Part shown: positions 1-64,000 of the stretch, in pieces | Position numbering within the stretch: the first letter of the stretch is position 1 | How the letters are laid out: every line of letters begins with the position of its first letter | NCBI GenBank assembly: GCA_047495785.1 | Contig: JBLDXI010000048.1 | Span: forward strand, 868,001 to 932,000 | DNA length: 64,000 bases | Direction of reading: 5' to 3' | Source: Lepidodermella squamata | Taxonomy: Eukaryota; Animalia; Gastrotricha | Translations under genes and position numbers: made by a program | The notes under the pieces: generated by a model | Told to the model about the DNA's origin: nothing | Seen by the model: only the letters and a program-made list of their open reading frames with translations | Databases searched by the model: none

Positions 1-1726
1 TGTTGTCGTACGTTAGAGCAACGAACTTCCATGTCAACCAGATGTTGCAAGTCATCGCCAAGTTGGACGACGTCGCTCCGCCAGTGTTAACCTGCACACG
101 ATTAGCGACATCAACAGACAATTGAATTGAATTCGGGCCGTTCGGGAAGTATTCCAGAATTGGTTTCAAAGCAGCTGTTTGGTAGAGATACATGGCCATA
201 GTGAAGGAACTACCAGTGAAATTCAGTTTAGGCGAGTAAGATCGTAAATAGTGGGTGGTGTTGACAGTGATCGATGAAGCGGCCATAGTCGAATCGAATG
301 GGCTAGATGTATACAAGACGCAAGCAGTTGGGTTGCCGTTTATCTGGTTGGGCCCAGCATCGAGGTGTCCATACTCGCTCGTTAGAGGCCAGTAGATAAC
401 AGTGCTTGGTATAGTAGCGATAGCGGCTTGAACAAAGCTTGAGAAGCTCGATGCTGCAAGAAATCACACGGTATAGGAACTTTGAATAAGCAGGCTTTCT
501 TTTTTATTATAAGCCTGGACCTTGTACCCTAATATATACAGTTTCGAATCGCCTGATGTCTTATCATTTGGGATTACTCCAAACCATTCGAGATTTGACC
601 TGGGTGGGAAATGGGAATATTGCAGAGTGACATGGAGTATTGAATTAAGAAATCAATTTTAAGGAATAATTTCGATCCTGCATGAAATTGAGCTAAAAAT
701 ACTTGCAAAACGATCGCCGCAGAGAGTTTTCTGCATGAACATACCTAGAGTACATTGTGGTCCGGTCCATAGTGATGGGCACTTGCAAACATTGCTGGCA
801 ACGCATGTGCCTCCATTCGAGCACACCGGGTTGCAAGAGGCTGTTAAATGATAAATGAAAGGTTGAGCTTTTTCTGTGCAATATTTTCGAATGACAAAAC
901 TTACGGACAAATCGCTGGCAGAGACTTTTTACTGTAAGAAATTGAGTGCTATTGAGAGCTATGTTGTAAACTGAAGTGCAGGCGAAGTCTGCTGTGGCGG
1001 CTATAAAAGGGTTGAATCTGCGGGAGATGCAGTTAGATATCATGTTTTTAAAAGGTTTCTCGGAAAAGCTAACCTGACGCCAATAGTGAAAGTTGATGTT
1101 GTAACACTTGGCTCCGTGATAACCTGGGACGGCGCCATTGTTGTGTCACATAATAGCCTCAAGCTTGTTGTGCTGCTATCGTATGACAGTCCAACAAAAT
1201 TCCAAGTAGCAGCGTTCATAGGGCATGTCATAAAATAACCCGCTGCGCTAGTGCCGCCAAAACCCTTCAACTGATCTGCTGAAGGATGTTCCCATAGTAA
1301 TGACGCTTGAGTACCATCTGCATTCGCGTATTGCAAGAATGGCATGTTACCCGTGGCTCGCTTGTAGACCCATGTCGACATCGACCACGAGCCAGAGCCA
1401 AAACTCAGCGACGATGAATTGATGGTAACAAATCGGCTATCCGACAGTCCACTCGGACCTTGAAGAGCTGAAAATGACGTCCCAGGATTTCCGAACGGGT
1501 GGTTGGTAGAATAAACTGGCGGGATAACAGAACTAACGCCGTTTATTGGGTGGGAAATTCTAACATCATTTGTGCCGTAGTACGAACTCAACGGCCAATA
1601 TGTTACTTGGTTGGGAACGGTTGTTCTTGTGATGTACTCGATGTAATTGCCATCGTAATCAAGGCCGCTGAACACTTCGCGAGCCATAGTTGCGATTAAA
1701 AACACATTCAAGCAATGAAATAGCAT
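1..1726 (-). CDS. 5' part (multi-exon, runs off window start) of LamG/pentraxin-like + EGF receptor, paralog B
   Basis: ATG 1726 with signal peptide MLFHCLNVFLIATMAREVFS; exon 1 LamG-like (YWPL..., [17 protein letters not shown]); EGF exon ~747-842 ([28 protein letters not shown]); second LamG exon from ~455 down. Exon-by-exon colinear with 11160-13725. Confidence 0.85.
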
Positions 1727-1846
1727 GGCTGTATTCGAATAACCAATTGACAACTTTTCGACTGCGAAATACTAGTGCATCGATGAGTATAAAAACCAGA
1801 CACTGACAACCGCGTTGTAGAGAACAGCCGACTTCTTCCTAAGTGT

Positions 1847-1865
1847 GTTAATAAATAATGAGTAG
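1847..1865. promoter_or_regulatory. Conserved upstream motif GTTAATAAATAATGAGTAG (paralog B)
   Basis: Identical 19-mer at 13852-13870, at a similar distance upstream of the paralog A ATG; surrounding upstream DNA is diverged. Confidence 0.55.
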
Positions 1866-2680
1866 CGAGGTTTACGATAACGCTCAAATGGGCCTTAATC
1901 GTTATTATAGAAGGTTATTTGTTCACAGGTTGGTCTTTGCTGATGAAGCTGATGAATCTGTGAATGAATATCATGCAAATCCCTTTTTGATTTGAAAAAC
2001 TCGAAACCATCTCCCCTTTAGCTTAGCTGCTGTTGAATCTTGAATATTCCTAAAACACACGCTGAGCATGATTGCGGATATCAAAGTTTTTTTTTTAAAT
2101 GAGGATTAATTCTCTGTTCTAATGTCTTTCTTAGTCGTAAGTCCCCGGATCGAGTCTCCGAATCTAGTAGGAGAATCTAGTGTAGGAAACTAGTCTAGAT
2201 GCGTGTGGATATAACTTGCCTTTTAAATATTCATTGTTGCCAGCACCTGGATGAATTTATTATTTAGAATTACCGTTGGATGAATGCCTCTTAGCACTGG
2301 CAACAGTTCATTCGATCTTTTAAGCATAAAGAAGTTGACAAATGCACGGTATCCTAGCTATGGTGGTAAATAGTTGGTAAATAATTGGTAAATAGTTGGC
2401 CTTATTATGGAAATATCTATAGCCTGACAGATGAATTATGAATTGCCCGCTCGGTTTTTTCTAGGCGGCACGTAGCTTTTCGTCACTAGTTACTTATACG
2501 CAAAGATATTGCATTACTCCTGGAATTTTTGCGCCGAGTGGTAGCAGAAATGCGAAACTCTAAACGTGTATTCTGGGCATAATAAATTTGACTTCTACAC
2601 GCAATATAGCCAATCCATTCCTGGTAAATTGTATCTCAAAAAATAGACCATCACCTTTTCAAATGTTCTCAATTGCAAGT

Positions 2681-2895
2681 TGCGATCTTGGATCCTGGAA
2701 CCTGGAACTGCGAGGGATGCGATAAAAGTGTTTTGTTGTATTTGCCAAAATTACTAGTGCTTTAATCGAGAAAACGAATCGAGTAAATGTTGAAGATTCT
2801 CCATCAAAAACACTTTAAAGCTCTAAAAATTGACTATTCAGCAGACTGAAATTTCATTTTCCTCTCCGGTCTGGCCGAGATGGGTGGATCCCCCA
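2681..2895 (+). repeat. Dispersed repeat family copy 1 (probable non-autonomous TE remnant)
   Basis: Shares CGAATCG.(G/T)AAAT.TTGAAG.TT.TCCA...AAAATTGAC...GGCCGAG...AAAGTCGC blocks with 14262-14430 and 15150-15378; its TGCGATCTTGGATCCTGGAA is the reverse complement of ~17421-17440. Confidence 0.65.
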
Positions 2896-3299
2896 ACCCC
2901 CTAAAAGTCGCACCCTATGCAATGACATTTGACGTATTTATACTTATCAAATTGTGAATCTGTAATTTTTATCGAAAGTAGCAAAAGTAGCGAAAGTAGA
3001 TTTTTTTGATCAATAAAATTCGATTCTAGGAGGGTCAAACTTCTTTTGGAAACAAAAGGTTCGCATAATTCTATAGACTGTCTCATAACCTTATATTCGA
3101 AGTCCCGTTAGAAGAGGGAAATAGTAGTAGTTGTAAAACTGCAATCATACAAACGAATTGTGAATCCCGGATTGGCAAACGGACTAACAGTTATTAAATC
3201 GCTTTAATACTTCGGAAATTAGACTTTTGTCACAGCAGATAAGTCGGCGTTAGGCCAAGCATAGCATTAGAGATTAGAGTGGAAAAATTTCAATCGTCA

Positions 3300-6200
3300 T
3301 TAGTCAATACTGATAGCCTCATTCTCCGGAATATCCATCGTTCCTTCAATGTGGTCAGATCTTTTCTTCATGGTATCACCAGACAAAGGTCTTGATGGAT
3401 CCTTGGCAAAAGGATTTGCTACTAATCCAGGTGTAACGCCCGTAATCCCAGCCGATGCAAGTTGTTGCTGTTCTTTCAAAGCTTCCAGCTTTTGCAGATA
3501 ATCCTCGCCGGCTCGCTTCATTCTTATCCTGGTTCTTAGATCATGTAGCTGCCTCGCCCTGCTGAAATCTCTCAGCCGCTTCGCAAAGTGGTTCAGATTG
3601 TGCCGTAACCTAGCAAGGTCTCTCGCTAGTGTCATGTAGTCCAGGCAGACAACAATCCCGAAAAAGAATCCGCAAATCGCTAGGACAGTTGAAGCAGTTG
3701 CCACAGCTGTATCAGATTCATAGACAACGGGTTTAACAGCTTTAGGGGCTGTTAGCAAAGCATTACGAGCACAGCCCAGCTCCTGCTTATCCCAAGTTGC
3801 ATTCTCATTACACCGCCAATAAGCAACTGTATTGGTTTGATTTTTGCTGGGTTCGTAGCCTTGGTTCCAATCGCACTCGAACGCAACTACGTCGCCATAG
3901 ACTATGGTTTGAACCTCGGAGGAAGAGTTCATTATCCGATAGTTTGCAATCTCGAAAGTTGCCGGCATCTCGCAGCTCACAACTGTTAAAATCAAAATAT
4001 ATTCACAGTTGACTACATGCTTCTTCTCTTACGAAGGCAAGCTAAGGAGTTGGTTGACCAAAATCCGGAGTCAAGGCAAGTGTTCACCACAGAGCCCAAT
4101 GGAGTGTTCTCAGTTCCGGGCTCAATGTAGAGGCTGTAAGCTCCTGTTGTGCATTTAGCTGTTACTTCATCGCCATAGTAGTAAAGGCTTTTCTTTTCTT
4201 CAGCGAAGTGAGCATGATCTTCTGCTGCTGGGACCGGACAAGTGACAACTAGATGATGCACGATAATGCATAACCTTCAAAGACAACGCGTTTGGAACCT
4301 TACCGGAGCACGTCGGGACTTCTGCCGGGGTCCACAATCCGCCTGGTTGACAGGTTTTCAGAAATGAATCAAGACTACTAACGGGTTTGAACCCTTTTAA
4401 GCACGAATAGGAAGCGATACCGCCAGTTTGATTTGCCGAAATGTTGAAGTAAGCATTGATACCGTCCACAATAGATTTACAGGGCGGGACTGGAAGATTG
4501 ATATATACTGATTTGTGTTTCAACGTATGAATATCATATACGTACGTGCACAAGACGGTTTTCCATCGACCCAGGACCAGCCAGAAGACCCAGTAAAGGA
4601 ACAGACAGCCTCGCCGGTTTTCGACCCTGTCATGTTGTAGATTGAATCACAGACATAACGAACTTTATCACTCCTCTGAAAATATTGGTTCGACGTAAAA
4701 TTTGTGATAGTTGCTCCGGTTATAGCTGGTGGATCCGGGCAAGCAGCTGCTAAACAAGTCGGCTTATATGGATTGATTCGGAACCAGTTTCCAGTAGTGG
4801 GATTCACGGTAAAAGGATCGCAGATATGCATAGCCGTATGAGCTGGGTTAGCCATAGTATAGCCACTTTGGCATCTCATTAGGGCGGATTGCATGTAACC
4901 AGCCATTCCGTTGAAGGATGAAAGCGGAGGCTCCGATAAGACCCATTCAGCATTCGATGGCAGCGCTATTCCCAAAGGAACGCTGGAACAGTTGTTGAGA
5001 GGGTCTACAATAAGAAGAACATCTAGCTTGAAGCTTGGGTTTGAATCCGAGAGGAAAACTTACTCAATCTTCTGCCGCAGGTATAAGAGCAGTTGGCTTG
5101 AGCAGCGCCAGTTGTATCAGTCTCGCACGTTCCCGAAGAAGCCCAATCTCCACAAGTGCAATTCATATCGTAGGGCAGGGTGGGATCTATATCACATTCA
5201 CAAGTGGCATAAACCGTGCAGCTTTGCTGACAAGTGGGCCACATGAAACCAGGATTCGAGAGGCACTGACCCTTCGCTTTCCAAACTGTGCACATCGGCC
5301 CGATGTCCTTCTTCACTTTCTTGCACAAGCTTACTATTGCTTTCTGTGAAAAAAGCGATTCGGTCATTCAAAGATGGAGAATTTTTCACGAAGACTACCG
5401 AAGCATCCGTGCAAACATTTGGTCCCGTGCATACTGAGCCGCTCGGACAGTCAGGATTGCATTTGACTGAAATTTGAGGGGAAGTAAAAATAGATAATAA
5501 TATATCTTAAAGTTCGACTTTCACTGACATTGCTCGCAAATATCGCCTTCGTAAGCATTGGGGCATGTACATATTCCAGGTGATGTGCAGACACCGCCAT
5601 TTTGGCACTCAGGATCGCAAACAGCTAATAACGACAAACGTCGAGATAGATTGCATTTTCATATGGAGGTCAAACAGCTTACGAATGTCACATACATCCC
5701 CAACGTGGGTTGAAGGACAACTGCAAACCCCAACGCTGCATGTTCCGCCATTCTGGCACTGCGGATCACATGTTTCTAGGATAGCGTGTAGAATTTGCAA
5801 ATAAATAAAATTCAACGCTGAATTTGCTCACTATCAGTACATGTGGCCCCAATCCAAGGTGGGGAACACATGCAATAATTCGGAGAGACGCACTGACCAC
5901 CATTTTGGCATGAAGGATTGCAGACGGCTGATAATTGATTCATCCTTGAATCGGTGAAGGTTTTGAAAAATAAATCACCTCACCTTTCTCGCAGTAGCTG
6001 CCGTTGTAAGACGCTGTGCAAGAACATACACCGTTGTTGCAAGTCCCGCTATTGAGGCACTGAGGAATGCATAATTCTGTAAAGTTAGAACAATGTCGAA
6101 AATGTTTTAACATAATAATTGATACTTACTCAAATTGCAGTAAGGACCTGTCCATGGCGACGGGCAGTCGCAAGTATTAGGTGCCGTGCAGACACCGCTG

Positions 6201-9200
6201 TTGAGACAAGATGGGTCGCAAACCGCTATTAAAATATGTGCTTAATGTTATTTTTTACAGCGTTCAACGAAACATTACGCGTTTGGCAATAGCTTCCGTT
6301 GTAGGACGAGGTGCACGAGCAAACTCCATTATTGCAAGTTCCACCGTTATCGCAATTAGGAGTGCAGGTTTCTGAATCAAATATTTGAAAATGTTGGAAA
6401 ACGTTGAGAAGCGAGATATATACTTAATGCACAAGTTGGACCAGTCCACCCCGTCGGACAAGTGCAAGTGTTTGGAGCTGAACAAACCCCGTTTACGCAA
6501 GGCTGATCGCAAACCGCTTAATAGAAAAGCAAGGCCTTACAAAATTGAACTTACTGTTTGTCAAAAACTTACGAGTTTGGCAATAGCTACCTGTGTAGCT
6601 GGTAGTGCATGAACAAACTGCAGCGCTGCAGGTCCCTCCATTTGCGCATTGAGGGTCGCAATCTCCTGTTTCAAGAAATTTCTCAATGTCATGCGTTTTT
6701 TAGATAAGAGATAGCGCTAACGGTCTTGGCAAATTGACCCTTTCCATGGAGCAACGCATGTGCAGACATTCGGAGCAGTGCAAACTCCACTGTTGAGGCA
6801 ATCAGGGCTGCAAATGGCTGCAAATAATTACGATAAATTCAGAGGGGCTTGAAATTCCAGCGTGTGTCTTACGTGTTTGACAGTAGCTACCCGTGAAGTT
6901 TGCCGGACATGAGCAAACTGCAGCGTTACACGTCCCTCCATTCGAGCATTGAGGATCACAATCTCCTGTAATGGATGGCAACTTTGGGTTATTTCCTCAT
7001 TACCAGAGGCTTACTTTCTTGGCAAATAGACCCTTTCCAAGGAGCTACGCAGGTGCATACATTCGGAGCAGTGCAAGCGCCATTGTTTAGGCAATTTTGA
7101 CTGCAAACAGCTAAAAAGTTAAGCTCAAGTTAATCATACTAGGCTGAGAATGCGAAGGGATTCTCACGAGTTTGGCAGTAGCTACCACTGTAATTAGCCG
7201 GGCAAGCACAAACTTGGCCAGGACCACACACGCCCCCATTTTGACATGCCGGATTACATGTAACTGACGGAATTGTATAGGCCGTGTCTTTGATGTTGTG
7301 ATCGGGAACGTACCTATTGAGCACCCTGGGCCTCCCCAAGGTGGGGCACACGAACAGTTCCCAGGAGGTGACAGACACGTTCCTCCGTTGTCACAGGTTG
7401 GACTGGTACAAACCGCTGAGAAAATATATCGAATTATGTCCGATTTTACGTTAAAAACCGGAAATTTTCACCAGTTTGGCAATAGCTGCCGGTATACCCA
7501 GTCGGACAAATGCAAACGCCAGATGAGTTACAAACACCGCCATTGATGCACTGAGGTGCGCAGCTTTCTTCAAATATTTCAATGTAGTAAACCTAATAAG
7601 TCAGCCTCGATTCAAAAATTAGTATTACTTTCAGTGCATAAGTCGCCGGACCAAGGTGAAACACAGGCACAAACGTTGTAGCCGACGCACGTCCCTCCGT
7701 TACTACATGGTTGGCTGCAAGCAACTGGCAGCGAAGTAAATTTGCGAGAATTTTACGCAGCATTACAACTTACTTTCGAACATTCCGCAAAGAGTTTTTA
7801 GGGATATCAAATCAACCGCGGACAGACTCGAGTTGAACACGGAAACGCATGCAAATTTAGCGTACTCTGCTACGGTGTTTTTGTTTGGTCTGAAAAAGGT
7901 AAGCTCTATCCCAGTTCAACAAAAGTCGCTTTGATGTCTTGCCTGAAACCGATATGCAATCGAGTTGAGGTTGCTGGTGCATTAGACGTGAATGTTTGAT
8001 CAGGAGTTACGAAGTCATTTCCGCAGAACAGTTTCCCTTTTTTGCTTGGATGATCGTAAACAAAAGCGATGAACTGCCATTGATAGGCAATGACACAATC
8101 CACCGTCCAGCCGCCTACGTTGACTGGATTTATCCAAATTTTGTTAAAAGCACGCAAATGTTGCATGTGGAATCGAATGGTATTGTCGGTTAGCGAATAT
8201 TGAACTATTACTTGCTCCGGCTCCAATTGCTGGACGTTCAAATACAAGGCCAGGGTCCAAGAAGAGTTGCCGAAATTAATTTTCGGTGCATTTATCTCGA
8301 CGTAACGATGAACAGTCCCAGCAGGGCTGAGACCAGTTTGAATCGCACCGTTCGAAACTCCGAGAGGACCGTCAACATACTCCATTGCATCAGTAGAAAA
8401 TTTGCCATGAATGTTAGATGGGGTTATGTCATTAGCTCCAGTATCACCACTGAGCGGCCAGTAAGCGACCAGGGATGGAAATGCTTGTAACTTAGTCGTC
8501 AAAACAGGCCCTTGTTCGATCGCTAATAAAACAAAATATATAATTAGTATTTTTCCTGTTTCGAATCAGAAAGGTACTCACGAGTTCCGCATCTGTACCC
8601 GGTGAATCCGGAATTGCAGGTGCACTTGTTGTAAGCAACACAAGACCCATTCACGCATCCAGGGCTACATTGGGCTGCCGATATAATCAGTAATTGAGAA
8701 AGTTTCGAGAAGCCAGCCTTTACCTGAAATCATTGGGCATGCGTTTTTTACGCTGATCATCTCCGTTGCGCTTAGAGCCACGGAATGTATTGAAACACAG
8801 GCCATTCTTCCAGTAACATAAGCTGCCGCATTGCGTCTAGCAAAATCATAGTATATGGTACTCAGAGTTGTGACCTTTAAGCAATGATTACCTTTGACCA
8901 AAAAATAGCCACGTATTTGTACGGGGAACAACAGTTATGTTTTTGTTCGGAGTTCCAAAAGTATTGTTGCAGAACAAGCTTATTGTTCTCGTAGGATGAT
9001 TGTATGTAACGCCGACAAAGTTCCACGTATTCAACATTTTACATGGATTATTGAAGCCCTGGCCAAAATTGTCGTTCCACCAAATCCTATCCTGCCCGCC
9101 GTATTGCCACATGTGGCTTCCCTCACCGCCTGTATCCAACGTCCATTCAATGAAAGACTGAGATCCGCCATCGTAAACCTGTACGTGCGCGCTGAACGAC

Positions 9201-12200
9201 CAAGATTGATTGTCCAGCTTGAGACGAACGTCATTGAATTCAACGTAGAGATTCGGGTACAAATCATTAGGAAACTGCATGGATCCGTAGGCCATGTTGT
9301 AAGGCCCTGTGATGTACGCTGGGTCCTCGGACGTCCAGCCGTTGAGTTTTGGGAGCGATTTTGCATCCAAGCCAGCATAATCAGCATTCAGAGGCCAGTA
9401 TCCAACAAGACCGGGTAGGTTGGTTAGATAGTTCCGCACAGCTAGCTCACTCGAAGTAGCTGAAAGCGATCACATTGCCAGAGAATTTATTACATTTTCT
9501 AATAGCTTACATGTAGCACAAGTTGCTCCGGTCCAACCAGCTTTGCAGAGGCATACACCATAGCCAACACAGCTTCCACCATTGTAGCATGGTGGTACGC
9601 ATCGAACTTGAATAGTTGTATTTCAAAACCACGTGTGTTTCGTAGTAATACTCACCTGTGAATCCACGACATCTCTCTTTCACTGTGATCAGCTCAGATA
9701 GCGATAGATCTCGTGAATGCAGGGATGCACATGCAATCGAGCCAGCACTGCCGTAAATCCATCCCCAACTTTGCCCGATGTAGAGCTTACTCGAAAGAAC
9801 AGGCACGTTTGTAGTAGCTAACACTGTGCTCCCCTCAAAAATTTCGTTGCAGAATAGGCTTAGAGTTCTGGTTGTTGCATTGTAGGTCACAGCGACAAAT
9901 TCCCATCGGTTGTAAAGAGATTGATAGCATCCGGCCGAGTATTCACCGGTAGTTCCATAGAAAGCAAGGTATGACCCGCCGTCGTACCTCAGAAAACTCC
10001 CATACACACCGCTATTCTGAGCAGGGTTCGTAGGCTTCACCCATTCGAACAGCCTCGCAGCGCCAGTCATCTTCATCCAGCATGCTAGGGTGAATGAAGC
10101 GGCTCCCAAGTTCACCTTTGGTGAGTTTACGTACACCGACTGAAATGGTTGTGCAGAAACTTGGAAATTGATAGCACTGTTCGGGCCACCATATGGCCCG
10201 CTTGAAAAATCGAAGGCTCGGGATATGATTCCATCGGCCTTATTAACCCATGCATCATTTGATTGATACTCATATGTTAAAGGCCAATAGGCAACGAGAC
10301 TGGGAAGCGACGCCAGAGTTTGATTTATATAGGCTTGATTGATTTCGCCTAAATTCTCGATTATTGAGCAATCAATTTAGAAAATTCGTGAAAATAACTA
10401 ACGTGATACACAGTTAGGAGGAACCCATGGGCTGATGCAGCTGCACAAGTCATAGCCAATACATGTTCCTCCATTAGAACATCCACTCGGGCATTCAACT
10501 TTGAATATATTGAATATGTTACACTGAGAGTGTCGGATCGTTTTGAGCTAACTCTTAATGGGCCTTTTTTTATTGAAAGTGAACAAAAGTGAACTTTCGA
10601 TATTGAAAGTACCCTATCCCCCATGGAGAGTATACTTCCAATAAAAAGAGGCTCATTGGAGGTTTTCATGATAATTTTCATGATATCACTCAAATGTCAA
10701 ATGTGAACTTTCCACGCTAAAGACACTCGATCATTTCATGGAGAGTACACTTTCCACACAAAAGATGTTCAGCCCTTTTATTGAGCGTACTCTTTCGGCT
10801 GCTCGAGACGGAAAAACAATGGACGTCCGTTAGCGTCTATTCTCAATGCACATATTTTTATTGAGAGTATACTTTCAATATTGAAAGTTCATCTTCAATG
10901 GAAATTTGTCAGTGGAACTATCAACGATTCGACACTCTCAATGTAAAACATATATCAGGAATGCTTCTGGAAAAGAATTGCTTACCTGAGAACAGCTTGC
11001 ATGTGTCTCGAACATTCAATAGCTCCATTTGTCCTAAAGATTTGTTGTACATTGACACGCATGCTATACTGCCAGGGTATGCACCATTTGGCGTAATTTG
11101 TGCGCTAATATTTCCGGAACGGTCTAATTGAAATGAGACGGCTGTATTCAAATCGTTACACTTACCCATATCCTAAACTAAAAGTGCTCGTGAAGGTCGG
11201 GTTCACAGTTGAGGGGAGTAGCAGCGATGTAGAATCGAAGTTATCATCGCAAAACCACCTCGCAGTTTTAGAAGCGCTGTCGTAGGTCAGAGCTACGAAC
11301 TTCCATGCGTACCAGATACTGCAAGAGGTAAGTAATGTGTACGTTGCCACCCCGCCAGCCATCGTGTTAACTTTCACTTGACTCGCTCCTTCAACCGACA
11401 TTTGAAATGAATTCGGGCCATTCGGGAAATATTCTAGAATTGGTTTATAGCCCGCAGTTTGGTAGAGATACATGGCTATCGTAAAGGAACCAGCATTGAA
11501 ATTAAGTTTTGGTGAGAAAATTCTCAAATAGTGCGTAGTATTGACTGTGATGGAAGAAGCGTCCATAGTCGAATCGAATGGACTTGATGAATACAAAATA
11601 CATGCCGTTGGGGTGCCATGAATCTGATTTGGTCCAGCATCGAGATGGCCGTATTCGCTTGATAGAGGCCAGTAGGCGACCGTACTAGGAATAGTTGCGA
11701 TGGCTGACTGAACAAAGCTAGAGAAGCTCGACGCTGCAAAAAGAATATCAGTTATTTGTTTAACAGTTGAATATTTCGCAAATCAAAAGACATTTTCACG
11801 AGATTAATATACCAAAAAACGACCAAGCTCTTTGAGACGACTCAATTGAGCTGCTATTGGTGTGATCTATTTTATTTTGAAATGTTTTGTTTGAATCCTG
11901 ATTGATCGTTATCAGTATGTAGAAATTAACCAAAGTCGCTCAAGTAAAGCTAAGGTGGAATTCGGAGTACCACAAGGAAGCGTTCCAGAGCCATTGCTAT
12001 TTCCTATATACGTAAATGAAATGGCTTCGATTCCAATATGTACATTCGAAAATAGCTCAATTCGCAGATGACACCGCATAATTTGTCATGCGAACGAAAA
12101 CGATGATATCGAATCACTGAGGAAAAAGCCCAAATGGCTAGACCTGAAGGAAAGTTCATCTGGCAACAATGATATGACGCTGTATCAAGGCGAAGCACCG

Positions 12201-13725
12201 GCCGCCTTAGCCGAGTTCTTCAAGCTCCAAGAGAAAAACCGCTGGGGTCACAGGGAGGCAAGTCAACATAAATGCATCGAACAACCTGCTGGTTGTCCCT
12301 CGCGTCAAGACCGATACTTCGATGCGATGCCTTCGATACCGTGGTGCCATGTTGTGGAACAGTTTACCGAACGAAATTCGCTTAGCTACCAGCGCTGATC
12401 AATGCCGGAACCTAACTTACCATTATTTATTGTCTGAACAAACTGAAAAGGCTGAGGAAGGTTGTGATGTCATCGAAGAAATACCGTTACTGATGATTGA
12501 TTACTAATTCCTTGTTGAGTCTAAAACACGATATTTTTATACTGGTGATATCATTGTTTTTCCAAATACTTTTCTTTGTTGATATCTACATAACGACCTT
12601 CTCAGATTGAATCTATTTTACTAATCATGCTTATTTTTCAGCTGAGCTGTCCTACACCCCTTGGATAATATTGCTCATAAATAAATGGTTAACTCGTGAA
12701 TTGAAAAAATTTGAGCTATTCTATTGGATATTTCCATATTAGGTCTTTTCATATTACGAACCTAGAGTACATTGGGGCCCAGTCCATAGCGAAGGGCATT
12801 TGCAGACATTGCTGGCAACGCACGTGCCTCCATTCGAGCATACCGGGTTGCAAGAGGCTGATAAATGATAAGTGAAAGGTCTGTGCAATATATTCGAACG
12901 ACAAAACTTACGGACGAATCTCTGGCAGAGACCTTTTACTGTTAGAAATTGAGTGCTATTCAGAACAGTGTTGTATACTGAAGTACAGGCAAAGTCTGCT
13001 GTAGCGGCTATGAATGGGCTGAATCTATTGGAGGTAAAAATTGATTAGGTTTTCAAGGGTTACTCGGAAGACGCTAACCTGAGGCCAATAGTGAAAGTGG
13101 GCGTTGTAACGCCTGTTGAAGTGGCCGAAGGAGCTATCATTGTTGTATTGCAGAAAAGATTCAAAGTATTCGTGGCGTTATTGTAGGCCAATCCAATAAA
13201 CTGCCAATTAGGAGAGTTCATTTGACAAGGCGTAGTGTACATAATCATGGTGCCCCCAAAGCCTCTAAGTTCATTCGCTGACGGGTGTTCCCACAAGAAG
13301 GACGCTTGAGTCCCATCGGCATTCGCGTACTGCAATAATGGCATTACACCTGCGACTCGCTTGTAGACCCATGTCGACATCGACCACGAGCCGGAGCCAA
13401 AGCTCAGCGAAGATGAATTGATGGTGACAAAACGGCTATCCGACAGTCCACTCGAACCTTGAAGAGCTGAAAATGACGTCCCAGGATTTCCAAACGGGTG
13501 GTTGGTGGAATAAACTGGCGGGATAACAGAACTAACGCCATTTTTCGGTTGGGAAATTCTAACGTCATTGGTGCCGTAGTACGAACTCAACGGCCAATAA
13601 GCAACCTGGTTCGGTACAGCTGTTCTCGTGATGTACTCGATGTAATTAGCATCGTAATCAAGGCCGCTGAAAACTTCGCAAGCCAGATAAGCGAATAAAA
13701 ATGCGTACAGAAGATGGAATTGCAT
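3300..13725 (-). CDS. Large multi-exon type I membrane protein: SP - 5 LamG/pentraxin-like domains separated by EGF - EGF array (15) - 2 ShK - about 5 sushi/CCP - TM - cytoplasmic tail (paralog A)
   Basis: ATG 13725 with signal peptide; LamG exons ~13080-13725, 11165-11735, 9655-10350, 8893-9460, 7943-8523 (each with YWPL..., WxFVxxxY and ACVS motifs); one-exon EGF repeats 5529-7727; ShK-type CxxW...C..N..FM...C..SC..C at ~5065-5310; sushi exons ~3770-5005; [19 protein letters not shown] ~3645-3695; stop 3300. Mostly ~50-nt GT-AG introns. Confidence 0.85.
10522..10943. mobile_element. Intronic MITE with imperfect TIRs and TA flanks
   Basis: Left CACTGAGAGTGTCGGATCGTT vs right AACGATTCGACACTCTCAATG (inverted); internal inverted block GAACTTTC(G/A)ATATTGAAAGTA; TA on both sides; the intron is ~480 nt against the ~50 nt norm. 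Confidence 0.7.
11870..12690 (+). mobile_element. Degenerate 5'-truncated non-LTR retrotransposon (CR1/L2-like RT C-terminus) in an intron
   Basis: Frameshifted translation [37 protein letters not shown]...QFADDTA (RT GVPQGS and Y/FADD motifs) and [16 protein letters not shown], typical of CR1/L2 C-termini. Confidence 0.85.
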
Positions 13726-13851
13726 TGCTGTATCTATCAAATCGACTTCTTTCGGTTGATTGCAAAAGAATAGTGGAACGTTGATAAATTTAGCCTACAC
13801 TGCTATGCAGCCAACTGCTTTCTTGTTGAGCCCGCCGACGTTCCATTCCAC

Positions 13852-13870
13852 GTTAATAAATAATGAGTAG
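13852..13870. promoter_or_regulatory. Conserved upstream motif GTTAATAAATAATGAGTAG (paralog A)
   Basis: Identical to 1847-1865. Confidence 0.55.
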
Positions 13871-14261
13871 TGAATTCCTTGTTTGAAAAGGCGAATAGTC
13901 AACATGTAAAAGATGTCGCGTCAATAATTCAGGGATAGTTGGGACTTCGATGATGTTGCAAAATCTTCGAATTCAAATTTTATGTGCAACAGGATATACC
14001 TGATCTGCAACATGTTTTCTTACGTAACTGCAACTTGTAACAGCCACTATTTGCTCGTCCAAAACGACGACGGGAAAAATGACCTAGCCCAGACGGCGAA
14101 ATTGCTACGACATCACTTTATAAATATTCATTATTCGACGACTTTCACGCCAGGCGCCAGTATTTTTGCTGATATCACTTCGTTAATATTTATTTACTGC
14201 AACGTGCAATTCGCTGTACCTATTTCCGAAATAACTCAGAGTGATTTCAACATACAAAGGA

Positions 14262-14430
14262 GCGAATCGGGAAAATGTTTGAAGGTTTTCCACTAAAACA
14301 CACTCCAAAACTTCTCAAAATTGACAAAACAGTGAGATATATTTTCATTTTCTTGTCCAGTTTAGCCGAGCTGGTTGAGATGATACCCCTCCCCCGCCCC
14401 CTCACATCCTTCCTGAAAGTCGCACACTGG
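14262..14430 (+). repeat. Dispersed repeat family copy 2
   Basis: Block similarity to 2775-2895 and 15237-15378. Confidence 0.6.
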
Positions 14431-15149
14431 CTGCTTTTTTCTTTTTTTTTGAAAATTCGACAATGAATGTATGTCTTCACCTACGAGTTCATTTAGTCTT
14501 AAGAATGTTATATTGTTATTATTAAAAAAGTCGAGCTCTTTACTCGCTCGAACCAATAGTTATACGATCGATAGGTACGTACTTAGAATTGCACTATTCA
14601 AGTTAAGCCTTAAGGCAGAAGATCAATAGCCATCATCAATTGTTAACAATCCAATTGCAGCAGAGGCTTTCAGGTTTACTCAAAAGGCAGGAAATGCAGA
14701 TATGAGACATATGACTATTACCGATGGCGCAAGCGATAGCTCTTCTCCCGAGTTCAGTTAGAACCCCTATCAGCCAATCCTGCCAATTGCGTCTCAGATT
14801 ACAGTTTTTGACAACAAATGGCGATAAACTAGACACTAGAGATATTTAGTCCGACATCAGTTCTTTATGGATTTCGTCATGATATTCATGATATAAACAC
14901 ATTCAATTTTAGAGATGCAAAAAGTTAGTTTTAAGCCAATTGTTTCTTTTCTTTCTATTCAAGTCTTTCTGGCGCCCGCATTGCGACAACTATTAATCGG
15001 TTCGGTTGGAGCTGCAATGAAGCATCTCGAAAATGCACCTGCCGCCACCTAACACTTCGGTTGCTAAGCGTGTAAGAAAAGTGGCTGACATGAAAGGTCA
15101 AAAATTTGTCAGCAATTGTTTATGGTACCCAACGAATTCATTATTGATG

Positions 15150-15378
15150 AAACCAATGATCCCCTATAGCTGCCAGGGATGGAAAACTGTTTTTGCTGTT
15201 TTTGCCAAAATGAGCAATAATTTTAGCTCATAAGTGAGCGAATCGAGAAAATTGTGAAGATTTTCCACTGAATAAGCTCCGAAACTTTTCAAAATTAACG
15301 AAACGGTGGGATCAATACTCGTTTTGATGTCTGGACCGGCCGAGATGAGATTCTCCCCTATGAAAGTCGCGCGCTGAA
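15150..15378 (+). repeat. Dispersed repeat family copy 3
   Basis: Block similarity to 2700-2895 and 14262-14430. Confidence 0.6.
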
Positions 15379-15892
15379 TGAAATAACGATTGCGTAAATG
15401 GGTCCACAGTCAGCTTTCATATATCAGTCCGCAATCAAGCTAATAAATTATGAAGAATTCGTAGAATTTATTGGATTTGTTGGAGTAGAATTGTATTTAT
15501 TGGAAACTGGTATTGCAAGTAGATGACTAAGCTGTAACTTTTCGTTTTTGTTTGCGGATAATCCAGCTGAGCACAATAATTATGCTATCATTTTTTATTC
15601 CCATCGTTTACCATGAAGCATTAGCTTCCAGCTGTTACTATTCAGTTTCAACTGTGAAATGCCTTTCTTACTTCAGATTTCTGTCTCGTGGCTCTCACTT
15701 AATCGCATGCAATAAAACATGGATACAGTCAAGTTAGGAAAATGTGCCGGACAATACCGGACAATAGTTCTAAATCGAACTAGCCGCATTGTGAGCAAAA
15801 ATTCCATTGTTAGCAAGAAACGACGAAATAAAATTCAGAACGATAGGGGATAGGTGAAAATAGAGTGACACGGTTAGCAAGCAGAGACACGA

Positions 15893-16800
15893 TCATGAGT
15901 TAGACGCTGAGCGTTGATTTTTTTCACAGCCATCCACTCGATGTAGACTTACCAAGCCTTGCCGCCAACCACACGCCAATCTTGTCGAACTACGTTCAAG
16001 ATGCGATGGCGAAATTGATTGTAGAATAGCCGTTAGCTGATTCCCGCTAATAAAAACGACCAACGAAACCTTGTGCACTCATGCTACCTCGATTTGGTAT
16101 CCACCAAGACGCCAAGATGTTTTCGCAAGCCTGTTGATATAGATGGGAATTAATCATCTCAATTATCTCAAAGTATATTGTGCAAACGATAAGAGTTAAA
16201 ATACCTAAATGTTTCGACCTACGTGGACCAAAAAGCTGGCAGGAAGAATGAGCTTGAACAAACAGATCTCGCGACGCTGCCCCTCTGAGACAAATATGCT
16301 TTTCCGAGGTTGCAAACGTTTTCATTGTATCCCCCTCAATGACGAGGGTTCGAACACTCACCGTGCTGAATGGCCAAACCATGAATGTGAGGCTCAAAGA
16401 GGCTCTCTGTGAAGAGTAAACCAAACGAGGGCTATCTGGGCGATAGTGGCTATTTTCAGCGTGTTCGGCCGATAGTTAGCTGTATTCGACAAAAGACAAA
16501 GCCTTCGTTCGTACGACATCAGAGATTCGATATAGCGACAACCCATGTTTCCAAACACCAAGCCGAATTTGCACGACCAGTCTGGAGCACGAAAGCCGCC
16601 TGTTTCAGCGGTTGAGATATAGAATAGGAACATTGTTGCGGCAAAAGCGAAAGTGGAGGAGACTCACCAAAACGAGTAAATCGCCATTCACGCCCCGTCA
16701 AATGAACACAATCATGTTGACAATGCTGGCGATGATGAGGTACAAGCAGCGAGTGTTGAGAGCAACACAGAAAGATGAATGATGAATTAGTTCCAAAGAC
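15893..16800 (-). pseudogene. Frameshifted paralog of the GPCR at 19568-20891
   Basis: Pieces in different frames: PDWSCKF..IESLMSYERRLCLLSNTANYRPNTLKIA, FMVWPFSTVSVRTL, LTAILQSISPSHLER, all matching the intact gene; internal deletions. Confidence 0.85.
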
Positions 16801-17229
16801 GAATTTTTTTGCCCGGTTGCTTTCTTCTTCAACTCACTCCACTTTTCTTCTACCTCACATTAAAACAGCAGGCAACAATATTTCACGTGGATTCTCTCCT
16901 TCCCCCTTACTTCTCATTTCTTGAATGACGGCGGCTAACAGTCCAAAAGTATTGATCTTATTTGGGAGAAAATGCGTAGAATGGTTTGCCGCAAGAAGAC
17001 GAGCATCGCACTACTCCTGTTGGCACAGCCGCTGTTATTGAAGTATTAAGAAATAACTCACGTGAAACATGTTTGTCTGCTATTAACAATTTTCGTTGAA
17101 GACAAATGGACTAAGCTGAAGAAAACTGCAAAATGAGCCCGCTCAAGCGAAGTTGGATTTACTAGAGAAACCATCCATGTCTTTATTCAATTCGTCCAAA
17201 AAATAGATAAACCGTGTGCAACTTTCAGG

Positions 17230-17442
17230 AGCTGGGTATCATCCTCCAGACAGACAAAAAATGAAAATGTATGCCATAGTTATGTAAATTGTCAATTTTG
17301 AGAGGTTTCGGACGTGTTCTAATGAAAAATCATAACAATTTCCTCATTTCGCTCGTTTTTCGGTTGAAACCGCCAGTGACTTTAAAAAGTATAGTACACA
17401 TTTTTTCCGTCCCTATCAGTTCCAGGATCCAAGATCGCACCA
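17230..17442 (-). repeat. Dispersed repeat family copy 4 (inverted)
   Basis: Reverse complement similarity to 2681-2895 (CAGTTCCAGGATCCAAGATCGCA; GTCAATTTTGAGAG). Confidence 0.6.
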
Positions 17443-17759
17443 CATGAAGCTAAGCTAGGCCACTATTAGAAATACCGAAGAAACCGATGTAAAATGGTTC
17501 GGACATGGTATTCTTCCATTCTTAGAATACAATAGTTAGTGATATTAAGTGTGCTATTAGTGATCTTAGTTGAAGTGATATTAAGTAACCGCAATTCGTA
17601 GTAAATGCAACAACTTAAAATGTTAATTTTTATTCACGATATATTTATATGAACTGTCACATTTCACCCTGCTAGATTAAAGATTTAACTGTTGCTAACT
17701 TTCTCCTCTCTTCTCTCCGAAACCTCTCACTGCTTTCTGTTGATGAGCCGATGCCACAT

Positions 17760-18131
17760 TTACAGCTTGAAGTAAGAGTTGCCAACAGATTGCCCTCGAG
17801 TTTTGCATTGGCTTACGGCTGATAAGAAGCACATTGGAGGCTTATCAGACGTGACGCGGAACGAGTAACACATCGCAGAACGCTGGCAGTTCACCGCACA
17901 GTCGAAATCCTCTGCGACCTTTCCGTTTGCGTATGAATAGGGGCATCCCAACTTCTGGGGAGGACCGAATGTCGCCAACACAGCTCGTCTATTATCCTGC
18001 GCATCTACAATTACGAATAAATTAAGGTGAATTTTAAGTAGGAGGTAGAATATCTTACTGTTTCCTCCGGCCGATTGTTGTATTGCCACAAGGCCTATCA
18101 GAAAGATAGCAACGTCGATATTGCACTTCAT
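17760..18131 (-). CDS. Small secreted cysteine-rich PAN/apple-like protein, one 54-nt intron (18058-18005)
   Basis: Signal peptide; GTAAG...TGTAG in-frame intron; CAVNC..SAMCYSFRV....CFL is a PAN-type cysteine pattern. Confidence 0.7.
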   Translation of the reverse strand: MKCNIDVAIFLIGLVAIQQSAGGNSKIFYLLLKIHLNLFVIVDAQDNRRAVLATFGPPQKLGCPYSYANGKVAEDFDCAVNCQRSAMCYSFRVTSDKPPMCFLSAVSQCKTRGQSVGNSYFKL

Positions 18132-19567
18132 GGTTGATACGTCGAAATGATGTAATTACAAGAATAAAATAGCTGCAAATGCTCAAATCGACTCAACTCA
18201 TCTTTTCAATGGTCGTTTGTTTGTTGAAAGAGATGCTGGTTTTTCGCAGAAAGTCACGCGAAGGTTCACGTGTCATAAACCAGCTAGAGTAAATACGCAC
18301 GAATAATTATTATAAAATAATTTCTGTAAGTCGGTGTGACTTTTTCCATCCGACCAATGTCTTATTTCATCCGAAAACTAAAAATGTTACTAAAAACATC
18401 CGAAAAAATGAAGCTGTTCCAGCGACAGGCATGTGAATGGCGTAGCAAAATTGAATGTTTTTTCCATGGATTTCGTCAATAAGAGGATGACTCTGTATGA
18501 ATGGCTGTATCATTATTGCTTCAAGGCTACAGATTTACAAGTCGATGCTACGCACAAACTCATCCGGCTCAGCCTGGCAGAGCTAAGCTTCTATTAGCTC
18601 GAACGTCCGACTGCTTTCGAGGACAATTTCGAGCTGAGAATCTACCCATAGGCCTGATGTAGCCCTTATTACCTTGGCCCTATTTGCATTTGGCTAGAAG
18701 TATTGGACCTACAGTAAGCTCATGGAGATAATTGCCATAGGCCAACCGTAGCCTTAAAACTGCCCGACTAAAATGTCGTAAGTCGTAAGTCGAGGTTCTA
18801 GCATTGGACATGGCCAAGGGTCCCGTGGCAGTCGTGGCACTCGTGAAGGACGTCGTGGCGGTGTCGCAACTGGTGCACCTGGTGGTCGTGTAGCTGGCTC
18901 GGTTGAAATCACCGATCAGCGATGCACGAGAAGCAACACTTAAATAAACAAATCTTAATAAAATGACTGTTTATTTATGATTGATGAATCGTTCAGACGA
19001 GTCGTTCCGGTGGATATGTTCCCCTCCAACCTCCAACCCGCCTGTTGATCGCACAATGGTAAAACTCTGTAACGTTTATTAAATTTTGTTACATCTCAAT
19101 CTCTCATTCAACATAAACCATTATCTGTCGACAGATAAATCAATTACATTGAATCATGTACAAGGAAAATCGCAAATAAATGACAATACGTCATTGATTA
19201 CACATTCAGCATTCAGGATAGGTTGAGGCATAGCAAAATTTTGGTGATTGATCGCGAAAATTCGAAGTTGGCACTTAATTAACAAAAATTAAGTTGAAAA
19301 ATGTAAAAACAAAGATGTGATCAGAAATTGCTTGCAACGTTGTATCGATTGAAAATCAGCTTGATAAAAGGTAAGACCATTCTCAACAAATTAAAATCAG
19401 AATATGGTGGTAATTTGAGCAAGTCAAAAAGAACCTGGAGGGTAGCTCTCTCGCCCAAGCTGGTTACAATGAAAAACAACAATAATCCGGAGCCAGTAGA
19501 AGTACTTGATACTTGTATATAGATTGAGTGCGGCTGGAAGTTAGCAGACTGCGACCAAAACTAGGAA

Positions 19568-20891
19568 TTACACGCTAACAATGACCGCAACTTGATTTTT
19601 GTTTACAGCCATCCCACTAGATGTGGATTTGCCAAGCCTCGCCCCTAACCATTCGCCGAACGCGTCGAACCAGCGCTCGAGGTGCGACGGCGTGATCGAC
19701 TGAAGAATCGCCGACAGCAACGAGCCGCTAATTACAACGCAAAGCGAGAACTTTCGAACCCATGCCGTCTCTATCTCGTACGCACCGAGACGCCATGTCG
19801 CTATGGCAAACCTGTAAATAAGAAAGACTGTAAAGTAATATTTCATTGACTAGAGAAACAACTTACGTTGACCAAAACGCTGGCAGAAAACTTAGGACGA
19901 ATATGGCGAAGTTCAGAACAGTAAGTTTGAACAAGTAGATCTCGCGACGCTTCCACTCAGAGGCAAATATGCTTTTCCGGGGTTGTACAACGCTGTGAGT
20001 TGACCGACGTGAGCCAAGTGTCGCGTTATTGGTCCGCAAAGACCCGTCATTACTACGCAGAGTCGCTATTGCCTTGAACGTTTTGAAGTAGTTGTAGCCG
20101 AGAAATGGGATTGCTACACTGTAGTTGGAAGCGTAGTATAGGACCATCAGGAACGAAGTGTCGAAATCGTTGATGAAATTCAAATCCCATTCTGAGCAAA
20201 GCGCAATTGTCTGGTTCGAATCGATATCCTCTACAGTTAACGTTCGGACACCCACCGTGCTGAATGGCCAAACCATGAACGCGAGGCTCATTAGAGTACA
20301 CCAAATGAGAGTTATCAGGGCTACTATCGCGATTTTTAGAGTGTTTGCCCGGTAGCTGGTCGAATTCGACGAGAGACAAAGCCGGCGTTCGTATGATAAC
20401 AACGATTCGATGTTAGTTCCGTAAATACCCGTGACCCATGAAGCGACGAAGATTAGCTTACACGTCCAGTCTGGATGCTCCCAGCCACCGGTCTGAACGG
20501 GAATAGCGTAGCAGATGAAAATTATTACGGCGAATGAGATGCTTCGGACGTGTAGAATGCTAACCAACATGAGGAAATCGCGTTTAACTCCTCGTCGATT
20601 GTAAACGATAAGATTGGTAACGCAGGCGATGATAAGGGCTACCGTCAAAATCCCGACAATGGTTGGAAATATTAGTCGATGTTTTAGACTTTTCTGAGAC
20701 AAATCGTGAGCGAAGCCGATGTAGTACTGCTTCGGGTGGCCATAACCACGATCTGGCAACTCCGCTAGTAACCAACCACTATTTATGACAGTCGCTCCTG
20801 GGCTGTCAGGATTAGTCGAGTTGTCAGGCTCGATGGGCACGTGTGCATTCGTTGCATTGGTTAAATTTGACATTCCCGTTGAGTAGAACAT
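19568..20891 (-). CDS. Rhodopsin-like (class A) orphan 7TM receptor; join(20891..19867,19812..19568)
   Basis: N-glycosylated N-terminus, hydrophobic helices, W..WTCK in ECL1, SYERR at the DRY position, FVLSFLP in TM6; a 54-nt GT-AG intron joins TM7. Confidence 0.8.
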
Positions 20892-21565
20892 TAAGCTCCA
20901 CTACAATTGGTGATTTTAAAATTCGAACAGGTTTTTCAGCTGATGTTGATAAATTTAAAGCTGAAGACAACAATATTTATAGCTGGCTCATGATTAATGC
21001 TTGGACTATCTTTACCAAGGAATCCGTGTTGATTAGCGTTCTTCGTTCAGTGAGTCACGAATTTCAAGTGAATAATCTCGCTATAATTACCAGTATCGAT
21101 TTGATTGCTTCATATTGAGATCTTCAGTATTAAATCATCAAAGTCTGCGAGTGCGAAATTGTTTCGCGATGAGTTGCATTTTGCGGTTTTTGGTGCTATA
21201 ACGCGTCGATTTTAGAAAATTGCAAATCGAATCTGATTGAAGCGAATTCACGCGATACAACTGTGCCCGCACAGGTCTCAACCGCATTTCTAGACTGCAT
21301 CCTCGTCTGATTACAGTGAGACTCATCAGCGATGAGTGCTTGTCAGAGGGTGCAAGGCTAAAAAAAGACAAGTTTGGCGAAGTCTGCGCAAATAACACGC
21401 TCAGCATACAGAACGGAGTAATAGGCGCCAAGGTTATCAGCAAACTTCGAAGTTCTAACGATCACATGCTTTGCTTTACGATCGTACATATAAAAGGCTT
21501 GATATCAGCACCAACATGCTCTTTCGAAGTTTCAGCCCCAACTCAGCTCCTAGATCTGAAGTTTC

Positions 21566-21720
21566 CAGGGCTGCAAAACCTGAGAAATTTCCCGCGCACT
21601 TATTCTCAAAATTTCCCGCTAGTTTTGACCCATTTCAGCCAATTTTCCAGCAATTTACTGTCATTTTTCGAAAATTTCCCACGCACATTGTGCACCATTT
21701 TTGCATGTTTTCAAGGCCTG
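21566..21720. mobile_element. hAT-type MITE (155 bp) with 8-bp TSD
   Basis: TSD GAAGTTTC at 21558-21565 and 21721-21728; termini CAGGGCTGCAAAAC / GTTTTCAAGGCCTG. Confidence 0.8.
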
Positions 21721-22015
21721 GAAGTTTCAGCTGGTCAAAGATTCCTCAAACAAAGTGCCGAAGCGATCAGCACGTTTTTAAACATACTTAGACACGAGTT
21801 AACTTTTCCCATACAATGAAATGAAATAAAAAGGTATACACCACTTTCATCGCTTTCATTTTTACTCAACAAGACTTTCGGGACGTTTTGCCTAACTCTA
21901 GACCTATCGACTAATAAAATCTGATCATAAACCCTCATGGCTGCTAATTTTCTAATTCCCTTTGGAACGATTCAAAAAGGCATTAAGTTGATCTGGTTCT
22001 TTTAATTTGCTTTAT

Positions 22016-23131
22016 TCACACAATAACAGGCTGATTTGCCTCCGCTAGAGACGAAATAAACACCGGTAATGAACAGGAGTAACCACAGCCTCTTCGTACT
22101 TCTATAGGCCTAGGCGGTCGCTGTGACGTTCCATCTCGATAGTACACCGAAACATTCAGATCTGCAGTCGACGGCTCGCTTCGGGGCCTAGTCAGCTCAA
22201 TTAGTATGCTTGAAGCATAATTTGGCTGTTTTCCAGTTTCAAAACCACCAAAAGCTGCCTGTAAAGCCGCTAAATGATTATCGTGACTGGAATACACCAA
22301 AAGCTTGGGCCCGGCTCCGTAATTCGCCTCCTGCATGACAGGGAACAAAAAGCCCAGCATCGGGATCGTATAAGCTCGAGTTCTCTGCGGTAAGTCAGGC
22401 GAAAATTCAGCTCGAAACCTGAAATCGAAGATATCATGCAGGAAATCGAACGTGGTCTGGTTATTCTCGATCCAATCGACTAATTTCAGACCGTGTGTTC
22501 GCTCAGAGATCGCAGCATCAGCTATGCTGACGAATGCTTCGTAAGTCGCCTCGGATTTCACAGCACTCGAGATCTTAAGGTCGAGACCAGCTTTTGAAGC
22601 GATGTCTTCGAATGTAGCTTTGTCCTTTAGCATTTTCTCCCGCATCAGATTGCCGACTTCTTTCAACTCTCCACAGAATTCGCGATGGCAAGGCATGACA
22701 AGGTCTTGCCGATGTAGAATCTCCACCTCAGAATCATTTCGACCAGTCAGTCCGGCCAGGAAGGATTCGGCACTTTTCTTGGTACGACTTCTAGGTGTTG
22801 TGTAGGCAGCAATTTTGGAATGGGGCAACTTTTCGTTATCAAAGTAGCATTTCCTTACGAAATGCCCGAGTTGATGGTGCTGCTCGATTCCTAAAGGCGT
22901 CAACTGCCCAAATCCACCGTAGTTTCGATTCCAGAACTCCTCGCTATAAATATCGGTTGGAAATGTGGACATTGGCGTCCTTGCCCCATGCCGCATCACC
23001 ACGATAAGTTGAACCAGGCGATCGGGTTGAATGTCCTTCCTATCACAAAATCTCCGAAATTCTTCATCGCAGAGGGCTGAATGTAAGATGAAAGGCGCAA
23101 TGAGCGATGTAAGGGTTGATATTCGAAACAT
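22016..23131 (-). CDS. Secreted histidine acid phosphatase (lysosomal/prostatic/venom type), intronless
   Basis: Signal peptide; RHGARTP catalytic motif; GQLTPLG; SSHDNH (HD motif); PNYASSILIEL; no C-terminal TM. Confidence 0.93.
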   Translation of the reverse strand: MFRISTLTSLIAPFILHSALCDEEFRRFCDRKDIQPDRLVQLIVVMRHGARTPMSTFPTDIYSEEFWNRNYGGFGQLTPLGIEQHHQLGHFVRKCYFDNEKLPHSKIAAYTTPRSRTKKSAESFLAGLTGRNDSEVEILHRQDLVMPCHREFCGELKEVGNLMREKMLKDKATFEDIASKAGLDLKISSAVKSEATYEAFVSIADAAISERTHGLKLVDWIENNQTTFDFLHDIFDFRFRAEFSPDLPQRTRAYTIPMLGFLFPVMQEANYGAGPKLLVYSSHDNHLAALQAAFGGFETGKQPNYASSILIELTRPRSEPSTADLNVSVYYRDGTSQRPPRPIEVRRGCGYSCSLPVFISSLAEANQPVIV

Positions 23132-23862
23132 TGCTGATGTTTCGTGTCAAATAGCGCTGAGAGAACTCAGCCAATTAAGCCTTTGCGTGTAACTCAAAAA
23201 ATGGGCATTATAGAGTGAGCATATGCTACCAATCGTATGTATCTTTCGCACGCAATATATCTCACTTCGAGCTCATTTAAACGAATTCTCACTACGAGTG
23301 AAGCCGGCTAGATGACAGCTGGATGCAGCTGAACAAGACCGTTTCTACGGCTTAAGACAGTTGCCATGCCAACGCGCAGAAAGAGACGGACACGGATTAC
23401 GTGAAACAATAACAATATGAATGATAAGTTCGTCGCAATGTTTTTATTCTTATTTGCCAGGGCGGCTTTGATTTGACTGGTTGGCCTTGTTTTTTTACTC
23501 TGATTTCAAGTCCTGCCTGAGGGTAACGAGCTCAGAATGAAAAAACCTGGAACTCATTATTTCAATTTACTTCAAAAATGCCCAGCTCATACGATTTAGG
23601 AAGCAAATTTTATTTGAAATCACAGCTTAAAAAATCACCTTGGTCAAGATTGACCAGAATACTTTGAATAAATCACAAGCAAATTCAGCCGAACATTCTC
23701 AAGATAATGCAGTGTTCAATTCGGAACTCTTCGCCTAAAATTTGTAGAATTATTTTAAAAATAATATGAAATTTGAAACAATTAGGATGAAAAAATGCAT
23801 TTTGGATATAATTTTTCGCGATTAACCTGACTTCATCTTTTTTCAATCGAATTAATGGCATT

Positions 23863-24017
23863 GAGGGTTATTTTGGGAGCTCCCTTTATCATAAAGTCGA
23901 CTTTATGACGTCGATAACACAAGTTTTTCTGAGTCGAACCACAGTAGTTTCTGCAAATCTGCGTCATTTCGACGTCACAAAGTCGATATAATAAAGGGAG
24001 CTTCGAAAATAACCCTC
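23863..24017. mobile_element. Foldback MITE (155 bp), 3-bp flanking duplication ATT
   Basis: GAGGGTTATTTT..GAGCTCCCTTTAT vs ATAAAGGGAGCT..GAAAATAACCCTC; inner TCGACTTTATGACGTCGA vs TCGACGTCACAAAGTCGA; ATT on both sides. Confidence 0.75.
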
Positions 24018-24660
24018 ATTGAGCAATCACGGATCATGGACCGATTTCAAGGCATAAGACGTGTGGTTCCGTCAAGAGGGAAGGGGGAACAAGAGGGTGT
24101 TTAGATTCAATGGGATACATTTTGTATCTTCCCAGGCGTGATCTCGTTTTCATTCGACTGGCCTATTAAGATCAGAACAAGGTAAAAAATCGGACAGAAG
24201 CTCCCGCCGCCCCTCCTCGGGATGTTGCGATTTTCAAAGTCAAAATCGAATGATTAAAAGTTGTAAAAAAACCCGTAAGGTCAAGGAGCAATGAGAGCAA
24301 TGAGAGAGTAGTGGCAGCCAGTTTCATGGTAGATCAGGCCTATCGACTATCGAAAATCGGCTAATAATTTTAATAAATCAGGGCAACTCAGGGAATGAAA
24401 TCGGTCTAATTTTATGAAAATAAATACGTGTAGGTATCGAAATTAAAATAAATCTTAAAACAAGGACATGATTCTTACGCAACACAGCCGGGAACAAAAT
24501 TAGGAATAACTGAAGTTTCAGTTTCCTTGAAAAACGATTTATATCCTATTTTTTGATCATGCTGGCAAATTTCAAGAGATTTTCCGACCGGGAAAAGCTA
24601 AAAAATGAAAAATCAGGGCAATTCAGATGGGTCTTTTAGTTGATCAGTGATCAGCGATTG

Positions 24661-26559
24661 AGGGTGCGTTTCTTTTTCTCCAACAGAGATGAAATTATTA
24701 ACAAAACAAGCCATAAACAGGCCATATGATTTGACCCGGCTGAAATGTCGGCACTTATTATATTAGGCTATAAGCGCTGATTTTCAATATTTCCTGCTGA
24801 TTTCCTATTTGAAAATTTGACAAATTAACCGATTGAAACATGATGACCCTTAATATGACTGAAATTTCAGTTGTCCCAAGGCCAAATTAAACAACCTGCC
24901 AAAATATTACCTATTCTATTGACTTCTCAGGTCGCCATGGCAGCTACATAGCCAACCATTTCTTTATCGATTTAATCTAATAACAAAATCAGCGTGTCTC
25001 ATTTGATAAGCGAGATTTTGTTAATGCAAAAAATCGAATAAAGAAATGCCTCTGATTATTGTTTTTGCTACAAACAAAATCAGAATAAAGAAATACTCAC
25101 TGTCGGTTGTTTTTAACATAAATGGATAAAGAAATCGCTCCTTTTGCCCTATAAAGTAACTGTTCCCCTTTTACACACCCATTCTCTGTTGAAAAGGCGA
25201 TTTTTTGCCTCATGACATTTTGCATTATCGCGGCGCGGGGCAGTATATTTATTATAAGAATGCGCTGGTCGATGCCGTATATTCTGCAGAATGAATTCAT
25301 TATAAAAAGGCTTTATTGCAATAGTATAGAACGCTTTGCAGAGAATTATGCAATATATCCCCCAAAAAATCACTTTTTATGCAAGATAAATTCTTAGATT
25401 TTTGTAGTTTTCTTCTCGAAATTCGAAACTGTTACAATTGGTTGGATTTAATGCTCTCTTGGAATAATGAAACCATCAGTTACTGCCATCGTCAAGGTGT
25501 TTGAGATGGACGCTAACTTCGAGAAAGTTAAATTGTAGGTGAATAACAATTTCCCATCACACCGGATCAAGTTCTCAGGAAATTCGGGAGGCAAATGTTA
25601 CGCATACTACACGTGAATGAAGCGTGGCCTTCTGAGATGCCCCGAATCGGTGAAAGACGTCGAAAACCGCAGTTGCGATGGACCCGTAGCTTTGGTTCCT
25701 CAAAATCCAGAACAAAACCAGGAGCAAGATCCCAACGCAACGAGCATCGAGATCTTGCGCACTGACAGCTCAAGATGTTGTTGCTGCTGTTGTGAACAAC
25801 TTCTTCAAAATTGCCAGAATCTTACTCGCCTGTCGAATATACGCATGCCTTGAAAAATGAATCGTTTCAAGTATTTCATTCTGCGGTTGAATACCTGAGT
25901 ATAGGCTATCAGTTATCCCCCATATCTCAATACAAGTTTTTGAAGTTTTCTTGAAACCTGTCCAGTATCTGATATAATTCTGATTCACGACGCAGTTACA
26001 TCAAAACCAAACGGATCCAACTGTGATTGACTGTGCGAGAAATATATTCAAGTTTGGAGCAGTCAAAAATTCAGTTTTTGCCAGGAAAGCCTGCATTGGC
26101 AAGGGAGTACGCTACAGAAGGCCTTTTTGCCGTGAAACACCCAGTGAAAACGACTTTCACAAGGAATTTTTGATTTTTTAGTTGACTTTCTGCAGAATAC
26201 CGGGCTCCAACTGCAAGAAAGCCCGGTTTTTATGCAGAAAGTCTGAATTATTATGCAAGATAACCGCTGCCACATTGCTCATCATGCATAAAAAATGAAG
26301 CGCACATGCGTTTTTATGCAAGATAACTTACTTAATGCTCGCACCTTATGCGAAATAGTAGACAACACGGGTAACGCTTCTGCCATACTTCTGCTGCCCG
26401 AGAAAAAAATTACGCAGCTCGCAAACATATGAATTACTACGGGGCTGCGCTCATACATGGGTTTTGAAAACGTTCCCTTATAGGGCAAAAGGAGCGAAAT
26501 GGTCTCTGTTTTTTGCCTTGTTTTCAACAAAATCTGTTGAGAATAAAGAAACGCACCCT
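24661..26559. mobile_element. Degenerate DNA transposon with long imperfect TIRs (Mutator-like?)
   Basis: Inverted blocks 24661-24686 / 26534-26559 and a perfect 20-mer 25135-25154 / 26478-26497; decayed coding-like interior at ~25490-25850. Superfamily assignment is inference. Confidence 0.45.
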
Positions 26560-26925
26560 GAGCAAGTTGATCAGACCTGAGGAAAAATCTGCAAATCAAG
26601 CAGATAGAAGATTGGCGGGCATTTTAATAGCTTTTGAAATGAATTGCTGATTTTGTCTGATAAACTGGCGTAATTTCTGATGGAAAATTTTAACAAAAAA
26701 GCAAGACGGCTCGTAGCGCGACTTGAGTGGCAGCTAATCCACACACTCTGTTGCATAATCACAGCCATTTTAAAGCCACAAGAACAGCTTAATGCACTGA
26801 TGATCTTACAACTCGTTTGAACTAAACTTGAAATAACTGGATCTCTCAAAACCACGACAACGCGCCGCTAGGTTTCTAGGGACGCTTTATTATTTTAATT
26901 TTTCGCGCTCAATTTTTTTAATCTA

Positions 26926-27685
26926 CCGTAACGAGTGGTAACTTTGGACAAAACGTGTTTTTCAAACATTAAAAATCAGCCTTTGCTCCTAAATTTCTGA
27001 AATTTTTACCAAAGGTGGGGACGGTGATTCTTGAATTTACTGCAAATTTTAAAATTTGTGAGAATTTTACCTGACCTTTGGCTAATTATTATGTGTTCCG
27101 GTAACTTTGGACAATTAGAGGGTAGCTTTGGACACTCATTTGCATATGCAATTTCATTGGAATTTCATTGTGAATTATCTGTTTTTCATGGTTTTTCATT
27201 TAATCTTGGGTCAGATTTCGAAAAAAATTATGAACAGATGGCGCATCATCTGTTCCTCGAAAAATACGTTTCTGCGCAGCAGCATACTTAACCCGTCCAA
27301 AAGTGTCCAAAATTACCCCAATTTTCACCTGTTTTTCAGGTAAATGCCCTGCTAAAACGCGTCGACGGATTGCCATTTTATCTTCGATTATAGGGATAGT
27401 ATAGATAGGAGAATACTCATGCCAACTTTCATTGAAAACTGATCGATTATTAGAAAGATAGAAGGGGGGTCCCAAAACGGCACCCAAAGTCTAACTGCTT
27501 GTAACTTTTTCTGAAATTCGATTTCAGCGCCAATCGCCTTGATTTTTATTTCAAACGGAAGCTGAAGAGACGGGGAATTTTATGCAAAAACCCCCATGAT
27601 TTAAACGTTCAACCCTGAAAAGCTAAACACCTGCAAAGCCGAAAGTGTCCAAAGTTACCGTGTCCACAATCACCACACGTTACGG
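26926..27685. mobile_element. Tc1/mariner/pogo-type MITE with TA TSD
   Basis: TA|CCGTAACGAGTGGTAACTTTGGACA ... TGTCCACAATCACCACACGTTACGG|TA; internal copies of GGTAACTTTGGACA in both orientations. Confidence 0.8.
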
Positions 27686-28870
27686 TATCAACAAATTATT
27701 ATTTAATTAAAAATGTACAACTAACTTATTTAGCAGGGTCCAAAATTACGGTCTACAAACGAGGGAGTTCTTTTAAGGAGGGTGCCACTAACGAGGGAGC
27801 ACTGTATTATTTTAACCCATGAAACGAGCGAAGCGAGAAATTTTTCGATTTTTTCGGTTAAAAAGGGTTCCAAACCCTCCTAAAATTGACTATTTACTGT
27901 CGTTACTTCTATTTTAGTTCGATCGGTTTTCTTCCCATTATCACATTGTTATCTGGCTCAAATACGGGCTCTTTACTTACGCCACATCTAAAATTCTCGA
28001 AACTCAGAAAAATATCAAATTTGCAGTTTTTGGCAACATAATCGAAAAGCTCGCTAGTCGCAGCAATGTTCGTAGTCAGATCGATTAGCAATGCTGGATT
28101 TCTAAAAGTAACTTTTTTACCGCCGGCCATTTTGGTGGCTGGCAAGCTACGGCTCCGGCCGCAGATATCTTGTCGCGCGATTTTATTATTTGCTCTTGTC
28201 GGTAACATTTCCAATTCCATTTCGGTAAAAATCAATTCATGTAACGATTAGTTATTGTTGTGATTCATGATATTGTTGTTCATGTTTGTTTGGCATTTGG
28301 CCATTGTAGTATCAGCTCATTCATAACTTGGCTTCTATTGCGTTTCCCTCATTAATCATAGCTGTGGCCTATAATAAGGCGTAGATGTATCATTTTCAGT
28401 ATTCTGGTTATTTTCAATGAAATAATAAAGCATCAATGAAACGATGAAACATTGACTCTTCATGACAATTCAAGACGCTACTAAGCAATGCTGGAACTGA
28501 CAGGATTGAGAAAAAAGTGCTGCATATCTGAACATTACCAGTAATTTGGGCCGTACACATACCAGCGAAGCGGGAATTTTGTTTTTAATTCACCCCAGGT
28601 CTGAAATCTCATTAAAATGGCAAGGCAATGGTATAAGTGAGATGAAGCGAAGCATTGCTCAAACAATTGTTTCTATACAACTACTAGTAGGGTCGATCGT
28701 CTAACCTTTAATCAGCCACCGTTGCATAATCACTTATACAACCTTAAACCCGGAGGCGAGCGCAGATTTAGCGGTGTGGCGACAAATCGGTGCGCGACAA
28801 GAAAGTCCGTAAAGATTACGCCCCGAAAATTCAGTCCGGCGTCAAGTTATCCCTAAAACTCCATGGAGCA

Positions 28871-29115
28871 AGCGATTCCTCAACTTGAACTTCCCAGGCC
28901 GCTGGATCGGCCGTCGAGTCGTCGTTAATTGGCCAGCCAGGTCTCCAGACTTTACACCACTAGACTTTTTTCAAGGGTTTTTTGTGTCAAGGACAGTGTT
29001 AACGCCACAAAACCGCGAAGCAATAAATAATAATAGCAAACGAAAAATCGAGCGGCATTAGCTGATGTGCCGTTAGAAATGTGTCAGAAAGTTTGTCTAA
29101 AAGGGCGGCATATTT
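28871..29115 (+). mobile_element. Tc1/mariner-superfamily transposase C-terminal remnant
   Basis: RFLNLNFPGRWIGRRVVVNWPARSPDFTPLDFF, then frameshifted KDSVNATKPRS...VPLEMCQKV; matches the WPxxSPDLxPxD catalytic motif. Confidence 0.85.
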
Positions 29116-29725
29116 TTGACTCAAACTTCTAATTCCCCATCAAATTTAAAGAAATAAAATTTAGACTAATTTTTAAGGACAATGTACTGAATGCAGTACG
29201 CTTGTGATTTTAGGATACGCAGTACACATCGATGGATGCTGTCGAAACCGTGCATAAAAATCGAACATTCGAAAACTCTGGATGACAGGTCGACGTTACA
29301 GGCATGAAGCTCGCCTACGCTGCGTTTCGCCGTGAAATCGCGTATCGCGTCTAAAAGCTATCGACCTGCCGCATTTGACTGCGCCGCAGCTCAACAACGA
29401 AGAGTTGTTTTTCGTCGACAGCTCTGACGACGCAAGTTTTACTCCAGGCGTCGATACTGGGGAGGCGAAACCGCACAATAGCGATGCTCTGGACGTTCAT
29501 GCAGCGGCAAAGCATCGCATTTAAGGCATGGTTATGAACATGCCGGAAGTCGGCGATGCTTTCGCGAACCCGGTTTGCGAACGAATCCAACGAAACGATG
29601 CAAAGTTTGGTAGGAATGAAACCCTAATATCAGATATCATAACTGATAACAGTACATGCGATTCTTTCCTACTTCTTTTGTAATTTTCCCGAAGAAAATA
29701 AATTTTCCATTCATCCTAGATTTTA

Positions 29726-30966
29726 TTAAACTAATTTTTGTACATTTAAGCAATAACGCAGAAGCAACAGTAGTCGAACAGAAGCAACAGAAGCAACAGT
29801 TGTAGTCGATGATGAAGTGGTCGATGATGTACTGGTTGAGGGCGTGGTTGTTGGGGTAGACGTGGTTTTTGGGGTAGTTGTAGTTGTAGTTGACATTGTC
29901 GTGGGACTGGTAGTGGTTGTTGAGGTTGTCGATGGCGTCGTGGTAGTCGAGGACGTCGAAGCGCTCGCACTCAGTTTCCAAAAGTAGAAATTCCTGTTGT
30001 ATGTGTGGCCATGTTGATAAGTACAGAAGTTGTTGATACGCAGTTTCACAGTCCCAGTAGTCCAGATTGCGTTCATCCCAGTTATATTCACATGATCAAC
30101 ACAAACTTTGGCCTGCAGGGTGCTCAACGGCGCCATCGCGACAGTCAAGCTCTCTCCGAAGACTTGGATTATCAGGCGGAAGCGAGCAGTTCCCGAGGAA
30201 TCAAACAGCCCAGTGCCACAACCTGGGGCTGACGTTGCAACTATCGGAGAGCATGGTGCTTCACATGCTGAACTGATTGTTGTGGGGCTGTAAAGTATTC
30301 GCATCCTTCCACCGTTCATCAGTTCTTGCCATACGGTGAAACCACGGTGATTTGACATCGTATCCACGCAACCACTATCATCGACGACTTTATAGGGGGA
30401 TAATGACCAATTAAAAATGAACTAGAGGAGAAATCAAGGCAAACTAACGCGGATAATACGGCGAGGTGCTCGAGAACATAACTCCAAGCCAACCAGGCGT
30501 ACTGCTGGTGTATGTCCCGTCGTAACTAGCGGTAACATCCATCTCGGCACGCCAATCCGTAGTCGTTATAGGGAATTTCTTTCAGACCAAAATTGAACAG
30601 CATCGAGTCAATTATCGTAAAAACTCACGTTTATTCCAGTAATCCGTCCGGAGTCGAGCGGGTCAGTGATGTTTCCAACTTGATAAGAGTCGGACAATTG
30701 ATACGCGTCATCGTAAAGCTTGAATGTCTGTGATCCAGCTACGCTCGAGTTCGCCTGGTCGAACGACATGTTGGCTAAATACAACGCAGATCCAGAAAAT
30801 AGATACGGCAGGGGAAAAGTTGCCGTATCTGGCAAGGGGGTTATTTGAGAATCTGTTAAACAAAATCAGTAGACAGTATTAGACGAGAACCTTTTATGAA
30901 GGCGTTAGCCTTACCGACTCCACTAGCATGAGTGATCACGCATATCAGAAGCGCGAAGAACTTCAT
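29726..30966 (-). CDS. Secreted protein, unknown globular domain + Thr/Ser mucin tract (4 exons; C-terminus probably derived from a rearrangement junction)
   Basis: MKFFALLICVITHASGV signal exon; three short GT-AG introns give a continuous frame (LPYLFSG...RITGIN|KFPITTTDWRAEMDV...CVDTMSNHRG...STTTTP tract). Confidence 0.7.
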
Positions 30967-31572
30967 TTCAAATCTTTAGCTAATCTGATAGTATTAGTGT
31001 TTGAGAGCAAATGGTTGAGAATCTATGCCAGGTACGGCAATTTCTGCAACAAGACAGAATTCAGCTGCAAAGGTTTGCTTCAATTTCAGCTTCAGCTACA
31101 ACTTCAAGTGTGCGTCACCATAGAGAATAGAGTTACCAGAGATGAATTTCCTATTGGAAACTTGAAGTTTTAATTCGTTTGCCGATTTTCGTAAATTTTC
31201 ATTATGGCGGATCTTTTTGAAACTCGCGCATACATGTTTACATGTAAAAAATGGTGTTTTACACGCGCTATACCCACTATCCCTCATCATGAAATTTTTA
31301 TTTTTTTATTTTAATCGATGGGGATTGGTTTCAACTTCAACCAGTTCAAAGGAATCGGCTGGGAAATGAATGGTTTTGACGCAATAGCGGTTTTCCCGAT
31401 GGTCACTTTTTGGGGTTCAAAAATAGGTGTTTTCGGCTTGACCCCACGGCCATATCCTTGATCGGACTATCGTTTTCTTTGGTGGAAATGATAGAACTGA
31501 GTCCATATAATCACCATGTAAAATGGGTTGTTTACCAAAGTCACCGTTCAAAAATTATTCATTGCTTTAATA

Positions 31573-32415
31573 GTCTACGACAACAACCACGCCCTCAACC
31601 AGTACATCATCGACCACTTCATCATCGACTACAACAACTACTACTCCGACAACCTCGACCTCGACTACAACCACAACCCCTACTACATCAACATCGACAA
31701 CGAAAACAACGACAACCCCGTCGACTTCTACATCCACTACTACTACTACTACTCCAACTACCACATCAACTCCAAAGGCTCGGTACGTGGTCCCAGAGCC
31801 GGATGTCCAGTCGATGGCATTGCCTTATCTCTGGTCTGGCCATCCGACTTATCTCGGTCATCTGTCCTATGACACGAATTCAACAATCAACGCAACGGCT
31901 AAGTTTATTGTCAGTGGGAGCGCAACGAGCGACAAAACTGGGGTGATTCTCAATTCCTACCCAACAGCTGACTATGGATCGGCATAATTGGACAAAATGA
32001 TGCCACCGGAAATGGGATCCATGCCATTCCGAGCTGAAATGGATGTAAACTGCAGATACGACCCAACGGGAGCTACCTATGGATACCTCGTCTTTGCTAT
32101 CACCGGCCATCCAGCAGACGTCAGTAAGTCAACATGAATACTCTGATATAGCTATTTTGTAAAACAATTCCGGAAGGTATGAGCATGGCAGGTCGTAAGA
32201 AACGGGCCATAGCTAGTCCTGATACCTTCGACAACTAAGTATGACGGACTTCACCTGGCCCTTCAAATTGGTATAGGTGGGAAGTTGTACCTATCCTACG
32301 ATGCAAATGTGGCCAATATCAGCCAAACCGTCCCACTATCGTACGACTATCACTATCACGAACGTTTTCAACAGTTCGGGGACAGCATATTTCAGAATTA
32401 TAGTTCAAAGCGTTA
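31573..32415 (+). pseudogene. Headless Thr-rich tract + second copy of the same globular domain
   Basis: Starts in the middle of the mucin tract; ALPYLWSG...FRAEMDVNCRYD is homologous to LPYLFSG...WRAEMDVTASYD of 29726-30966; in-frame TAA at 31985-31987; no upstream signal exon found on +. The 3' end is approximate. Confidence 0.6.
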
Positions 32416-32810
32416 ACGATCTGGTCTCTGTAAGTAATTGGTTCGAAATTTAACTGGCTATATAATCTCAGACGTTTGTTTCCCTCAAGGTCGCCCTTGT
32501 TTCTCTACCCGAAGACAGCAACGCAAATCCTTTGATCATTTTGTCAAATGCCGATGCAAGTGGGCTAATCACAAATCAAATTGCAAAAGGCAATGCTAAT
32601 ATCATGCTGTATGGAATTATGAGACTCAAGGAGATGCTAGCATTTCAAATTTTCGTTTATGGGAATTGGAGCCATCTGAGTCAACGACTAACCTACCTAC
32701 AACGCTCGGTGCCAGGACTTATGATTTCATAACAAACAGCTCGGAGTTTCTGATACCAAATTGATCAACGGCAATATCGTTCCTTTGCTCGAGATCGACG
32801 ATTTGAAACC

Positions 32811-33260
32811 ATGCAAAAATTTAGAAACGGCAAACAGGTTTATCAGGAACTACAAGTCATATTTGGACGTATTTTCAAACAGATGTTTTTAAACAGATCG
32901 CCAGCTTTTGGAACAAAGATTTTCCTGACCCTTGAAATGGATCAGCTGAATGATATCGACCCCCAGCAGGTTAGGCAAATCTCGATCTCAGGAAGTGTTG
33001 TAGTTCAGTGGGTCGTTAACGACTGCCCAAGTGAGACTACCGCTCCGGCAGTAAATGATGCAGATCGCATCTATGCGGTTGACAGACGCCAGCTATGGGT
33101 ACCCAGCTTGCGATTAAATCTCCGAAATTCTTCATCGCAGAGGGCTGAATGTAAGATGAAAGGCGCTATGAGCGATGTAAGAATTTATATTCGAAACATT
33201 GCTGATGTTTCGTATCAAATGCCGCTGAGAGAACTCGGCAAATTAACCCTTTGCGTGTAA
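32811..33260 (+). pseudogene. Fragment resembling a Cys-loop ligand-gated channel/AChBP ligand-binding domain, truncated
   Basis: LTLEMDQLNDIDPQQVRQISISGSVVVQW...QLWVPSLRL resembles the LBD beta1-beta2 and WxPD region; no Cys-loop or TM helices follow. Confidence 0.45.
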
Positions 33261-33415
33261 TCCAAAAATTGGGCAAGATAGAGTGAGCATATGCTACCAA
33301 TCGTATGTATCTTTCGCACGCAATATATCTCACTTCGAGCTCATTTGAATGAATTCTCACTACGAATCGACAATGAAGACGGCTAGCTGACAGCTGAAAG
33401 CTGAAATCAGCTCAA
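33116..33415. repeat. Direct duplicate of 23048-23335 (acid phosphatase 5' end and upstream region)
   Basis: Near-identical run AAATCTCCGAAATTCTTCATCGCAGAGGGCTGAATGTAAGATGAAAGGCGC ... GAATTCTCACTACGA in both places. Confidence 0.9.
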
Positions 33416-33601
33416 CATACTTCAACTTGCGTTTCATTCCAGAATTCACTTCAAAAGCAAGAAGCAAGGTCGTCAATCAGCTTTAATCTTAAACTTTTTG
33501 ATGAAAAATATTCACTGAACTCCTTTTCCAGCTAATTCTGGCTTCAAAGTAATTTAGAGTCTCTACACAGTTTATTCTGTCTCAATTAAGATACCACGAA
33601 A

Positions 33602-35395
33602 TCAAGGGCAAAGCTCTGATAGATGTTTAGTGCAGTCTTGCAAATTGGCGCCTTTCGACGAGAGGTATTCGAAAATTTCGACTTGTCTTCCCAGCGCTGC
33701 CATCAAAACCGGCGCTTTACTGCCACCTTGATAGGCATCAACATCAGCCCCATTCTCAATTAACAGTTTCACCAATTCAAGGCTGTTAATCGAAACAGCT
33801 TTTTGAAGGAGTGAAGTCCCTCCAGTCGTGCAATCATTCACATCCGCGCCTAGATCAACCAGGATTTTCGCCATATCGTAATTACCTTTTTCAAGGGCTA
33901 CCATAAGTGGAGATCGACCTGAATATGGCGTCTTTGCATTTACATCAGCTCCAGCCTTGACCAAAATGCTAATCATTTCAGATCGGTTGTAGTTAGCAGC
34001 ATAATACAGCAATGAATGTTCCTGGTATTCAACTTCGAATTTCGCGCCATTCGCTAGGAGTCGTTTCAAGATATCCAGCTCGCCACTTCGAATAACAGTA
34101 AGTATTATCAAAGCGCTTCTCGGTCTTATTTCCAGAAAAGGATCATTCTCGAGCAGATAGGTAACAACCTCACGCCTAGCGTACACAACCGCGAAATACA
34201 AAGCTCGAGTTCTTGTTTCCTCAAAATAATCAGAAGCTTTCAGTTTTTTTAATTCATCCATATCCCCTCTAGCGCAAGCTTCGATAAAACTACCAGAATT
34301 ATGCGGAACTAGAGTTGCGTTGATAGATTCAAGATATTTTACCACGTCTGAACAGCCAATATGGGCAGCTCGAAGTGCCGGTGGATATCCATCTGAATCG
34401 CCTAAACTAACATCCGCACCCCGTTCGACAAGCAGCTTTACCATGTCTAACTTGCATGAACTCGCAGCATAATATAAAGCAGTATTGTTCGTAGCGTCCC
34501 GCTTGTTAAGGTCCTTCTTAACAGTTGAGAGAGCTTCGACCATTTCATAATCACCCATTGCGGCTGATTTTATCAGAAGTGTCCGACCGTCGTAATAGTC
34601 GTATATATCAGTCGTAGCTCCAAGCTTCAGCAACAGTTTTACAGCTGTGATTTGACCCTCTTCGACCGCATCTTTCAGGGGCGTCGATTTGTAATCAGCC
34701 TCCACGTTTAAATCGACTCCTTTCGAGACAAGATATTCAATTACGTCGATTCGACCCTTGGCAGCAGCGGCGTGAATCGCGGTTCTATCATTGTAGCTCT
34801 CTTTAGCACTCAAGTTGAAACCTCTCTCAGTTAACAGATTTAGGACATCAATGTGACCATTCCCAGCCGCGGCTAATAAAACGGTGTTATCATAGCTGGA
34901 GAGGGCTCGATTATCCAGGTATAATTTGACCAGATCTGTTTCCCCATTCGCAGCTGCCCAATCTAGAGAAGTATATCCGCCGTAATCTTGATCACCAGTG
35001 CTAATGTTCACGCCCTTTTCCAGGAGAAATTTGGCGAATTCAAGCTTTTCCATAGAGTTTTTACCGTCTTTTGTGGAACATGCGGTAAATCGAAGGAGGA
35101 AACTCGTTCGGCCAGCAACACCGTCTTTCTCACCACACATGAACAGCACGCCACTGAAGGTCCAATTTGGGTCGAATTTTCCATCAGTTATCACGTTGAT
35201 GTGAGAAATGATGCGACTAGCTTTGGCTACATTAGGCTTATCCCCGCACAAGTGCATTAGATCTAAATACAGATCATTGACAGGAACGCTAAGATTGAAA
35301 GGTTCATTTTCCAGCTTAGCTTGGCTCAGCTGCCGCTTGAAGCAGCATTCAGCCAGATGAATGCTGAATAAGCTGAGGCATATTATGGCACGCAT
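33602..35395 (-). CDS. Intronless ankyrin-repeat protein with N-terminal signal peptide (597 aa)
   Basis: MRAIICLSLFSIHLAEC signal-like N-terminus; more than 10 ankyrin repeats (e.g. RTAIHAAAAKGRIDVIEYLVSKGVDLN, RSPLMVALEKGNYDMAKILVDLGADVN). Confidence 0.9.
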   Translation of the reverse strand: MRAIICLSLFSIHLAECCFKRQLSQAKLENEPFNLSVPVNDLYLDLMHLCGDKPNVAKASRIISHINVITDGKFDPNWTFSGVLFMCGEKDGVAGRTSFLLRFTACSTKDGKNSMEKLEFAKFLLEKGVNISTGDQDYGGYTSLDWAAANGETDLVKLYLDNRALSSYDNTVLLAAAGNGHIDVLNLLTERGFNLSAKESYNDRTAIHAAAAKGRIDVIEYLVSKGVDLNVEADYKSTPLKDAVEEGQITAVKLLLKLGATTDIYDYYDGRTLLIKSAAMGDYEMVEALSTVKKDLNKRDATNNTALYYAASSCKLDMVKLLVERGADVSLGDSDGYPPALRAAHIGCSDVVKYLESINATLVPHNSGSFIEACARGDMDELKKLKASDYFEETRTRALYFAVVYARREVVTYLLENDPFLEIRPRSALIILTVIRSGELDILKRLLANGAKFEVEYQEHSLLYYAANYNRSEMISILVKAGADVNAKTPYSGRSPLMVALEKGNYDMAKILVDLGADVNDCTTGGTSLLQKAVSINSLELVKLLIENGADVDAYQGGSKAPVLMAALGRQVEIFEYLSSKGANLQDCTKHLSELCP

Positions 35396-35665
35396 TTCAA
35401 ACGAGTAGAAAAAGAGGGGTTAAAATATCCAGAGCTGTTATATTATGCCATCTGATGTACTCCATTTTATAGCCCATTCATTAGAGTTAATTATGTGAAT
35501 GCAATGATAATAACCTGCTATAATGCTTCTGACTGTATCAAGCATTGAACCGCAAGTATTGGATTTGCGCTACAGTGATGGAGTCCGGCAATTGAATTTA
35601 CATTACGAAAAGTGAATGCGTACAGTGAAAAAATAACACTAAAAACTAAATCGGTTCAAAACGAT

Positions 35666-36242
35666 CATAGAGAAAAAATGACCAGAGAAAGCACTCAAGC
35701 TAAAATTTCTAAATCCTCATTTTAGTTCAAAGTTGACTTTCCTAAAACGGGTATCTCCGTTTTCTACCAAATTTTGCATGCCTATGGAACGCGAGCTGCT
35801 CTTTCACTTGGTATAAGCAGTGCTCCGAGTACGGGGGGTAAGGGGGGTAAATGACCCCCCCCCCCCTGGCGTTCGAAAATCTCAGAAAAACGTAAGGGTC
35901 CCCCCTGTTGATTTGTAAATTTTGGGCTCAAAATGCTCGATTTACCCCCCTCAGAGCTGAACTTAGTCGGATCACTGGGTATAAGATTTGAGGTGGGCAA
36001 CCCAACCGTTGATACGATACAAAAACCTCGTTTTCACTATGGTTTTACTTATTTTGATGATATCAAGACTGAGCAGCAATTGCCCACCTCAAATCTTATA
36101 CCATGTGAAAGAGCAGCTCGCGTTCTATAGGCATGCAAAATTTGGTAGAAAACGGAGATATCCGTTTTGAGAACGCACTTCTATAATAATGGAGATCAAT
36201 ATTTTAGCTTGAGTGCTTACTCTGGTCATTTTTTTCTCTATG
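35666..36242. mobile_element. Foldback MITE with long TIRs, CATAG termini, 8-bp TSD (P- or hAT-like)
   Basis: TSD AAAACGAT at 35658-35665 and 36243-36250; arms CATAGAGAAAAAATGACCAGAG... / ...CTCTGGTCATTTTTTTCTCTATG. Confidence 0.88.
35818..35977. mobile_element. hAT-type MITE (160 bp) nested in the left arm of the 35666-36242 element
   Basis: TSD GGTATAAG at 35810-35817 and 35978-35985; TIR CAGTGCTCCGAGTA / TAGTCGGATCACTG. Confidence 0.88.
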
Positions 36243-36254
36243 AAAACGATGTAA

Positions 36255-36840
36255 CTCAGGCTCCAATCCGCCTTTTATTAATCATTTCTTCATCAATGCC
36301 ATCTAAAATTAAGGGCGGTTGCTCGGGAAAATCTTTCGTTAAGGCATTCAAGCTCGCACCTTTCGACTTCAAATATTCGAATATTTCAGTTCTTCCACTC
36401 TACCATTAAAAGCCGGGTCGAGATGATTTCATCGCAGAATGATCGTTCTCAAGCAGAAATTCAACAACGTCACGTCTAGAATAGACAACTGCGAAATACT
36501 AAGCCCGAGCTTTGGTTTCTTTTGAACACTCAAAAGCTATCAATGTCTTCAGTGCATTAACATCAACTCTAGCACAAGCTTCGATAAAACTACCAGAACT
36601 CGGCGGAACTAGAGCTGCGTTGATAGATTCAAGATATTTTACCACGTCTGAACAGCCGATTTGAACAGCACGATTTCCATCTGAATCGCCTAAACCAGCA
36701 TCCGCGCCACGTTCGACAAGAAGCTTTACAATACCAAGACAGCAACAATTCGCCGCGTAATAAAGCGCGGTTTTGTTGCTGAAATCTCGCTTGTTAAGGT
36801 CTATCTTCGCGAGCGATGATGCTTCGACCAATACCAAGTC
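36255..36840 (-). pseudogene. 5'-truncated, internally deleted paralog of the ankyrin gene
   Basis: DLNKRDFSNKTALYYAA..IGCSDVVKYLESINAALVP..SGSFIEACAR matches the intact gene; stop in RA*YFAVVY; jumps to the C-terminal GRTEIFEYLKSKGA. Confidence 0.85.
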
Positions 36841-36923
36841 ACATTTCACCCAATGCACTTTATACCTGAATATGTGAGTTTTATTGGCAGGATTTATTTC
36901 GTCACGAAAATAATCACATAAAA

Positions 36924-38633
36924 TCACATATTTGATGCGTTTTTCGCGCAAATAATTGTTCGAACCGCAAATTCAACAACTTTCATATCTTTTTCATTCG
37001 TCATAAAGAGATAGTGAACTTCAAAGTCAATATCAGCCGCTTCCGTAATGGTTACCTCCCTACTCTCGCAAGACTTGAAGAATAAGTTTCTCACAACGGA
37101 TAGCTGGCTATTCATCTCACGCACCAGTTCATCGTTCATTTCCAAGCAACGGCCAATTTCGCGATTTAAGCTTTCGCGTAGCTTGGTCGACAAGAGTAGT
37201 ACTTGCCACTTGTTAGAGCTCGGCTTGTTGTAGGCAATCGTAAGCTTTTCATCCAGAAAATCTTCGATTTTAGCGGTTTTCAGAAACTCAGCCTGAGCTC
37301 GAAACGCGTTGACGATACGTATATCGACCGGCTCCTTCGATTGCAATGCTTCGAGTTCAGCCAGTTTCATTCTTGTGACCCCAGGAAACCATTCGGGAGC
37401 TTTATCAGCTATCTTCCGGAGCATACTCATGTGCTTAACTTTCGGCTTATGGGCAATGTAGTAAACTGAAGTCTTCAACTTGTTGTATTCGTTGTCCGGC
37501 CCAGTGTAGCAAACAAAGCCTTCAGGGTCGAGGATTAGTTGTTCCGGAATCTTCTGGTTACCTGGCTTGTACTTCTCAAGGTATTCTGCCTCGGTCATTT
37601 CTTTGAAAATCACAGCTTCAAGGTCAGAAATCATCGAATTGATAGTAAGGTTCGATTTCACAGGAAACCAAATCGGTTCGTCGAATTGTGAATTTTTCAG
37701 GTCGAAATGCGGGGTGAATTTGTAGGTATCATTCTGGCAAACGGTCATACCGAGAAATCGGAACAAGCTGCATGGATATCTTACAGCTAGCCCTTGGTTG
37801 ATGCCATTGGCTGATTTCATATCCTTGCATACCGCCTCAAACATCAGAGTTGCACAGTCGACTTTATCATCAATGTTGTTTTCTTGTAGGAGCTGGTCGA
37901 ATTTATCGAAAAAGGGCTGCGAATACTTCTCCCAAGCGTTGATAACAGACGGCTCAGCATTGACTTTCTCGTAATCGATTCCAATATTAGGCAGTATGCT
38001 TGAAATTACGAATTTTGGCTCTTCGATGAAAAACGTTTTCTGGGAAGCAATTACAAGGGTATATGCCTGATTTTCGGTCTTTTGGCGATTAATAGCGGCG
38101 AACTTATTGTCGATTTTTGACATCCAGCTGTTAACCATTCTGCGATAATTGCCGAAGTAAGCCGTCACGCTAGTAAGTGACCCATCGCTTTTAAAGCTGA
38201 GTTTAGCATCAATGTCGACGTGGTCAGGATTCGCCAAATCTTCGCAGAGCTTCTGCTGGCTAGGGCTTAGTCGTTGAGTATTTGATTTGGCCATATCGTC
38301 AGTCTCATTTACTTCGTTTGCAACATTCTGCCGGGTTAGAAGCTCAGCCCCTCGCGTAAGTTGCATCTTTAACATGTGAAATTTGTCATCTGGGCCAAGA
38401 AAGACATAGGTCCCTCTAGCTTCCCGCGCCCATTTCGTCCAAACTTTGCATTCTTCGAAGTATGAAGCAATGTAGACACCGGGAACAATTTGCGGCGCAA
38501 CTTGCTCGAATCGGATTTTGACTGTTTTGAAAATTGAGCCGAGCTTTTTCTTCTGCCCGTGTCGGTAGTTGAGGTATTCGATTAGACCCATCTCAGCGGT
38601 CGCGTCTCCATCATTTTCGCGCTCTTTTGCCAT
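36924..38633 (-). CDS. T4 Rnl1-type ATP-dependent RNA ligase-like nucleotidyltransferase, intronless (569 aa)
   Basis: Ordered motifs WAREARG (Rnl1 ECRG), I SFKSDGSL (K148), Ia ASQK, III TLMFEAV, IIIa FRFLGM, IV DPEGFV, V YNKLKTSVYYIAHK. TATAAAA at 38691-38685 and AATAAA at 36885-36880 on the minus strand. Confidence 0.8.
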   Translation of the reverse strand: MAKERENDGDATAEMGLIEYLNYRHGQKKKLGSIFKTVKIRFEQVAPQIVPGVYIASYFEECKVWTKWAREARGTYVFLGPDDKFHMLKMQLTRGAELLTRQNVANEVNETDDMAKSNTQRLSPSQQKLCEDLANPDHVDIDAKLSFKSDGSLTSVTAYFGNYRRMVNSWMSKIDNKFAAINRQKTENQAYTLVIASQKTFFIEEPKFVISSILPNIGIDYEKVNAEPSVINAWEKYSQPFFDKFDQLLQENNIDDKVDCATLMFEAVCKDMKSANGINQGLAVRYPCSLFRFLGMTVCQNDTYKFTPHFDLKNSQFDEPIWFPVKSNLTINSMISDLEAVIFKEMTEAEYLEKYKPGNQKIPEQLILDPEGFVCYTGPDNEYNKLKTSVYYIAHKPKVKHMSMLRKIADKAPEWFPGVTRMKLAELEALQSKEPVDIRIVNAFRAQAEFLKTAKIEDFLDEKLTIAYNKPSSNKWQVLLLSTKLRESLNREIGRCLEMNDELVREMNSQLSVVRNLFFKSCESREVTITEAADIDFEVHYLFMTNEKDMKVVEFAVRTIICAKNASNM

Positions 38634-40542
38634 GTTAGAATTACTGGAAGAAAACTACCTATGCATAGTGTGGCTAGCACACAGTTTTATAGAGTTTTTT
38701 CCTATGATTATAGTTTGCATCAGGTGATGAATCATCATGCGTCTGTGTGCGTGTGTGTGCACCAGTGTGCTTCTATTGAGACCGCCCATTATTGATTTAG
38801 CGGTTGTAAACGCATTCGTTTGATAACTCCTAAGATAAGCCGCTTATCTGGATAATTCCGGACTTCGAGGACAATCATTTACATCTAGAATTGAATCTGG
38901 AATGAGAATTCAAAATGATTTTCAAGGTCGTCTTTGAATAATCTATAGGATGATCGCAGGCTCCAATTTACAGGATTCCATCTGTACTTCTTGTCGCTGT
39001 GAAATCGTAAAGTTTGCGAATAACTTAAGATTGAAAAAGTTGCTAGACGCTTTTCCGTCCAAAAATTCCATGTCTCCCAAATTCAAGCAATCGTTCAAGC
39101 AATCAAATCGTCCGTAGATACAGATCGATATCCGCTAGGAAGTACACATTGTCTGCAAGCGCCGTTATGAATTATTGATTGCTGACTGCGTGTATAGTTC
39201 ATTCATAACATGGAACATACGAGAAAATCGGCTTCGAGAAAATTCCGCCCGCAATATAAAAAGCGGTACGAAATGCAATATTTTACTGGTGACTGTAAAC
39301 TTGAGAATTTGCTGTCGCGCCTGCTAAATTATAAAGTTTGAGCGAAATGGTACGTATTCGAGAAAGGTTTCTCGCCCGCCTGTTGTGGCTTTGTTCGATG
39401 CTAGCGTTATTAGCCTCAGTGCAAGGTGAGTTGAAGACTGGTTAGGTTCAGCTTCATTTGACTGATTTTCATCTCGTGTTTTCAGCTGGATGTGATTTGA
39501 GCCAGTGCCGCATTGAGTGCAGCCAATATACAGCGTATTGCGGGGCTGACGATAAGTGTCACTGCGACTAGCGAGAAAGTTGAGACTGGGAAAGATCAAA
39601 CAACCTCACAGCTGCTAAAGACAATCGCCTGAATTTGCTTTAAATGTTATCTGTCGTATCTGTGCTTCAAGCTATCTGGCTGGTAACAATAAACGTGTGT
39701 GATGCATATTCCGAACGTTTTGTGATGAATCTAGACATAGCTATTCACATGGACAGCACTGCAACAGATGTACCTCATATCATTAGATTCGTCGGTTCTT
39801 GGAGTTAAGAGCGTAACATACACATTTTTGATAGGGAAACATGAGGCTTTGTTGATGTTTGAAATTATCGATAGGGGCATTAGCTGGCCTAAAACGTCCT
39901 CGCAAATTCAGCTCGAATTCTCAATGGAAAGATCGTTAGTTTCCTATTTGCTGCAGCTTGTCTGTGGTCTATGGGTATGCAATTATTGAGTTTTCTTGAG
40001 TAAAATCACTAATACTGCACTCGGTACTTTTCATGCTCAACCTAGGTCCAAAAGATGATCATAAAATTGGTCCGATTGTTTGTGAATTATTCAGTTGCTT
40101 ACTCGCATGACTGATACACGATTCGACGGGGACTGTTTTGATTGGGAATACGCATCACCTCGTGACTAATACGCCGCATTCTTGCGTGGCAAAAAAATAT
40201 AACGCAGTTTGATCTCTAGGTGTAAGGACAATAGCCATTGGACAATAATTGCAATCCAAGAAGGTTTATTATGGCCTATGAAAGAACTCTGATTTTATTC
40301 TTCGCCATATGTTTGTTACTGGCGGCAGCTCTGGTTGACGTGGTTCATGCTGGTGCGTTTGAATCTTTGGCCTAAGCATCAGCATCATGTTAATTTTTCG
40401 TATTTACAGGCTGCGAACTCGAGACCTGCCGGCGACAATGTTTCCGAAATGAAGCTTACTGCGATGACAATGACTTGTGCATGTGCTGCTAATTCATAAA
40501 AACGAACGAGCGATCAAGTACAAACCCGGTTTTACTACTATG

Positions 40543-41298
40543 TTATAATAAAATATTACCGCCGTCATAGTTGTTCATTTCATGCTTCCCAGTAATAAAA
40601 GTATCTTTTTCTGAAAGCTTCCGTGATGGGTCTGGCAAATACTTTAGAAAAACGAATTTTCCTTGCTCCAGGTAGCTGTTGGAAACTCGTAAGCCGTGGG
40701 TTAACAAGCCCCCTTCGCTGCCTTGGGCATTGTCAGCAAAAAGAACTCTTGCCGCTAAATCCTCACCGTCTTCATTCGCTCCTGGAACTAGAGACCTACC
40801 TTCAACAAAATTGGCAGTGTTAACTCGTGTCAGCATTTTCAATCGAATCTGCATATCCATAGATTCCCAGTAGCTGGAAGGTTGCCGGAAAGTTACTGAA
40901 AAGTTGCTATGATTTGGTGACGGCGTTGCTGTGTTTTTGTTTTCCGAAGTTTCGAATGTTACTGCTTTGAAAATACCAAAGCCAATGGCGGTGAAACCAA
41001 CCGCTAGTATGCCAGCTACCATAATTCCAAGACCTATGTTGGTTTTGTACGAAGGGTGCGTTTTGGAAACTGCTCCGCGGCTGTCTGCTGTTTTATAGGG
41101 AGTTGGTATGTCAAGCGCGTCCGGCCGTTTGCTCATTGGGACGCTCGGCATACCTCGCGTCAATGCTACAAATCGCTTGTCGAGATCATCCATGGGTTGC
41201 TGAGACGGGCCTCTATAACCATAGCTGATGTTAAAATGTTTATTTAACAAGAGCAATGACAGCAGTATTGAACTGAAACCTCTTCGTGCTGCAAACAT
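40543..41298 (-). CDS. Unrecognised SP + TM protein family, paralog 1 (251 aa)
   Basis: Intronless ORF; hydrophobic N-terminus, one TM (IGLGIMVAGILAVGFTAIGFGIF); C-terminal domain shared with two neighbours (EGR.L...L.ARVL...G...G......Y(L/F)EQG...Y(D/G)GG); upstream TATAAAA. Confidence 0.8.
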   Translation of the reverse strand: MFAARRGFSSILLSLLLLNKHFNISYGYRGPSQQPMDDLDKRFVALTRGMPSVPMSKRPDALDIPTPYKTADSRGAVSKTHPSYKTNIGLGIMVAGILAVGFTAIGFGIFKAVTFETSENKNTATPSPNHSNFSVTFRQPSSYWESMDMQIRLKMLTRVNTANFVEGRSLVPGANEDGEDLAARVLFADNAQGSEGGLLTHGLRVSNSYLEQGKFVFLKYLPDPSRKLSEKDTFITGKHEMNNYDGGNILL

Positions 41299-41838
41299 TA
41301 GCCACTGGATAGTCGAAAAAGAGTCGTACTGATGTTGTCTTTTGGAAAAATTGCGTTAAGGCAGACTTTTTATATTTTTTGCAGATCTGCCAATGTATTG
41401 AACGGTTCAAATAATTCACTGCATCTTGGTTTGATTTTCAAGGTTTATAAACGAGCCGCTTTTCTTCGCACTCAGCTTGGGTAAGGCAAAGCGTTATCAA
41501 ATCCAGTAGTTTTTTTGGAGCTTCTGTTGTGTTAGAGGAATATGCAAAGGGTCGATAAATGAAAGCTCAATGGGAGTGCACTCTTCAACACTAAATCATA
41601 AACATATTCTCAAATCATGTATTAGAGAATATTGACGGCTGATTCTTCACGGTCCTTTGCAATTGCATGCCCTGGCCTGTTCCGAAGTGTCTCTGTGAAT
41701 TTATAATGAATTGAAAGGGTTACAAAATTCGGCATTCATCTGGAGTAATTATCGGCTCCGGATTTTTCATCATTAGCTCTACAGATATTAGGCAAACCCA
41801 TTGATACTATTTTGGAGGTGGGAATTCTAAATGTTTAT

Positions 41839-42816
41839 TTAGCGAAGAATGAATCCTCCACCATAATCCGCAGTATCCAAGTTCTTTAACACGGTGGTTT
41901 CGTTTTTCACGTAGTGTAGATTCGGGCTTGGAAAACAGTTTAGTACAGTTATAGGTCCTTGTTCCAGGTATCCAGTAGCAACCGCAAGGCCTTGGCTGAA
42001 AATTCCAGTTCGACCAGCGTTAGATTGCTCAGACCATAAAATTCTGGACATCAGATCATCATCATCTTCCTGGATATCCGCAGTCAACGAACGGCCCTCA
42101 GCTGAGTTTGCTGAATTAACTTGCTTTAGCACTCTCATCCGAATCTGCATGTCAACATCAGGCCAGTTCTCTTGCTGAATCTGGGTCGGTCCTTCGTTTT
42201 TCTTTCGCCCACTGTTTAAGGCGATTGTTAAATAGATTGTGATGGCTATCACACCAGCTGTGATCAACCCTTTGCCTAATTTTGTTCTATACCACGGTGT
42301 TTTAACTGGGTCGCTTGAAGTACCTTGGCTTTTATGCGAGTTCTCAACAGCGATGTCGGATGCCATTAACAAGTCATTCGAAGCAGCTGCACCGGCGGAT
42401 TTAGGCCTCTCCCGATCGCCTATTTTCAGCGGCTGATCTATGGCGCCCTTGCTGCTTTCAAGGCCTTCATTCATAGGAACAAACTTGGATTGTCTGCTTT
42501 TACTACTTGCCGCCTGTTGATTCTTGAGGAATATCGAAGGGCCGCCTTGACTAGGTGACTCTGGCGAACTATTAGGGACTTTCACGAGGGCAGCCATAGA
42601 TCCAGGAGACAGACTGTCAGGCCGAAGATACTCTTCAGCAGATGGCTTTAGAGCTAGTGTATCAGGACGCTTAGGCCTTGCGTTGACTTTGTCCGCTTTC
42701 GCCTTCTGCAATCTCAAAAGAAGTTCGTCAACATCGAACTCTGTAGCAAAGAGATGATCATTAAAAAGAATTAGACACAGGGTGATGGCGAAGTATCTAT
42801 CATACTTGCTAGGCAT
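41839..42816 (-). CDS. Unrecognised SP + TM protein family, paralog 2 (325 aa)
   Basis: Same architecture; DMQIR, EGRSL, YLEQG, YGGGF conserved. Confidence 0.8.
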   Translation of the reverse strand: MPSKYDRYFAITLCLILFNDHLFATEFDVDELLLRLQKAKADKVNARPKRPDTLALKPSAEEYLRPDSLSPGSMAALVKVPNSSPESPSQGGPSIFLKNQQAASSKSRQSKFVPMNEGLESSKGAIDQPLKIGDRERPKSAGAAASNDLLMASDIAVENSHKSQGTSSDPVKTPWYRTKLGKGLITAGVIAITIYLTIALNSGRKKNEGPTQIQQENWPDVDMQIRMRVLKQVNSANSAEGRSLTADIQEDDDDLMSRILWSEQSNAGRTGIFSQGLAVATGYLEQGPITVLNCFPSPNLHYVKNETTVLKNLDTADYGGGFILR

Positions 42817-43099
42817 CTTTCGAATCCGACGGGCGTGTTGGAAAGCCTTGAAATATTCAATTAAGCTGGAAGTTTTAAAAAATTAGGCAAAAACCCTCCG
42901 TTATAGGTCGTATTACTAAAACTAACCAGACTTACTAAACACAAAAACTGTGCAGCTCGGCAAAAAACTAGACTTTTGACAGACAAAACTCTCGTTGATT
43001 TGCATATTTAGTTTTTTTTGATTTAGGCAGTTGAAAGGCCCGAAATTGTCGCTCAGGGCGTTGAATTTGTTATGCCTGGCCGGGATACTAACGGGCTAG

Positions 43100-43565
43100 T
43101 CGCTCTGTCTTTATTATATGCGATATGATCCAGTTTCGGACACACGTTTCGACGTGCACATCTTCGATAGCTGGGTGCGGCTCATGGTGCTGGACTTTTA
43201 TTAATTTTCATGGCTTTACAGTTTGCATTGATTTTTGTGGCCGCTTTCCACGCCTGCCGATTAAAAGCTGTTCTCATTCGCGTCCGTGTGCGGGCACAAG
43301 GTACAAGGTGCGGGCTACGTGTCGAGAGCATTATGCAGTTATGATCGCCCTAGTTAACGCGCCTACCCTTATGATATGTACCGCAGTTGTTGGCTTCACG
43401 GCGGCATCGCCGATGATACAATTAATTGTAGCAGCGTATGGAGCGTTGACTATTTCGGCAACAACCTTCGCGATATGCGCTCAGGGATGTTATCAGCCGC
43501 TTGTCGCTGAACAGACGTTCACAAGGAGTGAACCGTCAAATTCCGCTAGCTTCCTTTCGACTTGA
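43100..43565 (+). pseudogene. Relic of class C GPCR ECL2-TM5-TM7
   Basis: Frameshifted pieces YDPVSDTR / CTSS / LLLIFMALQFALIFVAAFHACRLKAV / EHYAVMIALVNAPTLMICTAVVGF..IQLIVAAYGALTISATTFAI parallel the 7TM end of 52651-55023. Confidence 0.45.
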
Positions 43566-43711
43566 TACTCTCATCAGCTAGCACTTTCAAGTCGTGATTT
43601 TCAGTCGGTAGATACATACGTATTTCAAATAAATTCATAACTTGATTATAAACCCTCGTTTTTCCTCGTTATATTTTATTGATACTAACCTATGGTATGG
43701 GAGTGAATAGA

Positions 43712-44665
43712 CTAGAATCCTCCGTCGTAGTTTTGGTCGTAGTCTATAGCTTGAGCCAAGAAACTATCGCTCTTTGCTAAGGTTTCAACTGGGCCGGGAA
43801 GCATGTCCACAATTTGAACAGGACCTTGCTCGAAGTAGCTCCTTGCGATCAAAACGCCTTCCCCAAGCCAACCTTCATCCTTTGCATAACTGGCCGCCAG
43901 AACCCTTGCCATCAAACCTTTATCGTCGATGAGTAATCGGCCCTCTACGCCGCTAGCATACTTTTTGGTTAAGGTCAAGGAATTGATTCGGGTATTACGA
44001 TCCTTCTCTTGCCCTTGCTTTGTTGCACGTGAGATATCAAGCACTACACCAACGATTGTAGATATTGTTACTAGGGCAGCTACCACAATGAAGGATACTG
44101 CACGCCAACTTAGTTTGCCACGTTTAGGAGGTTCAGCAGGCCGAGTTCGCTGTCCAGGCACAATAACTGCAGCGTTGACGATAATGTTGTCTTCGGGACT
44201 CGCGATAGGTGCTGGGCCCCCAGGCTTTGGCGCCACTACGCCCTCAGACCCGAACTCCGACATTATTTCTTCACTTATTAAAGACGTGGAATCAGGCGAT
44301 TTAGGGCCGCCTAGTTCTGCGGGACTAGTCCTTGAACCAGTTGGCAAGGAATTGGTCCTCTGGCGGAAGCTTGCTCTGTGAGCAGGCTTCATATCAGGAT
44401 TAACATTTGACAGTGAATTGGAGCGTTGTAACGGGGAATGCTGACTGAGGGGTCGTGCATTTGAAGTGAAAAGTGGAGTATCCTGGTCAATCGGCTGGAA
44501 TTCGCCTTGGCTAGGTTGACGCCTGTGCCGCAATCGAATCATATTATCTCGAAATGCTCCCAAATTGTTAGTTATGAGATTGGTGCTCAAGGCATTGATG
44601 AAAATTTGCTGACTGAGCAGGCATGCCGCGATTATCAGGGCATTGAACCTGTTCCAAAGCTCCAT
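43712..44665 (-). CDS. Unrecognised SP + TM protein family, paralog 3 (317 aa)
   Basis: Same architecture; EGRLL, LMARVL, SYFEQG, NYDGGF conserved. Confidence 0.8.
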   Translation of the reverse strand: MELWNRFNALIIAACLLSQQIFINALSTNLITNNLGAFRDNMIRLRHRRQPSQGEFQPIDQDTPLFTSNARPLSQHSPLQRSNSLSNVNPDMKPAHRASFRQRTNSLPTGSRTSPAELGGPKSPDSTSLISEEIMSEFGSEGVVAPKPGGPAPIASPEDNIIVNAAVIVPGQRTRPAEPPKRGKLSWRAVSFIVVAALVTISTIVGVVLDISRATKQGQEKDRNTRINSLTLTKKYASGVEGRLLIDDKGLMARVLAASYAKDEGWLGEGVLIARSYFEQGPVQIVDMLPGPVETLAKSDSFLAQAIDYDQNYDGGF

Positions 44666-44749
44666 AGTGTCAAAACGTTCAAGGCTTTCTATTGATTAAT
44701 AGCAGAAATATTAAGGAGGGAGTTTTATGTTTTTTGTGATGTTTTCACG

Positions 44750-45065
44750 TGCGTTGTGCGATGATCGGAGTAAAGGATTGGCGCTTCTCGGTTTCATCGC
44801 TGGTTTAGCAATGTTCATAATTTTGAGCGGACTTCTGGCCGCTTTTCAGTTGAAGCAGATTTCAAAACAATTCATAGTCGATGGCACTGATGTCAATGCT
44901 CTTGTTATCGCCTGCATTCTTTCAGCAACTCTGCTATTGGTGTTTTGATGGCTTTCATAATGGAAAACAATCCAATCGACCAGCAAATCGCGATTTCCTA
45001 TATCTTGGCTTTTTCTTCATTGCTTATGTCCCTTTCTCCAGTTTACTCCTGCTGGACGGGGCATT
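44750..45065 (+). pseudogene. Relic of class C GPCR TM5-TM7
   Basis: LCDDRSKGLALLG...LLAAFQLKQI...TDVNALVIACILSATLLLVF aligns by eye with MCESSWSKRWLG...LIAIQLRNV...LEAKITIATAFVDSTLLFL; frameshift before TM7. Confidence 0.5.
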
Positions 45066-45313
45066 GGCATTAAGTATTAATTTTGAGAATCCGTCATGAC
45101 CCCAACAAATGCAAGACGTGTTTTCTTTCTTGGTGCATCAATTTCGACACCTGACATAGAGAGACAAGTTATTTTTGTTTCCTAAGAAAACTGAAAAGCA
45201 TGATCTATGATCTGAAAGGAGCATTATAATTTGTTAATAGGCTGTCAAGATGGAGTGAAAATTGGTATCGGCAGTTATTATTGACTAATATGAAAGTTAG
45301 GAGGCTTCAGCTA

Positions 45314-46356
45314 CTAATCATCTTTTCCTCCTTTACTTCGAAGGAACTGTGCCACTTTCTCCTGGCCATTCACTGCCGCATATTTGACCGGGGTCAGTCC
45401 ATTGTTGTTGTGAGCATTAATATCAGCTCCATTCTCAAGCAGCAACTGGACAACATCGAGATGGCCACCCCTAGCCGCCCACATCAGAGGAGTAACTCGG
45501 TACTCGCCCCTCGAATCAACAACCGCGCCGTTCTCGATGAGAAACTTCGCAATTTTAGGATCGCCGATATAGGACGCTTGGTGTAACGGTGTGTTGTTGC
45601 ATTCATTCGGCATATTCACAAAGGTTTTGAACATCTTTTGGTCATCCCCCATGAGCTCCTTAGCTTTATTGACTAGGTACTGGATCGTTTCGAAGTGGCC
45701 ACCCCAACTTGCGAATTGAAGACTGTTATTTCCGTTGGACCAACCGTTATCAACAATCTTCTCGCCATGTTTAGATTTTTCGTAACAAGTCTGAAGTAAT
45801 TGTAATGGCATGGGAGATGATGTAATCATCGATTGCAAATCTTCTAACATCCCCTTTCGGCTAGCGATGAGAAATAACTGAAATAAAACAATATCTATAG
45901 GCCAAAAAGTTGGTTCTTTTCAATTACCTTCTCAGTATTAGCATCTACAGATATTTGATTGCATAAGGCTTCCTTAAGTTGAGCTTTGAAAGTGCCATTC
46001 GCTTCAAGTTTCTCGTAGTCGAGGTACAACGCATCACCGTACAGCATTTTCAAAGCACCAGACAACTTGTGTTGCCGGCTGAGTTTAACCACAACAAATT
46101 GTTTGTTGGTATCTGCGACATATTGAGCTTCCCGTTTGCAATTCACAGAGTTTTCGTAGTCTTGCGAGAAACATAGCAGGACAACGGTTGCTTGGTCTAT
46201 GCCTTGACTCATTGCATCGTAGATGTTCTCGCCTGGTTTCATGTTCTTGAAGTCGACCCAATAAGTGATGCTTAGTTCGTCTAGCAAACTGCATAATTTC
46301 TTGATTTCGGGCTGTTGTTTCTGGCAGTAGCTAATAAAAACGTTTGTAGTCGTCAT
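45314..46356 (-). CDS. TIR (TIR_2-type)-ankyrin fusion protein; join(46356..45928,45877..45314), ~330 aa
   Basis: VFISYC, YWVD, LLCFSQDYENSVNCKREAQY TIR motifs; a 50-nt phase-0 intron GTAATT...TTTCAG joins in frame to LFLIASRKGMLEDL and ankyrin repeats (NTPLHQASYIG, VTPLMWAARGGH). Confidence 0.85.
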
Positions 46357-46996
46357 TTTATATATGGTATAGTTGAATGATTTGGGCAATACTCCTTGGC
46401 GGCGCACTGGAGTGATGAAAGCCGTGCGATCCATAGTATATCAATAAGCTTGAATTATGCATTGAGTTTGCGAATTCACACAGTTTACATGTTTTGTACC
46501 CACAGCGGCAAATAGGCTTTCAAGGGTCTTTAAATCGATCGCAGATATTTGCTCTGCTATAGCGAATTTCTGATCGATCAAAAGAAAGATCAAAATCTGG
46601 ACAGGCAAGTTCAATGTTCTTCCTTTTCCCGAATTGCCGTTGTTTTGGAGTAATGTTTCGAATTCGTTATTGGAATTCGATGAAAAATCAATGATAAATT
46701 TGGAAATTTTTCAGAGGAATTGATTCAAAATATTAGTTTGATATGAGAAAAGGGGCGACAGCATGTATGGAACTAATCTGAAACAGCTAGGAACAGCGAA
46801 ATAGAATAAATTTTAGACACAGAGCGAAAATTTGAAAAAATCACATTTAAACGCTGTCAAAAACCGCCATTTATTACTTCAGAGCATATAGAGATCACTC
46901 TGTTCTCTACAGCTCCACAGCTCTATCAGCAATAAGGTTATACATTTGAACACGCTTGGATATAAATGTAAAATGAAGCCCAAATAAAGTACGATG

Positions 46997-48055
46997 TCAT
47001 TTCTTGCCCGGTCGAACTTTGCTGAACAAAGAAGATTTCTTTGTTTCTTTCTGACTATCGTCATCTTTCGGTTGATCGAGATTGGAATAAACCGGCGGAG
47101 GGCCTGGATAACTCGGCGCTGAAGGTTCAACGGGTTGAAGCACCATTGGCTTAAAAAACTCGTCCCGATTGATTGGTGCGGGGCGCGGTTGCTCATTTGA
47201 TTGAGTCTGCTTGTTCCTACGATCAAATATTTTTTCGAAATCCGCAGCATACTCCTTACGGCAGTCATCTAACACTCGAATGGGGATGGGCGGTTTTGCT
47301 GCAGCAGTTATGAATTTACGGATCAGATCATCTCGTAATGTGGTCACCTTTCTAACAATGGCTGCTTTGTGCAACGCTACTGCCTCCTCAGGCAAATCGT
47401 TCTCCACCATACCCTCAAGCTGGTCGTTATCAACACAGCCCATGAAAGACACGCCCATTTCGCAGTATTTGTAATACGTACCGGCTTCTTTATCACATTT
47501 TATGCCCGCCTCAAATTCCTGCTTCTTTGCTTCCGTCAAATTTTCAGCGTTTGTCAGTAGAAGAATAGAAGCTTCGGAAAATCCCTCGCCAAGATATTCC
47601 ATTATTTTCTTGAACGGGATCAAATCATTCAGCTGCGTCCGGCCAGCCTCCGATACAAAGCATACAACGTGAAGCGAAGTTATGCTGTGTGTCATGCATT
47701 TGGCTGAAAGTTTCAGGAGGGTCTCGTCATCCCTCTTTTCGCCATCGTCCTCCCGCCTGTACTCCTGCAAGCCTGGCGTGTCGATTATGGTCAACTGATA
47801 TTGCTCTCCTGTATCCGGTTCTGTTATACACAAATTCTCGCAAATTGCGTCTTTCGTCCCCGAGTAAGCTTGACGCTTCGCTCCATCCGTTGGGTCAATC
47901 AATGTTCGAACAAGAGTGCTTTTACCAACAGAGCTGCGGCCAACCAGTAGGACGTGGATAGGCTGTGCTCGTCGAACATTGTAGTTCCGGTTGACATTGG
48001 ACTTGAAGAAACTGGACGCGCGATCTTCGTCCCGCTTTCGAGAATTTGATGACAT
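46997..48055 (-). CDS. AIG1/GIMAP-like P-loop GTPase, intronless
   Basis: VLLVGRSSVGKST (G1), SGTK (G2), IIDTPGL (G3), LLLTNAENL (G4-like); helical then Pro-rich C-terminus and basic tail. Confidence 0.85.
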   Translation of the reverse strand: MSSNSRKRDEDRASSFFKSNVNRNYNVRRAQPIHVLLVGRSSVGKSTLVRTLIDPTDGAKRQAYSGTKDAICENLCITEPDTGEQYQLTIIDTPGLQEYRREDDGEKRDDETLLKLSAKCMTHSITSLHVVCFVSEAGRTQLNDLIPFKKIMEYLGEGFSEASILLLTNAENLTEAKKQEFEAGIKCDKEAGTYYKYCEMGVSFMGCVDNDQLEGMVENDLPEEAVALHKAAIVRKVTTLRDDLIRKFITAAAKPPIPIRVLDDCRKEYAADFEKIFDRRNKQTQSNEQPRPAPINRDEFFKPMVLQPVEPSAPSYPGPPPVYSNLDQPKDDDSQKETKKSSLFSKVRPGKK

Positions 48056-48366
48056 CCTTGTAAGACTTGTCAAAGACAATTATGACTATGAAAACTCCCC
48101 GGCGGAATTAGGCAGCATTTATACTGCACAATTATTCATCTTCGGTTCTAGGTAAAACACCAGGAATTCGCTACTGCTGATAAGATAACATTTTTTCAGA
48201 AATATTCACATTCTTGAATATTCTTGATGATAAAAATTGCATAGGTATTTACTTTGAAAATTCAGAAATTTGCATCATTTTTCCAATAGAAAACAAAGTT
48301 TGCGGTTGAAGTTGACAATAACTACTATTAGTTGTAATAATACAAATTATTATGATACATATGCTG

Positions 48367-48594
48367 CTATTGGACTTTTCCAGCCATTATGTCCTTGGCT
48401 AGCATTTGCGCCCATAAGTAGAAGCCGACTTTGTTTTCGCAGATTTGCCGCGATCCGAGTAAGGATATACATTTCGCTAGCCTCTGGCGTTGTGTTGTAA
48501 TTCTGTTGGTGTCATCGATCAACTTAGCAAGGCCTTTCGCATCTCCCCGCTGAACCATCGATTCAACCAAGCTTCCTAAAGCAAAGAAATTCAT
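48367..48594 (-). CDS. Possible 75-aa small helical protein, unknown
   Basis: ATG-initiated ORF with protein-like composition in AT-rich DNA, co-oriented with the cluster; no motif recognised. Confidence 0.3.
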   Translation of the reverse strand: MNFFALGSLVESMVQRGDAKGLAKLIDDTNRITTQRQRLAKCISLLGSRQICENKVGFYLWAQMLAKDIMAGKVQ

Positions 48595-50116
48595 ACATAT
48601 TTAGTTCGAAGGCAGTTAATGAGGAAATTCATGAGTTGCAAGAAAAATCCAAGAAAAATCCAAGAAAAGTATTAAAATGGATCTTAGGTCCCATCTATAA
48701 AATCTGCAGCCGGTAAATTTCACGATTACGCATTCCCTTTTTTTCGACAGCTTTGAAACTCTTGGTACATGTGCATGGGTTGCGTCTCAAATTTTGGATA
48801 AAAATTCTTCGGATTCATCTAATCTCGGTACTAACTGCTTATTTCTTTTTGCGCTGATAGGAGAATGTCCTAGTTTCAAGACATCTCGTGAATATCTACA
48901 ACAAGGTGTATAATTATTGCATAACTTTGGTTCCGTTTGCGCATGTAAAATATATCAAATTAATTCAACCATGCGACTGTCATTATATAATACTAAAAAA
49001 TCAGAATTTCATCTGATTGGCACTATAAGAAATTTGAATAGGAAAGTTAAGGAATTAGTCCGGGAGGGGTTTTAAGTTTCAAACTGTTTTCCTGTGTGTC
49101 GCCTTTGGTCGTTGCGTCTCTGCTGAGATGCCCATCCAGTTGCGTGCAATCAACAATCAACAAATGTGGGTTTGCTTATGAAAGCAATTTCGGCAACTTC
49201 AATATTTCTTAAAGCCCCAATTCAGGCAGGACAAAATTTTTTGATGACAGGCATGCAAGGGATTAGTTCAAATTAAAATACTTACTAAGCCGTTGTTTCA
49301 TAACTGCTTCGCCGTTTGCTGCCTCGGGCCGCGCGACTTGCAACAAGCAGCAGATAACCAGCAAGATAACGAAGTGTGATGCCATTGTACTTAAAAACTG
49401 GGAGAATCTAATCATCAAAAAATCATGAACTTTATTAAATTTATGTGCCGTGCTTTCATCGCAATGGGTCAGAAGATAAAATACACGCTAGCAATTTTAC
49501 GAAGCTTTGGTACAAGAATCAAAATCTTGTAATAGCTAAATAAGTAGAACGGCAGCAGCAAGTGTGAAACAATAATTCAATACAGCACTGCGGGACGCGT
49601 ACTGCAAAACAAATCGTAAAGACTCTCATGGGAGTCGCGATACCAAAACTGAGCGCTCATGATGCCCACTGTCGACTTATACCCACATAGCGCCGGATAT
49701 TGGGCCGCGAAAACATTCGCGTCCTGACACGAATATAATATAGACATACGACATACTATCCAATGCCGACCTAGTGGGCGGATTTTCCAATAACAAAATT
49801 TAGGGCTTGCCATGAATCAGATAACATCCCTGGAGATGGACATCCGGCTACCAGTATCGCGATAATGAATAAACTATGATTCAGACCATTAATAAAATAT
49901 CCAGATCGCGTCACAAGTTTAGACGGGGGTTCTGTCCAAAGTGAACTCGTCGTGCATTCATAATCACAAAAGCTGCTCTATTAGTCGAAGGTATTCAAGG
50001 TTATCATAGAGATGGAATTTTTCTAGATCCGAAATGCATTTCGCTAATTATTTCAGTATAAAACAACACGCAGCCGTGTTCTTCTTGCGATCATTCTGCT
50101 TTTTTTCTCTCAAGAA

Positions 50117-52554
50117 ATGTTCTTGATTCTATTTTTACTCACAGCTGTTTTCGACGAATCGCTCGGGCATTCTTTTCCGCTACAAAGTTTTACCAAACCA
50201 TGACCTAAAGTAAAGCCCCAGAAGCTGCATGTCCTAGCCCTTATGTGGTATACAGGGTCTGAACCCAGGGACCGGGCGCTATGCACCTCCGCCATGCAAG
50301 TTGCTGTTGATTTCGCCAAAAATAGATCTGACTTCTTACCAAAATACCACACAGTTCCGCGATACATTGACGAAGGCTCGAATGGGTTTTTAGGCCTGCG
50401 GGAAATCGCGAAATTCCTGAGAGAGTCCCAGAACCCGGCTAAACCGTACACTCCTGCTCCTGTAACTGTGGGTCCTTATTTCACAGCAGGGTGTCTTAGA
50501 ATCGCGGCTACGATGAATTATTTTGACATTTTGGGCTTCTCAATGGGTTGTACTGCCTCTCAGATGTCTAATAACAGGAAGCAGTTTCCTAACCTGTACC
50601 ACGTAAGGGCTCAGGCTGATATTGTTCTATACTCAAGGTAAGAGTCCTCGAGTCCTACGCCTCTCTATCGTTGCAAGCTTTAATCAGGTATCTGTTCGTG
50701 AAGCAAATCGGGAAATGGGATCGAGTTGCAATACTATCGACTGCCTCAAGTGTTCGAGATGTCTATGGAGCTGTTGATCTCCAGAACCTCCTCATCCAAA
50801 ATGGCGTGTTAGTCCCTTGGTTTAATTTCGTCCTAAACATTGATTCTTAAGTTATGGAGAGTCTGACGAAGTCTGACTTGAGGGTTATTGTTCTCGAGAT
50901 TACTACTCTGAGTGTAGCTCTTCAGTTCTTCTGCACGGGCTTTATGAACGGACTTTACGGACCCAGATAAGTTTTCAAAACAGCCTCAATTGTCATGATC
51001 GATCCTTACGGCGTTATCCCCAACTTACAAGCTGGATGTAATCGAAACATGCTCATCGAAATGCAGAAAAGCACCTTTTATGTATCTCACTACACACTAC
51101 ATGTTTGACCATCAAAATCACGGAGTGACTTCATTGGGCTATGATCTTGTAAAGTGTGAGGAACTGTTAGCAGCTAAAGCTGGTAAGGATCGAATGACTT
51201 CTCAGGACTCGTTGATGAAGGATTTATGCCGCGACATTATGATGGAGGTGCTACTGACCCTTGAAGAAACAGAAAAAAAGTTGGCAGAAGTTAATAAGAC
51301 TCTATCAGACTTTAATTTCAACCCAGCTGAGATTATGCTAGTAGCAAACGCATCTGCATCTACCTTGGAGCCAATTACGGTCCGATACGGGAAGCAAAAT
51401 TGGTCTAGAGTCTAGACGCCTCGAAGCTGACGACTGACGATGAACCTCAGTCTGTTTGGTCCGAAAGTGAGAGACGCATAAAGTACCTCTACTTGATGAA
51501 ACACGATCCTGTTCGCGACTATTTCGACTCTGGGAGCTACTCCTTCACCGTGGATAAGATACCTTGGAATGGACCGGACGGCAAACCCCCGATTCCCTTT
51601 CCCCCAACAGAAATAACATCCTCAGAGCCTGCAAATGGCCTAGTTACTTTCATTGATTGTGCAGCCGGTGGTCCAATGCCTTGGGATTCTGCTTTTGTGC
51701 TGTCGGAAAGGAGCGACTTGCAAGGCGGTTTCATCAGCGAGATTTACAATCCTAATCGGGTTGATACTGCTCAATCTTTGTGCTGCTTTATTCATCCAGC
51801 CGAAACCTGACGTGACCATGACCTGACGTAACAGCTATCATTGGACTAGGCTTTGTCGATATCGGAACTTTGTTGAGAATCTTCAGTTTCGTAGCCAGCG
51901 TGACAACCCCCTCAAGGCTGATGAGAGTAAGAGCGGGAAGTGCGGTCGTGAGAGATCGCAGATCAGTTTACTCAACTTTCATAATTCAAACTCGGAAGAG
52001 CAGCACCATCCATCCAGTAACTCGATCTGTGGATGATGAAAGAATAAAAAATATCCCGCCATCCCGTCTCCACCTTATCCTCATCGCTGTTTTATTCATT
52101 CGGTTGTGATAGTCACAATATTGTCTCTGACAGTCCTTACTCTAAAATGGTCAGCCTAACTAATGGGCCTGTGTATGACTATCAGAGATATTTTTACGTG
52201 GATATCCGCGGCGTGAGATGCGAATCGGACCTTTTCTTATTTTGGCTCGGAATTTCCTGCAGAATCCAGGCTTTGACCTGCATCATCGCTATTGGGGCTG
52301 TACTTTCTCATAGAACTCACTCCACGGCCGGGATTCAGCTGAAATCATTCGCTGCATGCCAAATAAATGCTGTGATGCTCATCTCAGCCGGAATAATGCT
52401 GAATTTCGTCATGTCTCGACACCCAACCCAACAATCTATCATAAATGCCGTTGTAGCTCTTTCAATGTCATCCTTAACCTTTGGACTGGCCCACGGCAAG
52501 AAAATATTCACAATTCAAATTGACCAGTCTCATTCTGCTGCGAACATTCCTTAA
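50117..52554 (+). pseudogene. GABA-B-like class C GPCR pseudogene
   Basis: TATAAAA ~50058, ATG 50117 with signal peptide, stops at ~50201, ~50847, ~50968 and 51413 plus frameshifts; QKLHVL, FPNLYHVRA, GVTSLGYDL, CESD blocks match 52651-55023; one short intron from 50638. Confidence 0.85.
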
Positions 52555-52650
52555 AATACACAGCGCATCAACTCAAATACGAGAAGTGCAGCGTCACAAA
52601 AAGCAATTTAAGCCTTTTGGGTTCATTTTCAGAAAGAAATTGAGAAATCA

Positions 52651-55023
52651 TCACTTAAAGATATTAAGTCCAGGTAACGTCACTCCGACACTTGTCGCTA
52701 GTGAGTAAATCAGCAATAAAGATCCGACGATCCCATTTTGTTGATTGAAGTCATCACTTTGAGTGATTAGCAGTAGCACAACGGCTAAGAAAAGAAGAGT
52801 CGAATCGACAAATGCGGTCGCTATCGTTATTTTCGCCTCTAAGTTGACGATTCCTCGTAGTTTCACGTTTCGCAGTTGAATTGCTATCAGGAAATTGATT
52901 AGATGCTGAGATCCAATTAAAGCTACAAGAATACCCAGCCAGCGCTTGCTCCAAGAAGATTCGCACATTAAAGTTACAAAATGGAAGTAACCATCCTCCT
53001 CCGGGTCGAAAAATGTTTCATCAACGTATCTCCGAACGTGAATATGGTCTAACAGCTCCCATGTAACAAGGACAATAAGTACACAAAGTAATGACATCGT
53101 CACAGCCAATAATGTCCATTTTGTGTTGTAAATGTGGTCAAGTTTTACGCTCAACTGACGGGATGGCCTAGATGGGTAAAGTCCGCTGATTTGTGCAGAT
53201 TGAACAGCCGATGAACTGCGACCAGAAAACCGATTCAAGATCCTCGAAAGTCTCGATTCGGTTCTCACTTGTTTACCTTTCAGTGTTTTCTGGACGAAAT
53301 ATGCAAGCCTCGTTACTCTACACAGGAGCGTTGAGGCGATGATTGTGAGACTTATTGAGATAAGAAAAATCCGAAATTGACAGAGATGTTTGAGGCTCAA
53401 AGGCAGAACCATTGAAATAGCCCCAGCATTGGATACAAAACATCCGATAAAGACCACAACATTCGTGGGCATGGACAATTTAAACTCAGCTTTCCTTTTG
53501 TATATCTGTAGCCCGGCGAAAAACATCTGGGCAATTGTCAGAATCGAAGACAGAACGATGATAGCCAGATAGAGACCTTGGTAAATCTCAAGAATGATAT
53601 TCTTGATTTCAGAGAGGTCCTTAGGAGGAGTTCTCTTCTTCGTCTGCCATTGAATATCCAAACCCGGTTGCTTCTCAAGTTTGTAGTTTTTACTAATGGA
53701 TAACTGGTCTGATGAGTTACCAGTGAATTCTAACCGATAAATCATTCTCAATTCCCCATTGATTTGCTGGCTGATCCAAATATCCTCCTCATCGACTTCA
53801 AGCCTTGACGAGTACTTCATTCTGCCGATTCTCAAGCTATACATATCCATTTCGGATAGACTCCGATTTACTACCCCACCGACTAAGGTTGGGTACTTAT
53901 TGAAGTCAAGAAGGGACATGCTCATTTTGCTTAGGACTTCCTCGCTCCGATTCAGGGCCAAGAGGCCCGCTTGAAGAGCATCATGATAGAATGGGAAGAT
54001 CAAAAGAGTCTCAATAGTCACGTTTCTGGTGAAATTCGTGTAAACATTGAGCCTCCTTATGTATTCTTGAAGGTCATAACCAAAAGATGTAGTGCCGTAG
54101 TTTTTGGCTGCAGTTGTAGCTGGGCCATAGAATAAGGTGTTTCGCATTTGTTCCATCAGCATCTGAAGAGTGCAGCCAGCAGGGTAGAGCTTTCTATCCA
54201 ACTTCTCCGGATCGAAATAGCCAGTTGCAAGCATCATGAAGGTATACTGGGGAGATCGTATTCCTAACTGATAGCCGAGGCAGAAAAACTTGACCACTAA
54301 TTGGGCGATGGCGAAGTTCGCTACAATGATTCGACTATCGGTTTGCTTGATCTGCTCGAACAATAACTCATCAGCATCATAGACAGCTGTCATTAGTTTA
54401 ATTGTTATTCCTTCCCTAACCATGACTGAATACAAGAGCAAGGAGCTGCTAACTGAGCCGGAGTTTGCGGCGTAGGACACTATAGCCATCTCTTTCCAAT
54501 TCGCGACTCTCTTCGCCATGAATACAGGGGCGATAACGCTGTTCTCGTTGGGAGCCCTGATTCTGTAGAGATTAGGGAAATCTTTCCTGTTAGCCGTGAA
54601 GATGACATTGACCCCACAATTTGGGGTTATTTGGACCATTTCGAAATATCGGACAACTCGAGCTGAGGTTTGGCAGAAATTCAAAGGTCCGATCACTAGA
54701 GGGGCTAGATTTATCTTCCCACCAGGTCTTAGAGTGGAAGATTCGGTTGCTTGAATGAAATTCCGAGGCGTAAGACTCCCACTCACGGGACCTTCATCAA
54801 TGTTCATCATCGAGATTTGAAAGTTTGGTAAGAAGTTCGTCTGATTCAACGCTGCGTCCAGGACAATTTGTAGAGCAGCTTGCAACAAGGGTAGATCGAA
54901 GACTGTTTCTTGATTAGAGAATGGCATATAAGTCAGTATGTTAAGTTTCTGGTGGCGGGAAGCGTTTCCAGCTGCAATTTGGACAATCGGCATGAGTAAA
55001 GCAATAATTAAGATCATGTTCAT
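52651..55023 (-). CDS. GABA-B-receptor-like class C GPCR (Venus flytrap + 7TM), intronless
   Basis: Signal peptide MNMILIIALL; VIGP, DFPNLYRIRAP, DSRIIVANF, FYHDA, PPKD linker without Cys-rich domain, SMPTNVVVFIGC, seven hydrophobic helices, CES in ECL2. Confidence 0.88.
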   Translation of the reverse strand: MNMILIIALLMPIVQIAAGNASRHQKLNILTYMPFSNQETVFDLPLLQAALQIVLDAALNQTNFLPNFQISMMNIDEGPVSGSLTPRNFIQATESSTLRPGGKINLAPLVIGPLNFCQTSARVVRYFEMVQITPNCGVNVIFTANRKDFPNLYRIRAPNENSVIAPVFMAKRVANWKEMAIVSYAANSGSVSSSLLLYSVMVREGITIKLMTAVYDADELLFEQIKQTDSRIIVANFAIAQLVVKFFCLGYQLGIRSPQYTFMMLATGYFDPEKLDRKLYPAGCTLQMLMEQMRNTLFYGPATTAAKNYGTTSFGYDLQEYIRRLNVYTNFTRNVTIETLLIFPFYHDALQAGLLALNRSEEVLSKMSMSLLDFNKYPTLVGGVVNRSLSEMDMYSLRIGRMKYSSRLEVDEEDIWISQQINGELRMIYRLEFTGNSSDQLSISKNYKLEKQPGLDIQWQTKKRTPPKDLSEIKNIILEIYQGLYLAIIVLSSILTIAQMFFAGLQIYKRKAEFKLSMPTNVVVFIGCFVSNAGAISMVLPLSLKHLCQFRIFLISISLTIIASTLLCRVTRLAYFVQKTLKGKQVRTESRLSRILNRFSGRSSSAVQSAQISGLYPSRPSRQLSVKLDHIYNTKWTLLAVTMSLLCVLIVLVTWELLDHIHVRRYVDETFFDPEEDGYFHFVTLMCESSWSKRWLGILVALIGSQHLINFLIAIQLRNVKLRGIVNLEAKITIATAFVDSTLLFLAVVLLLITQSDDFNQQNGIVGSLLLIYSLATSVGVTLPGLNIFK

Positions 55024-55967
55024 GTTCTTTTCAACTAAATAAAAATGGCTAGTTGCTCCGCGAGAAGATTTTTCAATTATAATCAAACTAATTTCAAATA
55101 TGGTTCAATCCATCGTACGAGGAGAGCTGATGCTGGCTTTTCGTATGTCATGTGATACTCCCAACTCTCACTTATTGATCGACCTCGCGATTTAGCTTCT
55201 AGCACGCATTCCGTGACTAAATATCTTTTTTCCTTACTGTCTAATGAGCTACATTCTCTGCTTTGAAGTCTAGACTGGGCTAAATCAAACGCATATCGAT
55301 ATCGTTATTAATTTGGTGTCCCATTTTATTGAAACAGGATACAGTGCAACTTAGTTATAACGAACCGGACTAAATAATCATTTTAATAAAAGTTCGTTAG
55401 AGCAAAAGATGATATTTTAAAATGATCAGCGCTTAAATCCAATTCATCGAATTCCGAAGAGCCAGACTCTGCCGAAGACTCTTATCAGTCGAGAGAAGGA
55501 AGATGTGACCGGTTCCTAAACCTTATACCTCTAGGTTTTTGCTTTTTCGCAGCTTCGGCGAGTTCAGATATAACTGATTTACGCGTGTTGTATTAAAAAT
55601 TGGCACGTGTACTCGGAGCTATAATTTGGCGTGCAATTCTATAATTACCCATAGGAGGGGTAGCGCATATCTCGCGGTGGGCGACAGAACGACTTATCTA
55701 GAATAGAAACTAATGTCGCAATGCTTTTAACGCTTAGAAAAAATTAGCGTTCTAGCGATCGTGCACGCGAAATTACAAACATTAAGCTCATTATGTCATT
55801 TGTTTCTAGTTTCTATTCTAGGACGGTTATTCCGCTGTCTATCGCGATACATATCAGAAGAAAGAACAATTTATAAGCAACCTTTTATTTAAAATAAAAC
55901 TTAGTTCATGAAAACCCTGACCAATTTAGAATGATGATATCATTCGAGATATTACTTCGCAGATTGC

Positions 55968-57038
55968 TTAGGATTTTCGGCGCCGGAATACAACAAACGC
56001 ATTGTCCCAAGTTTTAGCCAACAAATCGGCTTGAGGATATTCCTCCCGAAGCACCTGTCTATACTTTGACCATAGTGTCTTGCGAATAACTTCTTTCTGA
56101 TCATAAGTCCTTTCATTAGAGAGAGCAGACATGAATGCAGGTTCGATTACGCTTTCTCCAATGGAGCACATATCAGCGATCAAACGGTCGAAGTCCCGAT
56201 GTTGAAGGTAAGATTCGTAGAAAACATTATCTTGGGTCTCGCAGTTCTCTGCATGAATAACTTCAAGGTTCAGATTGTCCAAAATCTCCGGTTTCGTCAC
56301 ATCTTCCAGTGAACGAAATACCATTCGAATATTGAAGTCCATCAGCTCTTCAAGCCGAATAAATCCCGATAGGTAGAGATCATCAGCAGCCATGTATAAA
56401 GCATCGTAGAGATTAGCAATGAGGCCACCGGTTACAATATGAATTACGATAATACCACCAGGAACCAATTCTCTAGACCGGGCTTGAAGAAATGTTTTCC
56501 AGTCCCTCTCCGCTTGCTCAGCCCATACTGCCTTCTCAGTCTCATTACCGTAAACTGGAAGAGCATGATTGACGAGTTTACAAGGTACATCAGAAGCCCA
56601 ATGAACGGCACAAATTGAAATTCCGAAGTAAAGACTGCAGTCTGGTAGGACTTGTTTATAAAAAGAGCAACCAGATGCTAGACAATGCACGCCCTTATGA
56701 TGCTGAAGGTAAGATCTTTCGTCGAAATGAATGATATTGAACAATCCAGTCCAGTTGTTATTTGGCAGGTCCTCATGAACTGCAATAATTGTTTTTACGT
56801 CGTGCTTTTCGCGTAGTTTGGTGACTATCGATGATATCGCTGCGGAACTGTTAGCTCCGCTACTGCAGCCGAAGTCGGCAATGAAAATGGTATCTTTGAG
56901 ATCAGCAGAGAGAGCATCTATACCCTGTTTGACGAAACGCTCGGCCATGTGCAAACTTTGCCGCTGCGTTTGCGAATAATTGTTATAGTCCTTTCGCATA
57001 ACGACTGAATGGCATGAATAGCCATTGGATTCAGCCAT
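55968..57038 (-). CDS. SABATH-family SAM-dependent carboxyl methyltransferase, intronless
   Basis: YNNYSQTQ, IADFGCSSGANS, HEDLPNNNWTGLF, GCSFYKQVLP, AVHWASDVP, QAERDWKTFLQARSRELVPGG: the full SABATH motif set. Confidence 0.92.
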   Translation of the reverse strand: MAESNGYSCHSVVMRKDYNNYSQTQRQSLHMAERFVKQGIDALSADLKDTIFIADFGCSSGANSSAAISSIVTKLREKHDVKTIIAVHEDLPNNNWTGLFNIIHFDERSYLQHHKGVHCLASGCSFYKQVLPDCSLYFGISICAVHWASDVPCKLVNHALPVYGNETEKAVWAEQAERDWKTFLQARSRELVPGGIIVIHIVTGGLIANLYDALYMAADDLYLSGFIRLEELMDFNIRMVFRSLEDVTKPEILDNLNLEVIHAENCETQDNVFYESYLQHRDFDRLIADMCSIGESVIEPAFMSALSNERTYDQKEVIRKTLWSKYRQVLREEYPQADLLAKTWDNAFVVFRRRKS

Positions 57039-58090
57039 ACAACAATAATATTTAGAAAATGTCTGAAGAAATTTAAGAATCGTTTGGCAATGGATAATAG
57101 CAACTGCTTATAGGCGAGCTTGAGGGGCTTCACACGAAGATGAACTGTTTCCTAGAATTCGTTATGGATAATAATAATATAGGGGAGGTTAGATATAATG
57201 CTGTGGTGTTCGATTTCAAGGGCAACTGAGACTAATTTCGGCCGTTGCTAAATCAAACTATTTACTAAACTATTTACGATTTCGGCCTGAATTAGCCATC
57301 AAAGGATTTCTCTCTATTTTCCCATGATTCTTATTCGGAGGAGCCATTTAGGAGCCGATATGCGTAGAATTCAATGTAAAGCGAATTTTTTAGTAAATAG
57401 CTGGAGACAGCATCTAGCAGTTTCCATTAGTCCTAGTTTGAAGAGCTAATCTGTACGAGATGACATGGCCCATTACGCAACGAAATGGGCAGGCTCTTGT
57501 CAAATACGGCTGTAAGCGCCAACGTTTTTTTGACTTGTTATCCCTAAGCCAAAGCATCATTTAGCTGGCAGTGACGTAATATGAGCAAAAATTGATGAGC
57601 ATTCCGCCTTCGGTTGAGTTAATTTTTGTTTGAACAGACATGCGCGAGTTTTAGCGCCATTCATCTGACATCATCCTGCTTGACGCATAATAATTCGTAT
57701 TCTAATTTATATTTTTTGGCGGTGTTTTTCTGCGAGCGATTATTAGTTGGGAATCATACGTATGGGGTATCATACACATCTTAAAGTTTATATGACATGT
57801 TGACAGCAAGTTCACAATTCAAACAAAAAAAGACAAACACTGCAAACTTTATTATACCTTTCCATCCTTAAATACATTAATATTAATATGTTTTGCATTA
57901 TAACAATTATTATTATCACGTATCTATGCGTCATATCATATACGGTATATACTTAACGTCATTGAACAATACGAAAAATTACCATTCCCCATCCCCAACA
58001 ATTTAAATTCGAAAGCGAAGCAAATGTTAGCGAAATACAATAATTGCATGCAATCAGAAGCAATCGGATAGCAATGAATGCTGGTCGGAG

Positions 58091-59193
58091 TTAAATGTCG
58101 TAACGCAGCGTCGAGCAAATGTAGCTGAATTTCTCATTACACTGGGTAACTCCCCAGTAGCCGGACGGTTTGATGTAAGCGCAGCAGTTATGACAGCCCT
58201 TAGGCGTATCCTTAGCATGGGAAGCTTCAGCGGGGTCCCAGTTCAAGTAATCAGCCCCGGTAATTGCCATTCCAGAGTAGTGCCCTGGAAAATGATGTCG
58301 ATATTATATAGTTCACAAAAACCCAAAAAGCTCATCAGTGTTATTACATTTCCAGTTATGAGAATAGTCATCCCACCACAGGCCAAGCCAGTAGCTTGTG
58401 TTAGGTTTCATAGCTCGCTTGATTTCTTCGTTATCGATCGGGCAGCATGGATGAGCCATATCCCAGTCATTGCCAAACGTGACAGGGCACAGTCTTTTCG
58501 ACCAAGGCCCAGCAACATCAACGGTCGTGAAATTCCAGAACTGTAAATTCGAAGTTGAGGAAGGAGAAATTCAAACTATGACATTCAAATTTATTACGGA
58601 GTCAGGCAGAGATGGAATTGGCTGCTCGCACATGTAATTGAGCTGGTCAGAGCAAGGCAACGATTCCCAGAACCCGTCGCCAGCAATTGCAGCGCAGCAA
58701 TTGTCACATCCATTCTCACCTCCATTTCGCCAATTCGTATAGGCTGTTGGCTGCAGGTACGAATCGTCGTCAGCCCCTGAAAATCACTAACATAGAGCTA
58801 GTTATGATTGAATTTGAAGGCTTGCATTTCCACTTCGAGGCATTTGAATCCCAAGATAGGCCGATCCAGTATTTAGCAGCTTTACTCTCCATACTGGCAA
58901 CTGCAACTTTGTTTTCCACTTCGCTAAACATGTGCGCTGCAACGTAACCAACACCTAAAGCATCCGGGCAAACTGTTGCCGACCATGGACCTGTAACTTT
59001 CGTGTAACCGTGAAACTGTAATAATTCGAATATTTTGAACGCGGTAACACCTCAGAAACAACTTACAGGCTGTACAAAAAAATACTTGTATTTCTCAAGA
59101 TTCAAGTAGGTTGCCAACACTTACACTTGCTGGATTGTGCTTACAGGCAACAATGTGCAGCAAAGTCGCGATTAAAACAAAGATCGACCTCAT
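58091..59193 (-). CDS. Secreted protein with two tandem C-type lectin-like domains (multi-exon)
   Basis: Signal MRSIFVLIATLLHIVAC; YWIGL...WKW...YTNW...C...W..LPC...NYMCE, then YWLGL...WKW...YLNW...W..TQC...SYIC; introns of ~50 nt; stop 58091. Confidence 0.82.
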
Positions 59194-60402
59194 TTTTAAT
59201 TTCAAATGAACAACCGGTAATAAATGCAAGTGAAATGAGAATTGAAATTCGTGGCCGGATGATCACTGCAGCTGTTCCAACTTCATATACAAATTCGTTA
59301 AGCAGCAACTAACTTTGGATTGTTAGCTTTTCCAGCCCACAGTTTTCGATAATAAGAAAAAATGAATATTATATATATATTATTATTAGGTGCTTATGCG
59401 CTGCGTCATACGTCGCTTATAACGACCAGCTAATTCGCGGGGACATTTTTACTCTTCTCGTGAGGCATATTTACAATTTACATTGCTTGTCCATACAACT
59501 TCGATCAAGAAATCAACAGCCGGAACAGTTACATGGTCCCTTGGGATGTGCCCCGGGCGGCACGTACCACCTAGGCCCTAGGAGCAGGCCCAAAAAGTGA
59601 AATGGGTGCAGCGTACATCCAAGGAGATTTGGAAAATGGAAATACATATTTCTGAAAAAATCGGGATTCGCCATGGGTGATATTTTGAAATTATTCATTC
59701 TAAATGACAAATCATCAGCTTCATAAGAGTTTTACGTATAACAATTAAAGTGTGGCTTTCGATAATACGCTCGTATTTTCTCGAAGAGAAAAGCAGAGCG
59801 GAGGCAAAAAAATCGACAAACAAAACAATCATAATAATATTATTCATCATTTTATCAAAGTGTAATAAACCTCTACTAAGTGTCTATTAGTGAACATCTT
59901 GAAGTACCACAATAATTTATAAAAGTGAGCTAACTTTTCGCATGTACACAAAGTCATTCATTCGCGTTGATAACTTAGGAAAAAGCTGAGCTCAGTTTTT
60001 CAAATTTCAAATTCAAGGATCAAATTCATGAATTCGAGGATTAACATAATATGCGTGTGTGATTGGTACTTTTCAGATCTAATAATAATTCGCATGAAAA
60101 AAACATGAATTCAGCCTTGGCTTTTAGTGTTTGTTTCATGTGAACGCTGCAGTTTATGTGTAATGTGTAATGTGTGAATTATAATTAAGATCGAAGAGAA
60201 TGAGGGCACTCGCTTTCTCGCCTTAGGCCAAGTTTCATAGTCCAAATCTCCAGCTGATTTTGAGCTGAATTTCTAGGAATATACAAAATATTACCACTGT
60301 CGGCCTTCGGCCATTGACAGTTGACGGGGAACACCCTTTAGATTAGAAAGATATCATTTGACTACATGAATTTGCCCCGCCCAATTAAGTTGAAAACAAT
60401 TA

Positions 60403-60826
60403 CTGTATATCTACTATTTTTCGGTGGTCACTAATTTTCGGTTTGATCTTTGAATTCGGTGTTTTTGGGGAAACACCGAATTCAAAATCACCGAAAATAA
60501 ATTCGGCCAATTTATTGTTCTCTTCTACAATACAGCTTCATCATGGTAAAGTAGGGTAAAATGTGCCAAAATTGTGTTACCTGCAATTTTAGGTAGTAAG
60601 GATATTGGAAGCAGCAGACATTGACGCTGCTAAAGCAGTGATTATCTCTTCATAGCGTGTAAAACGAAATCGAAGCACTGAAATCAATTTTAAAGTGACT
60701 AATTTCGAATTTTTTTCTCAGGATCAACTCTCAAACCGAATTCAAATCCACCGAAATTAAAAGTACATAGGTCCGAAATCTCCAAAACCGAAAATTAGTG
60801 ACCACCGAAAATTAGTAGATATACAG
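60403..60826. mobile_element. Tc1/mariner-type MITE, ~40-bp TIRs, TA TSD
   Basis: TA|CTGTATATCTACTATTTTTCGGTGGTCACTAATTTTCGGTTT ... AAACCGAAAATTAGTGACCACCGAAAATTAGTAGATATACAG|TA. Confidence 0.88.
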
Positions 60827-61368
60827 TACTGTCAATTCCTGCCTCGCATGTATTGGCAAACTAATCACGCAACTAAAGGCTGGTGACTTCGTGAAGCTGG
60901 AAGCTGGGAAATTCATGAACTGTTCACTCACTTAATTACAACTTTAAGGTTCAAGATGGATTCAATAATACTTATTTAAAAAATGTGAGAAGAAGAAACT
61001 CAGCCAAACAAAGACTAGCGGAACCACTGAAAAAAGGAATGGCGGTGCTATGGATCGATATCATGACCGGGAGTGTTCGTGCTGCGTATTCACTACTCAT
61101 TACTGAGCTGAGTTTTGTCTTCTCGGCAAATCTGAGGTGAGAAGTTCGCTCCCAGCTGTCAACACGACTTCGCGCTTTTCGCAACTGACGATGCGGTCAC
61201 AAATCAATATTTCCCATGACTGTTTGTGGCAACCAACATAGTGTGATCATTTGATCGTCCAATTTTATTCGGATCAAAATGCTGCATTAGGTAAATATTT
61301 TTTTGAGACGCTGCTCCCAATATCACACGATGCAACGAGGAATTTTTACAAAAAGAAATGCCAACATA

Positions 61369-64000
61369 ATGCGTGTGTTATTTCTCATCGCTTTCGTTAA
61401 TTATTCAGTTTCGGTGGAATGGGGCACTGCAGATTATTTGAACTCGGTCCTTCCCTCAGGCGCCTATCCTGTGTTCGAGGGCGCAGCGAAAAGTCAACCG
61501 CAATGTCTCGCCCACTGCTATATACCAAAGCTTTTGGTAAATCTGTATGCGACTCCTACGCCTATAATGAATACAAGAAATGGTGTAAAATCTACGTCCA
61601 CGATAGTAATCAATCATCGCCCCTTCCAGCGAATGGAAATCTTTACTACGATCCTTCTGGATACAGGATTTTCTATCGTAAAGATTTTTGCCCGGTTGGC
61701 TGGTTTCCGGACTATGATACTTCAACTTGCTATTTTGTTGACCCTACCGCCGCAGCAGTAAATCGTTTCGACGCCTGGACTACGTGCGAGAAGCGATTCA
61801 TGTCTCAACTGCCTACATTTCAAACGTCGACCCAGCGAGAAAACTTGTACAAATTGTTGATTGATCTGCTACCTAATTTCACGACTTCAAATTTCTGGAC
61901 CGGGTACACTAGATTCAGTCAAAACCATTGGGCTAGGCCGGTTGAAGAAATTTCAGGATATGTCAAGATGTTTGGCATGGCCGCGGAGGCTACATATCCA
62001 GGGTCATACATTCAGACAGCGGGGCGATATCCGATGAACAACGTTGCGAGTCCGCGAGATTGCGCGCGTGTTTGCTCTGGCAGCTTGAAGGACGAATGCA
62101 CGTCTTTTGTTTGGACTCCGAGCACCGCACAGTGCTGGTTTTCGAGAAGTCGCGCTTTTAGACCATCAATTGGCAGCGCCCTTACTCATTGGACATATCA
62201 CCGAATCGGTAAGTAGTCAAATTATGAAAGCACAATGGCCTTGGGCTTATATGATTCATTGGTGAATAAAATTGGATAAATCCATAGATGGTCGGCCTCG
62301 AGATGCAGCAATACCGCAGTCTGATTGCCCTAACGTCGACATTGGATGCTGGCCATCGACTTCTGTGTATCAATGCAAGACCACATGCCGGAAATTCCCA
62401 ACATCCGTCATTGCCCTGTTTAACAAAGCAAACATGGCATGCTGCTGCAAATACGCGAATTGCTACACCTATGGCGGAGTACCACAAGCCGACATTTATG
62501 CTACAAATGGTATGTAATATCCCCACTATTATCACTTGAAGACTGGCGATTTCTTTTTAAGACCTGGTTACAAATAGCCCATGTGTATTAGGGCTTCGTT
62601 TTCGGGACATCTGCTTGATTGGCGGGGAGTTCCCAGCAGCCGGATACGATGGAGCTGTTAGCACATGCCGTAAATATGGCGCTCGTGTAGCATCGTAAGT
62701 CTTTTTGCTATTAATATTCTATGGTGGACAAACAAATGGGCCTTGAAACATTCACAAAATTCGAAGCTCGCCGATAGAAGCTTTGTTCCACTCGGCTGTG
62801 TCTCTTTTCACTCTTGCTTCGCATCACTTTTGAAAGATTCGGTACATTAGCAATGTACACGTTTGAAAAAAGGAACAGTAAAAAAAACAATTGAGCGCTG
62901 CTATCTTCATCTTCAGGGCGGAAGATGGAGCGAGAAAAGCGAACATGATGGCTACTTACATAATATCTCGCGGTGCAGGGTTGTGGTTGTGGCTGAACGC
63001 TGTTTACAACGGATCTAGCTACGTTACATCCGAAGGCATTGCAATACTTCCAAACGACTTTATGCCTCTCTGCTCGTATTATCTTTTACAATTCGTGATA
63101 AATTTGTGAACTGATTTTTTTCTACGACTAGATCAGCGGCTAATGATACAACAAAGGGGATTTTCATTAAATCGGGCGTTTCGGAATCGAACAGCTTTGG
63201 TCAGTACAGCTGCGTCGAAGATTATGTATTAGTAGCAACTTACGGCGGCGGAGCTCCAGTCTGCGAGTTACGTACGTTCCCTTAGCCAACACTTCGTTGT
63301 GTTCACTGGTTCGTTCATTTAAAGCTATCTCAAGCAGTTGGCCGTTGAACTGCCGGTTCACACCGCATGGTCGGGAGTACCACGGTTTTCAAGCGACGAC
63401 AATCGCAGGCAATCCATGCAAGATATGGTCGAGCACGTCCTACACCACTCCGAACCTTTTCGTTGATTTTTCAACGAATCATAGTTATTGCCGCAATCCT
63501 GATCCCAGTGTTTTCCCGGAGCCGTGGTGTGTCGACTCTGTCACAGATCAACCAGCGCTTTGCCTTTCGATCCCGATGTGCCGTAAGGAGCTGGTTGCGC
63601 CATTTTTGCTAATCTTATCTCTTTCTTCTTCTTTTAAGCTGAGTCCGATTGGGAAAGCTCTGAGGTTCAGAATATGAATGAGCCCACCAAACCTTTCGCA
63701 ATACTGAGGCAAAACGCTAATAATCTTAATGACTTCAATTGGGTGCCATCTAGCAAATGGTCCACTGCTAATGCGGTTTGCCAGATGGCGATGAAAGAGT
63801 GGTGTGAGCTGACGTTCGGCACTAGTTGCTACAAGTACTACACATTCGCGGCTAATTACAACGAAGCCAAAGCCATTTGTGTGATGATTGGCTGGCGGCT
63901 ATTGGAGATTGAGTCGATAGAAGAGCAGTTTTACATCCACCGTCAATTAAATTCTCTTGGACGTAATATTGCCGAAAAAAATAAGATTTAAACATATCCC
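61369..64000 (+). CDS. Multi-exon secreted mosaic lectin: PAN - CTLD - PAN - Cys-rich module - CTLD - kringle - CTLD (runs off end); frameshift near 61520
   Basis: Signal MRVLFLIAFVNYSVS; CPVGW..TCY..FWTG; DCARVC..CTSFVW; kringle EYHG..GNPCKIW..SYCRNPD..PWC; SCYKYY..NYNEAKAIC..LLEIESIEEQ. Confidence 0.75.

Follow-up and report, generated by a model that had tools for sequence, protein, structure and literature searches.

An intronless Rnl1-fold RNA ligase-like gene in the gastrotrich Lepidodermella squamata, with relatives mainly in giant viruses

Animals are considered to depend on RtcB for RNA ligation; the 5'-3' ligases known from them are RLIG1 and amphioxus BfRNL. A 64-kb stretch of Lepidodermella squamata DNA (hereafter, the window) contains an open reading frame (ORF) with the motifs of an ATP-dependent RNA ligase, which raises the questions of whether it is a gene of the animal, where it came from, and whether its product seals RNA. 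We consider it moderately probable that this is an intact intronless host gene, likely expressed, encoding a stand-alone RNA ligase that was likely acquired long ago from an RNA-repair family of giant viruses and whose probable task is to seal broken RNA.

Reading frame, transcript signals, and haplotypes

The first-pass annotation of this locus had described an intronless 569-aa ORF with a TATA box about 50 nt upstream and AATAAA about 40 nt downstream. The ORF is uninterrupted and lies on the minus strand (the annotation had given no strand), and all of the motifs quoted are present in its translation, in the order claimed. TATAAA begins 58 nt above the ATG, and AATAAA occurs in two copies past the stop. 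The gene and its immediate surroundings comprise the following features:

36924..38633, minus strand: Rnl1-fold ATP-dependent RNA ligase-like protein, intronless CDS, 569 aa (ORF, predicted model, fold searches)
38686..38691, minus strand: TATAAA, putative TATA box (sequence match)
36893-36898, minus strand: AATAAA, proximal copy, 26 nt past the stop (sequence match)
36880..36885, minus strand: AATAAA polyadenylation signal, distal copy, 39 nt past the stop (non-genomic T-run at 36859)
36859..36862, minus strand: probable polyadenylation site, 18-21 nt past the AATAAA at 36880-36885 (X2 contig)
36442..36840, minus strand: degenerate partial copy of the neighboring ankyrin gene, abutting the ligase 3' end (tblastn)

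Sequencing run X2 covers the ligase gene over 36859-38607. Its contig 36859-37097 has 13 T of non-genomic origin together with adapter-like letters, whereas the genome itself has only 3 T there; we take the adapter-like ends of X2 contigs to be sequencing adapter. Run X2 also shows GT..AG skips at two introns in neighboring genes. None of the listed runs is recorded as RNA, and X2 is RNA only by the tool's guess; on this one run of guessed status, the poly(A) junction and the skips in two neighbors agree with the host expression proposed in the first pass, and the ligase gene is likely expressed. X2 contigs end at 38607, within the ligase CDS.

By its behavior, run X1 is genomic DNA of a second haplotype, about 1% different and without the 540-bp repeat at 35683-36222. 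X1 extends across the ligase gene and both flanks (30/30 bins of 36500-39800), and one of its contigs (36628-37838, 1211 nt) joins the ligase CDS to the ankyrin-gene remnant, which is 67% identical to ankyrin residues 282-418 (tblastn). Overlapping X1 contigs reach a spliced neighbor, and no single record runs from the CDS to an intron-bearing gene. Codon use is host-like: GC3 was 0.50 in the ligase gene and 0.42-0.55 in 11 neighbors, whereas 19 ligase genes from viruses or virus-like loci had a median of 0.22, and the codon-use fit was −1.10 to the host versus −1.33 to the viral set. The second haplotype, the contig bridging CDS and remnant, and codon use together bear out integration in the animal genome.

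The variant listing gives 40 of the 82 differences in a 3.3-kb stretch. The ORF has 22 of the listed allelic differences, 17 synonymous and 5 non-synonymous, where 21% synonymous would be expected (pN/pS 0.08, p 2e-8), and none of the 8 listed indels falls inside the ORF. The listed variants show that the ligase gene is under purifying selection in the animal.

Contamination by viral DNA, a chimeric contig, or an endogenous viral fragment inserted recently and neutrally would be in keeping with an intronless, virus-related gene at a locus that no long record crosses. We nevertheless regard such explanations as highly improbable because of the second haplotype, the codon use, the synonymous excess, and the X2 poly(A) junction, and because contig depth on the ligase gene (97-107) lies within the range of unique neighbors (96-136), contig depth being no measure of copy number. 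Moreover, a Pfam scan of 24 other ORFs in the window recognized no other viral gene. Separately, over 37839-39427 two haplotypes are seen in X1 and X2 alike, with a depth ratio of about 2:1 (e.g., 67 vs 38), which may point to triploidy or to an additional copy.

Fold, active site, and a rewritten loop

The AlphaFold2 model of the ligase ORF (pLDDT 86.7, pTM 0.86; 49-sequence alignment) resembles T4 Rnl1 (PDB 2c5u, 5tt6, 9do4; PF09511) more closely than any other solved structure. Foldseek placed T4 Rnl1 at the top (E 1.2e-6), and structural alignment superposed model residues 16-403 on T4 residues 0-258 (Z 15.8-16.0, rmsd 3.7, 251 residues). Next came the fungal tRNA ligase domain Trl1-LIG (Z 13.6-15.0; best alignment rmsd 4.9, 286 residues), followed by archaeal Rnl3 (Z about 12.9), Rnl2/Rnl5 (about 10), and DNA ligases (at most 8.4). 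The first pass had named a comparison with T4 Rnl1 and Trl1-LIG as the check on its ligase reading, and both matched, with Z of 16 and 15. Since the residues below are invariant across the family and the fold match is independent of motif reading, the ligase motif set is more than chance. The label "T4 Rnl1-like" therefore holds for the fold and the nucleotidyltransferase (NTase) motifs, but not for membership in the Pfam or T4 sequence family: the ORF had no Pfam match and belongs to the divergent family described below.

Sequence searches were largely silent. The ligase ORF matched 0 Pfam families at E<=0.1 (PF09511 included), 0 NCBIfam families, and only two weak unrelated families in PHROGs (E 0.08-0.17), and it found no sequence match among PDB sequences, either as a single protein or as a profile, or among GenBank phages. 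Its best ESM Atlas matches (score 0.96) were PF09511-bearing or unnamed, mostly viral clusters, with weak recognition (1809, below 2300). The claim that the protein carries no kinase or phosphatase healing domain stood, since no Pfam family was found at E<=0.1 and the ligase profile covers residues 1-566, that is, nearly the whole protein; the stand-alone ligase architecture is thereby borne out. The model divides as follows:

37425..38588, minus strand: adenylyltransferase region, residues 16-403 (T4 Rnl1 structural alignment, conservation)
36927..37424, minus strand: all-helical C-terminal domain, about residues 404-569, ~165 aa (DSSP of the model)
37791..37820, minus strand: loop after motif III, residues 272-281, in which family R/H/E is replaced by M/N/G (family alignment)

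The adenylyltransferase region consists of an Rnl1-like N-subdomain (R73, R94, E97) and an NTase core (K148-x-D150-G151, E266, E371-G372, K385-x-K387, Y391, H395), so that motifs I (KxDG), III (E), IV (EG), and V (KxK) of the covalent lysine nucleotidyltransferases are all present in an NTase fold. K148, D150, G151, E266, K385, K387, E97, and Y392 are invariant in 149/149 family rows; R73 (148/149), E371 (147/149), G372, Y391, and H395 are near-invariant and kept in the ligase ORF; and R94 is conserved in 142/149 rows. As described in PMC6379707, motifs I, III, IV, and V serve metal and alpha-phosphate binding, and Arg54 and Lys75 of T4 Rnl1 contact the gamma-phosphate; judging from the alignment, R73 and R94 are likely the equivalents of these two residues.

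The "ASQK" motif of the first pass is there in letters, but its lysine is probably not the motif Ia lysine: by register with Trl1 motif Ia, given as SKHS in PMC6379707, that position would be Q198 rather than the adjacent K199. Gln occupies the register position in 118/149 family rows. No row (0/149) has RxxR within 25 aa past motif V, from which no 2'-phosphate requirement is predicted.

The helical C-terminal domain is only 11-21% identical to the viral relatives, and its residues 538-569 have pLDDT <50. Whole-model alignments to T4 Rnl1 stop at T4 residue 258-267 of 374, before the T4 C-terminal domain; those to Trl1 extend further, to Trl1 residue 398 and model residues 428-432, and the C-terminal domain may bear a partial likeness to Trl1. 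Substrate specificity is predicted to lie with this domain.

In the loop after motif III, R272, H279, and E281 of the family have become M272, N279, and G281. These positions are conserved in 140/149, 137/149, and 142/149 rows, with the complete triad in 130/149, and the ligase ORF is the sole row of 149 with Met at 272; its further departures, Y208 and W323, are conservative. By spacing, the rewritten loop would match the region of Trl1 His227, an RNA-end contact according to PMC6379707. Loss of the triad may have changed sealing or specificity, or impaired sealing, and is the main ground for doubting unchanged ligase activity; together with the diverged C-terminal domain, it suggests a changed RNA target. 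It could thus be that the gene has the same origin and expression but has lost family-type sealing, so that its product only adenylylates or caps RNA or DNA ends, binds RNA ends, or acts on a new substrate. The concerted loss of three residues at a putative RNA-end contact and the divergence of the C-terminal domain speak for this. However, the ATP- and metal-binding residues are all intact, 18 other family members depart at one or more of the sites 272, 279, and 281, and K199 and K273 might, speculatively, restore the lost charge. We regard loss of sealing as unlikely, though it is a reading to be taken seriously, and retain RNA sealing as the probable activity.

Giant-virus relatives and the origin of the gene

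A word-index homolog search recovered only 2 relatives, and an exhaustive HMMER search was needed to obtain the family: 340 representatives at E<=1e-3, the best 150 of which were used for listing. The best match (E 3.6e-60) was 34% identical over residues 54-486, and the highest identity to any relative among the best 150 of 340 was 36-37%. On sequence evidence, the ligase ORF is a member of a divergent, unnamed, mainly giant-virus family. An affinity to large DNA viruses had been proposed, and the relatives that could be placed were indeed almost all giant-virus proteins or contigs (Fadolivirus, Klosneuvirus, Hyperionvirus, Dasosvirus, and GVMAGs). The homology to the giant-virus HD-kinase-ligase family (Fadolivirus QKU48_gp1229), whose members are annotated as hypothetical, extends over the ligase module, with the invariant residues common to both. 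The best viral structure matches in Foldseek (E 1e-35 to 1e-27) were the family members KNV1 A0A1V0SII7 (Klosneuvirus), A0A3G5A8M5 (Hyperionvirus), and A0A3G4ZR63 (Dasosvirus), and structures of viral relatives gave TM-scores of 0.60-0.70 over the query.

GVMAGs accounted for 8/9 distinct IMG/VR contigs carrying family members. Twenty metagenome loci had a GC content of 0.16-0.41 and an ORF density of 0.64-0.99, versus 0.40 in the window, and in 6 of them (L008, L010, L011, L015, L017, L018) the ligase lies beside an uninterrupted E1 ubiquitin-activating gene. One virus-like locus also has an adjoining TROVE gene (L011:6081-7097), and one has a second RNA ligase, PF09414 (L025:2500-3402). Two pattern scans of GTDB genomes turned up 98 and 32 candidate stretches, none of them a relative, and insensitive pattern scans of IMG/VR gave no matches, whether the query was the single protein, P0050, or the P0139 trio. 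Among 30 clusters looked up, 1 bore a virus name, 1 had a member with a Planctomycetes MAG label, and most were unnamed.

Across 152 proteins, >200 residues precede the ligase in 86, and a long C-terminal extension follows it in 11; the other 55 consist of the ligase alone, a count that includes the ligase ORF itself and some partial sequences. In 24 N-extended proteins that were scanned, weak P-loop kinase-type matches occurred in 15 and weak HD matches in 6; the ligase ORF lacks these N-terminal HD and P-loop kinase modules. Three C-extended members (P0127, P0135, P0144) carry an EEP domain. By eye, the C-terminal halves of P0013 (the Fadolivirus protein) and P0023 show nucleotidyltransferase-like and nuclease-like motifs, P0099 has an R3H-like start, and P0123 has a transit-peptide-like start.

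Unlike the giant-virus proteins, the ligase ORF is ligase-only, has lost R272, H279, and E281, has a diverged C-terminal domain, and is found in an animal genome, where its codon use resembles that of the host and it has poly(A) signals. Neither the family nor the animal copy was described anywhere in a literature search of open full text, subscription papers being outside its scope. The ligase ORF offers a compact single-domain entry to this family, which numbers at least 340 proteins without annotation, is possibly a new RNA ligase clade, and is possibly of use as an RNA-joining reagent.

In trees from which three short fragments (P0091, P0142, P0149) were excluded, and which were midpoint-rooted with no clade test, the branch of the ligase ORF was long (1.6 vs a family median of 0.69). 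Its sister group was P0139/P0146/P0148 under one trim (support 0.96) and P0099/P0123/P0050 in the strict core (support 0.89), where two of the three have high-GC-type composition. Because the branch is long and the sister group shifts with trimming, we name no donor. The first-pass proposal of horizontal acquisition, possibly from a large DNA virus, accordingly stands as to viral family affinity but points to no direct donor, and the phylogenetic check on relatives came out likewise: the nearest identifiable ones are mainly giant-viral, with no stable sister group. We favor a giant-virus source, direct or via another eukaryote, given the lack of introns and the distribution of the family; amelioration and divergence suggest that the acquisition is old. 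That no animal orthologs were seen counts for little, as the host lineage is poorly represented in the database; the neighboring acid phosphatase, for comparison, had no database match at E<=1e-30. If this origin holds, giant-virus gene flow has reached an animal germ line and been kept for host function.

The gene might instead have come by a cellular-eukaryote route, through a protist or algal intermediate or as an ancient eukaryotic lineage of patchy distribution, at the extreme as a BfRNL- or plant-type tRNA-splicing ligase. The strict core groups the ORF with three stand-alone forms that likewise lack E281, but these are long branches, and the grouping is lost under another trim. P0050 and P0123 have GARP/FYMINK of about 2.3 (family median 0.43) and may, on composition, be cellular; P0123 also has its transit-peptide-like extension, and P0050 was not found in the insensitive IMG/VR scan. 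Precedents are at hand in the stand-alone ligases of amphioxus and Mucorales (PMC10946426) and the seven Rnl1-family genes reported for Naegleria (PMC4408790). On the other hand, the highest-identity matches, among those listed, lie in an AT-rich virus-like core, the gene is intronless, no eukaryote name appeared in the 30 clusters, and a Trl1-type version conflicts with the lack of RxxR in all 149 rows. We think a cellular route improbable, and continue with the giant-virus source.

Predicted chemistry, known ligases, and neighborhood

The three-step sealing chemistry is, from the motifs, the most likely activity of the ligase ORF. K148 would be adenylylated by ATP to give enzyme-AMP, the AMP would be moved from K148 to an RNA 5'-phosphate to give AppRNA, and attack of a 3'-OH on AppRNA would seal the bond at a 5'-P/3'-OH RNA break. 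The mode would not require a 2'-phosphate and would resemble that of T4 Rnl1 or RLIG1, unlike that of Trl1 or BfRNL. As the ORF lacks an HD or kinase module, healing in trans would be needed, and cyclic-phosphate/5'-OH ends could be healed by Clp1- or ANGEL2-like host enzymes. A role in RNA repair is what we infer.

The ligase ORF is thus predicted to work like T4 Rnl1, with which it shares the N-subdomain and NTase core, whereas membership in the Rnl1 family finds no support in a Pfam or C-domain match. The two differ in length (569 vs 374 aa), are 18% identical, and diverge at the putative motif Ia lysine (Gln in the ligase ORF); the alignment also falls short of the T4 tRNA-specificity C-domain. 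RNA ligase families are defined by appended domains (PMC6379707).

Fungal Trl1-LIG (Rnl6 clade) shares the adenylyltransferase fold at 11% identity, without the KIN-CPD fusion in the ORF. We rejected a Trl1/Rnl6-type tRNA ligase because RxxR is found in 0/149 rows and there is no fused kinase or cyclic phosphodiesterase. Stand-alone, Trl1-type, 2'-phosphate-dependent ligases have been described in Mucorales and in Branchiostoma floridae as BfRNL (PMC10946426), the latter being an animal 5'-3' RNA ligase (PMC3400036, PMC10946426). BfRNL is an animal enzyme that only seals and leaves healing to enzymes in trans, as is predicted for the ligase ORF, a comparison made by description only.

RLIG1/C12orf29, a human stand-alone 5'-P/3'-OH RNA ligase with a Yasminevirus homolog, has been proposed to repair tRNA with Clp1 and ANGEL2 (PMC11494293), and sets a precedent for a stand-alone RNA ligase common to animals and giant viruses. 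The ligase ORF was ruled out as an RLIG1 member, since RLIG1 is a minimal NTase that lacks the RNA-binding C-domain, while the model includes both an N-subdomain and ~165 aa of helical C-domain; the RLIG1 structure 9c6l gave Z 4.4 against the model. Its lineage, with giant-viral relatives, appears distinct from both RLIG1 and BfRNL. A viral-type RNA ligase gene has also been reported in an amoeba genome (PMC5203793). That BfRNL and RLIG1 are already known as stand-alone 5'-3' RNA ligases in animals lessens the surprise of the present gene.

The window encodes animal-like domains (sushi, ShK, laminin-G, PAN, class C GPCR with an ANF-receptor domain, TIR, AIG1, and ankyrin). Around the ligase gene lie the following features:

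33602-35395, minus strand: intronless 597-aa ankyrin-repeat gene with a signal-peptide-like start (Pfam scan)
35665-36243: MITE-like repeat whose inverted repeats are both terminal and nested (very high X1 depth)
39347-39571, plus strand, intron 39426-39485: gene for a small secreted peptide, in divergent orientation to the ligase (splicing and polyadenylation seen in X2)
40543-44665, minus strand: three tandem orphan paralogs of 251, 325, and 317 aa (ORFs)
45314-48055, minus strand: cluster of ankyrin, TIR_2-only, and AIG1/GIMAP-type GTPase ORFs, 7-9 kb from the ligase (Pfam)
55968-57038, minus strand: intronless SAM-dependent carboxyl methyltransferase (PF03492, E 7e-37)

The secreted peptide gene lies ~0.7 kb from the ligase, and its product had no Pfam match; the mature part has six cysteines (C-x4-C-x3-C-x6-C-x5-C-x-C), a spacing that we take to be defensin-like. 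The cluster at 45314-48055 is possibly an innate-immunity locus. An immune role for the ligase is suggested by this neighborhood and the T4 analogy only. In its boldest form, which we put forward tentatively and consider doubtful, the protein would be a domesticated giant-virus counter-defense enzyme of an undescribed clade, with its own C-domain, a motif Ia Gln, and a rewired RNA-end-binding loop, that, set among ankyrin, AIG1, TIR, and defensin-like genes, gives animals a third way of repairing RNA cut by pathogen ribotoxins or by the host's own immune nucleases.

The orphan paralogs had no Pfam match and show signal-like and membrane-like stretches and a common C-terminal segment. The MITE-like repeat is missing from its site in one X1 contig, which indicates a polymorphic insertion. 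The PF03492 carboxyl methyltransferase family is unusual in animals, and the gene at 55968-57038 is a candidate for a second case of horizontal transfer.
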